IMG/VR virus record: IMGVR_UViG_3300048854_000081
Coordinates: 224,001-288,000 of that record
Reading direction: 5' to 3' (one strand)
Length of the DNA: 64,000 bases
Source of the DNA: a virus
Lineage: Duplodnaviria > Caudoviricetes
In this document: in pieces, positions 1 to 64,000 of the stretch
Position numbering within the stretch: position 1 is the first letter of the stretch
How the letters are laid out: the number at the start of each line of letters is the position of its first letter
The notes under the pieces: generated by a model
Told to the model about the DNA's origin: nothing
Database searches by the model: none
The model's input: the letters and a program-made list of their open reading frames with translations, nothing else
Program-made: the position numbers and the translations under genes

Positions 1-2
1 TC

Positions 3-179
3 AGCGGTATTCATTACAAGACCGGTGCTGAAAATCGTTACAACAACAGCGAAGTCTTTGCTTCGTATGATGTGACCAAGCAGTTGAAGGTTTATGGTAA
101 GTATTCGTTCGGTGGTAAGGTTGCGGATAACACGGCTCTTGTCAACTACGGAACTGTTGGCGTAAGCTACGGCTTCTAA
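3..179 (+). CDS. C-terminal fragment of an outer-membrane beta-barrel protein (runs off the window start)
   Basis: Frame 3 reads ...SEVFASYDVTKQLKVYGKYSFGG...NYGTVGVSYGF*; alternating beta-strand pattern and terminal Y-x-F beta-signal. Confidence 0.65.
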   Translation, partial: SGIHYKTGAENRYNNSEVFASYDVTKQLKVYGKYSFGGKVADNTALVNYGTVGVSYGF

Positions 180-205
180 TCTGAACCAAAACTGAGTTAC
201 AAATG

Positions 206-252
206 AAAAGTCCTCAAGGATGGTTGACATTCTTGAGGACTTTTTGTATTAT
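206..252 (+). terminator. Intrinsic terminator hairpin overlapping a sigma70 promoter
   Basis: AAAAGTCCTCAAGGATG-GTTGA-CATTCTTGAGGACTTTTT; TTGACA 224-229, 17-nt spacer, TATTAT 247-252. Confidence 0.75.
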
Positions 253-271
253 ATGTTAACAGGAGAAACAC

Positions 272-619
272 ATGAACAAGTTTCTAAAATTTCTAGCAGC
301 AACTTCCCTTGCTATGGTTGCCACGGCTTCTATGGCTGGTCACGTCAGTGTTGGCGTCAACGTAGGTGGAGTTGGTGTACATTACAGTGAAGGACACCAT
401 GGTGGTTATCGTGGTGGATATTATCCTCACTATGATCGTGGTACCCGAGTTTATATTGCACCTGTGGTAGCACCAGCAACCGTCGTCTATTATGATCGTT
501 TCCGTCCTGAAGGTTATTATCAAGACGGCTACTATCGTGATGATAGAGGGGTTGAATATGTTCCAACCTATTGCTATGATAGCTGGGGTCGTCAATATTT
601 CTGCGGCTACCGCCCTTAA
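272..619 (+). CDS. Exported Tyr/Gly/Pro-rich low-complexity protein (PXPV/YXWGXW-like)
   Basis: Signal peptide ending ASMA, then VSVGVNVG and Y/G/P-rich body; RBS AGGAG. Confidence 0.65.
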   Translation: MNKFLKFLAATSLAMVATASMAGHVSVGVNVGGVGVHYSEGHHGGYRGGYYPHYDRGTRVYIAPVVAPATVVYYDRFRPEGYYQDGYYRDDRGVEYVPTYCYDSWGRQYFCGYRP

Positions 620-706
620 TAAATAACTCATCTAAGAGAAATGTCATGATCTTCTACAAACTGGAAAAGACCAACCGATTATAGGTTTCTATAATCGGAG
701 GTCAAA

Positions 707-1459
707 ATGAAGAAGCTACACAACGTTCCACAGTTTTCCCACATCTACACCGTTCATGACAAGAATGACAACATCATCCATGGTGGATTCGCTTCCATTG
801 ATGATGTCGCTGTCTTCCTTGTGGACTATCTGAAGAAGTATCCTCTTAGCTATGACGATATTCTTCAGGGCACTAAGAAGCACGATCCTGTCGTTCGTAA
901 GTACCAGATTGCACGTAAGGTCTCTTTCGAACACAAAGATCGCGCCGGTCTGTATCGCTGGCATGCTTATGGTCCACACTACACCTATGAATACGGTTAT
1001 GAGTACTTTAAGGGTGTTCATATCACCGATAGTCTTGGTGATGTTGTCAAGAACCTCAGTGCGGTCAAGGCCAAGATTTCCAAGCTGAAGTATCGTTATG
1101 CTCGTTATTCCGATGATTGGTCTAACAAGATTGACGCTATTGAAGCCCGTCTTGTTCCTGATCGTGGTAACACTAGCCGTATCAAGCCTGTTCATCAGCA
1201 CCGCCACTGCTACAGTTATCGTGGTGATGAGTATGACAGTTACGCTAGTTATAACAGTCGTCCTATCAAGACTTACCAGATTCACAAAGAGCTTGCTGCT
1301 GTCTGTGAAGATGAACCCAAGTTCCGTGGCAAGCGCCACAATGTTCCTAACACTTGGGATGATCGTGGTAACTGTCTGTGGGATACTCGCAAAAGCTGGA
1401 AACATAACTCTAAGCGTCGCAAACAGTGGAAGGAAAAACCTTCCACTGTTTCTTTATAA
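707..1459 (+). CDS. Hypothetical basic protein
   Basis: RBS GGAGG; basic Trp-containing C-terminus (PNTWDD...SWKHNSKRRKQW). Confidence 0.75.
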   Translation: MKKLHNVPQFSHIYTVHDKNDNIIHGGFASIDDVAVFLVDYLKKYPLSYDDILQGTKKHDPVVRKYQIARKVSFEHKDRAGLYRWHAYGPHYTYEYGYEYFKGVHITDSLGDVVKNLSAVKAKISKLKYRYARYSDDWSNKIDAIEARLVPDRGNTSRIKPVHQHRHCYSYRGDEYDSYASYNSRPIKTYQIHKELAAVCEDEPKFRGKRHNVPNTWDDRGNCLWDTRKSWKHNSKRRKQWKEKPSTVSL

Positions 1460-1469
1460 AGGTATTAAT

Positions 1470-1703
1470 ATGAAAGAATATAATGTAAAAGAAATGGTTC
1501 GTGATGGTAAGCTTGTCAACTTTGTGAAGTACCGCAAGGGTGAATTGATTTATATTACAGATTGTGGTTTTGAATTCCCTGTCCCTATTGAGGATGCTGG
1601 TGATGGTATTTTCCTTGCTCAAGATAGAGCTATGTTCTTCATGCGCTATATTCGTCAGCATGTGGCTAGCATCAAGGAAGAATTAGCTGCATCTGGTGCT
1701 TGA
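1470..1703 (+). CDS. Hypothetical protein (77 aa)
   Basis: ATG at 1470 after AAGG RBS; distal part of the listed 1098..1703 ORF. Confidence 0.7.
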   Translation: MKEYNVKEMVRDGKLVNFVKYRKGELIYITDCGFEFPVPIEDAGDGIFLAQDRAMFFMRYIRQHVASIKEELAASGA

Positions 1704-1744
1704 CTCAATTAAAATTTAATTGTAACATCACTAAATAGTTTTAT

Positions 1745-1838
1745 GGAAGATGTTGTTGCTTTGGAGTGACCCTACACTGGAAATGTAGTGATTCGGGCTT
1801 GTACCCCGGATGAGGTTCGATCCCTCCTTCTTCCTCCA
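1745..1838 (+). tRNA. tRNA-Ser(GGA), atypical 8/4 tRNA-Sec-like fold
   Basis: Acceptor GGAAGATG/CTTCTTCC, 6-bp D stem, anticodon arm CTACA-CTGGAAA-TGTAG, 7-bp variable stem, T arm GAGG-TTCGATC-CCTC, encoded CCA. Confidence 0.8.
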
Positions 1839-1843
1839 GATTT

Positions 1844-1934
1844 GGAAGGTCTACCGTATTGGCGAACGGCACACTTTGCTAAAGTGTTTGATCCCGAAAG
1901 GGGTTTGTGGGTTCGACTCCCTCATCTTCCGCCA
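1844..1934 (+). tRNA. tRNA-Ser(GCT)
   Basis: GGAAGGT/ATCTTCC acceptor, ACACT-TTGCTAA-AGTGT, long variable arm, TTCGA loop, G discriminator plus CCA. Confidence 0.9.
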
Positions 1935-1941
1935 GTTGTAT

Positions 1942-2019
1942 GGACATGTAGCATAGTTGGCCTAATGCGTTCGCCTCATAAGTGAAAGATCGTTGGTTCG
2001 AATCCAACCATGTCTACCA
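1942..2019 (+). tRNA. tRNA-Met(CAT) (elongator Met or lysidine Ile2)
   Basis: GGACATG/CATGTCT acceptor, TTCGC-CTCATAA-GTGAA, GTTGG-TTCGAAT-CCAAC, CCA. Confidence 0.9.
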
Positions 2020-2053
2020 ATTTAATAAATAATCTTCATAACTGATATAGAAC

Positions 2054-2869
2054 ATGAAGATTAATTCCCTCCTAGAATCATTACTTGCTGAACGCGCTCA
2101 ATTCACCCCTCAGGTGGTTGCGTATCACGCCACATCGAAGTCCAACCTACGCTCTATCCTCAAGAGTGGCCTGATCCCAAATCATTCTAAGAATGGCTAC
2201 GGATCGGATGAGAAGGATTTGGATTTTGGTTTCTCTCTTACTTCCTTAGAAGGCGTCTACTTAACGACTCGTTGGGGTAACGTAGAAGCTATTGCCAAGG
2301 GCATTCCCGCCCCTGTAATCATCATATGTAAAGTCCAGAACCGTTCTGCTACCTTGGATGAGGATCGTCTTGTCGGTGGTGTGATTGGTAGTGGTGACAT
2401 TGCCCGTGATATTCGTATGTATGTTCATGCAAATCCTAACATGACGCCTGAACAAGAAGATGATTACATTAATAAACTTACACAGGAAGAAAGTTCCAGA
2501 ATTATTAAGAGCTTAACTGGTAAGGTTAGTGACGAAGTTCTAAAACGTGTCCAACCTGATATCCTTAAGTTTGTAAACACACTAGCACATATTTCATTTA
2601 AGCGTTTCCCAACTCAGGAAGCTATGGATGCTGCCATACGTGATCAGCAGACGGTCATGACTAAAAAGCTTAAAAATCTACTACACACGGATAACCCAAG
2701 AGAACAGCATTCATCTTTCAAAATTGACCAGACGATTGGCTTCTCTGGTGCTAACAAGATCGTAGGTATCTATGATTTTATGGCCGGGGTGGGTTGGGGC
2801 GATTTGGCTCACTGGGAACGTGATGCCTATCATAAGGTTAAGACACCTTCTGAATTGTTAGGTAGATAA
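2054..2869 (+). CDS. ADP-ribosyltransferase-fold protein (Tpt1/DarT-like N-terminal motifs)
   Basis: YHAT...NLRSILKSGL...GVYLT signature; late-promoter motif ATAAATA at 2025. Confidence 0.6.
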   Translation: MKINSLLESLLAERAQFTPQVVAYHATSKSNLRSILKSGLIPNHSKNGYGSDEKDLDFGFSLTSLEGVYLTTRWGNVEAIAKGIPAPVIIICKVQNRSATLDEDRLVGGVIGSGDIARDIRMYVHANPNMTPEQEDDYINKLTQEESSRIIKSLTGKVSDEVLKRVQPDILKFVNTLAHISFKRFPTQEAMDAAIRDQQTVMTKKLKNLLHTDNPREQHSSFKIDQTIGFSGANKIVGIYDFMAGVGWGDLAHWERDAYHKVKTPSELLGR

Positions 2870-2932
2870 GTCTTACTTTACTTTTAATTAGAATCTTGAT
2901 AAACTCTTCTCCATAAATTGCGAGAAGAGTAA

Positions 2933-3163
2933 ATGAATATTGATGAATTCGATGAAGCATCAAGCCGAGGATACGATGAGTGCTATGCCTCCTATAGAGA
3001 AGCTAAGTCGAGCACTTTATGTAGCAAAATGGCCTACCAACTCCGCAGAATCGTTAATCGATTTGAAGATGAGTTAGACGAAAATAAACTTCAAGTTCTG
3101 GATGATTTAATAGCATTTACTCTTCATTTGAAAAATAAAATCGGAGAAGTAAATGTCAGATAA
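2933..3163 (+). CDS. Hypothetical protein
   Basis: ORF with RBS; overlaps the next start. Confidence 0.55.
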   Translation: MNIDEFDEASSRGYDECYASYREAKSSTLCSKMAYQLRRIVNRFEDELDENKLQVLDDLIAFTLHLKNKIGEVNVR

Positions 3164-4064
3164 TTTATACAGCGATCAAGTTAAGGTTGATGGTAAGCAC
3201 GGCGGTTCGAAGTACGATGGTAATAAAGCTCAGTATAGCCTAATTCCACCTGACGCACTCAAGGCTGTTGCCGAAGTGATGACCGAAGGTGCTAAGAAGT
3301 ATTCAGCTAACAATTGGGTAGGCTTAGAACTATCCCGCGTCCTTGATGCCCTTGAGCGTCATATCAATGCCTTCAAGTCTGGTGAAGACTATGCTACCGA
3401 TTCTGGTCAGCATCACATGGCTCATGCTATTGCTAACACAATGATGGCCTACCATATTGCTGTGAATAAGCCGGGTCAGGATGATCGTCTATTTTCTTAC
3501 ATCATTCCAGAAGAGGTTATTGCTGATGAGATTGACGAAAGTGCTGAAGGTCCATGTGACTGCATTGTATGCGACCCTACCAATAAAGCTTATACTGATA
3601 AGACCGATGGCGTAATCGAAGAAGAATTTACACGCGCTGATGGAACCAAATCAAAAATTTTTAAAATCGATCTTGGTGACAAATCTTCTGACAAGTATCG
3701 TGCGTTCGTTGAAGATGCAAGACAGCGTTTTGAAGCTGAAAAGGTTAAGCGTGCAGTAGTCCGAGCAGAGAGTGAAGCACGTGCGGCTTTGACAGCGAAG
3801 TTGGACGCACAAAAGGTTTCAGCAGAACTAAACACAGACTTTGCGCCTGTCAAGTCATATTATTCCGAAGACTATTTTATTCCACAACTAACTCAAAGTG
3901 AAGCGGTTAATAAGGCTAAGGAAGATTCGGGTGAAGACTTGGTAACCAAGTATGCTAAGAAGTATCCACAGAAGGTTACTCCACACGATAGAAATCTAGA
4001 TAGAAAGACTTTCTTAGAATTATTATGGAAGAATTACATGCCACCGGGAAATCACTGGTCGTGA
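3153..4064 (+). CDS. dATP/dGTP diphosphohydrolase-domain (DUF5664-type) protein with long C-terminal extension
   Basis: KYDGNK..YSLIP..AL..VAEVMTEGAKKY..NNW...ALERH...DSGQHHMAHA. Confidence 0.8.
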   Translation: MSDNLYSDQVKVDGKHGGSKYDGNKAQYSLIPPDALKAVAEVMTEGAKKYSANNWVGLELSRVLDALERHINAFKSGEDYATDSGQHHMAHAIANTMMAYHIAVNKPGQDDRLFSYIIPEEVIADEIDESAEGPCDCIVCDPTNKAYTDKTDGVIEEEFTRADGTKSKIFKIDLGDKSSDKYRAFVEDARQRFEAEKVKRAVVRAESEARAALTAKLDAQKVSAELNTDFAPVKSYYSEDYFIPQLTQSEAVNKAKEDSGEDLVTKYAKKYPQKVTPHDRNLDRKTFLELLWKNYMPPGNHWS

Positions 4065-4900
4065 CGCCAGTAAAATGGATAATTGACGACACGATGGATG
4101 GAGAGTTCAAGAAAATTGAACTCTCCAAGGTCATTGAATCATTAGGCCATGAAGTAACTGTTCTAGATCATATCCCTTTCTGTAGAAAAGAAGACATTAA
4201 TTTCCCATACGATATGGATGATTGTGTTATTCCGTATACCGCAATTAGTGTAGGTAAACATCTGAAAGGATATTTTGGTTCCTTCTTTAACGAAGAGGAA
4301 TTAAAATTCCATAATTACCATAGTAAATTGCAGCTACCTAACGATCTATGGGTGAATGGAGATTTTGTCATCACCACGTTTGCTGACTTCGAATATGATT
4401 TTCAGAAATATGTAAGTCTATTCCAAACCGACAAACTGTTCATCCGTCCTAATTCTGGTAGCAAACTGTTTACAGGACTTCCTATCTATGGTAAGAGCGA
4501 TTTAGATTATCAAATCAATGCTCTTCGTCAGTTGTCGGGAGCCATGGATAATAGTTTAATTATGGTTTCCAAGGCCAAACAAATCCGTGAGGAATATCGA
4601 TTTATCCTTACTGGACGTGAAGTAGTAGATGGTTCCCAATATTCTCTTATGGGAGACCATATAGAAAGACACTTCTACACGAGTGAAGCTTTGGCTCTCG
4701 CAAAGAAGGTAGCAGGAACAGGTAAAACACCTACTGAGGTCTGTACCTGTGATATTGCCAAGATGGCAGATGGTTCAGTTAAGATTGTGGAAATCAATTC
4801 GTTCAATTGTGCTGGCTGGTATTTGTGCGATCCAGAGTTGGTAGTTAAAAAGGTTAGTGAATATACAAGAAGTCTGTACGACGAACTGTACAGCATTTAA
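4061..4900 (+). CDS. ATP-grasp domain protein (DUF4343/R2K-like)
   Basis: FIRP.SG.K.FTG, EYRF, CDIA, IVEINSFNCAGWY; GTGA start/stop coupling. Confidence 0.75.
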   Translation: MTPVKWIIDDTMDGEFKKIELSKVIESLGHEVTVLDHIPFCRKEDINFPYDMDDCVIPYTAISVGKHLKGYFGSFFNEEELKFHNYHSKLQLPNDLWVNGDFVITTFADFEYDFQKYVSLFQTDKLFIRPNSGSKLFTGLPIYGKSDLDYQINALRQLSGAMDNSLIMVSKAKQIREEYRFILTGREVVDGSQYSLMGDHIERHFYTSEALALAKKVAGTGKTPTEVCTCDIAKMADGSVKIVEINSFNCAGWYLCDPELVVKKVSEYTRSLYDELYSI

Positions 4901-4930
4901 GGAATAATATTATGTGAGGACTATAAGTCT

Positions 4931-5638
4931 TCACATGTATTCTATATGCCATCCATATGCTTTACTATTCTGGCCTATTGGTATAGATTTGTTTAAGAAA
5001 TTCATTATGGTGGATATTGGGAGGTTGTTATTCTTGCAAAATTTTATGAATCCACCATGGACTATAAACTCTTCACCATTTGGTGAGATAAATTTTATAG
5101 TTCTAGCTCTTGGGTTCTTTTCGCCAGACTGAAGACCAATTTGAGCCCTTCTATTATTCTCAATTTGTTCTTGAGTTCGTTTTTGTCCTCTAAGTTTTAA
5201 ACTACGCTTTCTTAAGGTTTCCTCCGAGTGTTTGAATCCTAAGTTGACCCCCTTAACACCTTTACGCGGTTTACCCTTTAGTGCTTCAGATATTCTTTTC
5301 TTAGTTTCTTCTGAACGCGTTCTTCCTTTATGAAAGGTTTTTGTTGCTAAAGCATTCTGTTTTCTTATCCATCCAAACCTTTTATTATTCGATCTTTGTC
5401 CTCTTGGACCTATTGACATTGTATGTAAAGCATATTTCAATTTAACATTGTCAGGATAAATTTTTACCAACAGTTGATGCGCAACATAATGTTCTTCAGC
5501 AGTCAATTTAATTATGTTATCGTTGTCATTCGTACCACCTATACATTTGGGTATGATATGATGCTTTTCACTATAACCAATTAGTTCTCTATCTTTCGCT
5601 CTTGCTATTAACTTATCATAATGGTTTTTGTAATTCAT
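4931..5638 (-). CDS. HNH homing endonuclease with NUMOD3 repeats
   Basis: EKHHIIPKCIGG..N...LTAEEHYVAH; RSEETKKRISEA and HSEETLRKRS repeats; opposite strand, AT-rich. Confidence 0.85.
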   Translation of the reverse strand: MNYKNHYDKLIARAKDRELIGYSEKHHIIPKCIGGTNDNDNIIKLTAEEHYVAHQLLVKIYPDNVKLKYALHTMSIGPRGQRSNNKRFGWIRKQNALATKTFHKGRTRSEETKKRISEALKGKPRKGVKGVNLGFKHSEETLRKRSLKLRGQKRTQEQIENNRRAQIGLQSGEKNPRARTIKFISPNGEEFIVHGGFIKFCKNNNLPISTIMNFLNKSIPIGQNSKAYGWHIEYM

Positions 5639-5733
5639 TGCTCTTAATCATTTCATTCTATTTATGATAGGCGATTATTAGTTGACATTTAACTTGTAAA
5701 TTGATAACATCATATAAAATTAAGGAATTATTT

Positions 5734-6048
5734 ATTTGTGTAGCAAGTATGATCGGTGACCATTACAATGGTAAGTTTAATGAGCAATTTCCGGGTTGGG
5801 TAAATGGTATCCCACCACAAATAGGGCAGCAGTTGACTCGTGAAGAATTTAATGCTCAAATGAGCGCTCTTCGCAAGGACATGGAAGAAATGAAGGCTCT
5901 CCTTGCTCGTGCTATTGAGTACGATACTAAGAATAATGAGCCCCATTGTGAAACTGATGAAAAGTACATCCTCTTGAAGTTAATTGCTAAAGCGGTTAAT
6001 ATCGATCTTGATGACATTTTAAAGTCGAAAACAGTTAATAAATCCTGA
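5734..6048 (+). CDS. Hypothetical protein (start uncertain: ATT 5734 or ATG 5749)
   Basis: RBS AAGGA 7 nt before ATT; coiled coil and EPHCE motif. Confidence 0.6.
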   Translation: MCVASMIGDHYNGKFNEQFPGWVNGIPPQIGQQLTREEFNAQMSALRKDMEEMKALLARAIEYDTKNNEPHCETDEKYILLKLIAKAVNIDLDDILKSKTVNKS

Positions 6049-6123
6049 ACAAGAATTTATTGTAGGTTGACAATAAGGAAATATATGATATTATTTTCCT
6101 CATTGACTAAATAGTTACACAGC

Positions 6124-6200
6124 GCGCAGGTGGCAGAGTGGTCTAATGCGTTCGGTTGCAACCCGAAATCTCGTCAGTTCGAATCTGACCTTGCGCTCCA
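6124..6200 (+). tRNA. tRNA-Cys(GCA)
   Basis: GCGCAGG/CTTGCGC, TTCGG-TTGCAAC-CCGAA, U discriminator, CCA. Confidence 0.9.
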
Positions 6201-6280
6201 ATTTTAAGAGTGACCCGCTACTTTGAAGGTGGACTTGGAAGAGGGTGCCTACGACCTGAGAACTTGAATGTAGGATATAT

Positions 6281-6356
6281 GGGGCATTAGCTCAGTTGGG
6301 AGAGCGCTAGCTTTGCAAGCTTGAGGTCGTCGGTTCGATCCCGACATGCTCCACCA
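6281..6356 (+). tRNA. tRNA-Ala(TGC)
   Basis: GGGGCAT/ATGCTCC with G3:U70, anticodon loop TTTGCAA, CCA. Confidence 0.92.
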
Positions 6357-6402
6357 TTCACGGAAATATTCTGATTCTAAATATTTAAAATAGGATCAGA
6401 AT

Positions 6403-6612
6403 ATGCAACATGTAGTAAATATTGGTAGTCTTACAACTGGTAGTAATAACGAATATCATGTTATTGTGGTAACAGTCGATTATAGTCGAGTAACAATGGA
6501 TGCCGAAACTTACACCAAAAATGTAAGAAAAGAAGTTGAAAAAGCTTTTCCACAGAATAATGTTCTTATTATTGGTAAAGATAGAAGCTCTACAGTTCAA
6601 TCATTTGTTTAA
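6403..6612 (+). CDS. Hypothetical protein
   Basis: RBS AGGA; small ORF between tRNAs. Confidence 0.55.
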   Translation: MQHVVNIGSLTTGSNNEYHVIVVTVDYSRVTMDAETYTKNVRKEVEKAFPQNNVLIIGKDRSSTVQSFV

Positions 6613-6622
6613 GGATTGAATC

Positions 6623-6907
6623 ATGAGTAAGCATACTTTAAAGATAGAACTGAATTACGAAACGGAAGAACTAGACATTTCGCCTAATAAAGCCTTAGTA
6701 GCTAAGGTAGACGTTTCAAGGTTCCCACCGGTTCTCAGACATCAGTATATGAAGCAGGCAACAGATGCGCTTCGTCAAATGGTCCCAAATCCGGTAATCG
6801 TTGTTACGCATACCACTAATATTGAATCATGGTCTATAGATGATATTAAATTGTTTATGGAATATCTACAAGAACAAATTATTGTGTTAGAAGAACGTTC
6901 TACATAA
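6623..6907 (+). CDS. Hypothetical protein
   Basis: RBS AAGGA; small ORF between tRNAs. Confidence 0.6.
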   Translation: MSKHTLKIELNYETEELDISPNKALVAKVDVSRFPPVLRHQYMKQATDALRQMVPNPVIVVTHTTNIESWSIDDIKLFMEYLQEQIIVLEERST

Positions 6908-6919
6908 ATAAAGTTTTAA

Positions 6920-6994
6920 GCGGGTGTGAGTCATTGGTTGATTGTCTGCTTGCCATGCAGAATTAAGTGGGTTCGATTCCCACCATCCGCTCCA
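6920..6994 (+). tRNA. tRNA-Gly(GCC)
   Basis: GCGGGTG/CATCCGC, TCTGC-TTGCCAT-GCAGA, U discriminator, CCA. Confidence 0.9.
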
Positions 6995-7002
6995 ATTTAT
7001 AT

Positions 7003-7078
7003 ACGTCGCTCATCCAATTGGCTAGGATGGCATCCTCCAAAGTTGCTCATGTGGGTTCGAATCCTACGCGGCGTGCCA
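7003..7078 (+). tRNA. tRNA-Trp(CCA)
   Basis: ACGTCGC/GCGGCGT, loop CTCCAAA, TTCGAAT, G discriminator, CCA. Confidence 0.88.
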
Positions 7079-7085
7079 AACATTA

Positions 7086-7109
7086 AACCCAGCTTCGGTT
7101 GGGTTTTTT
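7086..7109 (+). terminator. Intrinsic terminator after tRNAs
   Basis: AAACCCAGC-TTCG-GTTGGGTTT followed by T tract. Confidence 0.85.
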
Positions 7110-7161
7110 ATTGTCTTTAATTTGCTAATGTGTTATCCTATTAATTCTCATAGGACTAAAC

Positions 7162-7857
7162 ATGAATCCATATCTCTACAAATTTAAATCTCATGCCAAG
7201 AATAATGTTGGTAGAGATTTTGCTGTGGGTGATATTCATGGATATTATTTTGTCCTTGAAGGACAGCTTGAAGAGCTAGGATTCGATTATGAAAATGATA
7301 GACTCTTTGCACTTGGAGACTTGATTGATCGTGGTCCTGAGTCTAAGAGAGCTATAGAATTTATTAAGAAATCATGGTTCTATGGGATGAAGGGAAATCA
7401 TGAGGCTATGATGTGGGAATACCACATGGGCCATTCTTGGCTGAATTCTTATTCAATACATGGGGGTGATTGGTTCATCGATCTACCACAGGAAGAGCGC
7501 CAGAAATACGTTGATGCACTCACGGAACTTCCTAACATTGTCGAGGTTGAAACGGTCAATGGTCGTATTGGTCTGGTCCACGGCGATTGTCCTGTGGATA
7601 GCTGGGAGGTATTTAAAAAATATCACCCACGTTATGTCCACGATTCCTTGTGGTCATTTAATAGCTATAACCTACTTAAATATGGTGCTGGTAGACCAGT
7701 GATCAGAGATATTGATTATGTAATTCATGGTCATTCCTCTGTCAAAGAACCAGAGAATTATGGTAACCGTTTCTACATTGATACGGGTGCCTTTGCTAAA
7801 CGTTTAGGTATTATTGAAATTAATAATCCATTAGGGATACTTGTTTTACATCCGTAA
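7162..7857 (+). CDS. Ser/Thr protein phosphatase (lambda NinI/PrpA-like metallophosphoesterase)
   Basis: GDIHG, GDLIDRG, GNHE, HGH, IDTGA motifs. Confidence 0.9.
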   Translation: MNPYLYKFKSHAKNNVGRDFAVGDIHGYYFVLEGQLEELGFDYENDRLFALGDLIDRGPESKRAIEFIKKSWFYGMKGNHEAMMWEYHMGHSWLNSYSIHGGDWFIDLPQEERQKYVDALTELPNIVEVETVNGRIGLVHGDCPVDSWEVFKKYHPRYVHDSLWSFNSYNLLKYGAGRPVIRDIDYVIHGHSSVKEPENYGNRFYIDTGAFAKRLGIIEINNPLGILVLHP

Positions 7858-7890
7858 TTATTGTATACTTGGAATACAATAAGGATACCC

Positions 7891-8118
7891 ATGGATAACC
7901 AACATAAACTAATTAAGGGCTATAGAGATTTATCAGCAGAAGAAATCGCCCTGATGAACAAGATCAAGCAAGAGCTTGGCACCAAACTTGAAGAGGTCGT
8001 AAATGAATTACTTGCTTTACCTACTACTGATAAGCGTTGGGTATCTATTGGTAAAACAGATTTGCAGACTGGTCTTATGGCGTTGGTTAGATCGATAGCC
8101 CAGCCTACATCATTCTAA
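7891..8118 (+). CDS. acb2: Anti-CBASS cyclic-nucleotide sponge, Acb2 family
   Basis: [21 protein letters not shown] and RW..IGKTD.QTG.MA..R.IAQP.SF match Acb2 termini as I recall them. Confidence 0.85.
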
Positions 8119-8119
8119 A

Positions 8120-8596
8120 ATGGATGAAATGTCAGAATGGGAATTAAATATATCAGCATCTTTAGCCGCTGAAATCGTAGCTGAAGTTGACAAGGTATTC
8201 AAGAATGAATTGGCCGACATAATGCATAAACAATTAAAATCTGATATGAAAGATATTGGATTCAATCTTCAATCCATTTACGATATGTTTATCCATAAGG
8301 AATTTTACACTCTTAAGTTTGAAATAAGTATTGTGCGTGAAAACCGTGAATATACTATCTATCTTCAGTCATATGATAGAAGACTTAGAATTGAGCACGG
8401 TAAAATTACCTTATCAGAAACAGAGCAATCTGCGGTTGAGGCTAAGGAAATTGTCCAAGAACGTTTTAATATTCTCATTAAAGAAAACCCGGATCAATAT
8501 AAGAAATTGTTCAATGATCTAATGGCTTCAATTGAAAATTCTTCACGACAATCATTAGATGAACTGTTTTACGGTACTGTAAGTTACATGAACTGA
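8120..8596 (+). CDS. Hypothetical protein
   Basis: 158-aa ORF coupled to acb2. Confidence 0.6.
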   Translation: MDEMSEWELNISASLAAEIVAEVDKVFKNELADIMHKQLKSDMKDIGFNLQSIYDMFIHKEFYTLKFEISIVRENREYTIYLQSYDRRLRIEHGKITLSETEQSAVEAKEIVQERFNILIKENPDQYKKLFNDLMASIENSSRQSLDELFYGTVSYMN

Positions 8597-8615
8597 CCAA
8601 AATCATCCCACCATC

Positions 8616-8639
8616 AAACCGCCCTTGTGGCGGTTTTTT
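8616..8639 (+). terminator. Intrinsic terminator
   Basis: AAACCGCC-CTTGT-GGCGGTTTTTT. Confidence 0.85.
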
Positions 8640-8775
8640 GTTGCCTAAAATTTGAGATATCAAAGACTTACAGAAATTTTTCAAAATGGGACCAATTTTT
8701 ATGAATATTTTTTCCTTATAAATCAAGCACTTAGATGGGTGCTGTGATGGAAATGTAAAAAATATTTCAACCCTA

Positions 8776-8782
8776 CTAAATA
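8776..8782 (+). promoter_or_regulatory. T4-type late promoter ([A/C]TAAATA) of the head operon
   Basis: CTAAATA about 40 nt before gp22; the motif recurs before most structural genes. Confidence 0.65.
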
Positions 8783-8823
8783 ATATTTGCAAATTTTAAA
8801 TAATTATTTACGGGAGTGCCTTG

Positions 8824-9753
8824 ATGGACGAATTATTGAAAAAGCTGATGGAATCGGAAGTTTTGTCCGATGAATCAAAGACCGAACTAACCGAAGCCTT
8901 TCAGGCCAAGATTGCTGAAGCTGTAGAGCTAGCAACCAAGGAAACTGAAGTCAAGGTTCGTGCTGAATTGACCGAACAGTTTGTAGAAGAAAAGCAGGCA
9001 ATTGTAGAAGCCCTAGATACTAAGGCCGAACAGTTCCTACGTACGCATCTTGAAGAACTTCAAGAAGACATTGCTACCTTCCGTGATCTAGAAGCCGATT
9101 TCGCCGCTCGTTTGGTAGAAGAAAAGCAGGCAATTGCTGAAACTGTTAAGCGTGACATGGCCGAACTAATCGACCAGCTAGATGCATTTAATACCCAGTG
9201 CCTAGAAGAAGAATTTGCCGAACTAGAAGACTCCATTAAGGAAGTCAAGCAACTACAGTTCGGTAAGGAAATCTTCGAAGCCGTAGCAAAGACCTTCGAA
9301 TCGAAGTTCACTGATAGCAACGAAACTCTAAACCAGTTGAAGGAAGCTAAGGCTGAACTAGAACAGACGCAGGTAACTCTTGCTGAAGTAAACAAGTCTC
9401 TACACGCTGTGAAGCGTGACCAGAAGTTGAGCGAAGTCCTAGAGCCTCTACAGGGTCTATCTCGCGAAATCATGGAAACCATCTTGAAGACTGCTCCTAC
9501 GGAGAAGTTGGAAGAAACCTATGAGAAGTTCATAGGCCGTGTTCTGCACGATGCAAGTAATAAAAAGTCGGAGAAGGAAAGTGCTCAGGCATCTGTACTA
9601 GCCGAAGGAAATGAAGAAACCGTAGTTACTGAAGGTACCGTTGTTGTTACGGGTGATACCCCAGCAATTAATGAAACTGAAGTAACAGACCGCGCAAAAC
9701 TATCTGAGTCGGTATTAAGCCGCTTGAATAAGCTTGCCGGTATTGATGACTAA
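8824..9753 (+). CDS. Prohead core scaffold protein (T4 gp22-like)
   Basis: Acidic coiled coil directly upstream of the major capsid gene; many L-x-E protease-type sites. Confidence 0.8.
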   Translation: MDELLKKLMESEVLSDESKTELTEAFQAKIAEAVELATKETEVKVRAELTEQFVEEKQAIVEALDTKAEQFLRTHLEELQEDIATFRDLEADFAARLVEEKQAIAETVKRDMAELIDQLDAFNTQCLEEEFAELEDSIKEVKQLQFGKEIFEAVAKTFESKFTDSNETLNQLKEAKAELEQTQVTLAEVNKSLHAVKRDQKLSEVLEPLQGLSREIMETILKTAPTEKLEETYEKFIGRVLHDASNKKSEKESAQASVLAEGNEETVVTEGTVVVTGDTPAINETEVTDRAKLSESVLSRLNKLAGIDD

Positions 9754-9780
9754 TTTTGGCTAACCACAGGAGATATTGAA

Positions 9781-11184
9781 ATGGCTGAAGACTTAAAACT
9801 ATTGACCGAAAATTGGAGCGAAACAAAGGCCGCTCTAACCCAAGGTCTTCCAAAATCCAAGGTAGGTATCGTCGAGACCGTTCTAGAAAACGCTCGTAAG
9901 AACCTTCTTGAAACTGCAACTCCGGGTGCTATCGGTGCTGGCGACATTGCCAACTTCCGTAAGACTCTACTTCCACTTATCCGTCGTGTGATTCCGGGTA
10001 CAATTGCTACCGAAATCGTTGGTGTTCAGCCAATGTCCGGTCCAGTTGCTCAGATTTTCACCCTTCGTTATAAGTACGAAGAAAACATGGCTCATGATGA
10101 CACCCGTTCGCAGTTCGGTGGTTATGACATCGTAGCTGGTGACGAAATGTTTGGTAATGCCAAGCCTGTCCGTCAGTTCTACTCTGGTAACACAGGCGTA
10201 GCTCAGGCTGCTGGTGCTTCTGGTTTTGCTGCTGCTGGTACAGACGGCACTTCCGAGCCTGCTAACATCACTGGCACTGCCACTGGTGAAGGTTGGGCTT
10301 CTGATCCAAACGTAACACATTACGACACAGGTACCACGCTTTACGGTAACCCAGTCGGTGGTTCGCTATACGGTGGTAACGGTTCGTTCCTAGAAGGTTC
10401 TGGTGGTCGTAAGGCTTCGCTAGAATTGATTTCTCAGGCTATCGAAGCTAAGTCCCGTAAGCTACAGGCTTCATGGACAATCGAAGCTATGCAGGACTTG
10501 AACAGCCAGCATGGTCTAGATATCGAAACCGAAATGACCAAGGGTATCTCGGCTGAAATCGTACAGGAAGTTGACGCTGAAGTTATCAACGACTTGCTAG
10601 CTCTTGCTGGTACAGTTCGCGTATTTGACCTTGCTGCTACATCTGGTACTGCCTATTCGCCAACCTTCATCGGTGACCGTCTAGCTGGTCTAGGTCCAGT
10701 GATCAATGCCGTTGCTAACGAAATCGCTCGTAAGACCCGTCGTGGTGCTGGCAACTTCATCGTTGTCTCCCCAATGATCGTGTCTGCTCTACAGAGCGCT
10801 GCTAAGTCCGTGTTTGCTCCTGCTGTTGAGGGTTCGTTCAAGTCCCCAACTAACACCTACCTAGCTGGTACACTAAACGGTAACATCAAGGTTTACTCCT
10901 ACTTGTGGAATCAGGCTCAGCCGGGTTCTTCGGCTCCTGCCGGTACTGACAAGATTCTTGTCGGTTACAAGGGTGGTAATGGCGAAACTGACGCAGGTTA
11001 CTTCTACTGCCCATACATCCCATTGATGTCAACTGGTACCATCATCAACCCAGTAACAATGCAGCCAGTAGTAAGCTTGATGACTCGCTATGGTAAGGCT
11101 ATCTTCACTGATACCCGCACCTCGCTAGGTAACTCGGCTGACTACTACGGTAAGATCAACGTTGTGAACCTAGACTTCGTTTAA
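9781..11184 (+). CDS. Major capsid protein (T4 gp23-like)
   Basis: IVGVQPMSGP, AKSRKLQASWT.E..QDL, RRGAGNF, GYFYCPYIPL, TRYG. Confidence 0.97.
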   Translation: MAEDLKLLTENWSETKAALTQGLPKSKVGIVETVLENARKNLLETATPGAIGAGDIANFRKTLLPLIRRVIPGTIATEIVGVQPMSGPVAQIFTLRYKYEENMAHDDTRSQFGGYDIVAGDEMFGNAKPVRQFYSGNTGVAQAAGASGFAAAGTDGTSEPANITGTATGEGWASDPNVTHYDTGTTLYGNPVGGSLYGGNGSFLEGSGGRKASLELISQAIEAKSRKLQASWTIEAMQDLNSQHGLDIETEMTKGISAEIVQEVDAEVINDLLALAGTVRVFDLAATSGTAYSPTFIGDRLAGLGPVINAVANEIARKTRRGAGNFIVVSPMIVSALQSAAKSVFAPAVEGSFKSPTNTYLAGTLNGNIKVYSYLWNQAQPGSSAPAGTDKILVGYKGGNGETDAGYFYCPYIPLMSTGTIINPVTMQPVVSLMTRYGKAIFTDTRTSLGNSADYYGKINVVNLDFV

Positions 11185-11210
11185 TCGAACCAAGTTGTAC
11201 AGTAACAAAA

Positions 11211-11240
11211 AGAAACCCCGCGAAAGCGGGGTTTTTCTTT
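11211..11240. terminator. Bidirectional intrinsic terminator
   Basis: AGAAACCCCGC-GAAA-GCGGGGTTTTT between convergent genes. Confidence 0.9.
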
Positions 11241-12720
11241 ATACGAGGTATCCATGTTGTTTCAATAGAATATTCATGTTAGCTTTGGGGATCGATGATC
11301 CAAAAGCCCTGTAGAATTTTGTAGATAATAGCATACCATACGCCAAAGAGAAGGTGAAAGGATTGGTGCTGACCGTATTGAAGTATTGATTATAGCGATC
11401 AATCATTCCATTAATCTTATTAAATCCGTCCTTCATTTCCGTAGTAAATGTTTTACATCCGCCTTGGGTTCTGAACCACGTACTCAAATAAACACCTAAA
11501 TATTTGACAATTAAGGTTTCATCGATGTCAGTACTATCGAACGATGCTGCGATAAATTGTGTAGCCCACTGTTTTCGCCTGTAGGTATTGTCTAGTGTAT
11601 CTTTCGATCTGGTGTCAAACCAAACATCATCCACAAAATCATCAGCCATAGGCAATGCCGAAACAGTACCGGGAGTTTGAAGCTGACCAATCGTTCGCTT
11701 GTAAGCTGTCACGGCACTCTTCAATTCCTTGTAGGCAACATTTGTTAAACCACCTGTCTTAACGATTTGTTCGATCTGTGGAAAGGTTGTGGCAAACAAA
11801 GTTTTGTTTTTCAATACATCACTACGGAACTTCTTGTTTGTACCCATCAGCTTAGCAAAAATCTCAGGTGGGAAGTAAGGAACGCATACTTCCATGGTAT
11901 TAGGGTTCTTGAGGATGAGGTCACCGACTGCTGAATAAAAATTAGAATTATTCAGAGCCGTGGTTAGTGCTTCGTAATTCTTGGTATCCATGATTTCCTT
12001 GAATCGAGTAGTATACGAACCACTACGAAGTTGGTCAATCAAGGTTTTGGAAGTGATCGTCTTAGGAAGAACGTCATCGACATCACCGCCCGCATTGACG
12101 AACATGTCTAGGATGTAGTCCAGACGACGCGGAGAAACATGCTTACGATGTTCTAACGGGATGGTGTTCCACCATTCAATAGCAACCTTCGCAGTTGTTG
12201 CACCATACTTCATGCTGAAGAACTGTAAGCTTGGCTTGTTTTCAACATCTACGATGACCTGAAAGCGATCTAGCTGGGCTGGATCAAGCTTCTCGACATC
12301 ATAGACCATAGTCGTGTCATCTTCATCATCTGGATTGATAGCCGCCCAAATAACTTTAAGATTATTGAACTTCTTACCATTGATGGATTTGAACTGAATC
12401 AGTTCCATGACAGCATTGCGCACTTTCTTAGCTGAGCGGTTAAACTCATCAAAGAAGATAGCTTCAACTTCATCATTCTGAAAAGCTTGTGGACGGACTA
12501 GACCAAGGTACTTGTTACCATTCTCATCAGTCATTTCCTTGGGAACACCAATGAAATCAACCCACGGGTCCATCGTCGATGCACTGAAATATAACCATTT
12601 CATCCCATTACGGGTGAATGCCTCTGTGATCATAGCCGTCTTGCCGACGCCATGTCCACCCTTCATTAATACGTTGTAATTGTTCTTTAACCAGAAATCT
12701 AACTTTTGTTCTGTAATCAT
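11239..12720 (-). CDS. MoxR-like AAA+ ATPase
   Basis: Walker A GGHGVGKT, Walker B FFDEFNR, AAINP, LDPAQLDRF. Confidence 0.88.
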   Translation of the reverse strand: MITEQKLDFWLKNNYNVLMKGGHGVGKTAMITEAFTRNGMKWLYFSASTMDPWVDFIGVPKEMTDENGNKYLGLVRPQAFQNDEVEAIFFDEFNRSAKKVRNAVMELIQFKSINGKKFNNLKVIWAAINPDDEDDTTMVYDVEKLDPAQLDRFQVIVDVENKPSLQFFSMKYGATTAKVAIEWWNTIPLEHRKHVSPRRLDYILDMFVNAGGDVDDVLPKTITSKTLIDQLRSGSYTTRFKEIMDTKNYEALTTALNNSNFYSAVGDLILKNPNTMEVCVPYFPPEIFAKLMGTNKKFRSDVLKNKTLFATTFPQIEQIVKTGGLTNVAYKELKSAVTAYKRTIGQLQTPGTVSALPMADDFVDDVWFDTRSKDTLDNTYRRKQWATQFIAASFDSTDIDETLIVKYLGVYLSTWFRTQGGCKTFTTEMKDGFNKINGMIDRYNQYFNTVSTNPFTFSLAYGMLLSTKFYRAFGSSIPKANMNILLKQHGYLV

Positions 12721-12789
12721 AGCCCTTCACTTGTTTTATGGTGTGATACAACCTATACTGTAGCACGTCCAAACGAGATAATTCAACCG

Positions 12790-14010
12790 ATGGTTACAGA
12801 AATCAGTACAGAAGAGTACATGGAGTTAACTAACGTACTCAAACATCACCACAACATTTTCTACAAGATGTGGCTACTTGGTAGACCACAATACGACGAC
12901 ACTCTCAAGACTGCTGCGGTTACCTTCGATAGAGAAGGCCATTGTATCCGGTTCTCAGTTAACCCCACGTTTTGGGCTGACAAGACTCTGGTACAGAAGG
13001 CATTCATTATCTCACATGAGTGCCAACATGTCATTCGTGAGCATGGAAGTCGATTCATAAAAGGTAACCATGATGTCGCCAACGTTGCAATGGATATCAC
13101 GATCAATCACGATCTGGTGAAATATTACGAATTCGTTCGTAGCGAAATCGATCCTGAAAGTAACTACTGCTGGATCGATACCATATTCAAAGACCCATCC
13201 AAGGTCTTATCCGATCAATCGTTTGAATACTATTACAATTTACTAATCAACGATCCAGAAAATTCCAATACTGCTAACCTCGTAGATGACCATGAGGGAT
13301 TCGGTGAGCTAAGCCATTCAGATGCCGAGGCAATCGCTGATATCATACAGGACCAATTCTCTCCGGATGAACTGGATGAAGCGCAAAAGATCAAGACGGA
13401 TGCTGGTCATGGTCCGGGTGGTCGTTCTACAATTGTAGATAATAAGCCTCCGGTCATTAAGAAAAAATGGGAGACGGTCGTAAAGAATTGGAGTAAGAAG
13501 TATCTAATTCCTAAGGAAAAGGAAGAGTCGCAATGGGTTCATGCTCATCGCCGTCATTCTCTATTGGATGATGGTCTGTTTCTTCCTTCCGATATGGAAG
13601 TAGACCTTCATGATATTGATAAGACCAAGATCGACGTTCTATTCTTTTTGGATACGTCAGGGTCATGTAGGCATCTAGCACAGCGTTTCTTTACGGCAGC
13701 AAAGTCATTGGACCCAAGGCGATTCGAACTCCATCTGTATTGTTTCGATACAAAGGTTTATCCTACGACATTGGAGTCCAGAAAGCTTTACGGATTCGGT
13801 GGTACATATTTTCATCCTATTGGTTATGTAGTCGAACACATGATTAAGGCAAAGCAACTTAAGGATTATGTGGTCTTCGTTCTAACCGATGGGGATGGAA
13901 GTAACCTAACAATGCGTGATCCGAGCAAGTGGCATTGGTTCCTATCTACAAATTATACGAATTACATTCCGAAGGGATGTAATATCCACAAATTATCTAA
14001 TTACGAATAA
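12790..14010 (+). CDS. Metallopeptidase-like (HExxH) plus VWA domain protein, probable MoxR partner
   Basis: HECQH, NVAMD..IN, MIDAS DTSGS, GFGGT, LTDG. Confidence 0.85.
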   Translation: MVTEISTEEYMELTNVLKHHHNIFYKMWLLGRPQYDDTLKTAAVTFDREGHCIRFSVNPTFWADKTLVQKAFIISHECQHVIREHGSRFIKGNHDVANVAMDITINHDLVKYYEFVRSEIDPESNYCWIDTIFKDPSKVLSDQSFEYYYNLLINDPENSNTANLVDDHEGFGELSHSDAEAIADIIQDQFSPDELDEAQKIKTDAGHGPGGRSTIVDNKPPVIKKKWETVVKNWSKKYLIPKEKEESQWVHAHRRHSLLDDGLFLPSDMEVDLHDIDKTKIDVLFFLDTSGSCRHLAQRFFTAAKSLDPRRFELHLYCFDTKVYPTTLESRKLYGFGGTYFHPIGYVVEHMIKAKQLKDYVVFVLTDGDGSNLTMRDPSKWHWFLSTNYTNYIPKGCNIHKLSNYE

Positions 14011-14092
14011 ATAAATACCCTTAAATCTCCTAATTATAAATGCACATTTCATAAATAATATGAAATCAACATTTATCCTTAGGAGATTTTAA

Positions 14093-16228
14093 ATGGCAAG
14101 TACCTTAGTTTCGCCGGGTGTAACCTCTACGCTAATAGATCAAAGCTTCTATGTTAGCGGTCAGGCTGCAACTGTCCCTCTTATCTTTATCGCAACTGCT
14201 GACGAAAAGTTTCAGGCAGATGGTGTTACCCCAGCTTTGGGTACGTTTGAATACGGTGTTCTACGTGAAGTAACCTCCGTTCAGCAAGCACTTCAGTTGT
14301 ACGGTATTCCTCGTTATCTAACCGATGCAATGGGTAATCCATTCCACGGTGATAGCCGCAGTGAATTCGGCCTAGACGCTCTTATCAAGGTTCTAGGTGT
14401 TGGTAGCCGTGCCTACGTTGTCCGCGCTAACGTTAACCTTGACGATGACATTGATTCCCTAAAGTCTCTTTGGGATCGCAAGACCACTGATGCTGCTGAT
14501 TATCTAAGCACTCTAGTTCAGATGTTCATTCAACAGTTCAATGCTGAGAACATGCTAGTTCCTTCGGATGCTGATTACAAGCAGACCGTAACTGGTTCAG
14601 AATTACAGAATCTAGTTAGCGAAGCAATGAGCGAAACTTTCGCTTCGTATTCGTTTAGCTCACAGGTTTTCCAGAACGCTTTCATTCAGGATCACACCAT
14701 TGCTCATCCGGGTTATCAGGATGTTCTATTCGATTCCTCGCATGGCTACATTAGCCTAGCTGACGTAACTGGTTTGGTTCCTACCACTCACTACGCTGCT
14801 GACATCGAAGTCGTTTCTGGTTCTGGTACCAACACATTCCACGTTACTATCCTAGGCAATCAGGCTACCACATTCGGTGACCTAGTTGCTCTATTGAATG
14901 CTCAGTTCGGTTCGGCTGCAACGGTTTCACTACTTAACGGTAGACTAAGAACCACCTCCACGTTGGACGGTGTAACTTCGCACGTTGAAATCCTAACTGA
15001 TGGTCCAAGTGGTGCAAGTCCTCTATTTGCTAGCTTGAATCTATACAAGAGCATTGACGTTTCTGTTGACGGTACTGGTGCTACTGCACTTAATGTGTAT
15101 GACCCAACCTACACCACCATCGTAGGCGTCTACGACGGCCTAGACGGCATGATCAACAACTGGACCAGCGGTAACCTTGTTCCAGACGAGTTCACTGCTG
15201 CTGAAGCTGAGGGCCTATTGCTGGCTGCTGTTGGTGACTTCGAAGACACCAAGGAATTCTTGGTTAACACTTCCCTAGGTTCGAATGATGCTGCACGTCG
15301 TGCTGCTATCGTTAAGCAACTACAGGCTGTGGTCAACGATCCAACCACTGGCGTAACCGGTGAAAACATTCTTTATGATCTAGTTGCATGTCCGGGTTAT
15401 TGGGAAGTAACCAACGAGTTGGTAACTCTATCCCAGTCCATCCGTGGCGAAGTTTTCGTTATCGGTGAAACCCCATACGACAAGCCAGCCTTGGGTCCAA
15501 ACGGCATCACCATTTGGGCTACTACTGTAAACCGTGTAAACAACTATTTGGATGGCTATTGGTATGGGCATGGTCTATCGTCTAACATCGACGGTGCTAC
15601 CATCCTAACCACCTCTGCTGCAACGGCTCTAAGAACCATTGTATACAGTGATAGCGTTGCTGAGAAGTGGTATGCCCCTGCTGGTACGTCTCGTGGTACC
15701 TGCCCACACCTATCCGACATCGGTTATGTGAGTGGTACTCTAGGTGGCGTGACAACCTTTACAAGTGATTACTTGGATCAGGGTACTCGTGATTCCCTAT
15801 ACGAATTCCCTAAGAACATCAACCCAATCACTTATATTCCGGGTCGCGGCATCTTGGTCATGGGTCAGAAGTCTTCCAGCCCAGCTACATCGGCTTTGGA
15901 TCGTATTAACGTAGTTCGTCTATCGTTGTACATTCAGCGCCAGATGCGTATGGCCCTATTCCCATTCCTATTCGAACCAAACGATAAGAAGACTTGGGAT
16001 AGCGTTAAGTATGTTGCTGATACCTTCCTAAACGGTTTGGTACAGCGTAGAGGTCTATACGACTTTATCACGATTTGTGACACTACCAACAACACCAGCG
16101 GTGAAATTGATAACAATGAATTGCACTTGGATATCTACATCAAGCCAACCAAGGCAGTTGAATTTATCTACGTTGACATCACCTTGGTCAACACTGGTAC
16201 GGACTTTACACAAATCAAGGGCGCGTAA
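14093..16228 (+). CDS. Tail sheath protein (gp18-like)
   Basis: LVSPGV, WYAPAG..RG, INPI, SALDRINVVRL, FEPND; ATAAATA at 14051. Confidence 0.95.
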   Translation: MASTLVSPGVTSTLIDQSFYVSGQAATVPLIFIATADEKFQADGVTPALGTFEYGVLREVTSVQQALQLYGIPRYLTDAMGNPFHGDSRSEFGLDALIKVLGVGSRAYVVRANVNLDDDIDSLKSLWDRKTTDAADYLSTLVQMFIQQFNAENMLVPSDADYKQTVTGSELQNLVSEAMSETFASYSFSSQVFQNAFIQDHTIAHPGYQDVLFDSSHGYISLADVTGLVPTTHYAADIEVVSGSGTNTFHVTILGNQATTFGDLVALLNAQFGSAATVSLLNGRLRTTSTLDGVTSHVEILTDGPSGASPLFASLNLYKSIDVSVDGTGATALNVYDPTYTTIVGVYDGLDGMINNWTSGNLVPDEFTAAEAEGLLLAAVGDFEDTKEFLVNTSLGSNDAARRAAIVKQLQAVVNDPTTGVTGENILYDLVACPGYWEVTNELVTLSQSIRGEVFVIGETPYDKPALGPNGITIWATTVNRVNNYLDGYWYGHGLSSNIDGATILTTSAATALRTIVYSDSVAEKWYAPAGTSRGTCPHLSDIGYVSGTLGGVTTFTSDYLDQGTRDSLYEFPKNINPITYIPGRGILVMGQKSSSPATSALDRINVVRLSLYIQRQMRMALFPFLFEPNDKKTWDSVKYVADTFLNGLVQRRGLYDFITICDTTNNTSGEIDNNELHLDIYIKPTKAVEFIYVDITLVNTGTDFTQIKGA

Positions 16229-16250
16229 CTTGGTCGGATGTTTCGACTAT

Positions 16251-16283
16251 AAGGCTGGTGATCATTCACCAGCCTTATTTTTT
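16251..16283 (+). terminator. Intrinsic terminator
   Basis: AAGGCTGGTGA-TCAT-TCACCAGCCTT then ATTTTTT. Confidence 0.85.
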
Positions 16284-16300
16284 ATCTAAAATTTAGGAGT

Positions 16301-16708
16301 ATGATTATGACAGCACGCGGAATTCGCAATAACAATCCGGGTAACATTAGAAAAGGCCAAGATTGGCAGGGTGAAGCTAAGGTTCAAGACGACGCTAGTT
16401 TTGAAGTCTTTGAATCGCCAGAGTATGGCATAAGAGCTATTGCTAAGATTATGCTATCTTACAACAAGCGTAACATCAATACAGTTACTAACGTTATTCA
16501 CACTTGGGCACCACCCAATGAAAATGACACCACCGCTTACATTAATGCTGTAGCCAAGAGCATCGGTTGTGCTCCGGATGCAGTGTTGGATATGCATGAT
16601 TCTACCGTCATGTTGAAACTCGTTAAGGCTATCATCACTCATGAGAATGGACAACAGCCTTACTCAGATGATATAATCTTAAAGGGAATCAACATGGCCT
16701 TTCAATGA
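16301..16708 (+). CDS. Lysozyme-like virion/lysis protein (RNNNPGNI family)
   Basis: RGIRNNNPGNIR, F.SPEYGIRA, WAP..ENDT.AY, HENG. Confidence 0.8.
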   Translation: MIMTARGIRNNNPGNIRKGQDWQGEAKVQDDASFEVFESPEYGIRAIAKIMLSYNKRNINTVTNVIHTWAPPNENDTTAYINAVAKSIGCAPDAVLDMHDSTVMLKLVKAIITHENGQQPYSDDIILKGINMAFQ

Positions 16709-17703
16709 TCAATACACAATTACATAAAGATATCATTATAGCCGGAGCATTAGGTGATGCTTTCGGCTATTTTGTTGAGTTCGATCCGATTACTTGGATT
16801 GAAGAGAAGTATCCTACGTTTACCGTAGAACGGCTAGCTAAACAACATAGTAAATGGAAAGCATCAGACGACACGCAGATGACTCTATTTTGTTTGGATG
16901 CTATCGCAGAATATTTACCAAGCAGAACCAACCAAGAATTTATTAACGATAAAATTTATCAGGGATATAGTGATTGGTTACTGACTCAGGAATCGTCGAT
17001 AAAGAATCATGATGCAGCTAAAGATTATGATGGATTACTTGGGTTTCAATCTATGTGGGCACTGGAAGCACCCGGAACGACATGCTTAGATTCCTTACGT
17101 AATCGTCCAATGGGAACCATTGAAAAGCACGTTAACGGTTCTAAGGGATGTGGTGGTATTATGCGTGCCGCACCAATCGCTTTCATACCTTATTACTGTC
17201 AGGAAGAAATCTTTAATTTAGCGGCAAGCCAAGCTGCACAAACGCATGGTCATCCTAATGGATACTTATCTGCTGGGTATTTTGCTGCATTGTTATGGAG
17301 TCAGATGAAAGGATTCAACTATTTTCAGACTAAGGACAGTCTGGATTCTATTCTTAAAACTTATGAAGGTCATGAAAGCCTACTAGCTTACATAAACAAT
17401 CTAGATACATGGTTGGCTGACACCAGTGTTACACTAAAGAAAAGAAATCTTAATGCATGTCTTGGTGAAGGTTGGGTTGGTGACGAAGCATTGTGCATTG
17501 CTATCTATTGTGCCTATCGTTACGACACGTTAGAAGAAGTCATGGAATGGTCTGCTAATCATAATGGTGACTCGGACTCTACGGCATCACTAGCTGCCCA
17601 ACTATTCACCGCTCGGGTGGGTGGTCTTACCGATGAACAACGTTCGATGTTTGATAAGCTATCCATCAAGGATGCTATGCAATACGTTTTCGACAAAATT
17701 TGA
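16705..17703 (+). CDS. ADP-ribosylglycohydrolase (ARH/DraG family)
   Basis: GALGDAFG, SDDTQMT, GCGGIMRAAP, THGH, GDSDST. Confidence 0.92.
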   Translation: MINTQLHKDIIIAGALGDAFGYFVEFDPITWIEEKYPTFTVERLAKQHSKWKASDDTQMTLFCLDAIAEYLPSRTNQEFINDKIYQGYSDWLLTQESSIKNHDAAKDYDGLLGFQSMWALEAPGTTCLDSLRNRPMGTIEKHVNGSKGCGGIMRAAPIAFIPYYCQEEIFNLAASQAAQTHGHPNGYLSAGYFAALLWSQMKGFNYFQTKDSLDSILKTYEGHESLLAYINNLDTWLADTSVTLKKRNLNACLGEGWVGDEALCIAIYCAYRYDTLEEVMEWSANHNGDSDSTASLAAQLFTARVGGLTDEQRSMFDKLSIKDAMQYVFDKI

Positions 17704-17749
17704 AAATCAGTAATCAGGATCGATAAATATTCGTAAGAAGAAAGATGAT

Positions 17750-18184
17750 ATGATTACTTTAGAACGTTTCGCCTACACACCTATGGGCACTTTCGGTCGT
17801 TTGACGTATGGTGACTTTTCATGCTATACGGTCGAAAGACCATGGGATAACAATAATAACAAAGTGAGTTGCATTCCAGAGGGAATGTATACTATACAGA
17901 AATACACATCGCCGAAGTTTGGTAGTGTGTATGCTGTGTTAGGTGAGACTGTTTCTTTATTTCCGGACACAACTCACAAGCGTTCTGCCGTCTTGATTCA
18001 TCCGGCAAATGTCATGTCTGATCTAGAAGGATGCATTGGTTTGGGTGACTCGTTAGGGTACGTAAAGAGTCAATGGGGAGTTCTTAATAGTGCCGTTACG
18101 CTCAAGGCATTCTTCTCTAAGTTAGGTTCGCTAGACAATATCCCCTTAAACATTACATTCAAAACGGTTGTCACCAAAGTATAA
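17750..18184 (+). CDS. DUF5675-like protein (possible peptidoglycan-acting enzyme)
   Basis: T.G.L, CYTVE.PW..N....SCIP.G.Y, LIHPAN...D.EGCI. Confidence 0.75.
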   Translation: MITLERFAYTPMGTFGRLTYGDFSCYTVERPWDNNNNKVSCIPEGMYTIQKYTSPKFGSVYAVLGETVSLFPDTTHKRSAVLIHPANVMSDLEGCIGLGDSLGYVKSQWGVLNSAVTLKAFFSKLGSLDNIPLNITFKTVVTKV

Positions 18185-18185
18185 T

Positions 18186-18509
18186 ATGAAAAGTAATTTG
18201 TCTTTTAAAGAGTATCTTGAAGAGAAGAGCAGATTGAAGATGGCCGGTGAAAACTGCCCACGAATAAAGTATCTGTATGAAGTAAGAAAGTATTGTAAGA
18301 TTCCATTACATGATGGGATCAACGAAGAAAAAACCTACATATCTTTAAAACCTAAAGATAGTATTGAAATTCTATGGGAATATGAATCCATAGAACATCC
18401 AACCCCAAAGCAAATCACCCTGACATTCGATAACGATCAGGTAATGTATTTCACTTGGTCTAATGCCAAGGTGTCCAAATGGGTTGAGTCCTCTATTTAT
18501 AAATTATAA
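18186..18509 (+). CDS. Hypothetical protein
   Basis: ORF beginning MKSNLSFKEYLEE. Confidence 0.6.
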   Translation: MKSNLSFKEYLEEKSRLKMAGENCPRIKYLYEVRKYCKIPLHDGINEEKTYISLKPKDSIEILWEYESIEHPTPKQITLTFDNDQVMYFTWSNAKVSKWVESSIYKL

Positions 18510-18569
18510 AAGCCTGAAATCGTCTGCAAACCAATAAATAGTAACATATAAACGGACACAGACGGGAAA

Positions 18570-19232
18570 ATGGGAACGATAATTAACATAGTCACCGATT
18601 ATGGATTCGGTGCCGTGGTATTTCTTGGTATAGGTTATTTACTATATCTATACGCCAGACATAGACTATTCCCATCATTGAAAGGTAAGGCTCTAGTTAA
18701 CAAGCTAGGTAACGAAGCTAACTTGGCCTATCATTCTCTGTTCGCAAATATTAACCATAGATTGAATGTAGAAATTCCTACACTCGACTTGCTTCCAACC
18801 AAGCCGGTCAAGCAACAGATGATCCGTGACATTCTAATGATTTACACCAAGACTCTATTTAAAACCTGTAAGGATATTGCAAGTTTAGATATGAAGGATT
18901 GGAGCACTGACAAATGGTGCGATGAAATGACCGTTAGAGTGAACGACAATGTTGTGACTTTCTTGGACCTGTGCAAAACCTCAGGTGTTCCACAGATTGT
19001 CATGCTTAAATTTATGCGCTGGCATAAATCAACTCAAGACATTCTGTTCGACGGAATCATGTCTTTGGGTTCTTCTAATATTTTTAATTCTAACGTAGCA
19101 CGAACAAACACCTTGTTCTTTATGGTCAATCTATTGCTGGTAACAACCATTGCCGATGCAGAGAAAACGCTTAAGGAATTGAATGGTGACGTTCACGGCC
19201 AGTTTTATAATGGTAGTATAATCGAGGATTGA
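18570..19232 (+). CDS. Single-TM membrane protein, possible holin
   Basis: N-terminal TM helix followed by a soluble domain; late motif at 18534. Confidence 0.45.
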   Translation: MGTIINIVTDYGFGAVVFLGIGYLLYLYARHRLFPSLKGKALVNKLGNEANLAYHSLFANINHRLNVEIPTLDLLPTKPVKQQMIRDILMIYTKTLFKTCKDIASLDMKDWSTDKWCDEMTVRVNDNVVTFLDLCKTSGVPQIVMLKFMRWHKSTQDILFDGIMSLGSSNIFNSNVARTNTLFFMVNLLLVTTIADAEKTLKELNGDVHGQFYNGSIIED

Positions 19233-19233
19233 A

Positions 19234-22188
19234 ATGAGTCAGTACCAAAATTTTGCAGATACACCCAACTCCATCATAAAGGAAGGTGAGGAAATCACCC
19301 TCATCTTTACCAGAAATGCCGATGGAACAGGTACGGTTTCTTGGAATATACCACCACCAGCCAACGGTTGTTCGGCTGACACACAAGCTTATGACGGTAT
19401 CGTAATCACGGTAGATCGCAAGGCTGCTAACTATATCTCCACCTCGCCTAAGAATGGTACCCTGTACACGGGTGACAATACGGTCGATCCAGATATGCAT
19501 GCCGGTGATAAGCTAGATACTGCGCTGGTTGTGGGTTCATTCTATCATGATAAGTCAACTACCTCATTAACTCTGACCGATGTTGATCCTAACGTCTTTT
19601 ATTACGTTTCTGGCTATGCCGTAGACAATGTGGGTACGTACCACAGAGAAGGTGTGCATGCTTACTCGCTCCCAACCGGTGAAGCAGAAAGTGAGCAGGC
19701 TCTTTACAATGCCTATCAGGACATTTCCATTATGTCCAAGGATAGCAGTAAGGTAACCCTAAACACCTTGACATGCTTGGACAAGACTAAGACTTACCAG
19801 ATTCATGTTAAAATTGACCACGTAGACCATTATCTGACCATCAAGGGTTCAGAGGCACAGTCTTATAACGATTTGATTAGAGCGATCAACAATCAATTCA
19901 AGTTAATCACTGGCGACTCCTACAAGAGTCCTCTTCCACCTAAGGCCAACCAATTCTATTTGGATAAGACTGGTCAGAAGTTGTACTTGTGGGATGGTTT
20001 TACCAACACCAGTGAGCACGTCATATTCTTTGATAAAGACCCATCGACTCACCCTCAGGGTACATACTGGGTAAATCCTAATGAACCAAACACCATTTTC
20101 ATGTATGAAACCGGTGGCTGGCAGGTACAGCCTTTCGTAAGCTTAGATCATGATCCTACCATCCCTGAATGCGGTGAACTATGGTTCAACGGTTCAAGCG
20201 TTTATGAGTGGGATGGTGATCATTGGATCAAGCTATGCCTTTACATCCAGACTCGTAACCCTTCCCTTTCTCCTATTTTGGATTGCAATACTTATTGGTA
20301 TGATAATACCGATGGTCTTCTATACAAGTGGGATGCTGGTAATGATAAGTTTGATGAAGTTCTAGCCATCATTTCTCAGAAAGACCCTAACACGTTATCC
20401 GTGGGCGATTTCTGGTTGAATGAAACTGATAGCAAGATGTACCGCTTCTCGGCTGGTGTATGGAACCTGTTGACCAATGTTCGTTATGATAAGCCAAATT
20501 CTTCCGGTACGATTAGTAATCCTGCCGCTGGTATCTATTGGTTGAATCCTGATAATCAGAAATTCTACAAAAGAGACAACACCAACACATTCTGGACCGA
20601 AGTTGAGTACACGATGTACCCAACTGATCCTATGGACAGAGCCAGCAATGATCTATGGTGGAATCAGTCTCCTTCAGTCGATTCACTTTTCGTTTGGGAT
20701 ATTGTAAACAGCCAGTGGCTATTGGTAGAAAACTTCATCCAAGAAACAACTGATCCTTCCCTACCACCAAATCTACCGGCTTGTGTGGTGTGGTATAATC
20801 CTAAGGATGGTTCACTTAAGTATATTCTTAAGAATAGTTGTTCGGATAAGGGATTCATTGACTTCATATTTGATCCTACACACCCACCAATCGGTACGGT
20901 TTGGTACGATACTTTACATAAAGTTTATAATGTCTGGAACGGTACGGACTGGGATGTCATTCATCCTATCATTTCAACATTCGATCCTTTCGTATTGGAT
21001 ACTAACTATTTCTGGTATGATACTGTTAACCAGCAGCTAAAGCGCTGGAACGGTACTGGTTGGACAGTCGTTCCTTTCTCTGAACATCCATTGACACCAA
21101 ACGTTGGTACTCTATGGTACAACACTGCCAGCAATGAACTATTCCAGTGGGATGGTGTACGTTGGGTTGTGGCTGCACCAATAGTCAGCGTTTCGTTAAG
21201 ATACCAGATCGATAATCTTGATCCGAATGTTAATGGTAGAGCTTACCTAATGTTCTTGTTCAATGAAGCCGGTTGTGGTCACATATTTGAAGTTATCGCT
21301 GATGCTGAAGGCGTATTCGCTAAGGTATGTCAGGCTGTTATGTACCATGAACCTCTAGTAGGTGGTAATGGTCCTGCCTCTGGTCCTATGTACAAGCAAT
21401 TGGGTGTGGGTACGGATGGCACCCCTGATGAGCGTAGAGCCCTACAGGCTAAGATTCGTACCATGCTAGGTAGCATCGGTGTTCAGGTGGAGTTGACTAA
21501 GGATGAAATGAACGTAGCCATTGATAATGCGCTAATGCAATTCAGAAGATATTCAAGTTATGGTTACACACGTAACATGTTCTTCTTGGATGCTAAGCCA
21601 AATCAGCAGACCTATATTCTATCTAACAATTGTGTAGGTTTTAATAAGATTAACTCGATCCGTGCTCTGTACAGAATGCAGGCAGGTTGGATTCGTACGG
21701 GTCTTGCTGGTAACGAACTATTCGGTGTTGCAGCCTTGCAGCAGCTATATACTGTAGGTACTTTTGATATGCTTAGCTTCTCGATGATGAGCATGTACAT
21801 GAAAGAACTTGAACAGGTATTCGCTTCAAGAATCATGCACCAGTGGGTTGAATCGAGCCGTGAGCTACGTTTGTTCCAGAGAATCGTTCTACCAGAACGT
21901 ATCCTTGTGGATGCAACTGTAGAGAGAACCGAACAGGACTTGTTCACCAACCGTGCTTCGGCACTTTGGATTCAGTCTTACGCATTGGCAGAGTCGAAGA
22001 GAATTCTTGCTCAGGTTCGTGGTAAGTACTTGAACCTACCGGGTCCAAACGGTAGCACCAATCTTAACGCTCAAGATTTGGCTTCTCAGGCTGAAGCAGA
22101 GAAGACAATTTTGATGGAAGAATTGAATGATCCAGCAATGGGTAATTTGGAAGATGTTGGCCTAGCCGCTCATTTCGTAATAGGATAA
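19234..22188 (+). CDS. Neck protein gp13-like C-terminal domain fused to a long Trp-repeat region
   Basis: C-terminal LG...VQVELT...AL..FRR...WIQ.YALA..K.IL...RGKY..LPGP; tandem W-Y/L-N/D...W-D/N-G..W repeats. Confidence 0.7.
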   Translation: MSQYQNFADTPNSIIKEGEEITLIFTRNADGTGTVSWNIPPPANGCSADTQAYDGIVITVDRKAANYISTSPKNGTLYTGDNTVDPDMHAGDKLDTALVVGSFYHDKSTTSLTLTDVDPNVFYYVSGYAVDNVGTYHREGVHAYSLPTGEAESEQALYNAYQDISIMSKDSSKVTLNTLTCLDKTKTYQIHVKIDHVDHYLTIKGSEAQSYNDLIRAINNQFKLITGDSYKSPLPPKANQFYLDKTGQKLYLWDGFTNTSEHVIFFDKDPSTHPQGTYWVNPNEPNTIFMYETGGWQVQPFVSLDHDPTIPECGELWFNGSSVYEWDGDHWIKLCLYIQTRNPSLSPILDCNTYWYDNTDGLLYKWDAGNDKFDEVLAIISQKDPNTLSVGDFWLNETDSKMYRFSAGVWNLLTNVRYDKPNSSGTISNPAAGIYWLNPDNQKFYKRDNTNTFWTEVEYTMYPTDPMDRASNDLWWNQSPSVDSLFVWDIVNSQWLLVENFIQETTDPSLPPNLPACVVWYNPKDGSLKYILKNSCSDKGFIDFIFDPTHPPIGTVWYDTLHKVYNVWNGTDWDVIHPIISTFDPFVLDTNYFWYDTVNQQLKRWNGTGWTVVPFSEHPLTPNVGTLWYNTASNELFQWDGVRWVVAAPIVSVSLRYQIDNLDPNVNGRAYLMFLFNEAGCGHIFEVIADAEGVFAKVCQAVMYHEPLVGGNGPASGPMYKQLGVGTDGTPDERRALQAKIRTMLGSIGVQVELTKDEMNVAIDNALMQFRRYSSYGYTRNMFFLDAKPNQQTYILSNNCVGFNKINSIRALYRMQAGWIRTGLAGNELFGVAALQQLYTVGTFDMLSFSMMSMYMKELEQVFASRIMHQWVESSRELRLFQRIVLPERILVDATVERTEQDLFTNRASALWIQSYALAESKRILAQVRGKYLNLPGPNGSTNLNAQDLASQAEAEKTILMEELNDPAMGNLEDVGLAAHFVIG

Positions 22189-22191
22189 TAG

Positions 22192-23895
22192 ATGTCTACT
22201 TGTATTCCATGTCAGATCAATAAGCAGCCTTCACCTACAGCAACACTCAAAACGGGTGTTGACTGTGGTATTGATAACAATACTTCAGGTAATTGTGCGC
22301 TTAATGATGACGGTACACCAATCGTAACCCCGACTGCAACGGCTAGCCCTTGTGGTCCGGGTGAGAATTGCTCTCCGTTTGACCTGACCGATACCGGAGA
22401 CACTTCTCTTACTGAAAGTTACATTGATGAACAGCTAAACATTTCTGGTGCTAATCTTAATGTTTACAAGATGCTGGGTATCCATGAACAGGGTAAGCTT
22501 CTAGACTTGGCTGGTAACGGTAATGCTATATCGTCTGGATCGCTATCCAACTTTCCAGCATCCAATGCTTTCGATAAATTCATTACAGAATGGCGTTCCG
22601 CACAGACTGGACCAAATGTATTAGCTAAGACTTTTATTGGTTATGACTTTGGTCCAATCAAGTTACGTAATGGTAGAGACCGTTACGGTATCGAGACCGC
22701 CGTCAAGCATGATATCTCTATGATTAAGATTAAGCAGGGATGCGATGCTCAGAACCGTGTAACAAAAATCCGTATTGAGCGTTCTGATGATGGTACCAAA
22801 TGGTATGGTGCTGCTATCGTTGACGTGCCTGACTGTGATGGTTTGGTAACGTTAAACTTTAAGCGTACCGTACCTTCCCGTTTTTGGAGAATTCGCCCAC
22901 TAGCTTTCAATGGTGGTGTCGATGACTACTGGACAGTTCAGGCGTTCCAGTTAATCAATTATGAAAAGACTGCGATCACTAACATCCAAGATAGAGTGCT
23001 TCTAGAAAATAGAGATAGAGATTATCTAGATAAGCCTATCGCTATGAAATGTTATTATACTCCTATCGACGTTCAAGCTAACTCTTCCAAGTTCGGCTTC
23101 TTCCAAGGTGCGGACACATACACGATCCAGATTAGCTTTAACCAAGCTGTGAAAATTCTAGGTAGACCATTCGTTATTGGTGACATTCTTGAATTGCCAT
23201 CGGAAACACAGTATGATCCGTCCACGATGGAACCAATTCTAAAATATTTGGAAGTCAATGACGTTGCATGGGCTACAACAAGCTACACTGCTGCATGGAA
23301 GCCAACGATGCAGCGTCTATTGGCCGTACCTGCCATGGCATCCCAAGAGACCCAGCAAATCTTTGGTAAGCTTACTGAGGACGAAGATGATACAGGTCTA
23401 GTGGATATCAATGACGGTAACGCTAAAAAGTATCAGGATATCTCAAATATATCTAAGACGATTAAAGCAAAGGCAAATACGGCTGTACCGGAACGTGGGC
23501 AAGATAATGCAGATATTGCTCAGATCGGTGATGAAGCCATTGCCACCGCTAAAGAAAAATTCAATATAAATCTAGGTAAGCTAAACGTCGCTAAAACGCC
23601 CTACAGCGAAGACGCGATGCCACCCAATGGATTGCCCTACACTGAGGGTGAGGCGTGGCCTGCGCAGCCGTGGAAGAACGGTGCGTACCATCGTATGACC
23701 TATGACAGCAAGGGTAAGGATATTGCCCCTAGACTGTTCCGTTATTTAACTCGTGCCAACCGTTGGGTTGTCATTGCCGTTGACCGTAGGTATGAAAGTC
23801 GTAAGACTAAGCCTGTCCTTCAAGAGTTCATTGATCCAGCCACATCGACCGTGACTGATCCTAAGAAAGAAGAACAATTCCTTGATAAAAATTGA
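22192..23895 (+). CDS. Neck/head-closure protein (gp14-like) with discoidin-like insert
   Basis: Follows the gp13-like gene; NAFD...W.S, YDFG, RFWRI discoidin signature; LENRDRDY, GD.LELP. Confidence 0.6.
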   Translation: MSTCIPCQINKQPSPTATLKTGVDCGIDNNTSGNCALNDDGTPIVTPTATASPCGPGENCSPFDLTDTGDTSLTESYIDEQLNISGANLNVYKMLGIHEQGKLLDLAGNGNAISSGSLSNFPASNAFDKFITEWRSAQTGPNVLAKTFIGYDFGPIKLRNGRDRYGIETAVKHDISMIKIKQGCDAQNRVTKIRIERSDDGTKWYGAAIVDVPDCDGLVTLNFKRTVPSRFWRIRPLAFNGGVDDYWTVQAFQLINYEKTAITNIQDRVLLENRDRDYLDKPIAMKCYYTPIDVQANSSKFGFFQGADTYTIQISFNQAVKILGRPFVIGDILELPSETQYDPSTMEPILKYLEVNDVAWATTSYTAAWKPTMQRLLAVPAMASQETQQIFGKLTEDEDDTGLVDINDGNAKKYQDISNISKTIKAKANTAVPERGQDNADIAQIGDEAIATAKEKFNINLGKLNVAKTPYSEDAMPPNGLPYTEGEAWPAQPWKNGAYHRMTYDSKGKDIAPRLFRYLTRANRWVVIAVDRRYESRKTKPVLQEFIDPATSTVTDPKKEEQFLDKN

Positions 23896-23940
23896 CTTTT
23901 CCTGAATTTGAGATAAACTACATCTGCAATTGAGGTGTAT

Positions 23941-25368
23941 ATGAATTTTGAAAAGCAGAAATTGATATTGGAATATCTACTATCGTCTAACGATTTATAT
24001 GCTAGATGTTCCAATATCATTAAGAGCGAGTTCTTTGACGTTGAACTCCGTCAGGTGGTTAACTACACATCTGAGTATTATGACAAATATCGCGTCCTCC
24101 CAAAGCTAGATCGCATCAAGGCTGAGTACGATCTAGACTTTAACCTCAAAACTCTCGATAAGACTGACCTTACTTACATTTCTGATGAATGTGAGAGGTT
24201 TGCTAAGCATTGTGGTGTCCGTGAAGCAATCAAGAATTGCATGAAGGATATTGCTGAAGATAATTACGATAACGTAGTAAAACGTGTACAAGATGCCGTC
24301 ATGGTAAGTCTTGACCGTGATGTCGGTGTTGATCTTTATGACAACCCACAATTGCGTCTTGAAGAAGCTGCTGTTGCTATTCAGCTAATCCCAACCGGCA
24401 TTAAAACTCTCGACGATAAGTTGGGCGGTCTAGCACGTCAGCAGTTAACCCTATTCTCCGCTAACTCGGGTGTGGGTAAGTCAGTTGTCATGTCCAACAT
24501 TGGTGACAACCTTGCTGCCAGTGGGTTACATGTAGTTTATATCTCTCTAGAACTTAACCAGAACATGGTTATCACACGATTGGCAGCAATTGCCTCTGGT
24601 GAGGATATTACCACGTGGAAAGAGAACATCCCTAAGATTGCTTCCAAGATTAATGCTATCAAGGATGCGGGTGCTGGTTCTCACGTTGTCAAGCGTCTTA
24701 AGAATGGTTCTAATGCAAATGACATTCGCGCATTCTTAAAACAATACGAATTAGTTTATGGAAGAAAGCCTGATGCTCTCGTGGTTGACTATGTTGACAT
24801 TATGTCCCCTATTGGTGGCATCGGTACCATGTCTGTATCTGAACAAGATAAGGCTAAGTCTGAGCAGCTTTACGAAATCGGTGTGGATTATGATTGCATC
24901 CTTCTATCGGCTTCCCAGCAGAATCGTGATGGTATTAAACAGACTTCACCAGACCAAGCCGTCATCGCGGGTGGTTTCTCTAAGATCAATATCGTAGACA
25001 ACTACATTTCCATTTACATGACTCCGCAGATGCGTCTTGAAGGTGTTATGTTGCTATACTTTCTTAAAACACGCTCTTCTTCCGCAGTTGGTGATAATAT
25101 CCCAGTCAAGTTCAATCGCGATAACTTACAGGTTACCGACATTGGCGATGAGAAGAAGATAAGAGCAGCAATTAGTAGATTATCTTCTGAAAGTAGTACC
25201 AGTGCACCAAAGCATGGCAAACAGCCAGAAAAGAAAGAAGACCGTAAGCCTGTAGGTCCGGTTGTAATGGAAGCAGACATTCCGGGTTTACCGGGTGTAG
25301 AAGTAGAGATAAAAGATGAAAGTGATGAGCATGAATTGTTCGGGCTTATGAGCTTTCTAACCAAGTAA
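23941..25368 (+). CDS. DnaB/gp41-like replicative helicase
   Basis: IPTG..TLD, ANSGVGKS, YISLEL, VVDYVD, ASQQNR, LKTRS. Confidence 0.9.
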   Translation: MNFEKQKLILEYLLSSNDLYARCSNIIKSEFFDVELRQVVNYTSEYYDKYRVLPKLDRIKAEYDLDFNLKTLDKTDLTYISDECERFAKHCGVREAIKNCMKDIAEDNYDNVVKRVQDAVMVSLDRDVGVDLYDNPQLRLEEAAVAIQLIPTGIKTLDDKLGGLARQQLTLFSANSGVGKSVVMSNIGDNLAASGLHVVYISLELNQNMVITRLAAIASGEDITTWKENIPKIASKINAIKDAGAGSHVVKRLKNGSNANDIRAFLKQYELVYGRKPDALVVDYVDIMSPIGGIGTMSVSEQDKAKSEQLYEIGVDYDCILLSASQQNRDGIKQTSPDQAVIAGGFSKINIVDNYISIYMTPQMRLEGVMLLYFLKTRSSSAVGDNIPVKFNRDNLQVTDIGDEKKIRAAISRLSSESSTSAPKHGKQPEKKEDRKPVGPVVMEADIPGLPGVEVEIKDESDEHELFGLMSFLTK

Positions 25369-25377
25369 GAGAATGAA

Positions 25378-25647
25378 ATGAAGACCTCAAATATAGTAGA
25401 TAAAACAGTAATTTTAACCACAAAGACCGGACAACTTGAAGTTGCATCCCTACCAAAACATATTAGATATAGCGTGGAAACACTAGATAGATATAATCAA
25501 AAGCGCATGGATATCCTATGTAGCCTAGAGGAAATCGAATTCGCCATTCAGGGTTTAAAGACTCACATTGGTGAACTAGTTACAGAAACAATCAACGCAG
25601 CACTACCTAAGATCGAAAGTCCGGAGCAGAACAATGAAGCAAATTAA
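25378..25647 (+). CDS. Hypothetical protein
   Basis: ORF in operon. Confidence 0.55.
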   Translation: MKTSNIVDKTVILTTKTGQLEVASLPKHIRYSVETLDRYNQKRMDILCSLEEIEFAIQGLKTHIGELVTETINAALPKIESPEQNNEAN

Positions 25648-25843
25648 TATTATCGAAGAATCTAAGACCCTTTCAGATGAGCAGTGGGACAATCTATTTG
25701 CTAGCATGAGAGAATACAATAAGTATGTAGACCTTAAGACTAAGGCTATTTTAGATTTCGATGTATGGTTTGAACATTCTAATAGCATGGACTTTCCCAA
25801 GGAGTGGTATTCCATGATACGTAAGAATAGCGAGGATAAATAA
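25634..25843 (+). CDS. Hypothetical protein
   Basis: ORF with GGAG RBS. Confidence 0.5.
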   Translation: MKQINIIEESKTLSDEQWDNLFASMREYNKYVDLKTKAILDFDVWFEHSNSMDFPKEWYSMIRKNSEDK

Positions 25844-25863
25844 GGTAATAGTCCGGATTAACC

Positions 25864-26376
25864 ATGTCTAAGAAAGAAACTAAAACGAAAGAACTTGAAG
25901 TTGTCAAGCCATCAGGAAGTCCGATGGAAAACTTCTTTGATCTGCCGACCACCGTGAGACCGAAAGAGGTAATCCCTAAAAAAGAGATTATCGCTGGTCC
26001 AGCTTACGATAAGAAAGATGATGAGGTTGAAGAATTGTATGCCAACATCCATGATGCTGCCATGCATATCCACACCCAACTTATTGATGAAGTTCAAGAT
26101 ATGGAACCGGGCGACGGTATGAAAAATTACAATATGGCCGCTGTGTACCTTGAAATGGCATTGAAAGCTGCTGAAAAACGTGGTAAACTTAAGGAACATA
26201 AGGATAAGCACGACCAGCGCGCCAAGAAGGCCACAGTCGGAACGAACATCACTAACAATACATTGACGATTAATACTACGGATTTGATTAAGCAATTAAC
26301 CGCTGTAAAGCCAGATGTCATTGAGGGAGAAGTAGTTCAGATAGAAGAAGAACAGGACAAGAAGACAGATGACTAA
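25864..26376 (+). CDS. Putative terminase small subunit
   Basis: Helical core then TNITNNTL...T.DLIK tail typical of gp16-like proteins; late motif at 25836; near terL. Confidence 0.5.
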   Translation: MSKKETKTKELEVVKPSGSPMENFFDLPTTVRPKEVIPKKEIIAGPAYDKKDDEVEELYANIHDAAMHIHTQLIDEVQDMEPGDGMKNYNMAAVYLEMALKAAEKRGKLKEHKDKHDQRAKKATVGTNITNNTLTINTTDLIKQLTAVKPDVIEGEVVQIEEEQDKKTDD

Positions 26377-28063
26377 TCAAATATTGTCAAATGGTACTGA
26401 AGATTTCATTCTAAAGTATCGTGCGGCAGCGAAGGTAAAGCTTACACGTGAACAGTTAGCAGCCTATTTACAAATGGAACCACGCTCGGTTCTTCGTAAG
26501 AAACAAAAGATCAAACAGCATATAGGATTCGATCTACCAATCCTAAAGTCTGATCCACAGCTTGCCTTGGATAAAGATACCAAAGATAAGTTTGAAGCCG
26601 TGCTTAAGACGATGGCTGATTCTATTCTTAAGGCTGAAAAGGTTAATAACGTAGCACAAAAGACTAAGATTAATATTCAAAAGAATAAAGTCTATGTTAT
26701 AACCTCGGCTCAAAATGCTACTCCTATTTTCGCCCCATTTCTTAAGACCTTAGAGCGCTATTCAAAAGAAAGGGAAGCACAGTTAGTTGTGATTCCTTAT
26801 CGTTATAAGAATCCAACATCGGTCTGGACGGAAGCAAAAAACGATTATTGGCATGCTGATCTTGTACCTTATCTTCTTGATGAAGAATCAAAGGTTGGTA
26901 AGCACATTAGAATTATGGGTAATATCAAGATTCAACCTACAGCTTCAAGTCCATTGTCTGGTTTTGAATCGGTATCTGGACTTGATTCTGCCATCTTCGG
27001 TCATCCTACGGTTGAATGGAAAACCATTTCGTCAGTAGCAGATAAATCACCAAAGATTCTAGTATCAACTGGTTCGGTAACCGTCCCCAATTATACAGAT
27101 TCTAAGGCTGGTCACAAGGGTGCATATCATCACACATATTCCGCCATTGTTCTAGAAATCGATGAAGATGAAACGTTCCATATTCGTCAGATAACCGCGA
27201 ATGATAAGGGTCACTTCTACGATTTAGATGTGCATTACACACAGAATACAAGCACTTCAGGTAAGAGAGCATTAGCTCTAGTGGCTGGTGACATACATGC
27301 TGAAGTAGTGAGTGTTGACGTAGTAGAAGCATTGTTTACGGGTGATAACTCGGTAGCAGCTAGATTACAACCACAACACTTTGTATTCCATGATTTGATT
27401 GATGGTTCGGCTCGTTCACACCACAACATTCGTGATGCCTTGGGTAGATATAGAAAGCATTTGTACAATGACAATAACAATGTTGAAGAGTCAATGCAAA
27501 TCGTTGCCAACTTCATTGAATCGGTAAGTAGACCGAATACTCAAAATCATATCGTGAAGTCTAACCATGACGAACATATTGATCGTTGGTTGAGAGAAGC
27601 TGATCCGGCTGTTGATCCAGAAAATGCTAAGTTCTATCATTACCTAAAGTATCATCAGTATCGTTCGGTGTATGAAAATACACACTTCGATGCAATCAAA
27701 TTCTGGTGTGAGAATCCTGATGAGTTTGATGGTATGGACCCTGATGTATTCGAAAGAACACACTTCCTAACCAGAAATGAAAACTTTGAGATTGGTGGTA
27801 TAGAACTATCTCTCCACGGTGACGTAGGTCCGAATGGTTCACGTGGTAGTTTGAAGAGTCTGGCAAGGATGGGTCAGAAGTTGATCATAGGACATTCTCA
27901 TACACCGGGAATTTCGAATGGTTCTTATCAGGTCGGTACAACTTCCAAGTTGAGACTAGATTACAATAAGGGGCCAAGTTCTTGGTTGAATACCGCCGCC
28001 ATTGTATATCCAGATGGTAATGTAACGTTAATAAATGTTATAAATGGAAAGTGGAACCTCTAA
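26369..28063 (+). CDS. Calcineurin-like phosphoesterase/nuclease with N-terminal HTH (T5 A1-like)
   Basis: VITSAQNATP, GDIH, HDLIDG, SNHDEH, HGD.GPNG.RG, GHSH. Confidence 0.75.
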   Translation: MTNQILSNGTEDFILKYRAAAKVKLTREQLAAYLQMEPRSVLRKKQKIKQHIGFDLPILKSDPQLALDKDTKDKFEAVLKTMADSILKAEKVNNVAQKTKINIQKNKVYVITSAQNATPIFAPFLKTLERYSKEREAQLVVIPYRYKNPTSVWTEAKNDYWHADLVPYLLDEESKVGKHIRIMGNIKIQPTASSPLSGFESVSGLDSAIFGHPTVEWKTISSVADKSPKILVSTGSVTVPNYTDSKAGHKGAYHHTYSAIVLEIDEDETFHIRQITANDKGHFYDLDVHYTQNTSTSGKRALALVAGDIHAEVVSVDVVEALFTGDNSVAARLQPQHFVFHDLIDGSARSHHNIRDALGRYRKHLYNDNNNVEESMQIVANFIESVSRPNTQNHIVKSNHDEHIDRWLREADPAVDPENAKFYHYLKYHQYRSVYENTHFDAIKFWCENPDEFDGMDPDVFERTHFLTRNENFEIGGIELSLHGDVGPNGSRGSLKSLARMGQKLIIGHSHTPGISNGSYQVGTTSKLRLDYNKGPSSWLNTAAIVYPDGNVTLINVINGKWNL

Positions 28064-28066
28064 AAG

Positions 28067-28092
28067 AAAAAGCCCGCGAAAGCGGGCTTTTT
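28067..28092. terminator. Bidirectional intrinsic terminator
   Basis: AAAAAGCCCGC-GAAA-GCGGGCTTTTT. Confidence 0.9.
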
Positions 28093-28093
28093 A

Positions 28094-28351
28094 TTAGTTC
28101 TTATCGAACTTTTTAGATTCACAATGTCCACACTGCCATTTACCAGAATTTAGAATAGCTCTGGTAGTCGATGCTGGTTCACCGCATCCATCACAGTGAC
28201 CTTCTACCATATCAGCAGCCATTTTGTCATCTTCTACTCTTTCGAAGACGGCTTTGCTTTTCTGATTAATGTATTCCTTGTGAAAGGACTTTGCGGATTC
28301 CATATCTCCATTAATAAGGGCTTGTACTGCTTGGGTTAGAATGGCTTTCAT
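28094..28351 (-). CDS. Small late protein with C-terminal Zn ribbon
   Basis: CDGC...CGHC; late motif on minus strand at 28378-28384. Confidence 0.6.
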   Translation of the reverse strand: MKAILTQAVQALINGDMESAKSFHKEYINQKSKAVFERVEDDKMAADMVEGHCDGCGEPASTTRAILNSGKWQCGHCESKKFDKN

Positions 28352-28476
28352 TTTGGTTCTGTTCTCAATTATTCTATTATTTATTATGCTTTAATCAATA
28401 TGATCGAATATTTGTTATATCTATGACGGACATACATTTTTTGGCCCCATAAATAAAATTATAATAGATTTCATTT

Positions 28477-30051
28477 ATGGCGATTAACAATCCAAAACTC
28501 AAAAAACCGTTTACCAAGATAACCTATACTCAAGAAATGATCGATGAAATGCGCAGATGCATTACCGATCCAGTATATTTTATTAAGAACTACGTCTATG
28601 TCCTTCACCCAAAGAGAGGTAAGATCAAGTTCGAACTGTATCCCTTTCAGGAAGAAATGATACGATGCTACCAAAACAATCGTTGGAGTATTTCCAAGAT
28701 TGCCCGTCAGTCTGGTAAGACAGAAACAACCTGTGCCTATCTAGCATGGTTCGCAATGTTTCAACCTGACAAGACCGTCCTTGTGGCAGCTAACAAACTG
28801 ACGAACGCCAAGGAAATCATTAACCGTATTCAGGGCATCTACGAAGAATTGCCGGATTGGCTGAAGCCGGGTATCGACGAAAGCGAATGGAATAAGACTT
28901 CTCTATCGTTTGAAAATGGTTCCAAGATCATGTCGCAGGCCACGTCGGTAAACACTGGTCGTGGTTTCGCTATTTCGTTACTATACTTGGACGAGCTTGC
29001 GTTCGTACCTCCACATGTTCAAGATGCTATGTGGGCATCCATCTTCCCTGTACTTTCTACGGGTGGTTCGTGTATCATCAGTTCAACCCCTAATGGTTCT
29101 GTAGACTTGTACTCAAGTCTATTTCGTAACGCTGTTACCGGAGAAAATGGCTTTGCTTACATTGACATTAAATGGTGGCAGGTTCCGGGTCGTGATGAGA
29201 AGTTTAAAAAGGATACTATTTCCAAGGTAGGTCAACGAAAGTGGGATCAGGAATATGAATGTCAGTTCCTTACCACTGAACATACGCTTATCGATCTTGT
29301 TGCTTTGGAACGTGCTGAAAGTTCGATGTCTGAACCAGCCTTCAAGGTCGGTGAACTATTCAACCAACCGTTCTGGAAGATTCCTAATCCCAATCTCACC
29401 TACATTGTGGGGGTTGACCCGGCTCAGGGTGTCGGCAACGATTACAGCGTCATTGAGGTCTTTGAATTCCCTACCATGGAACAGGTGGCCGAGTATCGAA
29501 CAGATAGCCAGTCACCAGCTACATTGTATTCTTACTTGAAGACAGTTCTTAGATTCCTAGAGAAACATGGTCGTGAGGTTTACTATTCTGTAGAAAACAA
29601 CGCGCTTGGTCAGGCCATCATCGCTCTGTATGAAGCGGATATCAATCCATTACAGAAAGCCATCTTTATGTCGGAAGACGGCAAGGATGTTCTAGGTTAT
29701 AACTCTAACATTAAGACTAAGAACAAAACGTTGCTTACTTTTAAGGAAATGTTTGAACGTGGTCATATCAAGTTGAATTCTAAGATTCTAATTGATGAGC
29801 TTAAGTCTCTGGTTCGAAAGGATAGTACCTTCAAGGCTATGACAGGTAAACACGATGACTGTGTTTTCGCTACATTAATCGTAATCCGAGTGGTTGAAGA
29901 TATGGCTTTTTATGACAGGAAAGCGTATGATAAGTTGTACTCTTTTCAACATGTCAAAACTGACAACTGGGCATTTGATCCACACAATGTGGAACATAAT
30001 GTTAATCCAGATGACGACGATATTGGCTACATGCCATTCTCATTCGGTTGA
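28477..30051 (+). CDS. Terminase large subunit (gp17-like)
   Basis: LYPFQ, RQSGKT, YLDELAF, SSTPNG, QEYEC, GVDPAQG, HDDCV. Confidence 0.95.
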   Translation: MAINNPKLKKPFTKITYTQEMIDEMRRCITDPVYFIKNYVYVLHPKRGKIKFELYPFQEEMIRCYQNNRWSISKIARQSGKTETTCAYLAWFAMFQPDKTVLVAANKLTNAKEIINRIQGIYEELPDWLKPGIDESEWNKTSLSFENGSKIMSQATSVNTGRGFAISLLYLDELAFVPPHVQDAMWASIFPVLSTGGSCIISSTPNGSVDLYSSLFRNAVTGENGFAYIDIKWWQVPGRDEKFKKDTISKVGQRKWDQEYECQFLTTEHTLIDLVALERAESSMSEPAFKVGELFNQPFWKIPNPNLTYIVGVDPAQGVGNDYSVIEVFEFPTMEQVAEYRTDSQSPATLYSYLKTVLRFLEKHGREVYYSVENNALGQAIIALYEADINPLQKAIFMSEDGKDVLGYNSNIKTKNKTLLTFKEMFERGHIKLNSKILIDELKSLVRKDSTFKAMTGKHDDCVFATLIVIRVVEDMAFYDRKAYDKLYSFQHVKTDNWAFDPHNVEHNVNPDDDDIGYMPFSFG

Positions 30052-30082
30052 TAGATAAATACTATTAATTGGAGATTGAGCT

Positions 30083-30598
30083 TTGAAAGAGCAAATATTG
30101 TTAGAACTCAGTTACTTCGACCTTGAAGGTAGAACTAACAACACCATGGGTCCAGAAAGAAAGCAGCGTGCCGGTAAGGTAAAGCTAGATAACCTAACTT
30201 TCATTCCTATGTCTGCTAATGGTAACCTTAAGGTGGGTTCCAACACTACGTCCAATAACGGTCACGATTATTGGACGACTCTTATGTTTGACAACATCAA
30301 TTACGTTGATGCTGAAGAGCCTAATAAAACCTTTAGCTTTACAGGTTCAGACAATACAGAGTACTTCATCCAGCGGGTTCCTAGGAATGCTAACGTTAAG
30401 GTGAACTGTTCCTGCTTGGATTTCCATTATCGTTTTGCGGTATGGGATAACAAGTTCAAGGCTCTTGATGGTAATCCACCACCTCCATATGTTAAGAAAA
30501 GCAATCGCCCATCTGTTAACCCAATGCAGTCTCCGGGTGTCTGTAAGCATGTGATTTCCTTAATGGATGATCTACGCTCACAAAACTTTTTCGTATAA
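30083..30598 (+). CDS. SWIM zinc-finger protein
   Basis: V.CSCLDF...NP...PGVCKH; late motif at 30055. Confidence 0.75.
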   Translation: MKEQILLELSYFDLEGRTNNTMGPERKQRAGKVKLDNLTFIPMSANGNLKVGSNTTSNNGHDYWTTLMFDNINYVDAEEPNKTFSFTGSDNTEYFIQRVPRNANVKVNCSCLDFHYRFAVWDNKFKALDGNPPPPYVKKSNRPSVNPMQSPGVCKHVISLMDDLRSQNFFV

Positions 30599-30758
30599 TT
30601 ATACTTGACAGAATAACTGTTAAGGTTTAGAATTCATTCATCTTCCCAAACAGATGATAAATAGAATAGTCAGAGGAACATTTCTGATTTAGAAGTAGCA
30701 ACACTTAGAATAGTAACACCAAGAAGTTTCGATAGAAGAATAATAAGGAGTATTTTAG

Positions 30759-31757
30759 ATGAAACCTAAGAGAGATTTATCTGCGATTCGCAGCGCACTA
30801 AAGGCCAAGGGCGAAAAGAAGACCACAGGCGGTAACAACCGCAATTTCGGTGACATGTATCCGTTCTGGAACATCGAAGAAGGTCAAAAGGCCATCATCC
30901 GCGTCCTACCATATGCTGGTATTGAAGACGACGCAACCAACCCATTCGTAGACAAGCTAGAACATGTTATCTCCATCAATGGTGAAGATAAGAAGATTCC
31001 GTGTCTGAACATGTATGGCGAGAAGTGCCCAATCTGTGCCCTATCGGCTAAGTATTACAAGTCTGATGGTAAGGGTTCGGTAAAGGGTAAGTACTACTGG
31101 CGTGACAAGAAGTCTCTTGCTAGCGTTTACGTAGTAAAAGACCCACTTCCAGTCAACGAAGAAACCGGTGAAAACGATCAGGGTAAGCAGAAGATTGTTC
31201 AGTTGGGTAACCAGTTGTCCGGTAAGTATGAGAAGGCATTCATTGCTCTTCTTGAAGATGAAGATGATCCAATCGATGACGTTACATGGGATTTGGAAAA
31301 CGGTCGTAACTTCGCTATCGTAAAAGATATGAAGGGTGAGTATGCCAATTACGAATCGTCTAGCAATTTCGCTAGCAAGTCCACTTCTCTACCGGCTGAA
31401 TTCATTGAATCGTTTGAACCAGTTGATCTACGTAAGTATCTTCCAGAAAATCCGGGTCTAGAAAAAGTCCAGAGAATGCTAGATGCTCACCTATCTGGTG
31501 AAGACTTTGAAGATGATGACAAGCCAGTTGCCAGTAAGCCAAAGGCTGAGGAAGCTGTTGAGACCAAGCCAGCCGCAACCAAGACCGCAAAGGTTAAGGT
31601 AGTGGAACAGGCCGAAGATAGTGAAGAGGAAGAAGTTCCTAAGACTGTCAAGAAGACTGCTGCAAAGCCAGTCGTCGAAGAAGCTCAGGATTCCGTAGAT
31701 GAAGATGGTGAAGAAGACGATTTCTTAGCTAAGCTAAAGCGTCGCAAGGGCGGTTAA
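30759..31757 (+). CDS. Single-stranded DNA-binding protein (gp32-like)
   Basis: YPFW, IRVLP, H...C...CPIC Zn ligands, G.NF.I.K, YANYE.S.F, acidic tail. Confidence 0.9.
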   Translation: MKPKRDLSAIRSALKAKGEKKTTGGNNRNFGDMYPFWNIEEGQKAIIRVLPYAGIEDDATNPFVDKLEHVISINGEDKKIPCLNMYGEKCPICALSAKYYKSDGKGSVKGKYYWRDKKSLASVYVVKDPLPVNEETGENDQGKQKIVQLGNQLSGKYEKAFIALLEDEDDPIDDVTWDLENGRNFAIVKDMKGEYANYESSSNFASKSTSLPAEFIESFEPVDLRKYLPENPGLEKVQRMLDAHLSGEDFEDDDKPVASKPKAEEAVETKPAATKTAKVKVVEQAEDSEEEEVPKTVKKTAAKPVVEEAQDSVDEDGEEDDFLAKLKRRKGG

Positions 31758-31773
31758 TCCCACCTTGTAAAAC

Positions 31774-31805
31774 AAAGGGGAGCTAACCACTCCCCTTTTC
31801 TTTTT
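31774..31805 (+). terminator. Intrinsic terminator
   Basis: AAAGGGGAG-CTAACCA-CTCCCCTTT followed by T tract. Confidence 0.8.
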
Positions 31806-31833
31806 ATACCATAATAATTATAAGGATAAATCC

Positions 31834-32952
31834 ATGAGTATGTTCGAAAAGTTTAAAAAAGAGTTTAACAAAGCTAGCGTGAAGGCTGGCATTCCTATCA
31901 AGAATCCACCACCAACATTCTTTATCGATTCCGGTAGCGTGATCCTTAACAAGATCATCAGCGGTCATTATGATCGTGGTTGGGCACAGGGTCGTCTTGG
32001 TGCGATTGGTGGACCATCGGGTTCGGGTAAGTCATTCCTAATCGGTAACGGTATCAAGGCTGCACAGGATCAAGGTTGTGCCATTCTAATTCTCGACTCC
32101 GAGAATGCGATGGATGATGATTACCTACAGGCTATTGGTGTCGATACTGATGCAGATAACTTCTTCTACAGAAGCGTGACCACCATTGAGCAGGCTGTCA
32201 ATGAAATGTCTACATTCACTAAGATGTACCGTGAATACAAGATGACCGATAAGGTTTTCATTGCAGTTGACTCCATTGACATGTTAATGACCAATTCGCA
32301 GGTAGAAAACTACGCCAAGGGTGAAACCAAGGGTGATCAGGGTCAGGCAGTCAAGCAGATGAAGGACATGTTGAAGTCTTGGACACAGGACTTGAAGACA
32401 CTTCCATTCGTAATGGTATGTGCTAAGCAGGTTTACTCCGAGCAGGACCGTATTGCTAAGTTGGTTGAACCATACGTCTTCACTGAAGGTTTGAAGTTCG
32501 CTTTCTCGCAAATCCTAATGATCACCAAGCTAATGCTTAAGGCTGATGATGTGGACGGTGAAGGTAAGGGTAAGGGTGGCGATAAGTATGCTGGTATCTG
32601 GTTGAAGGCTCGTGGTTTCAAGACACGTTTCACCAAGCCATTCCAGCAGGCCAAAATTCAGGTTCCTTATGAAACTGGTATGGATCGCTATTCGGGTATC
32701 TATGACGTAGCAGTAGCCACGGGTCTCGTTACGAAGGGTGGCGCATACAGTTACTACAAAGACAAGCAATTCTATAAGAAGGATTTCGGCAAGTATGCTG
32801 AAGAAGTTCTTGCTGAAATGATTGCCAAGGGTGACAGTGCTATTAACCTAACCATTACCGAAGATGAAGCTCCGGCTGATGGTCCATCGAAGGCAGAGCG
32901 TCTTCTTGCTAAGAACGGCTTAGTCTTAGCAGAAGTCGAAGACGAGGAATAA
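31834..32952 (+). CDS. uvsX: RecA-like recombinase UvsX
   Basis: GPSGSGKS, LDSENA, VDSI, KTRF.KPF, IQVPYETG.D.YSG. Confidence 0.92.
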   Translation: MSMFEKFKKEFNKASVKAGIPIKNPPPTFFIDSGSVILNKIISGHYDRGWAQGRLGAIGGPSGSGKSFLIGNGIKAAQDQGCAILILDSENAMDDDYLQAIGVDTDADNFFYRSVTTIEQAVNEMSTFTKMYREYKMTDKVFIAVDSIDMLMTNSQVENYAKGETKGDQGQAVKQMKDMLKSWTQDLKTLPFVMVCAKQVYSEQDRIAKLVEPYVFTEGLKFAFSQILMITKLMLKADDVDGEGKGKGGDKYAGIWLKARGFKTRFTKPFQQAKIQVPYETGMDRYSGIYDVAVATGLVTKGGAYSYYKDKQFYKKDFGKYAEEVLAEMIAKGDSAINLTITEDEAPADGPSKAERLLAKNGLVLAEVEDEE

Positions 32953-32954
32953 TC

Positions 32955-33518
32955 ATGATTCGCGAACTTCTTGAAAAAAGAATAAGCGATTATGAATCTA
33001 CGACAAGTCAAATCCTAGAGCTTTTTGGAGATAAACTCCTTAAAGCTCTTAGGTATTATACCAAGACGGAAAAAGAGATTCATATCGCTACCGTTAGACT
33101 TTACAAAAACAACAGAAATTTCATCATTAGCGAAGTTGTTATGAAGCTTGCCATTGGCGACAAGATAACAACCAATACTAATGAAACCCATATTGTGACG
33201 GCTGAGAACATCCATATGTTTGAATCCGAATCCTTGAAGATTTTACTTCCGGCTTCGGTGCTTGAGAAGTGTGGTCCATCTGAAATCCATCAAAAGCTCA
33301 AAGAAATGGATGATTTTATCAAAGCTCACGGTATGGATAAATTACACAAATGTATCGGGTCAGGCATTCTTGATCTAGATGAACTCCTTAATCCTGAGAA
33401 TGAAACATTGCTTGATCAGCTTACCGATCCTATTGAAACCATTATTGATGGGTTTGATGATTTACAAAAAGCACAGTATATGTTATTCTCAAGCAGTATG
33501 AGTAAGGTTGTTCATTAA
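32955..33518 (+). CDS. Hypothetical protein
   Basis: ORF in recombination operon. Confidence 0.6.
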   Translation: MIRELLEKRISDYESTTSQILELFGDKLLKALRYYTKTEKEIHIATVRLYKNNRNFIISEVVMKLAIGDKITTNTNETHIVTAENIHMFESESLKILLPASVLEKCGPSEIHQKLKEMDDFIKAHGMDKLHKCIGSGILDLDELLNPENETLLDQLTDPIETIIDGFDDLQKAQYMLFSSSMSKVVH

Positions 33519-33997
33519 TGATATTGAGAGAATTAAAAGACGAAAACGTTGACGATTACGTGTATGATATTCTGAAAGAGTTCGATGAGAAGATCAAAAC
33601 ATGGAAATTGGATGTTTCCCTAAAAGGTAAAAACATTACCATAGCTAATATCGAGCAGGCTGCATATCTTGCTCGATATGACCAGATCAAAGTAGACCTA
33701 AAATCCCTTCTTAGTTATTACGATATGCAGGTCAAGAAATCTCGTGGAGAGATTTTACAGACCATCTATCAGCATTCGACCATTGACTACTCGGCTTCCG
33801 AGAAGAACATGCTAATAGATTCAAACCCCGCATATCTTAAGTATAAGCAGATTCATTTGGACATCGAAGCAATGTATAGTTTGCTTGCTTCTATTTCAGA
33901 GCAGTTTAAGAATCGTGCTTACACCTTGAATAACTTGGTTAAGATTTACACGGCAAGTCTTCAGGATATTACTTTGGATGTCGATAATGAAGACTGA
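33518..33997 (+). CDS. uvsY: Recombination mediator UvsY-like
   Basis: Helical protein between uvsX and uvsW; ID...Y, F..R...L.N.VK pattern. Confidence 0.65.
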   Translation: MILRELKDENVDDYVYDILKEFDEKIKTWKLDVSLKGKNITIANIEQAAYLARYDQIKVDLKSLLSYYDMQVKKSRGEILQTIYQHSTIDYSASEKNMLIDSNPAYLKYKQIHLDIEAMYSLLASISEQFKNRAYTLNNLVKIYTASLQDITLDVDNED

Positions 33998-35489
33998 AAA
34001 AGTAGCAATCATTAAGATATTGGATGAAGTTAACTGTGTTGTAATGGGATTGGACGAAAAGGATAATAATTACTTTAAGAAGCTTTATTCTCCTTTTGCT
34101 GACAATTACTTCTTCAGCCCCAAGTACAAGCTAGGTCAGTGGGATGGTAGGATATCGTTCTACTCAAAGGGTGGTAAGACTTACGTCAACCTACTCGATG
34201 AAATCGTAGCTGAACTTAAGGCACGTAAGTACAAGCTAAAACTTATCGACAATAGAGAAATCTTTGAATTAAGAGTTCCTATGATTGATAAGAATTACTT
34301 TGCTTCAACTGACATCGAACTAGGTGATCACCAAGTAGAAGCGGTCAACTCCATTCTTAAAAATAATGGTGGTATCGTACTGGCAGCAACCGGTGCAGGT
34401 AAATCGATCATCAATGCTGCCCTTGCAGATGCTTATAATAAAGCCTATGGCTTTCGTGTGATCATTATCGTTCCTAACTCCGACCTTGTATCCCAAGGTG
34501 TAGAGGATTTCAGGGAGCGTGACTTAGATGTTGGCGAGTACAGTGGTGATAACAAAGATTTGAATCATGAAATCGTTATCAGTACATGGCAGGCTCTACA
34601 GAACAATCCTCAATTGATGGGTATGTTTAAGGTTGCCATCGTTGACGAATGCCATGGTGTAAAGGGTCAGGTTCTAAAAGACATCCTTAATAACTATGGT
34701 GCTCACATCTTTGTAAGAATTGGTGTGACGGGTACATTACCGGAGAAAGAAGTAGATGCATTATCAGTTAAGATTACTCTTGGTATACCACAATATACGA
34801 TCACTGCTAAGCAGCTTATCGATTCAGGATGGCTTGCAGAGCTTGATATTCATATCATTGAAATGATTGAAGAGAAGAAGGATGAATACGCAGCATGGTG
34901 TGAGAAGTTCCCTGAAGATGCCGAAAAGGTTTCGTACAAGGAATTCATGTCCACTGTCCTATTCCCCGACTATGATTCTGAGAAGCGTTATCTAAACACT
35001 AACCTAGAACGAGTAGAATATGTAACTCGTATCGTGGAATTGAATAGATTGCGAGACAAGGGCAATAGCCTCATTCTTGTGAACTCTGTTCCATCTGGTA
35101 AGCGTTTGGCCGAACTGATTCCGGGTTCCCACTTCGTTTACGGTATGGACAAGAAAGAGTTTAGAAAGAGAGTCTACAATCTGTTTAAGGATAACGATGA
35201 TGTTGTGGTAATCGCAACTTCCCAGTTAGCTTCTACAGGTTTGAACATTCCTAGAATCTTCTATCTGTATCTGTTGGACATCGGTAAGAGTTACATTCGT
35301 GTTATTCAGTCGATTGGTCGTGGCCTACGTAAGGCTCATGATAAGAATTATGTTAGTGTATTTGACATTTCCAGTAATTTACGCTATAGTAAGGATCATC
35401 AAAATAAGCGTGTTGTGCACTATAAAAAGGCAGAATACCCTTTCACGAAAGAAAAAGTAGAATATAACAAGAAGAAAAAGGTTAAGTAG
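33987..35489 (+). CDS. uvsW: SF2 helicase UvsW
   Basis: WDGRI, ATGAGKS, VDECH, GVTGT, STGLNIP, QSIGRGLR. Confidence 0.92.
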   Translation: MKTEKVAIIKILDEVNCVVMGLDEKDNNYFKKLYSPFADNYFFSPKYKLGQWDGRISFYSKGGKTYVNLLDEIVAELKARKYKLKLIDNREIFELRVPMIDKNYFASTDIELGDHQVEAVNSILKNNGGIVLAATGAGKSIINAALADAYNKAYGFRVIIIVPNSDLVSQGVEDFRERDLDVGEYSGDNKDLNHEIVISTWQALQNNPQLMGMFKVAIVDECHGVKGQVLKDILNNYGAHIFVRIGVTGTLPEKEVDALSVKITLGIPQYTITAKQLIDSGWLAELDIHIIEMIEEKKDEYAAWCEKFPEDAEKVSYKEFMSTVLFPDYDSEKRYLNTNLERVEYVTRIVELNRLRDKGNSLILVNSVPSGKRLAELIPGSHFVYGMDKKEFRKRVYNLFKDNDDVVVIATSQLASTGLNIPRIFYLYLLDIGKSYIRVIQSIGRGLRKAHDKNYVSVFDISSNLRYSKDHQNKRVVHYKKAEYPFTKEKVEYNKKKKVK

Positions 35490-35495
35490 AATCTT

Positions 35496-35984
35496 ATGGT
35501 AATTTCGGACGAAAATTCGTTTCCAATCCTAATCGATAACATATCGACCCCATTGAAGATGGACTATTTTTGGGTGTTGGATTTAGACAGAAGAGATTTC
35601 GTTCTATCCAAGATCGAGGTGCTAGAGGAACATGTAGGCCCGATCTTGGTCCTTGAGATATTCAAGTACGCTATTGAGGTTCCAGCTAACTGGAACATCC
35701 TAGTATATTCCAATGAAACCTCTCAGCTAGACATAGCTGAGATTTCAGAGGTATCGAGAGGTAATTTTACGGCGTTCGTATTGGATCACGAGAAGAGTGT
35801 CAATCTGCCGGGATACATTAAAGTTATCGACTACAAACCAAGGGGAGCCATTCAGACTCCATCCTTGAATAAGTATCAGATGGTATGTCATCATCTAGGT
35901 CCGAAACACTGGGTCTGCGTTTCACCGTTCGATGGCTATAATAAGTATTTAAAGGACGCCACCATTGGCGATATCCTTACGTAA
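35496..35984 (+). CDS. Hypothetical protein
   Basis: ORF directly after uvsW. Confidence 0.65.
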   Translation: MVISDENSFPILIDNISTPLKMDYFWVLDLDRRDFVLSKIEVLEEHVGPILVLEIFKYAIEVPANWNILVYSNETSQLDIAEISEVSRGNFTAFVLDHEKSVNLPGYIKVIDYKPRGAIQTPSLNKYQMVCHHLGPKHWVCVSPFDGYNKYLKDATIGDILT

Positions 35985-36002
35985 AATATAGAGAGAATAA
36001 TA

Positions 36003-36410
36003 ATGTCAACCCCAAAAAAGAAGAGTAAGACTGTCATCGTTGAAAAGATGACAGTTCCAGAGTTTAAAACATGGATCAAAGGTCTATGCGCGTTCCAAGA
36101 TGATAACTGGTTGCCTAACAAAAACCAGTGGGAACACATCCGCCAGCTAATCGATAGTCTTGATGAGACCAAAGTTCAGCAGATGAATACTTTCACGCCG
36201 GGTCAAAACGGTCAGAATACTTCAGTATCATTGCCATCAAATCCTTCACAGGGGGAAGCTGTCGGTCAGGTGGGTGCGCCCATCAACCAACCAGCCCAAG
36301 ACCCCTTTCGAACCCTTGCCGCAATTAACGCCGGAGCAACAACAAGAAGCCCAACGGGAGAGCAATTACTTCCCCCAATCACTAACTCCGGCCAATCTGA
36401 GTTTATTTAA
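36003..36410 (+). CDS. Hypothetical protein
   Basis: EFK.W..G.......W.P...QW..I N-domain plus low-complexity tail. Confidence 0.65.
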   Translation: MSTPKKKSKTVIVEKMTVPEFKTWIKGLCAFQDDNWLPNKNQWEHIRQLIDSLDETKVQQMNTFTPGQNGQNTSVSLPSNPSQGEAVGQVGAPINQPAQDPFRTLAAINAGATTRSPTGEQLLPPITNSGQSEFI

Positions 36411-36417
36411 AAATATT

Positions 36418-36972
36418 ATGAAGACGATTCTCAAGGATCGAATACTTTGGTTCGATGGCGAGATTACCTTTACACCAGATCAGTTAATGGATTACATTTT
36501 GAATGGTGGAGAGATTACTAATGGAATTCACGTCTCAGCCTTGACTGAAGATATTAAGAGTTACAATAAGCTTTACCCAAATCTTACTGTCAATGTGAAG
36601 CGTGACCTAGAACATTTAGATCATACATGGAAAATACCGGAAGCCTTTAAGAGTATAAATATTACAAAGTTTGTAGGTGAAAAGATGATGCAGGAGATTA
36701 CCCGTAGGGAAAATCTTGGCAAGTCACTTACAGATGATGAAGTCAATGCCCGTGTAGATCGCATTGAAACTGAATTGGCATTGTTTAAACAAAACGACAT
36801 GTCAATCATCCTAAAAGCGATCATATATATCATTGATGTATTTAAACGTAACGGTGTGGTTTGGGGTACAGGTCGTGGAAGCTCGTGTTGCTCCTACATC
36901 CTATATCTGATTGGTTTGCACAGCGTGGATAGCGTGAAGTACGAACTTGATCTAAAAGAATTTTTCAAATAA
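36418..36972 (+). CDS. DNA polymerase III alpha (DnaE)-like fragment A
   Basis: R...EL..F...I......GV.WGTGRGSSCCSYILYLIG.H.VD..KY.L...EFF matches DnaE GPGRGS...LLFERF. Confidence 0.85.
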   Translation: MKTILKDRILWFDGEITFTPDQLMDYILNGGEITNGIHVSALTEDIKSYNKLYPNLTVNVKRDLEHLDHTWKIPEAFKSINITKFVGEKMMQEITRRENLGKSLTDDEVNARVDRIETELALFKQNDMSIILKAIIYIIDVFKRNGVVWGTGRGSSCCSYILYLIGLHSVDSVKYELDLKEFFK

Positions 36973-36983
36973 GGTAATTAATA

Positions 36984-37334
36984 ATGGCTAAAGTAAAGAG
37001 TATGCGTGGTGACGATGTTGATGTTGATTTGATTAAGATGAAAAGTCAGATCATGAGCAGCAAGAAGACTGAAGCTACCATAAAGCGCGAAGATTTCATT
37101 AGTGATCGTAGACGTAGATCGTCCTCAAAGCGCGTCAGCGAACTACTAGCTAGTGAACAGGCTGTCCGTCAGAAGCTTGCAGAACAGAAAGAAACTGTAA
37201 AGGCTGACCCAAAGCTAGATGTAAAGGTTGAAGATCAGTCCTACATCGCTCCCGAAGAAGATTTTATTGAAGATACTTCGGTAGAAACCACAACCCCCGC
37301 CAAGAGCGGTCGAGTCATTAAAAAGCAAGGATAA
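36984..37334 (+). CDS. Hypothetical protein
   Basis: S.RG..VD.DL motif; RBS AAGG. Confidence 0.6.
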   Translation: MAKVKSMRGDDVDVDLIKMKSQIMSSKKTEATIKREDFISDRRRRSSSKRVSELLASEQAVRQKLAEQKETVKADPKLDVKVEDQSYIAPEEDFIEDTSVETTTPAKSGRVIKKQG

Positions 37335-37336
37335 TT

Positions 37337-37672
37337 ATGTCACGAGTACAAGATAATATCGCTAACTACAACCCACCCCGTAAAGGCATTATCTTTAAGT
37401 TTATTCAGGATATCTCTTCAGGAACATTCACCAATCAAACCGATTGGGGTCTAGAAGTAAGAAATCAGGTTGAAGATATTAAAACCCCACGTTGGGGTAT
37501 CGTCGAACGTCTAGGACCGGACGTTCCCTCCCATATCAAAGTAGGAAGCTACATTTTGATCAAGCATCTACAGTGGACTGAAAACTTCAAGGTAGATGAA
37601 GTCAAGTGGTGGGGTACCAATTACGAGCAGCTATTGGCTACGTCTGAGGTAGAACCTAAGGGCTTATTCTAA
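37337..37672 (+). CDS. GroES-like co-chaperonin
   Basis: G.V...GP.V...IKVG..ILI beta-barrel pattern; 111 aa. Confidence 0.55.
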   Translation: MSRVQDNIANYNPPRKGIIFKFIQDISSGTFTNQTDWGLEVRNQVEDIKTPRWGIVERLGPDVPSHIKVGSYILIKHLQWTENFKVDEVKWWGTNYEQLLATSEVEPKGLF

Positions 37673-37680
37673 GGAAGAAT

Positions 37681-38601
37681 ATGTTTATAATTCTGATGAT
37701 TTTATCAGCGGCAGCACTAGCTAGTGCTGCCGGTTTTTTCTCCGTATATGGACTTACTCAAATCTATGCAGCGGCAGCAGTCTCAGTAATCATTATGGGA
37801 ACAGCCCTAGAATTTGCTAAGCTTGTCGTAGCTTCATTCCTTCATAGATATTGGAACAAGATAGGGATTTTCCTCAAGTTCTACATGATAGTCGCTGTAG
37901 CCAGTCTAATGTTAATCACCTCGATTGGTGTCTTTGGTTATCTAACTGCCGCCTATCAGCAAGATAACATTCCACTGACTGAAATCTCTCAGCGATTGGA
38001 ATCTGACAAGACTGAGCTTCAACGTAATATTGATCGTAAGAGTCAGATTGATCAGCAGATAGCCAAGCTTCCTAATAGTTACGTCAAGCAAAGGAAGCAA
38101 TTGATGCAATCGTTTGCAGCGGAATACAACTCGCTTCAACCGAGCATTGACCGTCTGACTAAGGAAATCAATGAGCTTCAAACTAGACAGGTAAGTGTTG
38201 AAGCTAAGATAGGACCAATTGTGTACGTGGCTTCAGCCTTGAACCAAGACCCTAAACAGGCTATCATTGATCTAACCTTGCTGATCGTTTGTGTATTCGA
38301 TCCACTGGCCGTAGCTATGGTCATTGGTATTAACATTGCCTTGGAAGAGAGACGTAAGGCCAAGCAAGAAAGTAAGATTATAGAAATGTTCAATCATCCT
38401 GTTGAGGTTGATGAACCTGTCGATTCTCATGAAGAGAGTCATGATGAAGATGTTGATCCACCTGTGGAACCAGAAGTAGAAGAGGATTACGGTGTAATTC
38501 TCCCTACAGAACCCGAGGTTACATCGACACCATTGCTTTCTAAGAAAGACGTTCTTGTAGAAAGATTACGAAAATCCATCGCAGACGAAGGCTCGGTTTA
38601 A
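37681..38601 (+). CDS. Multi-TM membrane protein with coiled coil
   Basis: Three N-terminal TMs (FSVYGL, LEFAK, ITS.G.FGYL), coiled coil, VFDPLA TM. Confidence 0.75.
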   Translation: MFIILMILSAAALASAAGFFSVYGLTQIYAAAAVSVIIMGTALEFAKLVVASFLHRYWNKIGIFLKFYMIVAVASLMLITSIGVFGYLTAAYQQDNIPLTEISQRLESDKTELQRNIDRKSQIDQQIAKLPNSYVKQRKQLMQSFAAEYNSLQPSIDRLTKEINELQTRQVSVEAKIGPIVYVASALNQDPKQAIIDLTLLIVCVFDPLAVAMVIGINIALEERRKAKQESKIIEMFNHPVEVDEPVDSHEESHDEDVDPPVEPEVEEDYGVILPTEPEVTSTPLLSKKDVLVERLRKSIADEGSV

Positions 38602-38656
38602 TTGACCGAGCTTTCTTTTTATGCCATAATAAAGAACATTAACTTGGAATTTTTAT

Positions 38657-39592
38657 ATGGCCGTAGATATCTGGAACCTAAAGCATTTCCCCACCAAACT
38701 CGATGAATACATTTTCCAAAATGATCATCATCGCGATGTCGTTACAAAGATCATTGAAGATAAATCCTTTGATTCCCTACTCCTAACAGGCGTTCCCGGT
38801 ACTGGCAAGACCAGCTTGGCTTACCTTCTTAAGAATGAATTGGGTCTTGATGACTCAGATTTCCTTCATATTAATGCTTCCAAGGATACAGGCAAGTCGC
38901 TTATTGAAGAGAAGATTTCAGCATTCGCTAGCTCGATGGCAATGTCTGGTGATTTCAAGATCATTCTCCTAGACGAAGCTGACCGTCTCTCAGCACAGGC
39001 TCAGGACTCACTCAAAGCAATCATCGACCAGTATGCTTTGAATGCTCGCTTCATCATCACATCCAACCATCCACGCAAGATCATTGATGCTCTTCATTCG
39101 CGTTGTTTCGAAATCAAATACGAAGCAATCGATAAGGACGAAATGTTGATGCGTTTCGCAACCATCCTTAAGAAGGAAAAGGTTAAGGTTCCTAGCGTTG
39201 AGCTATTGGATGAGTATGTGGAGAATGAGTACCCTGACTTCCGTCACCTCCTAAAAGTCGCTCAGATGAGCATCAAGGATGGCGTACTACAGCCATACCC
39301 GGATACGTCGTCGGACGTTACAGAGGTAATGGTAGGCGTTCTTGACCTATTTGAAGCTGATGACTGGGCAGGTATGCGTACCTTCCTAGCTGCCAATATC
39401 TCGGATGATAAGTGGGAAGACTGTTACAGATTTTTATATGAATACCTCCACGACATCGGTAAGTTCAAGGGTAATACCAAGAACTGGAAGGCCGGTATCG
39501 TCATCCTATCCGATCATCTTTACCGTCACTCTATGGTAGCCGACCCGGAACTAAACTTTGCTTCATGCCTAATCAGATTGTCGGATATTTAA
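38657..39592 (+). CDS. Clamp loader AAA+ subunit (gp44/RFC-like)
   Basis: GVPGTGKT, INAS, LLDEAD, SRC; sigma70-like promoter TTGACC...CATAAT upstream. Confidence 0.92.
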   Translation: MAVDIWNLKHFPTKLDEYIFQNDHHRDVVTKIIEDKSFDSLLLTGVPGTGKTSLAYLLKNELGLDDSDFLHINASKDTGKSLIEEKISAFASSMAMSGDFKIILLDEADRLSAQAQDSLKAIIDQYALNARFIITSNHPRKIIDALHSRCFEIKYEAIDKDEMLMRFATILKKEKVKVPSVELLDEYVENEYPDFRHLLKVAQMSIKDGVLQPYPDTSSDVTEVMVGVLDLFEADDWAGMRTFLAANISDDKWEDCYRFLYEYLHDIGKFKGNTKNWKAGIVILSDHLYRHSMVADPELNFASCLIRLSDI

Positions 39593-39595
39593 GAA

Positions 39596-39904
39596 ATGCA
39601 CATAACAGAAGAAAAAATCAATAAAGATTTACAGAAAATCTCCACCTTCAGAGATAAGAATGAGCGTCTTTCCTTCAAGAGAAAGATGACCAAGATGGAA
39701 GACCTAGTTAAGAAGCTCACCCCAATCGAAGATGAAATTCTTCAACTGTTGGAAAAGAAGCAGCCTATTCTTGACGATATCCGTGAACTACGATATGAAA
39801 TGGTTAAGGAATGTGTTCACCCAAGAGATATGCTGGTACATTATGGTACCCATATTGAATGTAAGTTCTGCGAAGCCAAACTGGCTGTGGTGGATGATCG
39901 CTAA
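39596..39904 (+). CDS. Hypothetical protein with C-terminal Cys/His motif
   Basis: CVHP...CKFC. Confidence 0.6.
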   Translation: MHITEEKINKDLQKISTFRDKNERLSFKRKMTKMEDLVKKLTPIEDEILQLLEKKQPILDDIRELRYEMVKECVHPRDMLVHYGTHIECKFCEAKLAVVDDR

Positions 39905-40365
39905 TGGCTACAGAACGTAAATTTGACATATTCAAAATCATTGAAGACAAAATCAATAAACTTGATATAGCGTTCTTCGACAAGCTTGAACCATACGAAA
40001 TTCGTCAGATTTACCCTTTGATCATTATGAAATGGGTTTCGGGTGGCAAGAATGCCACCCAAATCAAACTAACGAATGATCTGGTGAACACAGTATGCTT
40101 CCAGCTTTACAATCACCCTAAGCTTCTGTACAAGCTATTGATGGCAACCTCAACGGGCAAGTCTCGCCCAGTTTGGGTCAAGCGTCCATCGAAAGCTAAA
40201 GAATCTTCAACTATCAATATCATCAAGGAATTCCATAACTGTTCCACGGAGCAGGCTTCAGACTATTTGAAATTATTCAGTAATGATGATATTCTAGAAA
40301 TGGCTGAACGATTGGGTTCGGACAAAGAGACAGTTACTAAATTGAAGAAAGAATTAAATGGATAA
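39904..40365 (+). CDS. Putative clamp loader small subunit (gp62-like)
   Basis: P..I.KW.S, N...F....HP.L.Y, W.K, E...CS...A..YL. Confidence 0.6.
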   Translation: MATERKFDIFKIIEDKINKLDIAFFDKLEPYEIRQIYPLIIMKWVSGGKNATQIKLTNDLVNTVCFQLYNHPKLLYKLLMATSTGKSRPVWVKRPSKAKESSTINIIKEFHNCSTEQASDYLKLFSNDDILEMAERLGSDKETVTKLKKELNG

Positions 40366-41035
40366 GATTTTAAAGTGTGATTTTTGCGATAAGGTTTTCA
40401 AAAGGGAAAACAATTATTTAAAGCATAAGTGTGAGAAGATGAAGCGATACGATATCTTCAAAACACCAGTAGGTCACCTTGCTTATCTAACCTTCAATCA
40501 ATGGAGAAAGATTTCAGGCCATCCACCAATTACCGTTGAAGTATTCACGAAATCACGATACTTCAATGCCTTTGTGAAGTTTGCAGAATTTGCTAGAAGT
40601 CGAGCTATCCCTGATAAGATTGGCTACATTGCACTGATGGTGGAGAAGCAGTTACTACCATTCAACTGGTGTGACTATGAGGTTTACGACTATTTTATTA
40701 AGACATTCGATACCGAATACAGCATTGATCAGAAAGTAGACCTCTCTGTTGAGACTATCGTAGATATAGCAAGAAAGTACGAGTGTGAGACGGCTCAGAT
40801 ATTTGAGAATATCCAACCACTTCAAGTGCTGAAATACATTACATCACGAAAGCTTTCTCCGTGGTTATTGCTTGCAAGCAATAAATTCATCGAATTCATG
40901 ATGTATAAGACTGACAAGGAACAGCGAATGCTATTCAATCAGTTTGTCAATGTCAGCGAATGGAAGAAGTATTTTATGGAGAATCCGGATAAAGTCACAG
41001 AAATTAAGAACATCAATCAACAATTAGGAATCTGA
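40358..41035 (+). CDS. Zinc-finger protein
   Basis: CDFC.K.F.....Y..HKC; LSPW motif. Confidence 0.65.
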   Translation: MDKILKCDFCDKVFKRENNYLKHKCEKMKRYDIFKTPVGHLAYLTFNQWRKISGHPPITVEVFTKSRYFNAFVKFAEFARSRAIPDKIGYIALMVEKQLLPFNWCDYEVYDYFIKTFDTEYSIDQKVDLSVETIVDIARKYECETAQIFENIQPLQVLKYITSRKLSPWLLLASNKFIEFMMYKTDKEQRMLFNQFVNVSEWKKYFMENPDKVTEIKNINQQLGI

Positions 41036-41036
41036 T

Positions 41037-41044
41037 TATAAATA
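41037..41044 (+). promoter_or_regulatory. Perfect T4 late promoter TATAAATA for the fibre cluster
   Basis: TATAAATA 27 nt before the ATG at 41072. Confidence 0.75.
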
Positions 41045-41071
41045 CTGAATAATTAGGTTCTTGAGGATTGG

Positions 41072-42919
41072 ATGGCAAATAATTGTGCTGACGGCGTATA
41101 TAATATACATTATACGGATATATCTAAAAATCCCATCGTAGTAAACAAAAAGACATTGATCCAAGACGCCTTGGACATTACGTTGTTGGGTAAATCACGT
41201 AAGGAATATGGAGAATCGTTTGATGAGAATATTCTCCATATTCTTGAAAACTTCGCGTCTCCTGAAGATGCCAACAATCCGGGTACTCCGGATTTTTCGG
41301 CTGTCTATGCAAACCTACTAGAACACCCTACACAGGGTCAGTTATGGTATAATACTACTAAGCTAAGATTGTACGTTTATGATGGTCAACGTTGGATTGC
41401 GCATAGCACGTCCTCTGACATCGGCGGTAACAGCGGCATCATTGCCCACGGTCAACAGCTTCCACGACCAATCTCCCAAATTACAGGCTATCAGTTCACC
41501 TACGAAGAATGTAGCTGGATTGTAAGTCCATTCAACTTCCCCGATGAAGTTGACTATATGGTTTGCTATACTGATAGTAATGCTCTCGTAACCTCACAAT
41601 ACCGTATGGGCGATTTCCAGACGGAAACCAACGGTTATGCGTTCTATCAGATTCTTGGTATTAAGAACAATAATAGTGAAGGTACCGATGTTCCAGTGGT
41701 TCCACCATTGCCATCGCCTACACCACTACCAAACGTCTCTCCAACGCCTCAGCCGTCTCCGGGTAGTTCACCTAACCCAACCCCTACGGTAACGCCAACA
41801 ACGTCTCTATCGCCTTCTGTGACACGTACAGGAACCCCGGTTCCTTCCGTATCCGTAACGCCTACTCGTACTCCACCAGCGTCCCCAACTCCGACGCCAT
41901 CGACTACGCCAAGCGTACAAGCCCTTAGAGCTACATTGTACATTACCCCATCGAAGGGTTACCCAAGTGGTACGAACACACAGTTCCCATCGCCATGTAC
42001 CACGACGAACGCCAATGATTCGGCTTGCCTGTACAGCTTAGGATTAGTTGTACAGGAATTGTCTGGCGGTGTGGCTCCATATACTATCGATTTTAGTAAC
42101 GTTGGATTTAGCTCGTCTATCATTAATACATCAGGTGGATCGAACCCAGCTTCGGCAGTGGTCTATTCATTCGCTGGTGCCGCAGGTAGTGGAACCGCTC
42201 CGGTAAGAACAGGTGCAACCTCGACCAGCGTTCTAACCATGTCTGCCAAGATTACAGAAATTGGTGTTCTAGGATGCGATAACGGTCGCTGGACAATGGG
42301 TATCAATGCGAACAGCTTCGTCACGATCACAGATTCGCGTGGCGTTTCCCTAGTTCTATACACCCCATCTGGTTTGAGCGGTAACGTTTACGGTACTTCG
42401 TACACCACACCACAGGCAGCTTACTCCGACTCGTGGCTATCCGTACCAAACTGCCCAGCAGCGGCAGCAGCACCAACGAGTGGCGACGGTTGTGTAGCCG
42501 TTGAATCCATATTCCCAAGTGGTGAATTGGCCGGAAGCATGAATGTTGGTGATGTCATGGTAACCAATGATCCTTATGATTTCTTTGAATCGAATAATGA
42601 TCTTGTATCCTACGCCAAGACGAAGATACAGCAGTGCGTAAGAATCAAGACAGAATCGGGTGCATCACTAGTCTGTTCGGTAACCGCACCAATTCCTACA
42701 TTAGATAATGGCTATATGTTATCGCCAACTATATTAAATAGATCGGTTCCTGTAATGAGAAATAACATTACAAACTGGGAACTAGTAAATAACATTGAAT
42801 TCGTTGGTGAGAGAGAAGTCCGTCACATTACAGTAAGTGATAAGTGTTTTTGGGCTGGCGAAACTGAAGATGCTTTCATTCTCCACCACAACAAACTAGC
42901 AGATGATCAAGGGGCTTAA
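41072..42919 (+). CDS. Fibre/baseplate-like protein 1: shared N-domain, P/T/S linker, beta domain, C-terminal Hint domain (42491-42892)
   Basis: DITL.G...YGE...EN.LH.LENFA; Hint C1 (G|CVAVES) to ILHHN. Confidence 0.75.
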   Translation: MANNCADGVYNIHYTDISKNPIVVNKKTLIQDALDITLLGKSRKEYGESFDENILHILENFASPEDANNPGTPDFSAVYANLLEHPTQGQLWYNTTKLRLYVYDGQRWIAHSTSSDIGGNSGIIAHGQQLPRPISQITGYQFTYEECSWIVSPFNFPDEVDYMVCYTDSNALVTSQYRMGDFQTETNGYAFYQILGIKNNNSEGTDVPVVPPLPSPTPLPNVSPTPQPSPGSSPNPTPTVTPTTSLSPSVTRTGTPVPSVSVTPTRTPPASPTPTPSTTPSVQALRATLYITPSKGYPSGTNTQFPSPCTTTNANDSACLYSLGLVVQELSGGVAPYTIDFSNVGFSSSIINTSGGSNPASAVVYSFAGAAGSGTAPVRTGATSTSVLTMSAKITEIGVLGCDNGRWTMGINANSFVTITDSRGVSLVLYTPSGLSGNVYGTSYTTPQAAYSDSWLSVPNCPAAAAAPTSGDGCVAVESIFPSGELAGSMNVGDVMVTNDPYDFFESNNDLVSYAKTKIQQCVRIKTESGASLVCSVTAPIPTLDNGYMLSPTILNRSVPVMRNNITNWELVNNIEFVGEREVRHITVSDKCFWAGETEDAFILHHNKLADDQGA

Positions 42920-42924
42920 GGTAA

Positions 42925-44286
42925 ATGGATTATAATGTAAGATACACTGATACGTCGAAGAATCCTATTGTAATAGGAGAGGGTACCAAAGATGATTCTA
43001 CCCTTGACGTTACCTTATTCGGTCGTATCGATTTAGAATATGGTGAAGAATTAAACGAAGACATGCTTCATGTCTTGGAAAGATTCGCTTGTCCACAAGA
43101 TTCAGCCTCAACCCCAACCAATACTTTCCCTGATTATGTCATCAATGGTAACACATTACTACATCCGACTCCGGGTCAGTTGTGGTTCAATAGTACGGTT
43201 AAGAAAGTATTCGTATGGAATGGTGTTACTTGGGAAACTCTAAGAACTCAGGGCAGCGTTGCCGCTAACTGGGGTCAGATTCTTGACGGTGAATTGATGC
43301 CAAGACCGGTTAATCCGGCCAATGGCTATGTTTATGGTTACAATGAATGTATTTGGGCAGTCTCCCCAGCAACGTACCCATCAGCATTCACTTATATGGC
43401 TTGTACTACTGATAATAACGGTAGAGTAAGCATGCGCTATAGATCGTATGGTGATAATGTCATGACCTCTGGTCTGGCTAACTATTTAATTATCGCTATT
43501 GCCGGTAACGTGAACACAGGTTTGATTAACGTAACACCAGCTACACCTTACGTTTCACAGACTCCTACACCAACACCAACGGCATCTGTGACCCCAACCC
43601 CATCGATTACGCCTACACATACAGCAACACCAACCGCCACGATTACACCTACGAGAACTCCGGTTCCGTCACCAACACCAGCACCATCTAACACGCCAGT
43701 TCCATCCAATACGCCTGCGGCATCTAATACACCACAGCCAACACCGCCACAATCACCAACGCCTACACCATCACCATTCGTGAACTCATGTCAGCGTTGT
43801 CTTGCTATTCAAACTCGTTGTTGTGTATCGATTGACTCGCATTTACCTGATGGTAAGTTGGCTGGTGAAATCAAGGTCGGTGACGTTATGCATTTGGCCG
43901 ACGAAGAAACATTGGCACCATTTACTGGTGTCGTAAGCTACTCCGAACCTAGCCTACAGGATTCTGTAAGAATCACAACAGCTTCGGCTGCTGTTCTAGA
44001 TTGTTCCAAGACTGCTCCAATTCCAACCAAGCGTGGCATCACTCTATCACCAGATGTTCTAGGTGAATATGTTGCCGTTCAAAAGGATGGAAAGTCATTT
44101 TGGGATGAGGTTGTTTCGTTGGATGAACTTGGTGACATTTGGGTTCAGCATATTACCGTAGGCGATAAGAGTTTTTGGGCCGGTAAGAATGATAGTGCTT
44201 TCATTCTTCACCACAATATTAAATGTTGCTATTGCGGAGATAATCCGAATAGCGTCTGGACTCCACCTAACTGCTGCATAGATTAA
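42925..44286 (+). CDS. Fibre-like paralog 2 with Hint domain (43822-44217) flanked by Cys-rich segments
   Basis: Same N-domain; TPT linker; C|CVSIDS...ILHHN|IKCCYC...CCID. Confidence 0.75.
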
Positions 44287-44291
44287 TAATT

Positions 44292-44498
44292 ATGGCTAAG
44301 AAAAAGAAAACTAACAAAACTGTTGATTATAAAGATATTATAACGACAAAAAACGAAGTAATCATCAATTTCTTCAAGGAACATTACCCATGTGAAACCT
44401 GCACGGACCAGTGTGCAGGACATGGCGGCGGTTGCGCTGCGATGGGTGGTGGTTGTTTGTGTAATGATGGTGTCTTCCTAGAGTGCCTAATAGGATAA
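44292..44498 (+). CDS. Small protein: basic N-terminus and 7-Cys Gly-rich C-terminus
   Basis: CETCTDQCAGHGGGCAAMGGGCLCNDGVFLEC. Confidence 0.6.
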   Translation: MAKKKKTNKTVDYKDIITTKNEVIINFFKEHYPCETCTDQCAGHGGGCAAMGGGCLCNDGVFLECLIG

Positions 44499-44502
44499 TC
44501 AT

Positions 44503-44676
44503 ATGTTTTTAATAGTAAAGCAAGACACGAGCGTTATCATAGGTAGTGCTATCAAACCAATAAATATTGAAGAAGCCTCTTCTAAAGGATACATTATCTG
44601 CGAAATTCCAGATAATGAATTCGACCCTTCTATGCTAGGCAAGAAGATAGAAGAATTTGATAACTGGGAAAATTAA
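44503..44676 (+). CDS. Hypothetical 57-aa protein (absent from the ORF track)
   Basis: AGGA RBS; MFLIVKQDTSVIIGS...WEN*; TAATG coupling to the next gene. Confidence 0.6.
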   Translation: MFLIVKQDTSVIIGSAIKPINIEEASSKGYIICEIPDNEFDPSMLGKKIEEFDNWEN

Positions 44677-45863
44677 TGGCCTACACGATTGACTTTACGG
44701 ATAAGACCAAACAACCAATTGTTTTGGATGAAATGCAGACGGATAACACTACCGACATTACCTTGTTCGGTAGAAAGCGTTTGGCTTATGGTCAGGAATT
44801 GCAAGAGAACCTTTTGCATATTCTTGAGAACTTTGCTTGTCCTGAAGATAGCACCAATCCGGGTAATCCAGATTTAAACAAATCTTATGACGGTATCTTC
44901 CAGCATGTTGTGGAAGGTCAGTTTTGGTACAATTCTACCAAGAACGTTCTTAACTATTGGGATGGTACGCATTGGATTCCGTTAGCACGTCAGGATAGCG
45001 TTGCCGCTAACTGGGGTATTATCTCGGATGGTCAGTTCCTACCAAATCCAGTAAGTGAAATTACAGGTAAGGTATTCAATTATTCTGAATGCGTTTGGAT
45101 TGTAAGTCCATTTACCTTCCCACAAAAGATTGACTTCTTCCAGTGCTCGACAGATGCTAATGCACAGGTTACATCCAAGTATCGTATTGTTGGTAACAAT
45201 GATATTCTTCCGGGTATGGCTAACTATTTGATCGTTGGTATTGCTGGTAATGTTAATCAGCTACAGCCTACGATTCAGCCAAGTCATACACCAACACCTA
45301 CACCAACCTCTTCAACGGGTCAGTCGCCTACACCTACACCAACGCTTACCGCTTCGCATACTCCAACGGCATCGACCACACCAAGCCCAACGCCAGCCGT
45401 TTCAACGTCACCAAGCCCAACGCCATCCAGAACTCCGTTCCCATCAGGAACGCCTCAGGTAACGCCACAGCCTTCACCAACGCCATCGGTATCCTTGGCA
45501 CCATTGGTATTGACGATTCCAGCCAACAGCTTCGTAGCGGCATGTACGGGTCTTTCCACACAGAGTTGTGCACCAACCAAGTTGAGCACGTTGACAGCCA
45601 CAGGTGGTACGGCTCCATATACGTACACTTACCAGTTGGTCAGCGGCGACAACTTGAACGCCTTCGGTGCGTTTGGTACTCCAACCTCTGCACCTCTAAC
45701 GGTGAACTGGACAGGTCCAAATGCTAACATTGGTACGACCGATGACGGTACAGGCACACCACGTTATACTTCAGTATTCCAGTTCAAGGTCACGGATGCT
45801 ACAGGACAGGTTGCATTTACCAATTCTGTTACTGTACAATACAGATATATCCATACTGACTAA
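44676..45863 (+). CDS. Fibre-like paralog 3 with Ig-like C-terminal domain (no Hint)
   Basis: Same N-domain; TPS linker; TATGGTAPYTY...VTDATG. Confidence 0.75.
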   Translation: MAYTIDFTDKTKQPIVLDEMQTDNTTDITLFGRKRLAYGQELQENLLHILENFACPEDSTNPGNPDLNKSYDGIFQHVVEGQFWYNSTKNVLNYWDGTHWIPLARQDSVAANWGIISDGQFLPNPVSEITGKVFNYSECVWIVSPFTFPQKIDFFQCSTDANAQVTSKYRIVGNNDILPGMANYLIVGIAGNVNQLQPTIQPSHTPTPTPTSSTGQSPTPTPTLTASHTPTASTTPSPTPAVSTSPSPTPSRTPFPSGTPQVTPQPSPTPSVSLAPLVLTIPANSFVAACTGLSTQSCAPTKLSTLTATGGTAPYTYTYQLVSGDNLNAFGAFGTPTSAPLTVNWTGPNANIGTTDDGTGTPRYTSVFQFKVTDATGQVAFTNSVTVQYRYIHTD

Positions 45864-46516
45864 TGATTAAGAAGATTAAAAATCTTAAGCTATCTGTAAC
45901 TGATGAGAAACTTAAGAATGATTGGAACGAGGTAAAATCTTATCGCAATCGCTTGTTGCAAAACAGCGATTGGATAAACATGGCTGATAACAATCTGGAA
46001 GAATCGATTGTGGAGGCATGGAAAGATTGGCGAGCCCGCGTTCGCCGTGTAGAAGAGTTCAAGGACTTACAGAAAGCTTATGCATATCTTGGTGACCTAC
46101 AGAACAATGTACCACCAGTAAAATATAAGAATTCTGATTATGCCTCAGTCGAGGCGTACAAGGTTGACTTGCACAAGCTTTTAAAGACTGCCATCAAGAA
46201 AGCAACCGATTCCACTTACGAAACCATGGATACCCGTGAATTGTTAATGGAACGATTTGAGGAAGCTCTTCGTTACATTGATGGGAAGACCGATCATAAT
46301 TTCCTAATAGAATTGGAAGTTGAGCGCACTGGTCTTCCCGTCGATGACGTGGTAGAACGCTTCCTTGAAGATAGAAAGAATTACCTAATTAAACTCATAA
46401 CCATTGAAAAGGTCAAGAATAAGTTTTTGAAACGTATTGAAACAGTTGAAAATAAAGATGACTGTGATAGTATACGTGATGATTTACTTATTCTAGGCTC
46501 TAAGAAATGGATATAG
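45863..46516 (+). CDS. Tail fibre assembly chaperone-like protein
   Basis: W..V...RN.LL..SDW...W..WR..VR motif of Tfa-type chaperones. Confidence 0.6.
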   Translation: MIKKIKNLKLSVTDEKLKNDWNEVKSYRNRLLQNSDWINMADNNLEESIVEAWKDWRARVRRVEEFKDLQKAYAYLGDLQNNVPPVKYKNSDYASVEAYKVDLHKLLKTAIKKATDSTYETMDTRELLMERFEEALRYIDGKTDHNFLIELEVERTGLPVDDVVERFLEDRKNYLIKLITIEKVKNKFLKRIETVENKDDCDSIRDDLLILGSKKWI

Positions 46517-47076
46517 ACATTGACCTCCGTCCCGACTTCATCCCCACTAAACTATTCAATACTGTAACCCAAGCATCTATGATCCAGAATAATATTCTGG
46601 TCAAGCATCCTGTGGGGGCATATTTTCAGAATATCCCAGTCGATCCAATCACTAAGCTTGCTGCGATTCCTTACAAGGAAGCAGAGGGCGAAGATTACTT
46701 TAAGATAGACTTCCTTAACAATACTGCACTCAACCCATTCACCTCAAAAGAGGAAATGAACCGTCTTCTGGATATTGATCCGGATTGGACGCTTCTGCTT
46801 GACCGTGATCATGTGGACAAGCTGTGGCATTTAGCGGGTCATTTTGATATTGTATATGACATCAAACCCAAGTCTGTATTGGAGATTGCTGACGCTATTG
46901 CATTCATTCGTCCGGGTAAAAGTAAGTTGATGGATAAATATCTAAAGAATAAGAAGCTGACTCGACCGGAATTGTATAAGACTTATGATAAGTCTCACAT
47001 GAAAAAGTCACACGCCGTGGCCTATGCGCTACTGGTCGTATTGCAGCTTCATTTGATAGATATGGGTAAATTATAA
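46507..47076 (+). CDS. DNA polymerase III alpha (DnaE)-like fragment B
   Basis: Starts MDIDID; KHPVG; FKIDFL; IAFIRPG; KKSHAVAYA. Confidence 0.85.
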   Translation: MDIDIDLRPDFIPTKLFNTVTQASMIQNNILVKHPVGAYFQNIPVDPITKLAAIPYKEAEGEDYFKIDFLNNTALNPFTSKEEMNRLLDIDPDWTLLLDRDHVDKLWHLAGHFDIVYDIKPKSVLEIADAIAFIRPGKSKLMDKYLKNKKLTRPELYKTYDKSHMKKSHAVAYALLVVLQLHLIDMGKL

Positions 47077-47435
47077 TGAATTTGATGAAAGACTTGATGG
47101 AAGCCAATTTACCTAACCTTACTGATAATCAGAAGGGTATGTTGATTTCTATTAAAACTTCGGCTACACCACAGCAAGCGATGGCTACGGCCAATGGTTC
47201 TCAAGTCTCTGTGGCTGCAAAGAACGATCTTACAAAGATGGGATTGGTTGCCCAGCAGGGCAATTATCTACAATTGACTCAGCAAGGTCAGAATGCCCTT
47301 CTATCGAATAATCTAATTGATGAAACTGGTGCAATAACTGAGGAAGGGCAAACTCAGTTAGATAACTTCGGTCGTAACAAGCAAGAGTACGTGAATCTTG
47401 AATCGTTCGACTTGATTAAATCGTTCTATCCGTAA
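47076..47435 (+). CDS. Hypothetical protein (winged-helix-like)
   Basis: LT..GLV.....LQLT..G pattern. Confidence 0.55.
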   Translation: MNLMKDLMEANLPNLTDNQKGMLISIKTSATPQQAMATANGSQVSVAAKNDLTKMGLVAQQGNYLQLTQQGQNALLSNNLIDETGAITEEGQTQLDNFGRNKQEYVNLESFDLIKSFYP

Positions 47436-47850
47436 ATTCAATTCCCTTAGGGATCGATTTCTTCTTCCTACGCTTGACCTTAACTGGTCCCTGCATGTCA
47501 TACTTGTAGATAGGACCGATGACTCTTACGATGAAGTCAATCGAGAAGCATCGAATAATCTTTGACATATCCCTAGCAACATCATTCTTAAAGAATTCAA
47601 TTGAGATTGGATAAAGGTGTCTATTGTGTTCATACCAATGGTTCGCTATTTTAATGATCTTTTCTTCATCAATTTTCGCGTGCTGGCAAAAGTCTAGAAC
47701 GTAAGCGATTACTTGGTCATCATTAATATTGTCAACTATCGTGAGATAATTCTGGTCATTGTATTTGATTAGAGTGATGAACTCGTACCCATGATAATCC
47801 TTGGGATGTTCTTCTACAATAAGTGGTTGATAGTTTAAGTGTTTTTTCAT
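47416..47850 (-). CDS. Hypothetical protein
   Basis: W.....YPISI.F motif and basic tail; late motif at 47869-47875 (minus). Confidence 0.65.
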   Translation of the reverse strand: MKKHLNYQPLIVEEHPKDYHGYEFITLIKYNDQNYLTIVDNINDDQVIAYVLDFCQHAKIDEEKIIKIANHWYEHNRHLYPISIEFFKNDVARDMSKIIRCFSIDFIVRVIGPIYKYDMQGPVKVKRRKKKSIPKGIEFTDRTI

Positions 47851-47897
47851 AGTTGTGATGTTTAATATTATTTATTCTTCAATTTTTCTTCATGTAA

Positions 47898-50800
47898 TTA
47901 CGTAGGGGTGGGAGTTAGCGTTGGTGTAACTGTGACACTTGGTGTTGGTGTAGGAGCAGCGGCAAATCCAGATGCTTGAGCATGGCCCAAGATTCTAGCG
48001 GATGACAATACTGAGCGATACATGGATACCATATCGATGTTACCGGTATAGTTTGGTGAGACACCAGCACCAATGAACTGACCGATTGAGAACTGTTGGG
48101 CTGCTCCACCACCAACATCAGGAGCACCGCCAGCATCAGTTGTAGCTATCAGTGAACCATTTTTATAGAATTTAATCTGGTTATTAATTACATCCAAGGT
48201 AATGGTTAATATTGCGGTTTCTGTTGCTGAAATAACACCCGATGATGTCTGTCTTACTATATAACCGAGTGTATTGGTTAAAAACTGTATACCCAAAGTT
48301 CCATCGGATAGTAGATACATAGCAATACCTTGACCGCTACCAACTGTAAAGTTACCCAAGTGCATGATACACATACCGTTGGATACTGCTGTAGCGATGC
48401 CGGTAGGATTGATAATTGCTTCAAACGTTACACCATCCTGTCCGGAGAATGATGTACCATAACTATTATTAATGGCAAAGCCATTATTCATCGTATAGCT
48501 ATGTCCACCATCGGGAGTTAATGGTGGCTGTAATACGGTCACATTCGTAGTGCTTGTAATATTTCTACCATTACCTGATGAGTCGGCAACTGAATTGACC
48601 ACCGAATCATCTAGCTTATAGAACGCAATTGGATTATCTGCCAATACTTGTGATGTATAAGATGCAGCATTAAAGTTTGAAACAGTTACAGAGATTGTTG
48701 GAGTGGTCGATGGGCTTGGGGTACGGGTCTTGGTTATTGATGGTGTAACCGTAATCGTCTTCGTCACCGAAGGAGTAACAGAAATTGTTTTCGTTATGGT
48801 CGGTGTCAATGATGGTGTGACGGAAAGCGTTGGCGTTAACGATACGGTTGGTGTAGGCGTAGACGTAGTGTATGGCGAGTTAATTGGAGCAAAGATCAAA
48901 GAGATATTGCTTGAATTGACTGTACCACCCGAGTACGTAGCATTGAGTGCAGTAGTGTCACCAGTATTGAGAACCTTGGTAGCCACGATGATGTTATTTG
49001 GATCGACATTTTGTGGACTTCTTAAGGTCCATGTACCATCACTCAAAGTAATAATATTTGGATTTACAGTACCAGTAGAAACACAGAAATCGACACCCAT
49101 TCTGCCATTACCCGATGATGTTACAGATGGGAATATAGACATGCTGGTTGGTGTGGTTGTGGTGTTAGCTGAAACATCAGAATGTTCAAGAATGATATCA
49201 CCAGTATTGGTCGTCATCGACAGCATGACAATACCCACACGCTGATTAAGCGATGGAGTACCCTGCCATTTAGCCGTCACGCTAAAGTTCGTACTCAAGT
49301 CAGCAGACGTAGCTTTCTTTCTGAAGACGGTTGCATATGATTTCATACCTTGATAAGCATCTGCAACGTTGTATACTGAGTATGATTCAGCAGTTGGTTC
49401 CCAGCCAGCAGTTACGGCAGCAAAGTCAGATGTAGTACCTGTATCGGTTGGTGCAGAACGCGATATCACACATGCAACCATGTAGTCACCAACCTGTGTA
49501 CCCGCTGGTACAGCACACGCTACAGTGGGTATGGTTCCATTAAATGTCTGCGTTGTTGCGAAACTGGTACCATTGAACGAAATCGCTCCTACTGGCGTTA
49601 CTGATGGAGTTATGGAAGGTGTAACAGAAATCGTTGGTGTGATCGATAAGGATGCGGTCACTGATGGAGTTTGCGACACTACCGGCGTGTGCGATGGCGT
49701 AATCGAAATGCTTGGTGTTACCGTGGCTGTAGTGGTTGGTGTGACGTTCGGTGTAACCGTTATCGATGTGGTAATGGTTGGGGTAACCGAAGGCGTCAAT
49801 GAATGCGTTGGAGTTACCGAAGCAGTTGGTGTCGGGGATGGAGTGGTTGAAATTGTTGGGGTGATTGTCACGGCTGGTGTTTCAATTACAAATTCACCAA
49901 CATTGCTGGTAAGGTCGAAGTTCAACAATGCAGTATCATCGCCATCAGCATTATTCTGCGTTACAGTAGTTGAGTTAACCCAAATGCTCTTTGAGCCAGT
50001 AGACTGACCTCCGACATTAACGAAGTCGGTACCAGATGATTGCATGGTACCGCCCTTGTAGGTTTCAAAGGTCCAAAGAATATTACCGTCAACACGAGTG
50101 GAGAACCACAAGTTACGTAATCTAATTACGATATTGTTGGTATCTGGATAGTCGGTCTTGAGGTTAGCAAAATTGATTAACACGGCTTCTGTACCGGTTG
50201 GGGTAATATTATCGCCACCCCATGTTAGATAAGTGCCATCGGTATTGCTTCGTCTCCAACCCACGTCAATATTTCTAGGTGGTGTGGTAATCGCGACACG
50301 CATGTCAGCGTCGGTACCATTATTCACACCCCACGACATTCTTAGTACAGCGTAATCAAAATCTGTCGGGAATGCGTTCTGTGAGGTTGAAACTGTAATT
50401 GAAGGGGTTGGTGTTGGGGTAGCCGTATTCGTAGCCGTAATGGACGGCGTAGTGGAAATAGTTGGAGTTGGGGTTGCGGTTGAGCCTGAAGTACTGGTGA
50501 CGGACGGCGTTAGCGTTAGACTGGGAGACACCGTATTGGTTGGTGTCACAGTAGGCATTGCAGTCATCGTTACTGAAGCCGTGGCAGTAACCGTAGGAGT
50601 AACTGAGCTTGTCGCTGTAACCGTTGGTGTAACTGTTGAGGTAGTTGTAGCAGTTGGTGTAGGTGATGCTGTGACTGATGCTGTCAAGGTTGGAGTAACA
50701 GTCGGAGTTGCAGTATTCGATGTTGTAACGGTCGGTGTAGGAGTCGGTGAAGGATTAGGGCTTTGATCAAAGACTACAATCAAGGCTTCACCAACGATAG

Positions 50801-51053
50801 GTGTAGTGAAGGTAATCGTTATTGTATTCAGGTCAGTGATTTGTAGCTTATCTGGTACAATCTTCCCACCGTGTATATCCTTAACTTCAACCACCAGCCT
50901 ATCAGAATGAGTATTGTGTGGAATTATCCACGTGGAAGAGGCTACATTTTGAACATATTTGAATTGTGCGTAAGCACTGTTAACAGCTTTCTCTAAGATA
51001 AGCTTATTACCAGTCTTCAAATCTAGATATACTACGCTATGTGTTTGACTCAT
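47898..51053 (-). CDS. Mucin-like multidomain adhesin/fibre with C-terminal LamG-like domain
   Basis: Four globular blocks separated by long (T/S)(V/I)TP linkers; FYKLD...DSSGNG...TFEAII...FYKNG...GNID.V.MY...LS; late motif at 51075-51081. Confidence 0.75.
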   Translation of the reverse strand: MSQTHSVVYLDLKTGNKLILEKAVNSAYAQFKYVQNVASSTWIIPHNTHSDRLVVEVKDIHGGKIVPDKLQITDLNTITITFTTPIVGEALIVVFDQSPNPSPTPTPTVTTSNTATPTVTPTLTASVTASPTPTATTTSTVTPTVTATSSVTPTVTATASVTMTAMPTVTPTNTVSPSLTLTPSVTSTSGSTATPTPTISTTPSITATNTATPTPTPSITVSTSQNAFPTDFDYAVLRMSWGVNNGTDADMRVAITTPPRNIDVGWRRSNTDGTYLTWGGDNITPTGTEAVLINFANLKTDYPDTNNIVIRLRNLWFSTRVDGNILWTFETYKGGTMQSSGTDFVNVGGQSTGSKSIWVNSTTVTQNNADGDDTALLNFDLTSNVGEFVIETPAVTITPTISTTPSPTPTASVTPTHSLTPSVTPTITTSITVTPNVTPTTTATVTPSISITPSHTPVVSQTPSVTASLSITPTISVTPSITPSVTPVGAISFNGTSFATTQTFNGTIPTVACAVPAGTQVGDYMVACVISRSAPTDTGTTSDFAAVTAGWEPTAESYSVYNVADAYQGMKSYATVFRKKATSADLSTNFSVTAKWQGTPSLNQRVGIVMLSMTTNTGDIILEHSDVSANTTTTPTSMSIFPSVTSSGNGRMGVDFCVSTGTVNPNIITLSDGTWTLRSPQNVDPNNIIVATKVLNTGDTTALNATYSGGTVNSSNISLIFAPINSPYTTSTPTPTVSLTPTLSVTPSLTPTITKTISVTPSVTKTITVTPSITKTRTPSPSTTPTISVTVSNFNAASYTSQVLADNPIAFYKLDDSVVNSVADSSGNGRNITSTTNVTVLQPPLTPDGGHSYTMNNGFAINNSYGTSFSGQDGVTFEAIINPTGIATAVSNGMCIMHLGNFTVGSGQGIAMYLLSDGTLGIQFLTNTLGYIVRQTSSGVISATETAILTITLDVINNQIKFYKNGSLIATTDAGGAPDVGGGAAQQFSIGQFIGAGVSPNYTGNIDMVSMYRSVLSSARILGHAQASGFAAAPTPTPSVTVTPTLTPTPT

Positions 51054-51133
51054 TAGGCTCTTCCGTAACTCTAATATTTATCTATATGAAAGACCTAAAG
51101 ATAAATATAGATTATAATGTTTTGGAATATTTC

Positions 51134-51925
51134 ATGAGTATCAGAATAGTCAACAAAAATAGTGGTAGAACCATTATTATCAAGAATCAGGACGATATGA
51201 ATAACTTGGATACTAGTGTATCCTCGGTAAACGATAACGACCGTGAATTTACGTTGACCGCCAAAGACACTGACTTTGACAGCGCATACCAGAATGATAC
51301 CAACCTTGGTAACCTACCGGGTAATGTTTTCTCCGACTTGAAGAACAGAAGAGCCTATAAGCGTAATAACGTAAATAGTGACATGTTCGACTTTGACTCA
51401 TTTCAGGACGATGATGCAAACCATTACATTGCTGTCAGCCAGTATCCCCTATCCGATGAAATAAAGAGCGGTGAAGACCCAACTAACGTCGATGCTCCAA
51501 TCATGAAGTTTAAGGATTTGGATGATCAGGTTCCTAATACAATTGCACCTGAAGATTCCGAATTTTCATTAGATGATTATGATGGTCAAGGTAATGATGA
51601 AGACGATCAGGGTCAAAGCGATGCCAATCCATTTGCTTCTGAAGAGGATGGTGAGGGAGAACCTTCAGAATTCGAAGGTTTGATTCGTACTGTACGTGGT
51701 GCATGTCTTGTTTATAAGAGAAAGAGTCAGGATGGCACGTATGAAGAGCTATGGATTTACAATGTCGGTGACGATCTAAAGAAAGAAACTGCTATTCGTA
51801 AGTCAATCCTTTCTGGTACTGACATCGATCCAAATACACAGATGTCCGATGATGGTCAGCAGAGAGCTAAGACAATTAGCATGGGTAACATCCAATATTT
51901 GCAAATTTCAGGTATGGTCCAGTAA
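51134..51925 (+). CDS. Acidic late protein
   Basis: ATAAATA at 51101; C-terminal GLIRTV.GA.LVYKR...G.YEELWIYN domain. Confidence 0.65.
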   Translation: MSIRIVNKNSGRTIIIKNQDDMNNLDTSVSSVNDNDREFTLTAKDTDFDSAYQNDTNLGNLPGNVFSDLKNRRAYKRNNVNSDMFDFDSFQDDDANHYIAVSQYPLSDEIKSGEDPTNVDAPIMKFKDLDDQVPNTIAPEDSEFSLDDYDGQGNDEDDQGQSDANPFASEEDGEGEPSEFEGLIRTVRGACLVYKRKSQDGTYEELWIYNVGDDLKKETAIRKSILSGTDIDPNTQMSDDGQQRAKTISMGNIQYLQISGMVQ

Positions 51926-51975
51926 ACTTGACGATCCGGTTACCGGGTGATATAATTTAAAAAATTGGATAAATT

Positions 51976-52293
51976 ATGTCACTCGATGCAACTACGCAAG
52001 CTCTGGCCCAACAGTTTCAGGACTTTTCCTTGAAGGCTGTTGAATATAAGAATAAGATTGACGAAGCTAAGACTGCTCTCAAGAAGAAGTATTACGAGGA
52101 CAAGTTAGCTAAGATTAATAAGAAAGTGTACAATATTTTGGCTCAGATGAACATGGCGACTGCCGTGAAGAAAGCTTCCAAGAAAGAGCCCAAGTGGGTA
52201 ATGGCTGACTCTCCGGGTAAAACTAATCTGGAACACGTGACTTCTGGTTACATGCAGGTTGGTGATGAGGTTAAGACTGATGAGCAGGTATGA
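51976..52293 (+). CDS. Hypothetical coiled-coil protein
   Basis: sigma70-like promoter TTGACG...TATAAT upstream. Confidence 0.6.
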   Translation: MSLDATTQALAQQFQDFSLKAVEYKNKIDEAKTALKKKYYEDKLAKINKKVYNILAQMNMATAVKKASKKEPKWVMADSPGKTNLEHVTSGYMQVGDEVKTDEQV

Positions 52294-52858
52294 TAAATTC
52301 CTGCTGGTTCACTGTCACACGACCGGCATTAACTTCGATAGTGAAGATATCACCCTAAACAAGCAACCCTTATCTGTCGCCTTAGGTGTAGTGGATAACG
52401 AAACGTTGAAGATGATTTCTTCCGTTAATGTACGTATTGCCTTTGATAAGGCAAAGTACACATGGGATGACAAGCTATCTAGCATCCATGGCATTACCCG
52501 TGAAGATCGTGATGAAGGTGAATCCTTTGCCGATGCTGCTGCTATCTTAGGTGAATTCATCTATGAGAACTTTGGAGCTAAGGATACCATTACGGTTATG
52601 GGTTATAATCCTCTTACCTTCCACGTTCCCTTCCTAAATAAAATCCTTCTCACTGAAGAATTGGCATTCAAGTTTGATAGAAGAGATATCGACCTGTTCC
52701 CTATCATGGCTCTTCTCGGTAAGTATTCTGCCAAGGAAGTTTTTGAAACATTCGATGTCGATACTAGTGAACCTTTGTCCTCCCTTGAGAACATTAAGAC
52801 CTATCTTAAGATATATAAGACTATAAGAAGTATAGTTAAGGAACAGATAGATGGATAA
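52280..52858 (+). CDS. DnaQ/DEDD exonuclease-fold protein with non-canonical active site
   Basis: LVHCHTTG, IHGIT, GYN...FH..FL. Confidence 0.7.
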   Translation: MSRYDKFLLVHCHTTGINFDSEDITLNKQPLSVALGVVDNETLKMISSVNVRIAFDKAKYTWDDKLSSIHGITREDRDEGESFADAAAILGEFIYENFGAKDTITVMGYNPLTFHVPFLNKILLTEELAFKFDRRDIDLFPIMALLGKYSAKEVFETFDVDTSEPLSSLENIKTYLKIYKTIRSIVKEQIDG

Positions 52859-53201
52859 AGATGAGATTGTAACTAAGTTTGATAAAGTAAAAGACAAACT
52901 TAAGAAAATCATCGAAGAGATTGTGCAGATTAAGAAGGATTTTTCTGCACATATCAATGGCATTAAAGCTGAGGCCAAGCGCCTTAAGGGTGAGGTTAAT
53001 ATCCTTAAGGAAGAAAACGTTAAGCTGAAAAAGCAGAATGAGATTATCAATCGAGATAATCAAATGTTTGCAAAAACCTATGGCAAACTGAATGCTGATT
53101 TGAATGATTTGAGAAACCATAAGATAAATAGTGAGGAAAGGCTCCGTCGTATCGAAAGGTCGGTTGACGGATTGGAATCCAAACTTAAAATCAGATCATA
53201 A
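52851..53201 (+). CDS. Coiled-coil protein
   Basis: Heptad pattern; coupled ORF. Confidence 0.6.
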   Translation: MDKDEIVTKFDKVKDKLKKIIEEIVQIKKDFSAHINGIKAEAKRLKGEVNILKEENVKLKKQNEIINRDNQMFAKTYGKLNADLNDLRNHKINSEERLRRIERSVDGLESKLKIRS

Positions 53202-53620
53202 TGGCCGCACAAATAGCTGAATCAACCCTAGGTAGTCTAGCGACTCCAATCATTTCTAAGGTTATTACCTACATTCTACTAGCTCTGCTTGTAGTCTCTG
53301 TAGGTTTTAACGTGTATTACTATTTTCATAGTAAGAGTTTGACCACTGATCTTACAGCTAGTACCACTCAAGTAGGTGCCCTGAAGCAACAGGTAGCTGA
53401 TAGAGACGCAACCATTGCTGATCAGAATAAGCAAATTATCACTGCTGCTGATAAGTCTAAAGACTTCCAGAAACAAATGGACGATCTTGGTAAGACTATC
53501 GACCAGCAAAATAAGGATAATCAATCACTTATTGATAAGTTGAAGGCTCAGCCTGCACCTAAAACATGTGATGCATCCACAAAGTATATGCAAGACAATT
53601 TGGACCTATACAAATGGTAA
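53201..53620 (+). CDS. Inner-membrane spanin (Rz-like)
   Basis: N-terminal TM, coiled coil, C-terminal Cys; followed by a lipoprotein gene. Confidence 0.75.
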   Translation: MAAQIAESTLGSLATPIISKVITYILLALLVVSVGFNVYYYFHSKSLTTDLTASTTQVGALKQQVADRDATIADQNKQIITAADKSKDFQKQMDDLGKTIDQQNKDNQSLIDKLKAQPAPKTCDASTKYMQDNLDLYKW

Positions 53621-53994
53621 AGTATTTTCTAATGGCCTTGAGCCTATCCCTATTGGTTGGTTGTGCTTCTCAAACTCCATCTGTTATCTATAAAGATAAG
53701 GATGTTCCAGTTTATGTCGTTCCTGACTCCGTAAAGATTGAACGCCCAACATTGGCTATCGAAACTCTAACAGATGCACAGAAGAAGGATCAGGGTGAAT
53801 TGACCCAAGCTTATGCTATCTCTCTTAAGCAGGTAATGCAGTATGCATGCAAGCTTGAGAATGTAGTTAACAAGTATCACGAGCTTGCTGCTAAGTCACC
53901 ACTTCCAGTGCTACCAGCCTCCATTGTTACTGCCCCAACTATATTCTCTAACACATTGAATATGGATGTATCCAAGGATTGCACTGCACCATGA
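53614..53994 (+). CDS. Outer-membrane lipoprotein spanin (Rz1-like)
   Basis: Lipobox LLVG-C; Pro-containing mature part. Confidence 0.75.
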   Translation: MVKYFLMALSLSLLVGCASQTPSVIYKDKDVPVYVVPDSVKIERPTLAIETLTDAQKKDQGELTQAYAISLKQVMQYACKLENVVNKYHELAAKSPLPVLPASIVTAPTIFSNTLNMDVSKDCTAP

Positions 53995-54320
53995 AGTTAT
54001 CCGATATTCTGATAGAACAGAAGAAAGAAAAAGAAGAAAAGAAGAAACTTAAGTTTGTTGAAACTGATCCACAAGAACCGTTTCCAAATGATACTATTAC
54101 TTATCTTCAGAAGGAAATTGGTAAGCTAGCTAGAGACTTGACCATTGATTGGAAGAGTCCTATTGAGCTTACCAATGCTGCTTTCTACAATCTTGAAGTC
54201 CCGATTCCTAAGGCTAACCTGAAGGCACGTTGGGAGCAATACAGTAAGCTATTCGGCTATGCCATCAAAAACCTATTTGATTCTCGTGGTTTTGGTGGAG
54301 ATTGGTCTAATAGTAGATAA
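53991..54320 (+). CDS. Hypothetical protein
   Basis: Starts MKLSDILIE; ATGA coupling. Confidence 0.6.
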   Translation: MKLSDILIEQKKEKEEKKKLKFVETDPQEPFPNDTITYLQKEIGKLARDLTIDWKSPIELTNAAFYNLEVPIPKANLKARWEQYSKLFGYAIKNLFDSRGFGGDWSNSR

Positions 54321-54345
54321 ATATAAAATATATTGGGAACAAGTC

Positions 54346-55017
54346 ATGGATTTAAATCGTTTACGTAAATTGGCTGGTCTTGATGAAGTTTTGATTGAAA
54401 ATGAACTTCCGCAGATCGATGAAGCCGAGAAAATCAAGAAAGGTGCCTTCCATAAATGGTTGGGCAAACCTGAAGATGAAAAAATTACTCAAGCCGACAT
54501 TGACCGTGGTTTGAAGTCTGATGATGAGCACGTTAGAAAGATGGCACAGTTTGCCGCTAACGTAACCGAATCTGAAAAGCCACATGACTCTGAATTCCCA
54601 GTAGTTAAGGTAATGGACGAATTCGAACCAGACAATAAGCTAAATCTTGTTAACGTTGAATTCAACGATGACAAGTGTGCTGTTAACACTGTTATGACTG
54701 GCCGTGACGTTGAAGAAGATACTTCTGTCAAAGTCCCTGCTAATGTCAAGAAACATGTGGATAAGCGCATTGCTGAATTGAAGCATGCTATTGAAAAGTA
54801 TGATGAAAAGGGCTACGACGACAAGAGTGTAAAGTCTACTGCTCTAGACGTTCTTGAAAAGATGAAGGAACATCTAAACGCTGGTAATAGAGAAGAGTTC
54901 AGAATGGCTCAGGTTCTTTACGGAACTTTGATGAGCCCAATCCTTGATATGCTTCCAAGTCAGTTAATCAACTTCCTTCACACCGGTAAGGAAAAGGTCG
55001 TACATAAGCCGTCATGA
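54346..55017 (+). CDS. Putative internal head protein
   Basis: Late motif at 54317; N-terminal LNRLRKLAGL; IKKGAFH..LG.P..EKI...FAAN module. Confidence 0.55.
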   Translation: MDLNRLRKLAGLDEVLIENELPQIDEAEKIKKGAFHKWLGKPEDEKITQADIDRGLKSDDEHVRKMAQFAANVTESEKPHDSEFPVVKVMDEFEPDNKLNLVNVEFNDDKCAVNTVMTGRDVEEDTSVKVPANVKKHVDKRIAELKHAIEKYDEKGYDDKSVKSTALDVLEKMKEHLNAGNREEFRMAQVLYGTLMSPILDMLPSQLINFLHTGKEKVVHKPS

Positions 55018-55712
55018 TCACAGCCTCGACCATTAAGCGTCTCATAGCGCAAATGTCCGATCCGAACGACACAGACAAAGACCTAACGCACGCGTTAGGT
55101 CTTTCTGCATTGGTGTACTTTTCGAACGACTTTATTATTAAAACTCTAGAGAAGGTTGGTTTGCCATACAAGATTCTAGAGTACGATGACATGAAATGTC
55201 TCATCGCGGAGAATGACACGAGTGTGTTCATTTCTTTCAGAGGTACGAACTTTTCCAAGTGGTCTAACTGGAAGCGTATCCTCAACATCTTTCCAAGAAA
55301 CTTCATGTATGGTTTGAAGGTTCATGGTGGTTTTGAACTATATTGGAAGAAATATTTCAATTACGTTGATGAATACATCAAGTCGATCAAGCGTGACAAG
55401 AAAATTGTATTCACTGGTCATAGCTTAGGTGCAGCCATCGCCTCACTTTATAACATTAGTTATACTAAGACTTCTTATTGTAAGGTTTTTGCCTGTCCGA
55501 AATATCTTTACAATACATCATTCAAATCGTTAAATTCTGATTCTTACAGAATTCGAAAAGATATCGTAACATGGATTCCATTTACCTTACCTTTATTTAC
55601 ATGGTCACGTTCTGTAACAACTAAAGCGGTATTATCCTACCGTAATTATTGGAACATCATTGGCTATCATAGCTTGGAAAACTACATCAAGTCAATTCTT
55701 AAAACCAATTGA
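55014..55712 (+). CDS. Class 3 lipase (alpha/beta hydrolase)
   Basis: ISFRGT, VHGGF, FTGHSLGAAIA, DIV..IP, H....Y. Confidence 0.88.
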   Translation: MITASTIKRLIAQMSDPNDTDKDLTHALGLSALVYFSNDFIIKTLEKVGLPYKILEYDDMKCLIAENDTSVFISFRGTNFSKWSNWKRILNIFPRNFMYGLKVHGGFELYWKKYFNYVDEYIKSIKRDKKIVFTGHSLGAAIASLYNISYTKTSYCKVFACPKYLYNTSFKSLNSDSYRIRKDIVTWIPFTLPLFTWSRSVTTKAVLSYRNYWNIIGYHSLENYIKSILKTN

Positions 55713-55769
55713 TAGTCACTCTCATCTGCTATATACTTTATACATCATATAGCAGTTGAGGTGATGACA

Positions 55770-55970
55770 ATGTACATTTGTCTTTGTAACGGCGTCACAG
55801 ATGTAATGATCTTGTGCGAAATTACTAAAGGAAACAATACCTTGGAAGGTATTACTGAAGCGTTGAACGTAGCAAACATATGTGGCTCCTGTCAAGACGA
55901 AGTTCAAGAACTCCTTGATAAGCATGGAAAGCCCAAACATCCATTTCTAAACATAGTCAAAATTGACTAA
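55770..55970 (+). CDS. bfd: Bacterioferritin-associated ferredoxin-like [2Fe-2S] protein
   Basis: MYICLCNGVTD...CGSC. Confidence 0.8.
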   Translation: MYICLCNGVTDVMILCEITKGNNTLEGITEALNVANICGSCQDEVQELLDKHGKPKHPFLNIVKID

Positions 55971-56015
55971 TTCCCTTTAAACCGGTATCATCACTTCTTC
56001 AATGAAGGATGATCC

Positions 56016-56576
56016 ATGGGTACTGTCAATCATAAAGCCATACTAAATGCCAAGAACATCACCGTAAAGAATGGCTTTGCCTTCTTTTGGGGAAGCCCGT
56101 TCTCCCAGTGGTATAAGTCACCATTTACCATGGCTGGCGCTACCTTTGAGACTGCCGAGCATTACATGATGTACGGCAAGGCCACGATCTTCGGTGACGC
56201 TAAGATTGCCAAGGACATCCTCAGGACTAAAGACCCCAAGAAGGTCAAAGCATTGGGTAAGCAAGTCGGTGGGTTCCTTGAGAACACGTGGAACCTACAC
56301 AAGTACAATGTTGTGTACTCAGGTAACATTGAAAAATTTAAACAGAATAAAGAGTTGGCCTATTTGCTAATTTTGTCTGGTGATTTAGAGCTTGTTGAAG
56401 CCAGTCCCTACGACAAGATTTGGGGTATTGGTATGGGTGTAGATAATCCTAACATTACCGACAAGAGTAAGTGGCAAGGCGAAAATTTACTTGGTAAGGT
56501 ACTGATGGATGTTCGCAAGTACCTTATTGAACATTGGGATGGTGGAGTATCAGATTATGGATTCAGTAAAGACTAA
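56016..56576 (+). CDS. NADAR family ADP-ribose glycohydrolase
   Basis: FSQWY, TAEHYMM..KA..F.D, KF.QN, LVEASPYD.IWGIG, G.NLLG..LM. Confidence 0.92.
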   Translation: MGTVNHKAILNAKNITVKNGFAFFWGSPFSQWYKSPFTMAGATFETAEHYMMYGKATIFGDAKIAKDILRTKDPKKVKALGKQVGGFLENTWNLHKYNVVYSGNIEKFKQNKELAYLLILSGDLELVEASPYDKIWGIGMGVDNPNITDKSKWQGENLLGKVLMDVRKYLIEHWDGGVSDYGFSKD

Positions 56577-57114
56577 ACTTATGAAAGCCCAAATCTTGGC
56601 TCAGTCCAAGTTTATACCGACTAAGAAATATGACGGTAGGGTAATTCTCTTTCTGGATTTTGATGGTGTACTTCACGCGTTCAAGGCTGGCTTTATTGAG
56701 GAAGACCTTTGGTTACAGAATCATTTCCTTGAGTCCATTCTAAAAGAATTGGATAACGTGGATGTGGTGGTCTCTTCCATGTGGGCTAAGAAGCGGACAC
56801 TGGCTGAATTGAAAGCATACTTCTCTGAAGATGTTCGCCATCGGTTCGTAGGGCATGTCACTCGACACACCGAAGAGCGTTACAATGACGTGAGAGGTTA
56901 CCTTGCTTCGCGTGGTCAGTCTGATGCGGTATGGATCGCTGTAGATGATCTTGCCACCTTCCATGTCAATGATCCTGTTGTTCGCACCGATCACCTTATT
57001 GGTCTCACCAAAGAGACTGCACAAACATTACGTAATGCTCTTATTTCACCATTAGAATATTACACATTCGTCGGTTTCGATCCAAAAATATCAATCGAAT
57101 CGATCCAAGCCTAA
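56557..57114 (+). CDS. HAD-superfamily phosphatase (RNA-repair-associated type)
   Basis: LFLDFDGVL, VVSS.W, WIAVDD, GLT. Confidence 0.8.
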   Translation: MDSVKTKLMKAQILAQSKFIPTKKYDGRVILFLDFDGVLHAFKAGFIEEDLWLQNHFLESILKELDNVDVVVSSMWAKKRTLAELKAYFSEDVRHRFVGHVTRHTEERYNDVRGYLASRGQSDAVWIAVDDLATFHVNDPVVRTDHLIGLTKETAQTLRNALISPLEYYTFVGFDPKISIESIQA

Positions 57115-57120
57115 ATAGAA

Positions 57121-57165
57121 GTGTCAGGTTTATCAACTTGACACACAATTGAAACCAGCTACAAT
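57121..57165 (+). promoter_or_regulatory. sigma70 promoter with a palindrome over the -35 box
   Basis: GTGTCAGGTT-TATC-AACTTGACAC; TTGACA 57138-57143, TACAAT 57160-57165. Confidence 0.6.
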
Positions 57166-57175
57166 TAGCGCACAC

Positions 57176-57197
57176 TATCACATAGGAGTTATGGATA
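57176..57197 (+). promoter_or_regulatory. RBS-masking bulged hairpin, copy 1
   Basis: TATC-A-CATAG-GAG-TTATG-GATA. Confidence 0.7.
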
Positions 57198-58393
57198 TGA
57201 GCAAGAAAAATGATACATCACTGGCAATCACGTCAGACAGTTCCCTTACCATTAGCGGTAATGTAAATATTACTGTTAATAAAAAGTATACACACGGTGT
57301 GTACATCGGAAGGTTTCAGCCCTTCCACCTCGGCCACCTCCACCTCGTGGAGCATGCGCTCAATCTAGCTGAGAAGCTTATTATTGTTGTCGGCTCACAC
57401 AACAAACCCCGCGACTGGAAGAACCCTTGGACATCGGCTGAACGCATTGACATGATCAAGGCGTCGTTGACTGATGAACAGCGCGAACGTGTCTACTTCC
57501 AGACCGTTGAAGATCGTCTTTATACTAATAAAGAATGGCAGGCTTCGATCTATGAAGCCGTCGATGCCGTGCTCCTTCAGTATTCTAAGTATAGAATTAA
57601 GAGCAACGCTGAAGGTGGCACCGCAAAGATTTGTCTTGTAGGTTTTAATAAGGATGATTCTAGCTCGTATCAGAAGTGGTTCCCTGAGTTTGCACTTGAG
57701 GAAGCACCCATGTACAATATGGAAGAAGGCGATGACGTGTTGAGCGCTACCATGCTCCGTGAAATGGTTTACGAAAACCATGTCGGATCAATGCGTTCCC
57801 ACGTTCCCGCTGGTGCCTTTGCTTTTATTAAGGAATGGCTGAAGACCGAAAATGCCCAGTATGTGAAGGACTGGTATGTGCATGAGGGTGAGTATCAGAA
57901 ACCTTATGAAACTCTTCCATACGGTACCAACTTTTACACGGCAGATTCAGTAGTCTTTCAGGGTAACCATGTCCTGATGGGTAAGCGTAAGTTTCATCCG
58001 GGTAAGGGTCTATGGGCACTTCCGGGTGGTCACGTCAACAAGAATGAACTTGCACTGGAAGCCTCTGTTCGCGAACTTTACGAAGAGACCAAGCTTAAGG
58101 TTCCTGAAAAGGTTCTGCTGGGTAGCTTCATCGGTGAAAAGCTTTTTGATCATCCAGACCGTTCGCTCCGTGGACGTTTGGGTAAGAAGGTCGGTCGCAC
58201 TGTATCGATTTCACATTGCTTCGAACTGAGTGATGAAGCGGGCATTCCACGCACTACACCGGCTGACGATCTTGAGGAAACGTGGTTCTTCACGATTTCT
58301 GAAATCCGTGCCATGCGTAACGAAATTTTCGAAGACCATGCTGACCAGATCGAATACTGGATTCCGCGCCTTAATGATAAGAAATACCGCTGA
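57197..58393 (+). CDS. nadM: Bifunctional NMN adenylyltransferase / Nudix ADP-ribose pyrophosphatase
   Basis: GRFQPFHLGH, NPW...ER, SAT..RE; Nudix box GGHV...E....A..RELYEET. Confidence 0.93.
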   Translation: MSKKNDTSLAITSDSSLTISGNVNITVNKKYTHGVYIGRFQPFHLGHLHLVEHALNLAEKLIIVVGSHNKPRDWKNPWTSAERIDMIKASLTDEQRERVYFQTVEDRLYTNKEWQASIYEAVDAVLLQYSKYRIKSNAEGGTAKICLVGFNKDDSSSYQKWFPEFALEEAPMYNMEEGDDVLSATMLREMVYENHVGSMRSHVPAGAFAFIKEWLKTENAQYVKDWYVHEGEYQKPYETLPYGTNFYTADSVVFQGNHVLMGKRKFHPGKGLWALPGGHVNKNELALEASVRELYEETKLKVPEKVLLGSFIGEKLFDHPDRSLRGRLGKKVGRTVSISHCFELSDEAGIPRTTPADDLEETWFFTISEIRAMRNEIFEDHADQIEYWIPRLNDKKYR

Positions 58394-58403
58394 GGAAGTA
58401 CTA

Positions 58404-58649
58404 ATGAAGTCCAATCTGTCTCCACAGGACACCCTCCGCATTGTCGGAAAAGCCTTAGAGTCATTCATGCGAGACATTAGTCCGAATGGCTTCGTTGTAA
58501 AGGATACAGAGAGTAAAAAGGATTATATAGTTCTAATTAACCCCATGGGTGAAATGATCATTGATGAAGCCATTGAGATTCCGGACGAAGATGACTGCAC
58601 AATTAAAGAAGTCTTCTGCCTGAGTCCAATGTGCTCCACGGTACACTAA
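58404..58649 (+). CDS. Hypothetical protein
   Basis: RBS GAGG; ATG at 58404. Confidence 0.55.
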   Translation: MKSNLSPQDTLRIVGKALESFMRDISPNGFVVKDTESKKDYIVLINPMGEMIIDEAIEIPDEDDCTIKEVFCLSPMCSTVH

Positions 58650-58650
58650 T

Positions 58651-59061
58651 ATGTTTCATATAGATTATAAACTTGACAAGGATAGCCATAATGGAATTGG
58701 ACTTTTTGTAACTCAAAATGTCCTTGAAGGTGACATCGTAGTTGACTATGATGAAGAATGGGTAAGAGTCATTTACCTTGAAACGCTTGAACAGATGTCG
58801 TCTATAACCAGAAAGAGCATTTTGAAACATGCTTATGATGGTGCAGCCCATGCTAAGTATGGTCTACCGGAAGGTTACATATACTTTGATCTTGACGATT
58901 GTAGGTTTCTGAATCATTCGGATAATCCATCGATTGCTTTTGATTATGAAGATGAGAAGTATAAGGCCACAAGAGATTTGATCATCGGCGATGAACTAAC
59001 GATGGATTATCGAGAGTTCTGCACAGTAGGAAAGTATTGCGCGGACTTTCTTTCGGATTGA
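58651..59061 (+). CDS. SET-domain methyltransferase
   Basis: GIGLF, RFLNHS.NP, A.RD...GDELT.DY. Confidence 0.88.
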   Translation: MFHIDYKLDKDSHNGIGLFVTQNVLEGDIVVDYDEEWVRVIYLETLEQMSSITRKSILKHAYDGAAHAKYGLPEGYIYFDLDDCRFLNHSDNPSIAFDYEDEKYKATRDLIIGDELTMDYREFCTVGKYCADFLSD

Positions 59062-59085
59062 CAAAACAGATTTAACACGTATAAT
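59058..59085 (+). promoter_or_regulatory. Consensus sigma70 promoter for nampt
   Basis: TTGACA-N16-TATAAT. Confidence 0.75.
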
Positions 59086-59109
59086 ACAAAACTTAATCAA
59101 CAAATTGAC

Positions 59110-59131
59110 TGACACATAGGAGTTATGGTCA
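59110..59131 (+). promoter_or_regulatory. RBS-masking bulged hairpin, copy 2
   Basis: TGAC-A-CATAG-GAG-TTATG-GTCA. Confidence 0.7.
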
Positions 59132-60543
59132 TGAATAACAAAATTAAACTAAACCCGATTCTCACCGCCGACAGTTACAAGATGTCGCATTGGCTTCAGT
59201 ATCCCGCCAAGACCACTGATGTATTCAGTTACATCGAATCACGCGGTTGTGGCTTCACCAATGAACTGATGTTCTTTGGTCTACAGGCTTATCTTCGTGA
59301 ATACCTGAGCCAGCGCATCACCATGGAAGACGTGGAGTTTGCTAAGACTCTCGCGGAGGCTCATGGCGAGCCGTTCAACTATGACGGCTGGAAGTACATC
59401 GTTGATCGTTACGATGGTCTCCTTCCCCTTACTATCAAGGCCGCAAAGGAAGGTGCAGTGATTCCCCTGCACAATGCTATCCTTACTGTTCACACCAGCG
59501 ACGCCAAGCTATTCTGGCTTCCGTCGTATGTCGAAACTGCCCTGCTTCGTGCCATTTGGTATCCTTCGACGGTTGCCACCCTTTCGTATACCTGCAAGAA
59601 GATTATGCACAAGTATCTTCTTGAAACCTCGGATCAGACCGATAGCCTGAACTTCATGCTTCATGACTTCGGCGCTCGTGGTGTAAGCAGTTCGGAAAGC
59701 GCAACGCTTGGCGGCATGGCTCACATCGTCAACTTCATGGGTACCGATACGGTCGAAGCTATCGTTGGTACGATGAATTATTACGATGCTCCTACGGTTT
59801 GTGCCTTCTCGATTCCTGCGGCTGAGCATTCGACCATTACTAGCTGGGAACGTGCAAACGAATTCGAAGCTTATTCGAATATGGTTGACCAGTACGCCAA
59901 GAAGGATAAGATTTTCGCGGTCGTATCGGACAGTTACGATATCTACAACGCAGTCGAGAACATGTGGAGCAAGGGTGGCTTGTTTGCCCGCGTCAAGGCT
60001 GCTGGATCGCGCGTGGTGATCCGTCCGGATTCAGGTGATGCTACGCAGGTACCAGTGAAGCTCGTTGAGCTTATCGCTGAACTGGAAGGCTTTACGATCA
60101 ATAGTAAGGGTTACAAGGTTCTTCCGGATTACGTTCGTGTCATTCAGGGTGATGGCATCACAATTGATACGATTCCGGTTATTCTGGAAAACCTCAAGGC
60201 TGCTGGCTTCAGCGCTGAAAACCTGAACTTCGGTATGGGTGGTGGTTTGCTACAGCACGTTAACCGTGATACCTTCAAGTTCGCGCAGAAGTGCTCGGCT
60301 GCTCTGGTTGATGGTAAGTGGCGTGAAGTATTCAAAGACCCTATTGATGACAAGGGTAAGGTATCGAAAAGGGGGCGTATCAGTTTGATCAAGGATGATC
60401 AGGGTAATTATCAGACTATTCGTTTGGAAGACCCACTTGAACGCAAGGAAGAACTTGATATTGTTTTCAAGAACGGACAGATCATCAAAGAGACCACATT
60501 CGATGAAGTCCGTAAGCGTGCAAACGAATATTTTGTAAAGTAA
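59131..60543 (+). CDS. nadV: Nicotinamide phosphoribosyltransferase
   Basis: DSYK.SH..QYP, LHDFGARG, PAAEHS, VVSDSYD, IRPDSGD, IQGDG, FGMGGGLLQ, K.SK.G. Confidence 0.95.
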   Translation: MNNKIKLNPILTADSYKMSHWLQYPAKTTDVFSYIESRGCGFTNELMFFGLQAYLREYLSQRITMEDVEFAKTLAEAHGEPFNYDGWKYIVDRYDGLLPLTIKAAKEGAVIPLHNAILTVHTSDAKLFWLPSYVETALLRAIWYPSTVATLSYTCKKIMHKYLLETSDQTDSLNFMLHDFGARGVSSSESATLGGMAHIVNFMGTDTVEAIVGTMNYYDAPTVCAFSIPAAEHSTITSWERANEFEAYSNMVDQYAKKDKIFAVVSDSYDIYNAVENMWSKGGLFARVKAAGSRVVIRPDSGDATQVPVKLVELIAELEGFTINSKGYKVLPDYVRVIQGDGITIDTIPVILENLKAAGFSAENLNFGMGGGLLQHVNRDTFKFAQKCSAALVDGKWREVFKDPIDDKGKVSKRGRISLIKDDQGNYQTIRLEDPLERKEELDIVFKNGQIIKETTFDEVRKRANEYFVK

Positions 60544-60554
60544 GGAAACCCTCT

Positions 60555-61151
60555 ATGGTCATGGAAGAGTTTATTTTGAGAGCGCATACCGATAAAGGTA
60601 TGCGCTTAATCGAAAAGATCGAAGACTTGATTACCAAAGAACTGAAGGTTGATGTAAGTATCATCGATCACAGAACCTATAATCCTTCAGAATTTGGGGT
60701 TACAGAATGGAGAAAGAAGTTCAAGACGATTATATCTCTTGACAAACATCTTGCTGAGTTCTTTGGTGTCGATTACTTTCAGATTTCAAGAATCTTCAAA
60801 GATAATGGTGATGTTCACTCACGGAGATTGGGTGGATACGATGGCTATAGAACGTATCCGTACAATGGATATCACATCATCGATACCGATATGGTTCATG
60901 GTGACTCAATCAATTTAGCTTGTAAGATTTTTGCTACGCATTCGTTTAACGTTCCTATCCTAGTCGAGGAAGGTCAAGACCTGATCGATATGGAAGATTT
61001 GTTTATGGATAACTCACTTCTGAAGACAGATAGTGGAATTATTGGTTGCAACTATCTTTTAAATCGTGAGTTCTTTACTAAGAGAACTTCCCTTCCAGAA
61101 TTTATGTACGACCCCATCAGAGAGATTATCATCCATGCAAACTCTAATTGA
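60555..61151 (+). CDS. Hypothetical protein
   Basis: ORF between nadV and nadE. Confidence 0.6.
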   Translation: MVMEEFILRAHTDKGMRLIEKIEDLITKELKVDVSIIDHRTYNPSEFGVTEWRKKFKTIISLDKHLAEFFGVDYFQISRIFKDNGDVHSRRLGGYDGYRTYPYNGYHIIDTDMVHGDSINLACKIFATHSFNVPILVEEGQDLIDMEDLFMDNSLLKTDSGIIGCNYLLNREFFTKRTSLPEFMYDPIREIIIHANSN

Positions 61152-61995
61152 ACAGATTCGTAAATGGTTTGATGAAAACAATCTCGATCATGCAGTGATT
61201 GGTTATTCTGGTGGTATCGACTCGGCCACGACTGCCGCTCTGATCCATCGTGCTGAAATTCCTATCACTCTTGTGCAGGTATGCCTAGAGAATCATACAC
61301 TATCATCCAGAACCATTATGATGGATTTCTTAGGTGATATTGAATACGCATACCGTGAAGGCATAGACAGTCCGTATACCCGCTGGGAATTCATTAGAAT
61401 GCCGGACATTTCCTATCTACGGGATGCTGGTAAGGAAGCTGCCCTTCCGATCATTCGCAATGCCTATTTTTACGGCGTAGCCGCAGACCTTCGTGATGAC
61501 AACAAGCGTCCGGTCGTAGTTGGTACTATCAACTTTGATGAGGCTGCTTATCTAGGATTTTGGGGAAAGGCATCCGATGGTGCTCAGGATTTCTATCCTA
61601 TCAGTCATCTTCACAAGTCAGAAGTCTATGCACTTGCTAAGGAGCTTGGTGTTCCTCAAGAGATTATCGATGCCGTACCATCAGGTGATCTACAATACTC
61701 AGGTGACCTAAACGATTATAAAATGATCGGTGCGACTTACGATCAGATTGAAGGACTCGCTAAGTTTGTTGATTCGCCTAAGGTAAAGACTGTAATCCAA
61801 ATTATGGAATTTATTGAGAACAACATTGATGATCCACTCAAGTTTGTAAAAAATATCAATAGAAATTCATTCAAGTATAATCAGCCATTCCCTAACGTTC
61901 ATGTTAATGGTAAACTTGAATTATTTCGTAAGAGAGCATATCCCACCATCATGATTGCTGCCTCAAATTATGAATTCTTGTCCAATTTATTGTAA
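61135..61995 (+). CDS. nadE: NH3-dependent NAD+ synthetase-like PP-loop ATPase
   Basis: GYSGGIDS, GT.N..E..LGFWGKASDG..D..PI..L.KSEVY.LA..LGVP, G.TY. Confidence 0.85.
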   Translation: MQTLIEQIRKWFDENNLDHAVIGYSGGIDSATTAALIHRAEIPITLVQVCLENHTLSSRTIMMDFLGDIEYAYREGIDSPYTRWEFIRMPDISYLRDAGKEAALPIIRNAYFYGVAADLRDDNKRPVVVGTINFDEAAYLGFWGKASDGAQDFYPISHLHKSEVYALAKELGVPQEIIDAVPSGDLQYSGDLNDYKMIGATYDQIEGLAKFVDSPKVKTVIQIMEFIENNIDDPLKFVKNINRNSFKYNQPFPNVHVNGKLELFRKRAYPTIMIAASNYEFLSNLL

Positions 61996-62306
61996 AAGGC
62001 AACAATCTTCAACATTTCATCTAATGTTGCGTCAGATTTAAGTCGATTAGCTCTGTAGGATATGACAATCATATTGTCGAGAGAATATCCCTTGGATGAA
62101 TCAATTCGATCAAAGCTGATCGAATCATCCTCTACTTTGGTACGATGGAAGTGTAATGGTATCCCAAGGATGGGACAGGTGATAGGAATACCAATCTCAT
62201 CGATGTCCGATGGCAGTAACGTAAATGGAATACCACGCTTTGTTGCAGACGCCTTTAGCTGATTCCATATATCTTTGAAATCTCTTTGGGTAAGATGTAA
62301 ATTCAT
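61968..62306 (-). CDS. Small HNH-type endonuclease
   Basis: CPILG, SFDRIDSSKGY...N...IS..AN..K. Confidence 0.75.
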   Translation of the reverse strand: MNLHLTQRDFKDIWNQLKASATKRGIPFTLLPSDIDEIGIPITCPILGIPLHFHRTKVEDDSISFDRIDSSKGYSLDNMIVISYRANRLKSDATLDEMLKIVAFYNKLDKNS

Positions 62307-62397
62307 AACTATGGTCGTTTATCATAGTTATATATGCCACTTGACTTTCAATGAAAATGGTGGATAATGATGCAATACATTTCACCTGAGACAAATC

Positions 62398-63189
62398 ATG
62401 CATGACGTAAATCTTTACACTGGAAGCAACCCGAAGCCGGAATGGAATCCGAATATTGATTATGTGAAGAAGACCTTCATGTTCGATACGAGGCACGTCA
62501 TTTCGCATTTCTCTGAGTATCCGGTTTACACACTGGACAATGCGTTTCCTGAAGATATCTGTAATCACTTGATTGCCGAGTTCGAAAAGCAGGATCACTA
62601 TGCTGTCGGTGTGGATGGTTACGCTAATGCAGCCGAGCATACCGGCTCTTATAGAGCGATGGCATGGAGTGAATCCGTCGCCAATCAGGTCTCTGAAAGA
62701 CTTCATAAGATTATTGATGAGAACTCATTTGACGGTGGTCTTGATGGGTTGGTTCATCTTAGCGATCTTTCAATTCTCTACACACCATTCAGACCCGTGT
62801 TAGAGGCTGAGTACGATATGATTGGTTCTACACCATGGCTTCGCTTTATGAAGTATGGTCAGGGTGGTAAGCACACTCCACATTATGATGCCCCATTCCA
62901 TAATGAAGATGAACGATACATTACGTTGTACTCATGGGTTCTCTATCTAAACACACCAGAAGGTGAAGGTGGAAATTTCCAGTTTGTGGCTGATGGTCAG
63001 GAAGATGTACACCCACTAGATCAAAATCTTAATGATTGGGATCACATGAGTGAGACATCCGTTCTAGATATCAAGCCGGAGCGTGGGAAGCTTCTTGTGT
63101 TCCCACATTGGCTATGCCATCAGGTGCAAGAGTATCTTGGTAACGATCATCGTTATATCATCCGTGGAGACGTAGCTTTTGGATACTGA
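62398..63189 (+). CDS. 2-oxoglutarate/Fe(II) oxygenase (prolyl-hydroxylase-like)
   Basis: RFMKY..GG.H.PHYD, LYLN...GG, G.LLVFPH...H.V, RY..R. Confidence 0.88.
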   Translation: MHDVNLYTGSNPKPEWNPNIDYVKKTFMFDTRHVISHFSEYPVYTLDNAFPEDICNHLIAEFEKQDHYAVGVDGYANAAEHTGSYRAMAWSESVANQVSERLHKIIDENSFDGGLDGLVHLSDLSILYTPFRPVLEAEYDMIGSTPWLRFMKYGQGGKHTPHYDAPFHNEDERYITLYSWVLYLNTPEGEGGNFQFVADGQEDVHPLDQNLNDWDHMSETSVLDIKPERGKLLVFPHWLCHQVQEYLGNDHRYIIRGDVAFGY

Positions 63190-63865
63190 ATTGATGTGTG
63201 ACGAGCCGTGGTATCAAGAACTTGAGCGTAAGTACGGATATGAATTCTGTGCTACGGCTGGATACTTCATGGAATTCAAGCCATGGGCTCACTCATATCG
63301 TAAACATTTTAAGCTTGACGAATTGGAGCCTGTCGATGCAGTCATACAGTACTCAGGTGCATTTCATCCGATCCATTATGGGCATGTTGAATGTTTTCAT
63401 AATGCCATCAATCAGGTAGTTGTTTGGACGAATGCACAGAGTGGCTACGTATTTTTACACATTGATCATAGTGACTATCGTGATTCTAAGGGATACTGTT
63501 CCGATGAAGTGTTCAAGGAACGCATAGCTGACGTGGTAGAGAACTTCGAATATAAGAATTTTAAGATTATTCCTATCTTCGACGATGCTATGCCTGACAA
63601 TTGTTCACGTAACTTCACTAGACTGTATACTGAGTTATCTAAAGTTTTTAGACACGTATATTTCGTGTGTGGTGGTGATCGTGCAAACTATGCATTAACC
63701 TTTATGGATAAAGGTAAAGTTATTGTATCTGGAAGACAGTCATCACCAACATATGAAAGTTACAAACATTTAATGAATGATAGAATCTGGTTTATCGGTG
63801 GTAACAATTCATCATCTTCTACGGATATCCGTTCACAACTTAACAAAGAGCAATCACATGACTGA
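63179..63865 (+). CDS. HxGH nucleotidyltransferase (NadD/CoaD/cytidylyltransferase-like)
   Basis: GAFHPIHYGH, VCGGD, SSTDIR. Confidence 0.8.
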   Translation: MDTELMCDEPWYQELERKYGYEFCATAGYFMEFKPWAHSYRKHFKLDELEPVDAVIQYSGAFHPIHYGHVECFHNAINQVVVWTNAQSGYVFLHIDHSDYRDSKGYCSDEVFKERIADVVENFEYKNFKIIPIFDDAMPDNCSRNFTRLYTELSKVFRHVYFVCGGDRANYALTFMDKGKVIVSGRQSSPTYESYKHLMNDRIWFIGGNNSSSSTDIRSQLNKEQSHD

Positions 63866-64000
63866 CATTATTACTGCAAACGACATCGAAGTTGAAATTA
63901 ATACCTCGGCTGTCGAGCCTGCACAGTACTTCAAGATTCTGAAGGGCAAGACTCAGGATGCAACCAGCGAACGTCTTAGCGACCAGCTTAAGACGGTTTC
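63858..64000 (+). CDS. Hypothetical protein, truncated by the window end
   Basis: ATG at 63858, open to the end. Confidence 0.5.
   Translation, partial: MTDIITANDIEVEINTSAVEPAQYFKILKGKTQDATSERLSDQLKTV

Follow-up and report, generated by a model that had tools for sequence, protein, structure and literature searches.

A Start-Site Hairpin Shared by nadM and nadV of a Large Phage: Reduced Form of a Two-Hairpin Leader and Candidate Translational Operator

The NAD Locus and Its Features

The window (the whole stretch of DNA that was analysed, 64,000 nucleotides long) belongs to a phage genome of 350,036 bp and contains a cluster of NAD genes on the plus strand. Within this cluster, nadM-Nudix and nadV are each preceded by a sigma70-like promoter and by a small hairpin at the ribosome binding site (RBS), which we call HP2. 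The features of the locus are given below.

56016 to 61995, plus strand: surrounding NAD gene cluster (Pfam scan; 16-mer search)
56016 to 56576, plus strand: NADAR (Pfam scan)
56509 to 57114, plus strand: HAD_SAK_2 (Pfam scan)
57138 to 57165, plus strand: sigma70-like promoter of nadM-Nudix, TTGACA-16 nt-TACAAT (consensus scan, 11/12)
57176 to 57197, plus strand: HP2 hairpin of nadM (sequence; MFE fold; lineage pair counts; RNAalifold)
57197 to 58393, plus strand: nadM-Nudix, 398 aa (Pfam CTP_transf_like 8.5e-15, NUDIX 3.6e-16)
58404 to 58649, plus strand: 81-aa ORF of the NAD cluster
58651 to 59061, plus strand: SET-domain ORF (Pfam scan)
59058 to 59085, plus strand: sigma70-like promoter of nadV, TTGACA-16 nt-TATAAT (consensus scan, 12/12)
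59110 to 59131, plus strand: HP2 hairpin of nadV (sequence; MFE fold; lineage pair counts; RNAalifold)
59131 to 60543, plus strand: nadV (nicotinamide phosphoribosyltransferase), 470 aa (Pfam NAMPT_N 1.1e-27, NAPRTase 2.1e-48)
60555 to 61151, plus strand: 198-aa ORF of the NAD cluster
61066 to 61995, plus strand: NAD synthase (Pfam scan)

Judged by its domain matches, nadM-Nudix is a NatV-type NMN adenylyltransferase (NMNAT) fused to a Nudix hydrolase. An earlier, sequence-only reading of this DNA had assigned each gene its own sigma70-like promoter, and the consensus scan agrees, as these are the two best sigma70-like sites of the region. From promoter spacing, the nadM transcript is predicted to begin near A57172, 3-4 nt before the hairpin, and the nadV transcript near 59091-59092, so that some 18 nt of A/C/U-rich leader would precede the hairpin. 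The region has no match to isolate phages by megablast, and the best identity in a protein search with the region was at most 54%.

The Hairpin at the Two Start Sites

The 16-mer CACATAGGAGTTATGG is present in exact copies at 57179-57194 and 59113-59128, as the sequence-only reading had stated, and each copy lies 2 nt 5' of the start codon of nadM-Nudix or nadV. The whole phage genome holds just these two copies when up to two mismatches are allowed, both at starts of NAD-salvage genes. No third copy had been seen in the window, where the sole other match, at 26903, carries 3 mismatches and is not an RBS; the 16-mer search of window and genome also found none at the other genes of the NAD cluster. 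Elsewhere in the phage genome a different RBS stretch is also duplicated, in front of two small ORFs that lie side by side, and under a loose rule an RBS hairpin of some kind occurs at about 6% of its ORF starts that bear a Shine-Dalgarno sequence (SD). The 16-mer includes an in-frame ATG (57191 and 59125) just 2 nt past AGGAG. This codon sits too near the SD, which leaves the second ATG, 8 nt past AGGAG, as the likely start.

In RNAfold, the minimum free energy (MFE) structure of both copies is the bulged hairpin that had been proposed. In nadM, positions 57176-57179 pair with 57194-57197 to form the lower stem, A57180 is bulged, 57181-57185 pair with 57189-57193 in the upper stem, and the loop is 57186-57188, or GGAGU at 57185-57189, with AGGAG at 57184-57188. 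In nadV, the lower stem pairs 59110-59113 with 59128-59131, the bulged A is 59114, the upper stem pairs 59115-59119 with 59123-59127, and the loop is 59120-59122, with AGGAG at 59118-59122. The hairpin can thus be summarized as a lower stem of 3-4 bp, a bulged A, an upper stem of 4-5 bp and a GGAG loop, with a 3' arm that finishes at AUG. The lower stems differ in sequence and stay paired, UAUC/GAUA in one copy and UGAC/GUCA in the other, and the A of AUG is part of the outermost pair, just as had been noted.

The fold itself is therefore upheld, but it is weak, at -3.9 kcal/mol for nadM and -5.8 kcal/mol for nadV. The z-scores are only -0.9 to -1.6, and 14-33 of 200 shuffles fold equally well; therefore, thermodynamics alone does not single the hairpin out, and on their own the window hairpins would repress little. 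The consensus is also smaller than had been drawn. Over 14 members of the window's lineage, RNAalifold returns a lower stem of 3 bp, the bulged A, an upper stem of 4 bp and a GGAGU pentaloop. This places the GGAG core in the loop and makes the G.U pair that closes a GAG triloop optional. The idea that AGGAG is masked in the upper stem and loop needs the same amendment, since the core sits in the loop rather than in the stem.

A Two-Hairpin Leader of nadM and nadV in Phages and Bacteria

HP2 of the window is the start-proximal half of a two-hairpin mRNA leader. About 100 phage contigs carry this leader, in front of nadM, nadV and a few small ORFs next to them, and it also precedes chromosomal nadM and nadV (nadM-nadV loci) of Burkholderia- and Xanthomonas-type bacteria (Burkholderiales, Xanthomonadales). 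The earlier notion of an element private to a phage regulon is overturned by these bacterial copies. The covariance models of the leader (R1/R2) gave 72 + 97 + 55 = 224 matches at E<1, every one of them on the sense strand. Two MAFFT alignments of the leader, A3 and A4, were dropped for pair counts because of gaps inside the stems, and a gapless 12-sequence seed, A5, took their place.

Covariation in relatives had been named as a check on the hairpin, and it is found. Among 124 aligned leaders, 91.4% of cells are paired versus 58% when shuffled, and double changes occur in all 14 of 14 pairs. The closing pair of HP2 is GC in 55 leaders and GU in 55, and wobble pairs are common in the stems. 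A closing pair that is half GU indicates selection on RNA and not on a DNA palindrome. Association with NAD-salvage genes extends beyond the window phage. NadV or NadM follows 99 of the 124 aligned leaders, and in each of five complete phage genomes of 354-455 kb the 1-3 matches at E<=0.03 fall without exception at the NAD locus. With a descriptor, an RBS hairpin of at least 5 bp was found at 98/128 NadV starts and 79/125 NadM starts versus 316/3024 other ORFs; both hairpins were found at 51 and 45 of those starts, respectively, versus 17 of the other ORFs.

The first hairpin, HP1, has a covarying stem, a closing G-C pair and a pentaloop of the form A-N-A/C-G-A, and stands 5-15 nt upstream of HP2 across a short, A/C/U-rich linker. 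Its G-AUAGA-C loop is the most conserved part of the leader family; the loop is ATAGA in 100 of the 124 leaders, ACAGA in 8, AACGA in 5 and others in the remainder, over a span of 20-74% GC. The distance from the HP2 loop to ATG is 8-10 nt in 77 of 101 family leaders, and the window fits this spacing. The family's median hairpin energy in phages is -3.9 kcal/mol. Relatives have either A or C as the bulge, and most phage copies have none. A 5' one-base bulge (A or C) is present in 16 of 36 bacterial leaders; in bacterial nadV leaders it separates a lower stem of 3-4 bp from an upper stem of 4-5 bp, as in the window.

Within genomes of the two-hairpin clade, HP2 is identical in none of 34 pairs. 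Concerted change of the HP1 loop within genomes was considered as a sign of a co-evolving reader and set aside as not significant, since loops agree in 30 of 34 pairs against 27.8 expected, a value that 365 of 5000 permutations reach. Inspection of the leaders for a pseudoknot or kissing contact revealed no conserved complementarity of the HP1 loop to HP2 or to the tail. A match in the window at 1427-1472 (E 0.14) was rejected as a member, being a terminator-like hairpin with an RBS after it. The models found no leader in phages of the prs+nadV type (Staphylococcus 812, ICP1, BPS15Q2, PaGz-1), nor in RB43, VH7D, B1VFA and BL57, which have other NAD gene sets.

The sequence-only reading knew of no described element of this kind, and the searches bear it out. 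A cmscan of 56900-59300 at E<=10 gave just 4 chance-level matches to unrelated families, and Rfam had no match at E<=1 in 7 leader-bearing phage loci and 8 bacterial or isolate loci. The leader is not described in Rfam 15 or in the searchable full-text literature, including PMC2330246, PMC5737381 and the NARP preprint, which covers the pathway only. From this comparative record, we regard it as a putative control leader of nadM/nadV, widespread in phages and bacteria and so far uncatalogued.

The HP2-Only Lineage of the Window Phage

The window phage and seven related contigs form a lineage of eight in which a sigma70-type promoter occupies the HP1 position and HP2 is invariant. HP1 was not found at the window loci, where promoter hexamers take its space. 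Model R2 aligns the window copies with HP1 deleted, at E 2.5-6, and it is because HP1 is missing that the family model yields no useful E-value on them. The 21-mer CACATAGGAGTTATGGNNATG has 14 occurrences in 2.9 million IMG/VR contigs, always before cassette genes: 7 copies precede NadV, 3 precede NadM and 4 precede a 115-aa ORF that directly follows nadM. It is carried in identical form by the 7 contigs besides the window phage, before nadM, nadV or the 115-aa ORF, and the NadV of the 21-mer contigs is 51-53% identical to that of the window.

Pairing in this lineage reaches 94.4% of cells versus at most 46% with a slid partner. The lower stem has three covarying pairs, one of which is AU in 9, UA in 4 and GC in 1, with none unpaired. 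The upper stem shows compensation as well, with CUUAG/UUAAG before nadV in contig L003 and CGAUAG/UUAUCG before nadM in L108. In contig L109, nadM has both an HP1 (AAAGA loop) and the exact HP2 21-mer of the window.

The window copies resemble the two-hairpin leader in the genes served, the strand, the site directly 5' of the nadM/nadV start, the SD purines in the HP2 loop and the 3' arm ending at AUG. They differ in having a sigma70-like promoter instead of HP1, and in an HP2 that is identical between genes and genomes of the lineage. Given the loss of HP1 and the poor score with the family model, the window copies could be a relic without regulation.

Proposed Function and Alternative Explanations

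Our preferred reading, held with modest confidence, is that HP2 is a reduced nadM/nadV leader which most likely serves as a translational operator, keeping the two enzymes of the costly Nampt + Nmnat route (NARP2) under joint control. The sequence comparisons show its position, structure, covariation and specificity for these genes in phages and bacteria; translational control, its direction and its reader are what we infer, and the mechanism would run as follows. The SD purines are held in the loop and upper stem of HP2, whose 3' arm runs into the start codon, and the 30S subunit would load only after this weak hairpin opens. A trans-acting reader that recognizes the invariant nucleotides would shift the equilibrium between open and closed forms, and the two NARP2 enzymes would thereby be dosed together. 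We favour a cassette protein, NadM-Nudix or NadV, as the reader, with a ligand as the alternative. The argument for a reader is the contrast between stems that covary freely and an HP1 loop that is mostly ATAGA, together with the 16 nt that are frozen in the lineage.

The T4 gene 43 (DNA polymerase) hairpin, the gene 32 and RegA sites, and thrS of E. coli, are cases where a protein binds a small structure at or beside its own SD, and this is the model that we favour for NadM or NadV. The leader has no sequence likeness to these sites, and RegA (PF01818) was undetected, with the control genomes silent too. PyrR, a phosphoribosyltransferase-like protein, reads purine-rich hairpin loops in the leaders of its own pathway. 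However, the PyrR site (RF00515) has no Rfam match at E<=1 in the 15 leader-bearing loci, and NadV belongs to another phosphoribosyltransferase class. The MS2/R17 coat operator has an ANYA tetraloop with a bulged A two pairs below, and the coat protein represses by stabilizing a hairpin too weak alone. The likeness to MS2 drawn by the sequence-only reading holds for architecture, since both hairpins are small and weak, have one bulged A in their 5' arm and overlap the initiation region. It goes no further, because the loop differs: it is GAG or GGAGU, the SD itself. Additionally, the bulge lies 4-5 pairs below, is A or C in relatives and is missing in most phage copies, and the window hairpin belongs to a 350-kb dsDNA phage, with two or three genes sharing it.

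A rationale for control comes from the cost of the pathway. NARP2 makes an excess of NAD+ even when no defence system is present and uses up PRPP, and the operon of KVP40 was toxic when cloned in E. coli (bioRxiv 10.1101/2024.02.11.579819). NadM was considered as the specific partner of the leader, being present in 15/15 leader-bearing records where it is not adjacent. This co-occurrence does not discriminate, because NadV co-occurs as well. The small ORFs with the leader were considered as a common regulator and set aside, since they fall into at least 4 unrelated PHROGs families of unknown function; the 115-aa ORF is absent from the window phage genome, and one other small-ORF family has only a weak match there, far from the locus.

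A bolder version, which we hold tentatively and think rather doubtful, is that the leader family, its HP2-only form included, senses the state of the NAD pathway in a way not described before. The sensor would be a minimal riboswitch, or else an operator whose reading by NadM-Nudix or NadV depends on a metabolite (ADP-ribose, NMN, nicotinamide, PRPP).

The alternative of most weight, though an unlikely one, is a constitutive structural element without a reader, which would set a fixed low translation rate or protect the 5' ends of short leaders from decay. Such an element would be conserved because NARP2 enzymes are needed sparingly and in a fixed ratio, in keeping with the cost of the pathway, the weakness of the hairpins in the window and in the family's phage copies, and the dispensability of HP1 in the window's lineage. 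Stem-loops at 5' ends are able to stabilize mRNAs, and the predicted nadM 5' end falls at such a position. However, this explanation does not account for a G-AUAGA-C loop that is invariant across so wide a range of GC content, or for 16-21 nt that are frozen at about 51% protein identity while neighbouring stem positions covary freely. Confinement to NAD-salvage genes in genomes of 350-455 kb is likewise left unexplained.

We consider a metabolite-sensing riboswitch, in which an NAD-pathway compound (ADP-ribose, NMN, nicotinamide, PRPP or NAD+) opens or closes HP2, to be quite improbable. The tight, pathway-specific gene association in phages and bacteria is what riboswitches show, and an element that travels with its genes between very different hosts fits a reader needing no host protein. 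Guanidine-II (mini-ykkC) even offers a two-hairpin precedent, with kissing ACGR loops and the SD at the 3' hairpin; like the leader, it consists of two simple covarying hairpins with conserved loops and a variable linker. The leader loops, AUAGA and GAG, differ from these and lack loop-loop or loop-tail complementarity. Furthermore, the conserved nucleotides are a pentaloop and an SD with no conserved junction or internal loop, and since the window's lineage has a single hairpin, 22 nt would be the whole aptamer. The known NAD+ riboswitches, class I (nadA motif) and class II (pnuC motif, which hides the SD), act in cis on NAD genes, but differ from the leader in genes, taxa and architecture. 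Neither NAD+ class matches it at E<=10 in the window or E<=1 in relatives, and guanidine-II has no Rfam match in the 15 leader-bearing loci.

Far less credible is an RNA-processing site, at which a RegB-like endoribonuclease cutting GGAG, or RNase III/E, would time expression by mRNA inactivation or maturation. T4 RegB substrates are described as GGAG displayed in a small loop, and the window hairpins display it so, behind early-type sigma70 promoters at both genes. However, T4 RegB targets many early genes while the leader is confined to NAD genes, and the same leader is chromosomal in bacteria. The phage genome has no match to RegB (PF10715) or RegA, a point that weighs little since the control genomes are equally silent.

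A DNA-level operator, in which a repressor of the NrtR type or another kind would bind the inverted repeat shortly after the promoters, is scarcely tenable. The sites do lie about 10-50 bp past the -10 boxes, and NrtR is known for ADP-ribose-responsive control of nadM-nadV and prs-nadV, with NrtR boxes at nadM-nadV of Synechocystis (Rodionov et al. 2008, PMC2330246). However, the NrtR operator is a symmetric dsDNA palindrome, whereas in the family every second closing pair is G.U, which reads A.C on the opposite strand, stem wobbles are common, and a one-base bulge breaks the symmetry. All 224 of the 224 model matches are sense-strand, and the distance is fixed to AUG, not to promoters. The Nudix proteins of the phage are NadM-Nudix and two frames of no more than 157 aa, which leaves no room for a winged helix beside the Nudix domain, although an NrtR encoded by the host might still act here.

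Lastly, a functionless by-product, a promoter-RBS cassette copied between genes by gene conversion or PeSL-like shuffling with an incidental hairpin, could draw on the identity of both copies over 16 nt and on the second duplicated RBS stretch of the genome. It is highly improbable and already contradicted by the conservation data, as the promoters and flanks of the copies differ, the 21-mer is kept in 8 contigs at about 51% NadV identity with compensatory lower stems, and about 100 phage contigs, as well as bacteria, have homologous hairpins.

Significance

NARP2 (Nampt + Nmnat) is a published phage counter-defence that rebuilds NAD+, and we know of no description of its control by phages. 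The leader makes this control testable. It is a small orphan RNA motif with culturable systems, including Xanthomonas phage RTH11, Ralstonia phage RSP15, Burkholderia, Stenotrophomonas and Lysobacter. To this the window adds a naturally occurring deletion variant, a lineage with HP2 alone behind its own promoters, which shows the half of the leader that is dispensable and the nucleotides that are then invariant. If the sensor reading is true, phages and bacteria would turn on NAD+ reconstitution only during NAD+ destruction, for example by Thoeris, DSR or SIR2-type defences.

The repeated element and its genes

The 16-mer CACATAGGAGTTATGG, which a sequence-only reading had placed ahead of both NAD-salvage genes, stands exactly at 57179-57194 and 59113-59128. 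The full record, an IMG/VR jumbo-phage contig of 350,036 bp of which the window is 224001-288000, holds only these 2 copies at up to 2 mismatches. A third window match, at 26903 (up to 3 mismatches), is not a ribosome binding site (RBS).

Features of the window:
56016-61995, all on one strand, NAD cluster
57197-58393, nadM-Nudix, an NMNAT and Nudix fusion
59131-60543, nadV, encoding an NAMPT_N and NAPRTase protein

The cluster comprises NADAR, a HAD_SAK_2 phosphatase, NadM-Nudix, an 81-aa ORF, a SET-domain ORF (136 aa), NadV, a 198-aa ORF and NAD synthase. It is unusual to find NADAR and a SET domain next to genes of NARP2, the Nampt plus Nmnat route that rebuilds NAD+. Each of the two genes has its own sigma70-like promoter, as had been proposed, and these sites are the two strongest of the region (11/12 and 12/12 matches); a third (10/12) precedes NADAR at 55963-55991. 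The 16-mer also contains an in-frame ATG (57191-57193 and 59125-59127), 6 nt before the likely start and conserved with the 3' arm of the hairpin, which is probably unused because it lies just 2 nt past AGGAG. The same phage carries a second duplicated RBS stretch outside the window, TTGAACTTGGAGTAAGTCA followed by ATGGA (L299:940-960 and L299:1350-1370, about 335,740 and 336,150 on the full record). It precedes two small neighbouring ORFs, of 124 and 74 aa, without a Pfam match, and can form a weak ACUUG[GAG]UAAGU hairpin.

The bulged hairpin described earlier was reproduced for both copies of the 16-mer. Its folds are weak (-3.9 and -5.8 kcal/mol) and are matched by 14-33 of 200 shuffled sequences, so the case rests on comparison between genomes and not on energy.

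A two-hairpin leader in phages

Across 184 IMG/VR loci with NadV or NadM homologues, a hairpin NNNN-AG[GAG]CU-NNNN ending at the ATG precedes most NadV and NadM starts, with stems that vary between phages. Many loci carry a second hairpin 5-15 nt upstream, with a covarying stem, a G-C closure and an AUAGA loop. We refer to the start-proximal hairpin as HP2 and to the upstream one as HP1. A blind descriptor was applied to every ORF start of these loci.

Table. ORF starts with an RBS hairpin of at least 5 bp, and with both hairpins
NadV starts: RBS hairpin 98/128; both hairpins 51
NadM starts: RBS hairpin 79/125; both hairpins 45
Other ORF starts: RBS hairpin 316/3024; both hairpins 17

Nine of these 17 other ORFs are small and lie immediately upstream of nadM. 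Apart from the family of the 115-aa ORF described below, at least three unrelated families of ORFs with 106-136 aa (PHROGs 37251, 12218 and 33851, no function assigned) occur just upstream of nadM, with the full two-hairpin leader at L165:2642, L168:2679, L175:2096, L014:2483 and others; they are possible extra members of the putative regulon.

Searching 1.24 Mb with a covariance model built from a gapless seed of 12 sequences gave 72 + 97 matches at E<1, none of them antisense. In the alignment of 124 hits, which is fitted to the model and hence biased towards the structure, 91.4% of cells are paired (58% when shuffled), and the covariation score reaches 0.79, compared with 0.19 after shuffling and no more than 0.075 with the partner slid. 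Compensatory double changes, the covariation sought in homologous leaders, occur at all 14 pairs, and the pair closing HP2 is as often G-C as G.U (55 rows each). Strand bias, slid controls and G.U pairs are independent of the fitting, and because of them selection is seen to act on RNA. One seed-model match in the window, at 1427-1472 (E 0.14), is a 10-bp hairpin with an AAAAA loop, then TTTCTTT and an RBS; it was rejected as a member, since it has the look of a common terminator preceding a gene start.

Specificity for NAD-salvage genes

The genes behind the 124 hits are NadV (55), NadM (44) and 25 others, the latter being several unrelated small ORF families without assigned function and ORFs cut by locus ends. 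In five complete phage genomes (354-455 kb), the rebuilt model gave 1-3 matches each at E<=0.03, all inside the NAD locus; the sole additional match had an E of about 1. The only isolates with whole-genome matches are Xanthomonas phage RTH11 and Ralstonia phage RSP15, each at its NAD locus; no match was found in eight further nadV phages, among them prs+nadV types, RB43 and a KVP40 relative.

In several jumbo-phage relatives, including RTH11, the NAD-salvage genes lie no more than a few kb from tmRNA-like genes and tRNA arrays (L018:812-1158, L013:6442-7221, L199:9086-12388). Two relatives have an RNA ligase gene between nadM and nadV (L109:4476-6564, L108:5130-5762); in L109 an IS605-type TnpB (OrfB_IS605 and Cas12f1-like TNB) is inserted beside it.

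The lineage of the window

The family model scores the window copies at E 2.5-6 only, because they lack HP1, whose expected place is occupied by the promoters. An AAUAGA at 57114-57119, right after the HAD stop and upstream of the nadM promoter, resembles the HP1 loop; no stem could be drawn around it, and it may be vestigial or fortuitous.

Across all of IMG/VR, CACATAGGAGTTATGGNNATG occurs at 14 sites in 8 contigs, in every case before NadV (7), NadM (3) or a conserved ORF of 115 aa that directly follows nadM (4), and the NadV proteins of these contigs are only 51-53% identical to that of the window. The 115-aa ORF (PHROG 1540, no function assigned; L108:4117-4461, L109:4111-4458, L214 and L217) has the window's exact 21-mer as its leader in four contigs; the window's own genome lacks a homologue.

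When 14 lineage leaders were aligned without gaps, 94.4% of cells paired in the proposed structure; sliding the partner left at most 46%. The earlier claim of a covarying lower stem holds for its three inner pairs (GC 10, AU 2, UG 1; AU 9, UA 4, GC 1; CG 13, UA 1); in 5/14 leaders the outermost pair, which uses the A of AUG, does not form. RNAalifold independently placed the bulged A between a 3-bp lower and a 4-bp upper stem, below a GGAGU loop, and the upper stem shows compensatory changes in L003 nadV and L108 nadM. The L109 nadM leader, with HP1 (AAAGA loop) and then the window's exact HP2, bridges the two forms. The window leaders are a reduced, promoter-fused, HP2-only variant of the two-hairpin leader.

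HP2 is identical within a genome in 0/34 pairs of the two-hairpin clade and identical in the window's lineage. What stays invariant in each leader is therefore a single piece, namely the HP1 loop in the main clade and the upper part of HP2 in the window's lineage.

Chromosomal leaders in bacteria

In 80 bacterial chromosomal nadV loci the model matches 55 sites, all sense strand and before nadM and nadV, in taxa including Burkholderia, Paraburkholderia, Xanthomonas, Stenotrophomonas, Lysobacter and Methylococcaceae. The earlier interpretation is partly supported: a conserved, covarying RNA hairpin does stand at NARP2 gene starts, but the leader is not private to phages. In bacterial nadV leaders the 5' arm of HP2 is interrupted by one bulged base, with 3-4 bp of lower stem beneath it and 4-5 bp of upper stem above: GACG-C-GAAG[GAG]CUUC-CGUC in Xanthomonadales and GGC-(A/C)-UAGAG[GAG]CUCUA-GCC in Burkholderia. 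The bulged architecture first read in the window is present in 16/36 bacterial leaders, in 1/113 phage two-hairpin leaders and in 2/2 window copies.

Comparison with known elements

The leader matches no Rfam 15 family and has no description in the searchable literature. The window hairpin resembles the MS2 operator only in its architecture; among two-hairpin riboswitches guanidine-II comes closest, but it has different loops. As judged from sequence, the leader would belong to the known SD-occluding elements of translational control, as a new, uncatalogued kind with a proposed regulatory role. In cyanobacteria, nadM-nadV is under NrtR control at the DNA level (PMC2330246). A DNA palindrome is excluded here by the G.U pairs, bulge and strand bias, and no Nudix frame in the phage is long enough for an NrtR.

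Proposed mechanism

A conserved RNA hairpin occupies the initiation region of exactly the NARP2 genes. As the 30S subunit needs a single-stranded SD-to-AUG stretch, we infer that the hairpin controls translation initiation. Because it is weak by itself, we favour a putative operator, in which a reader of the invariant nucleotides would set the open/closed equilibrium. A purely structural role is disfavoured, since it would not freeze a loop across 20-74% GC, nor 16-21 nt at about 51% protein identity.

Since the leader travels with its genes between phages and distant bacteria, the reader of such an operator should be of one of three types: a cassette-encoded protein, NadM-Nudix or NadV, the only proteins always present with the leader; a small molecule; or universal cellular machinery. 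No small regulator is common to the leader-bearing loci, and HP1 loop variants show no significant tendency to agree within a genome. Even where no defence system is present, NARP2 makes an excess of NAD+; it also uses up PRPP, and the KVP40 operon was toxic in E. coli (bioRxiv 10.1101/2024.02.11.579819); these costs make a need for control of NARP2 plausible.
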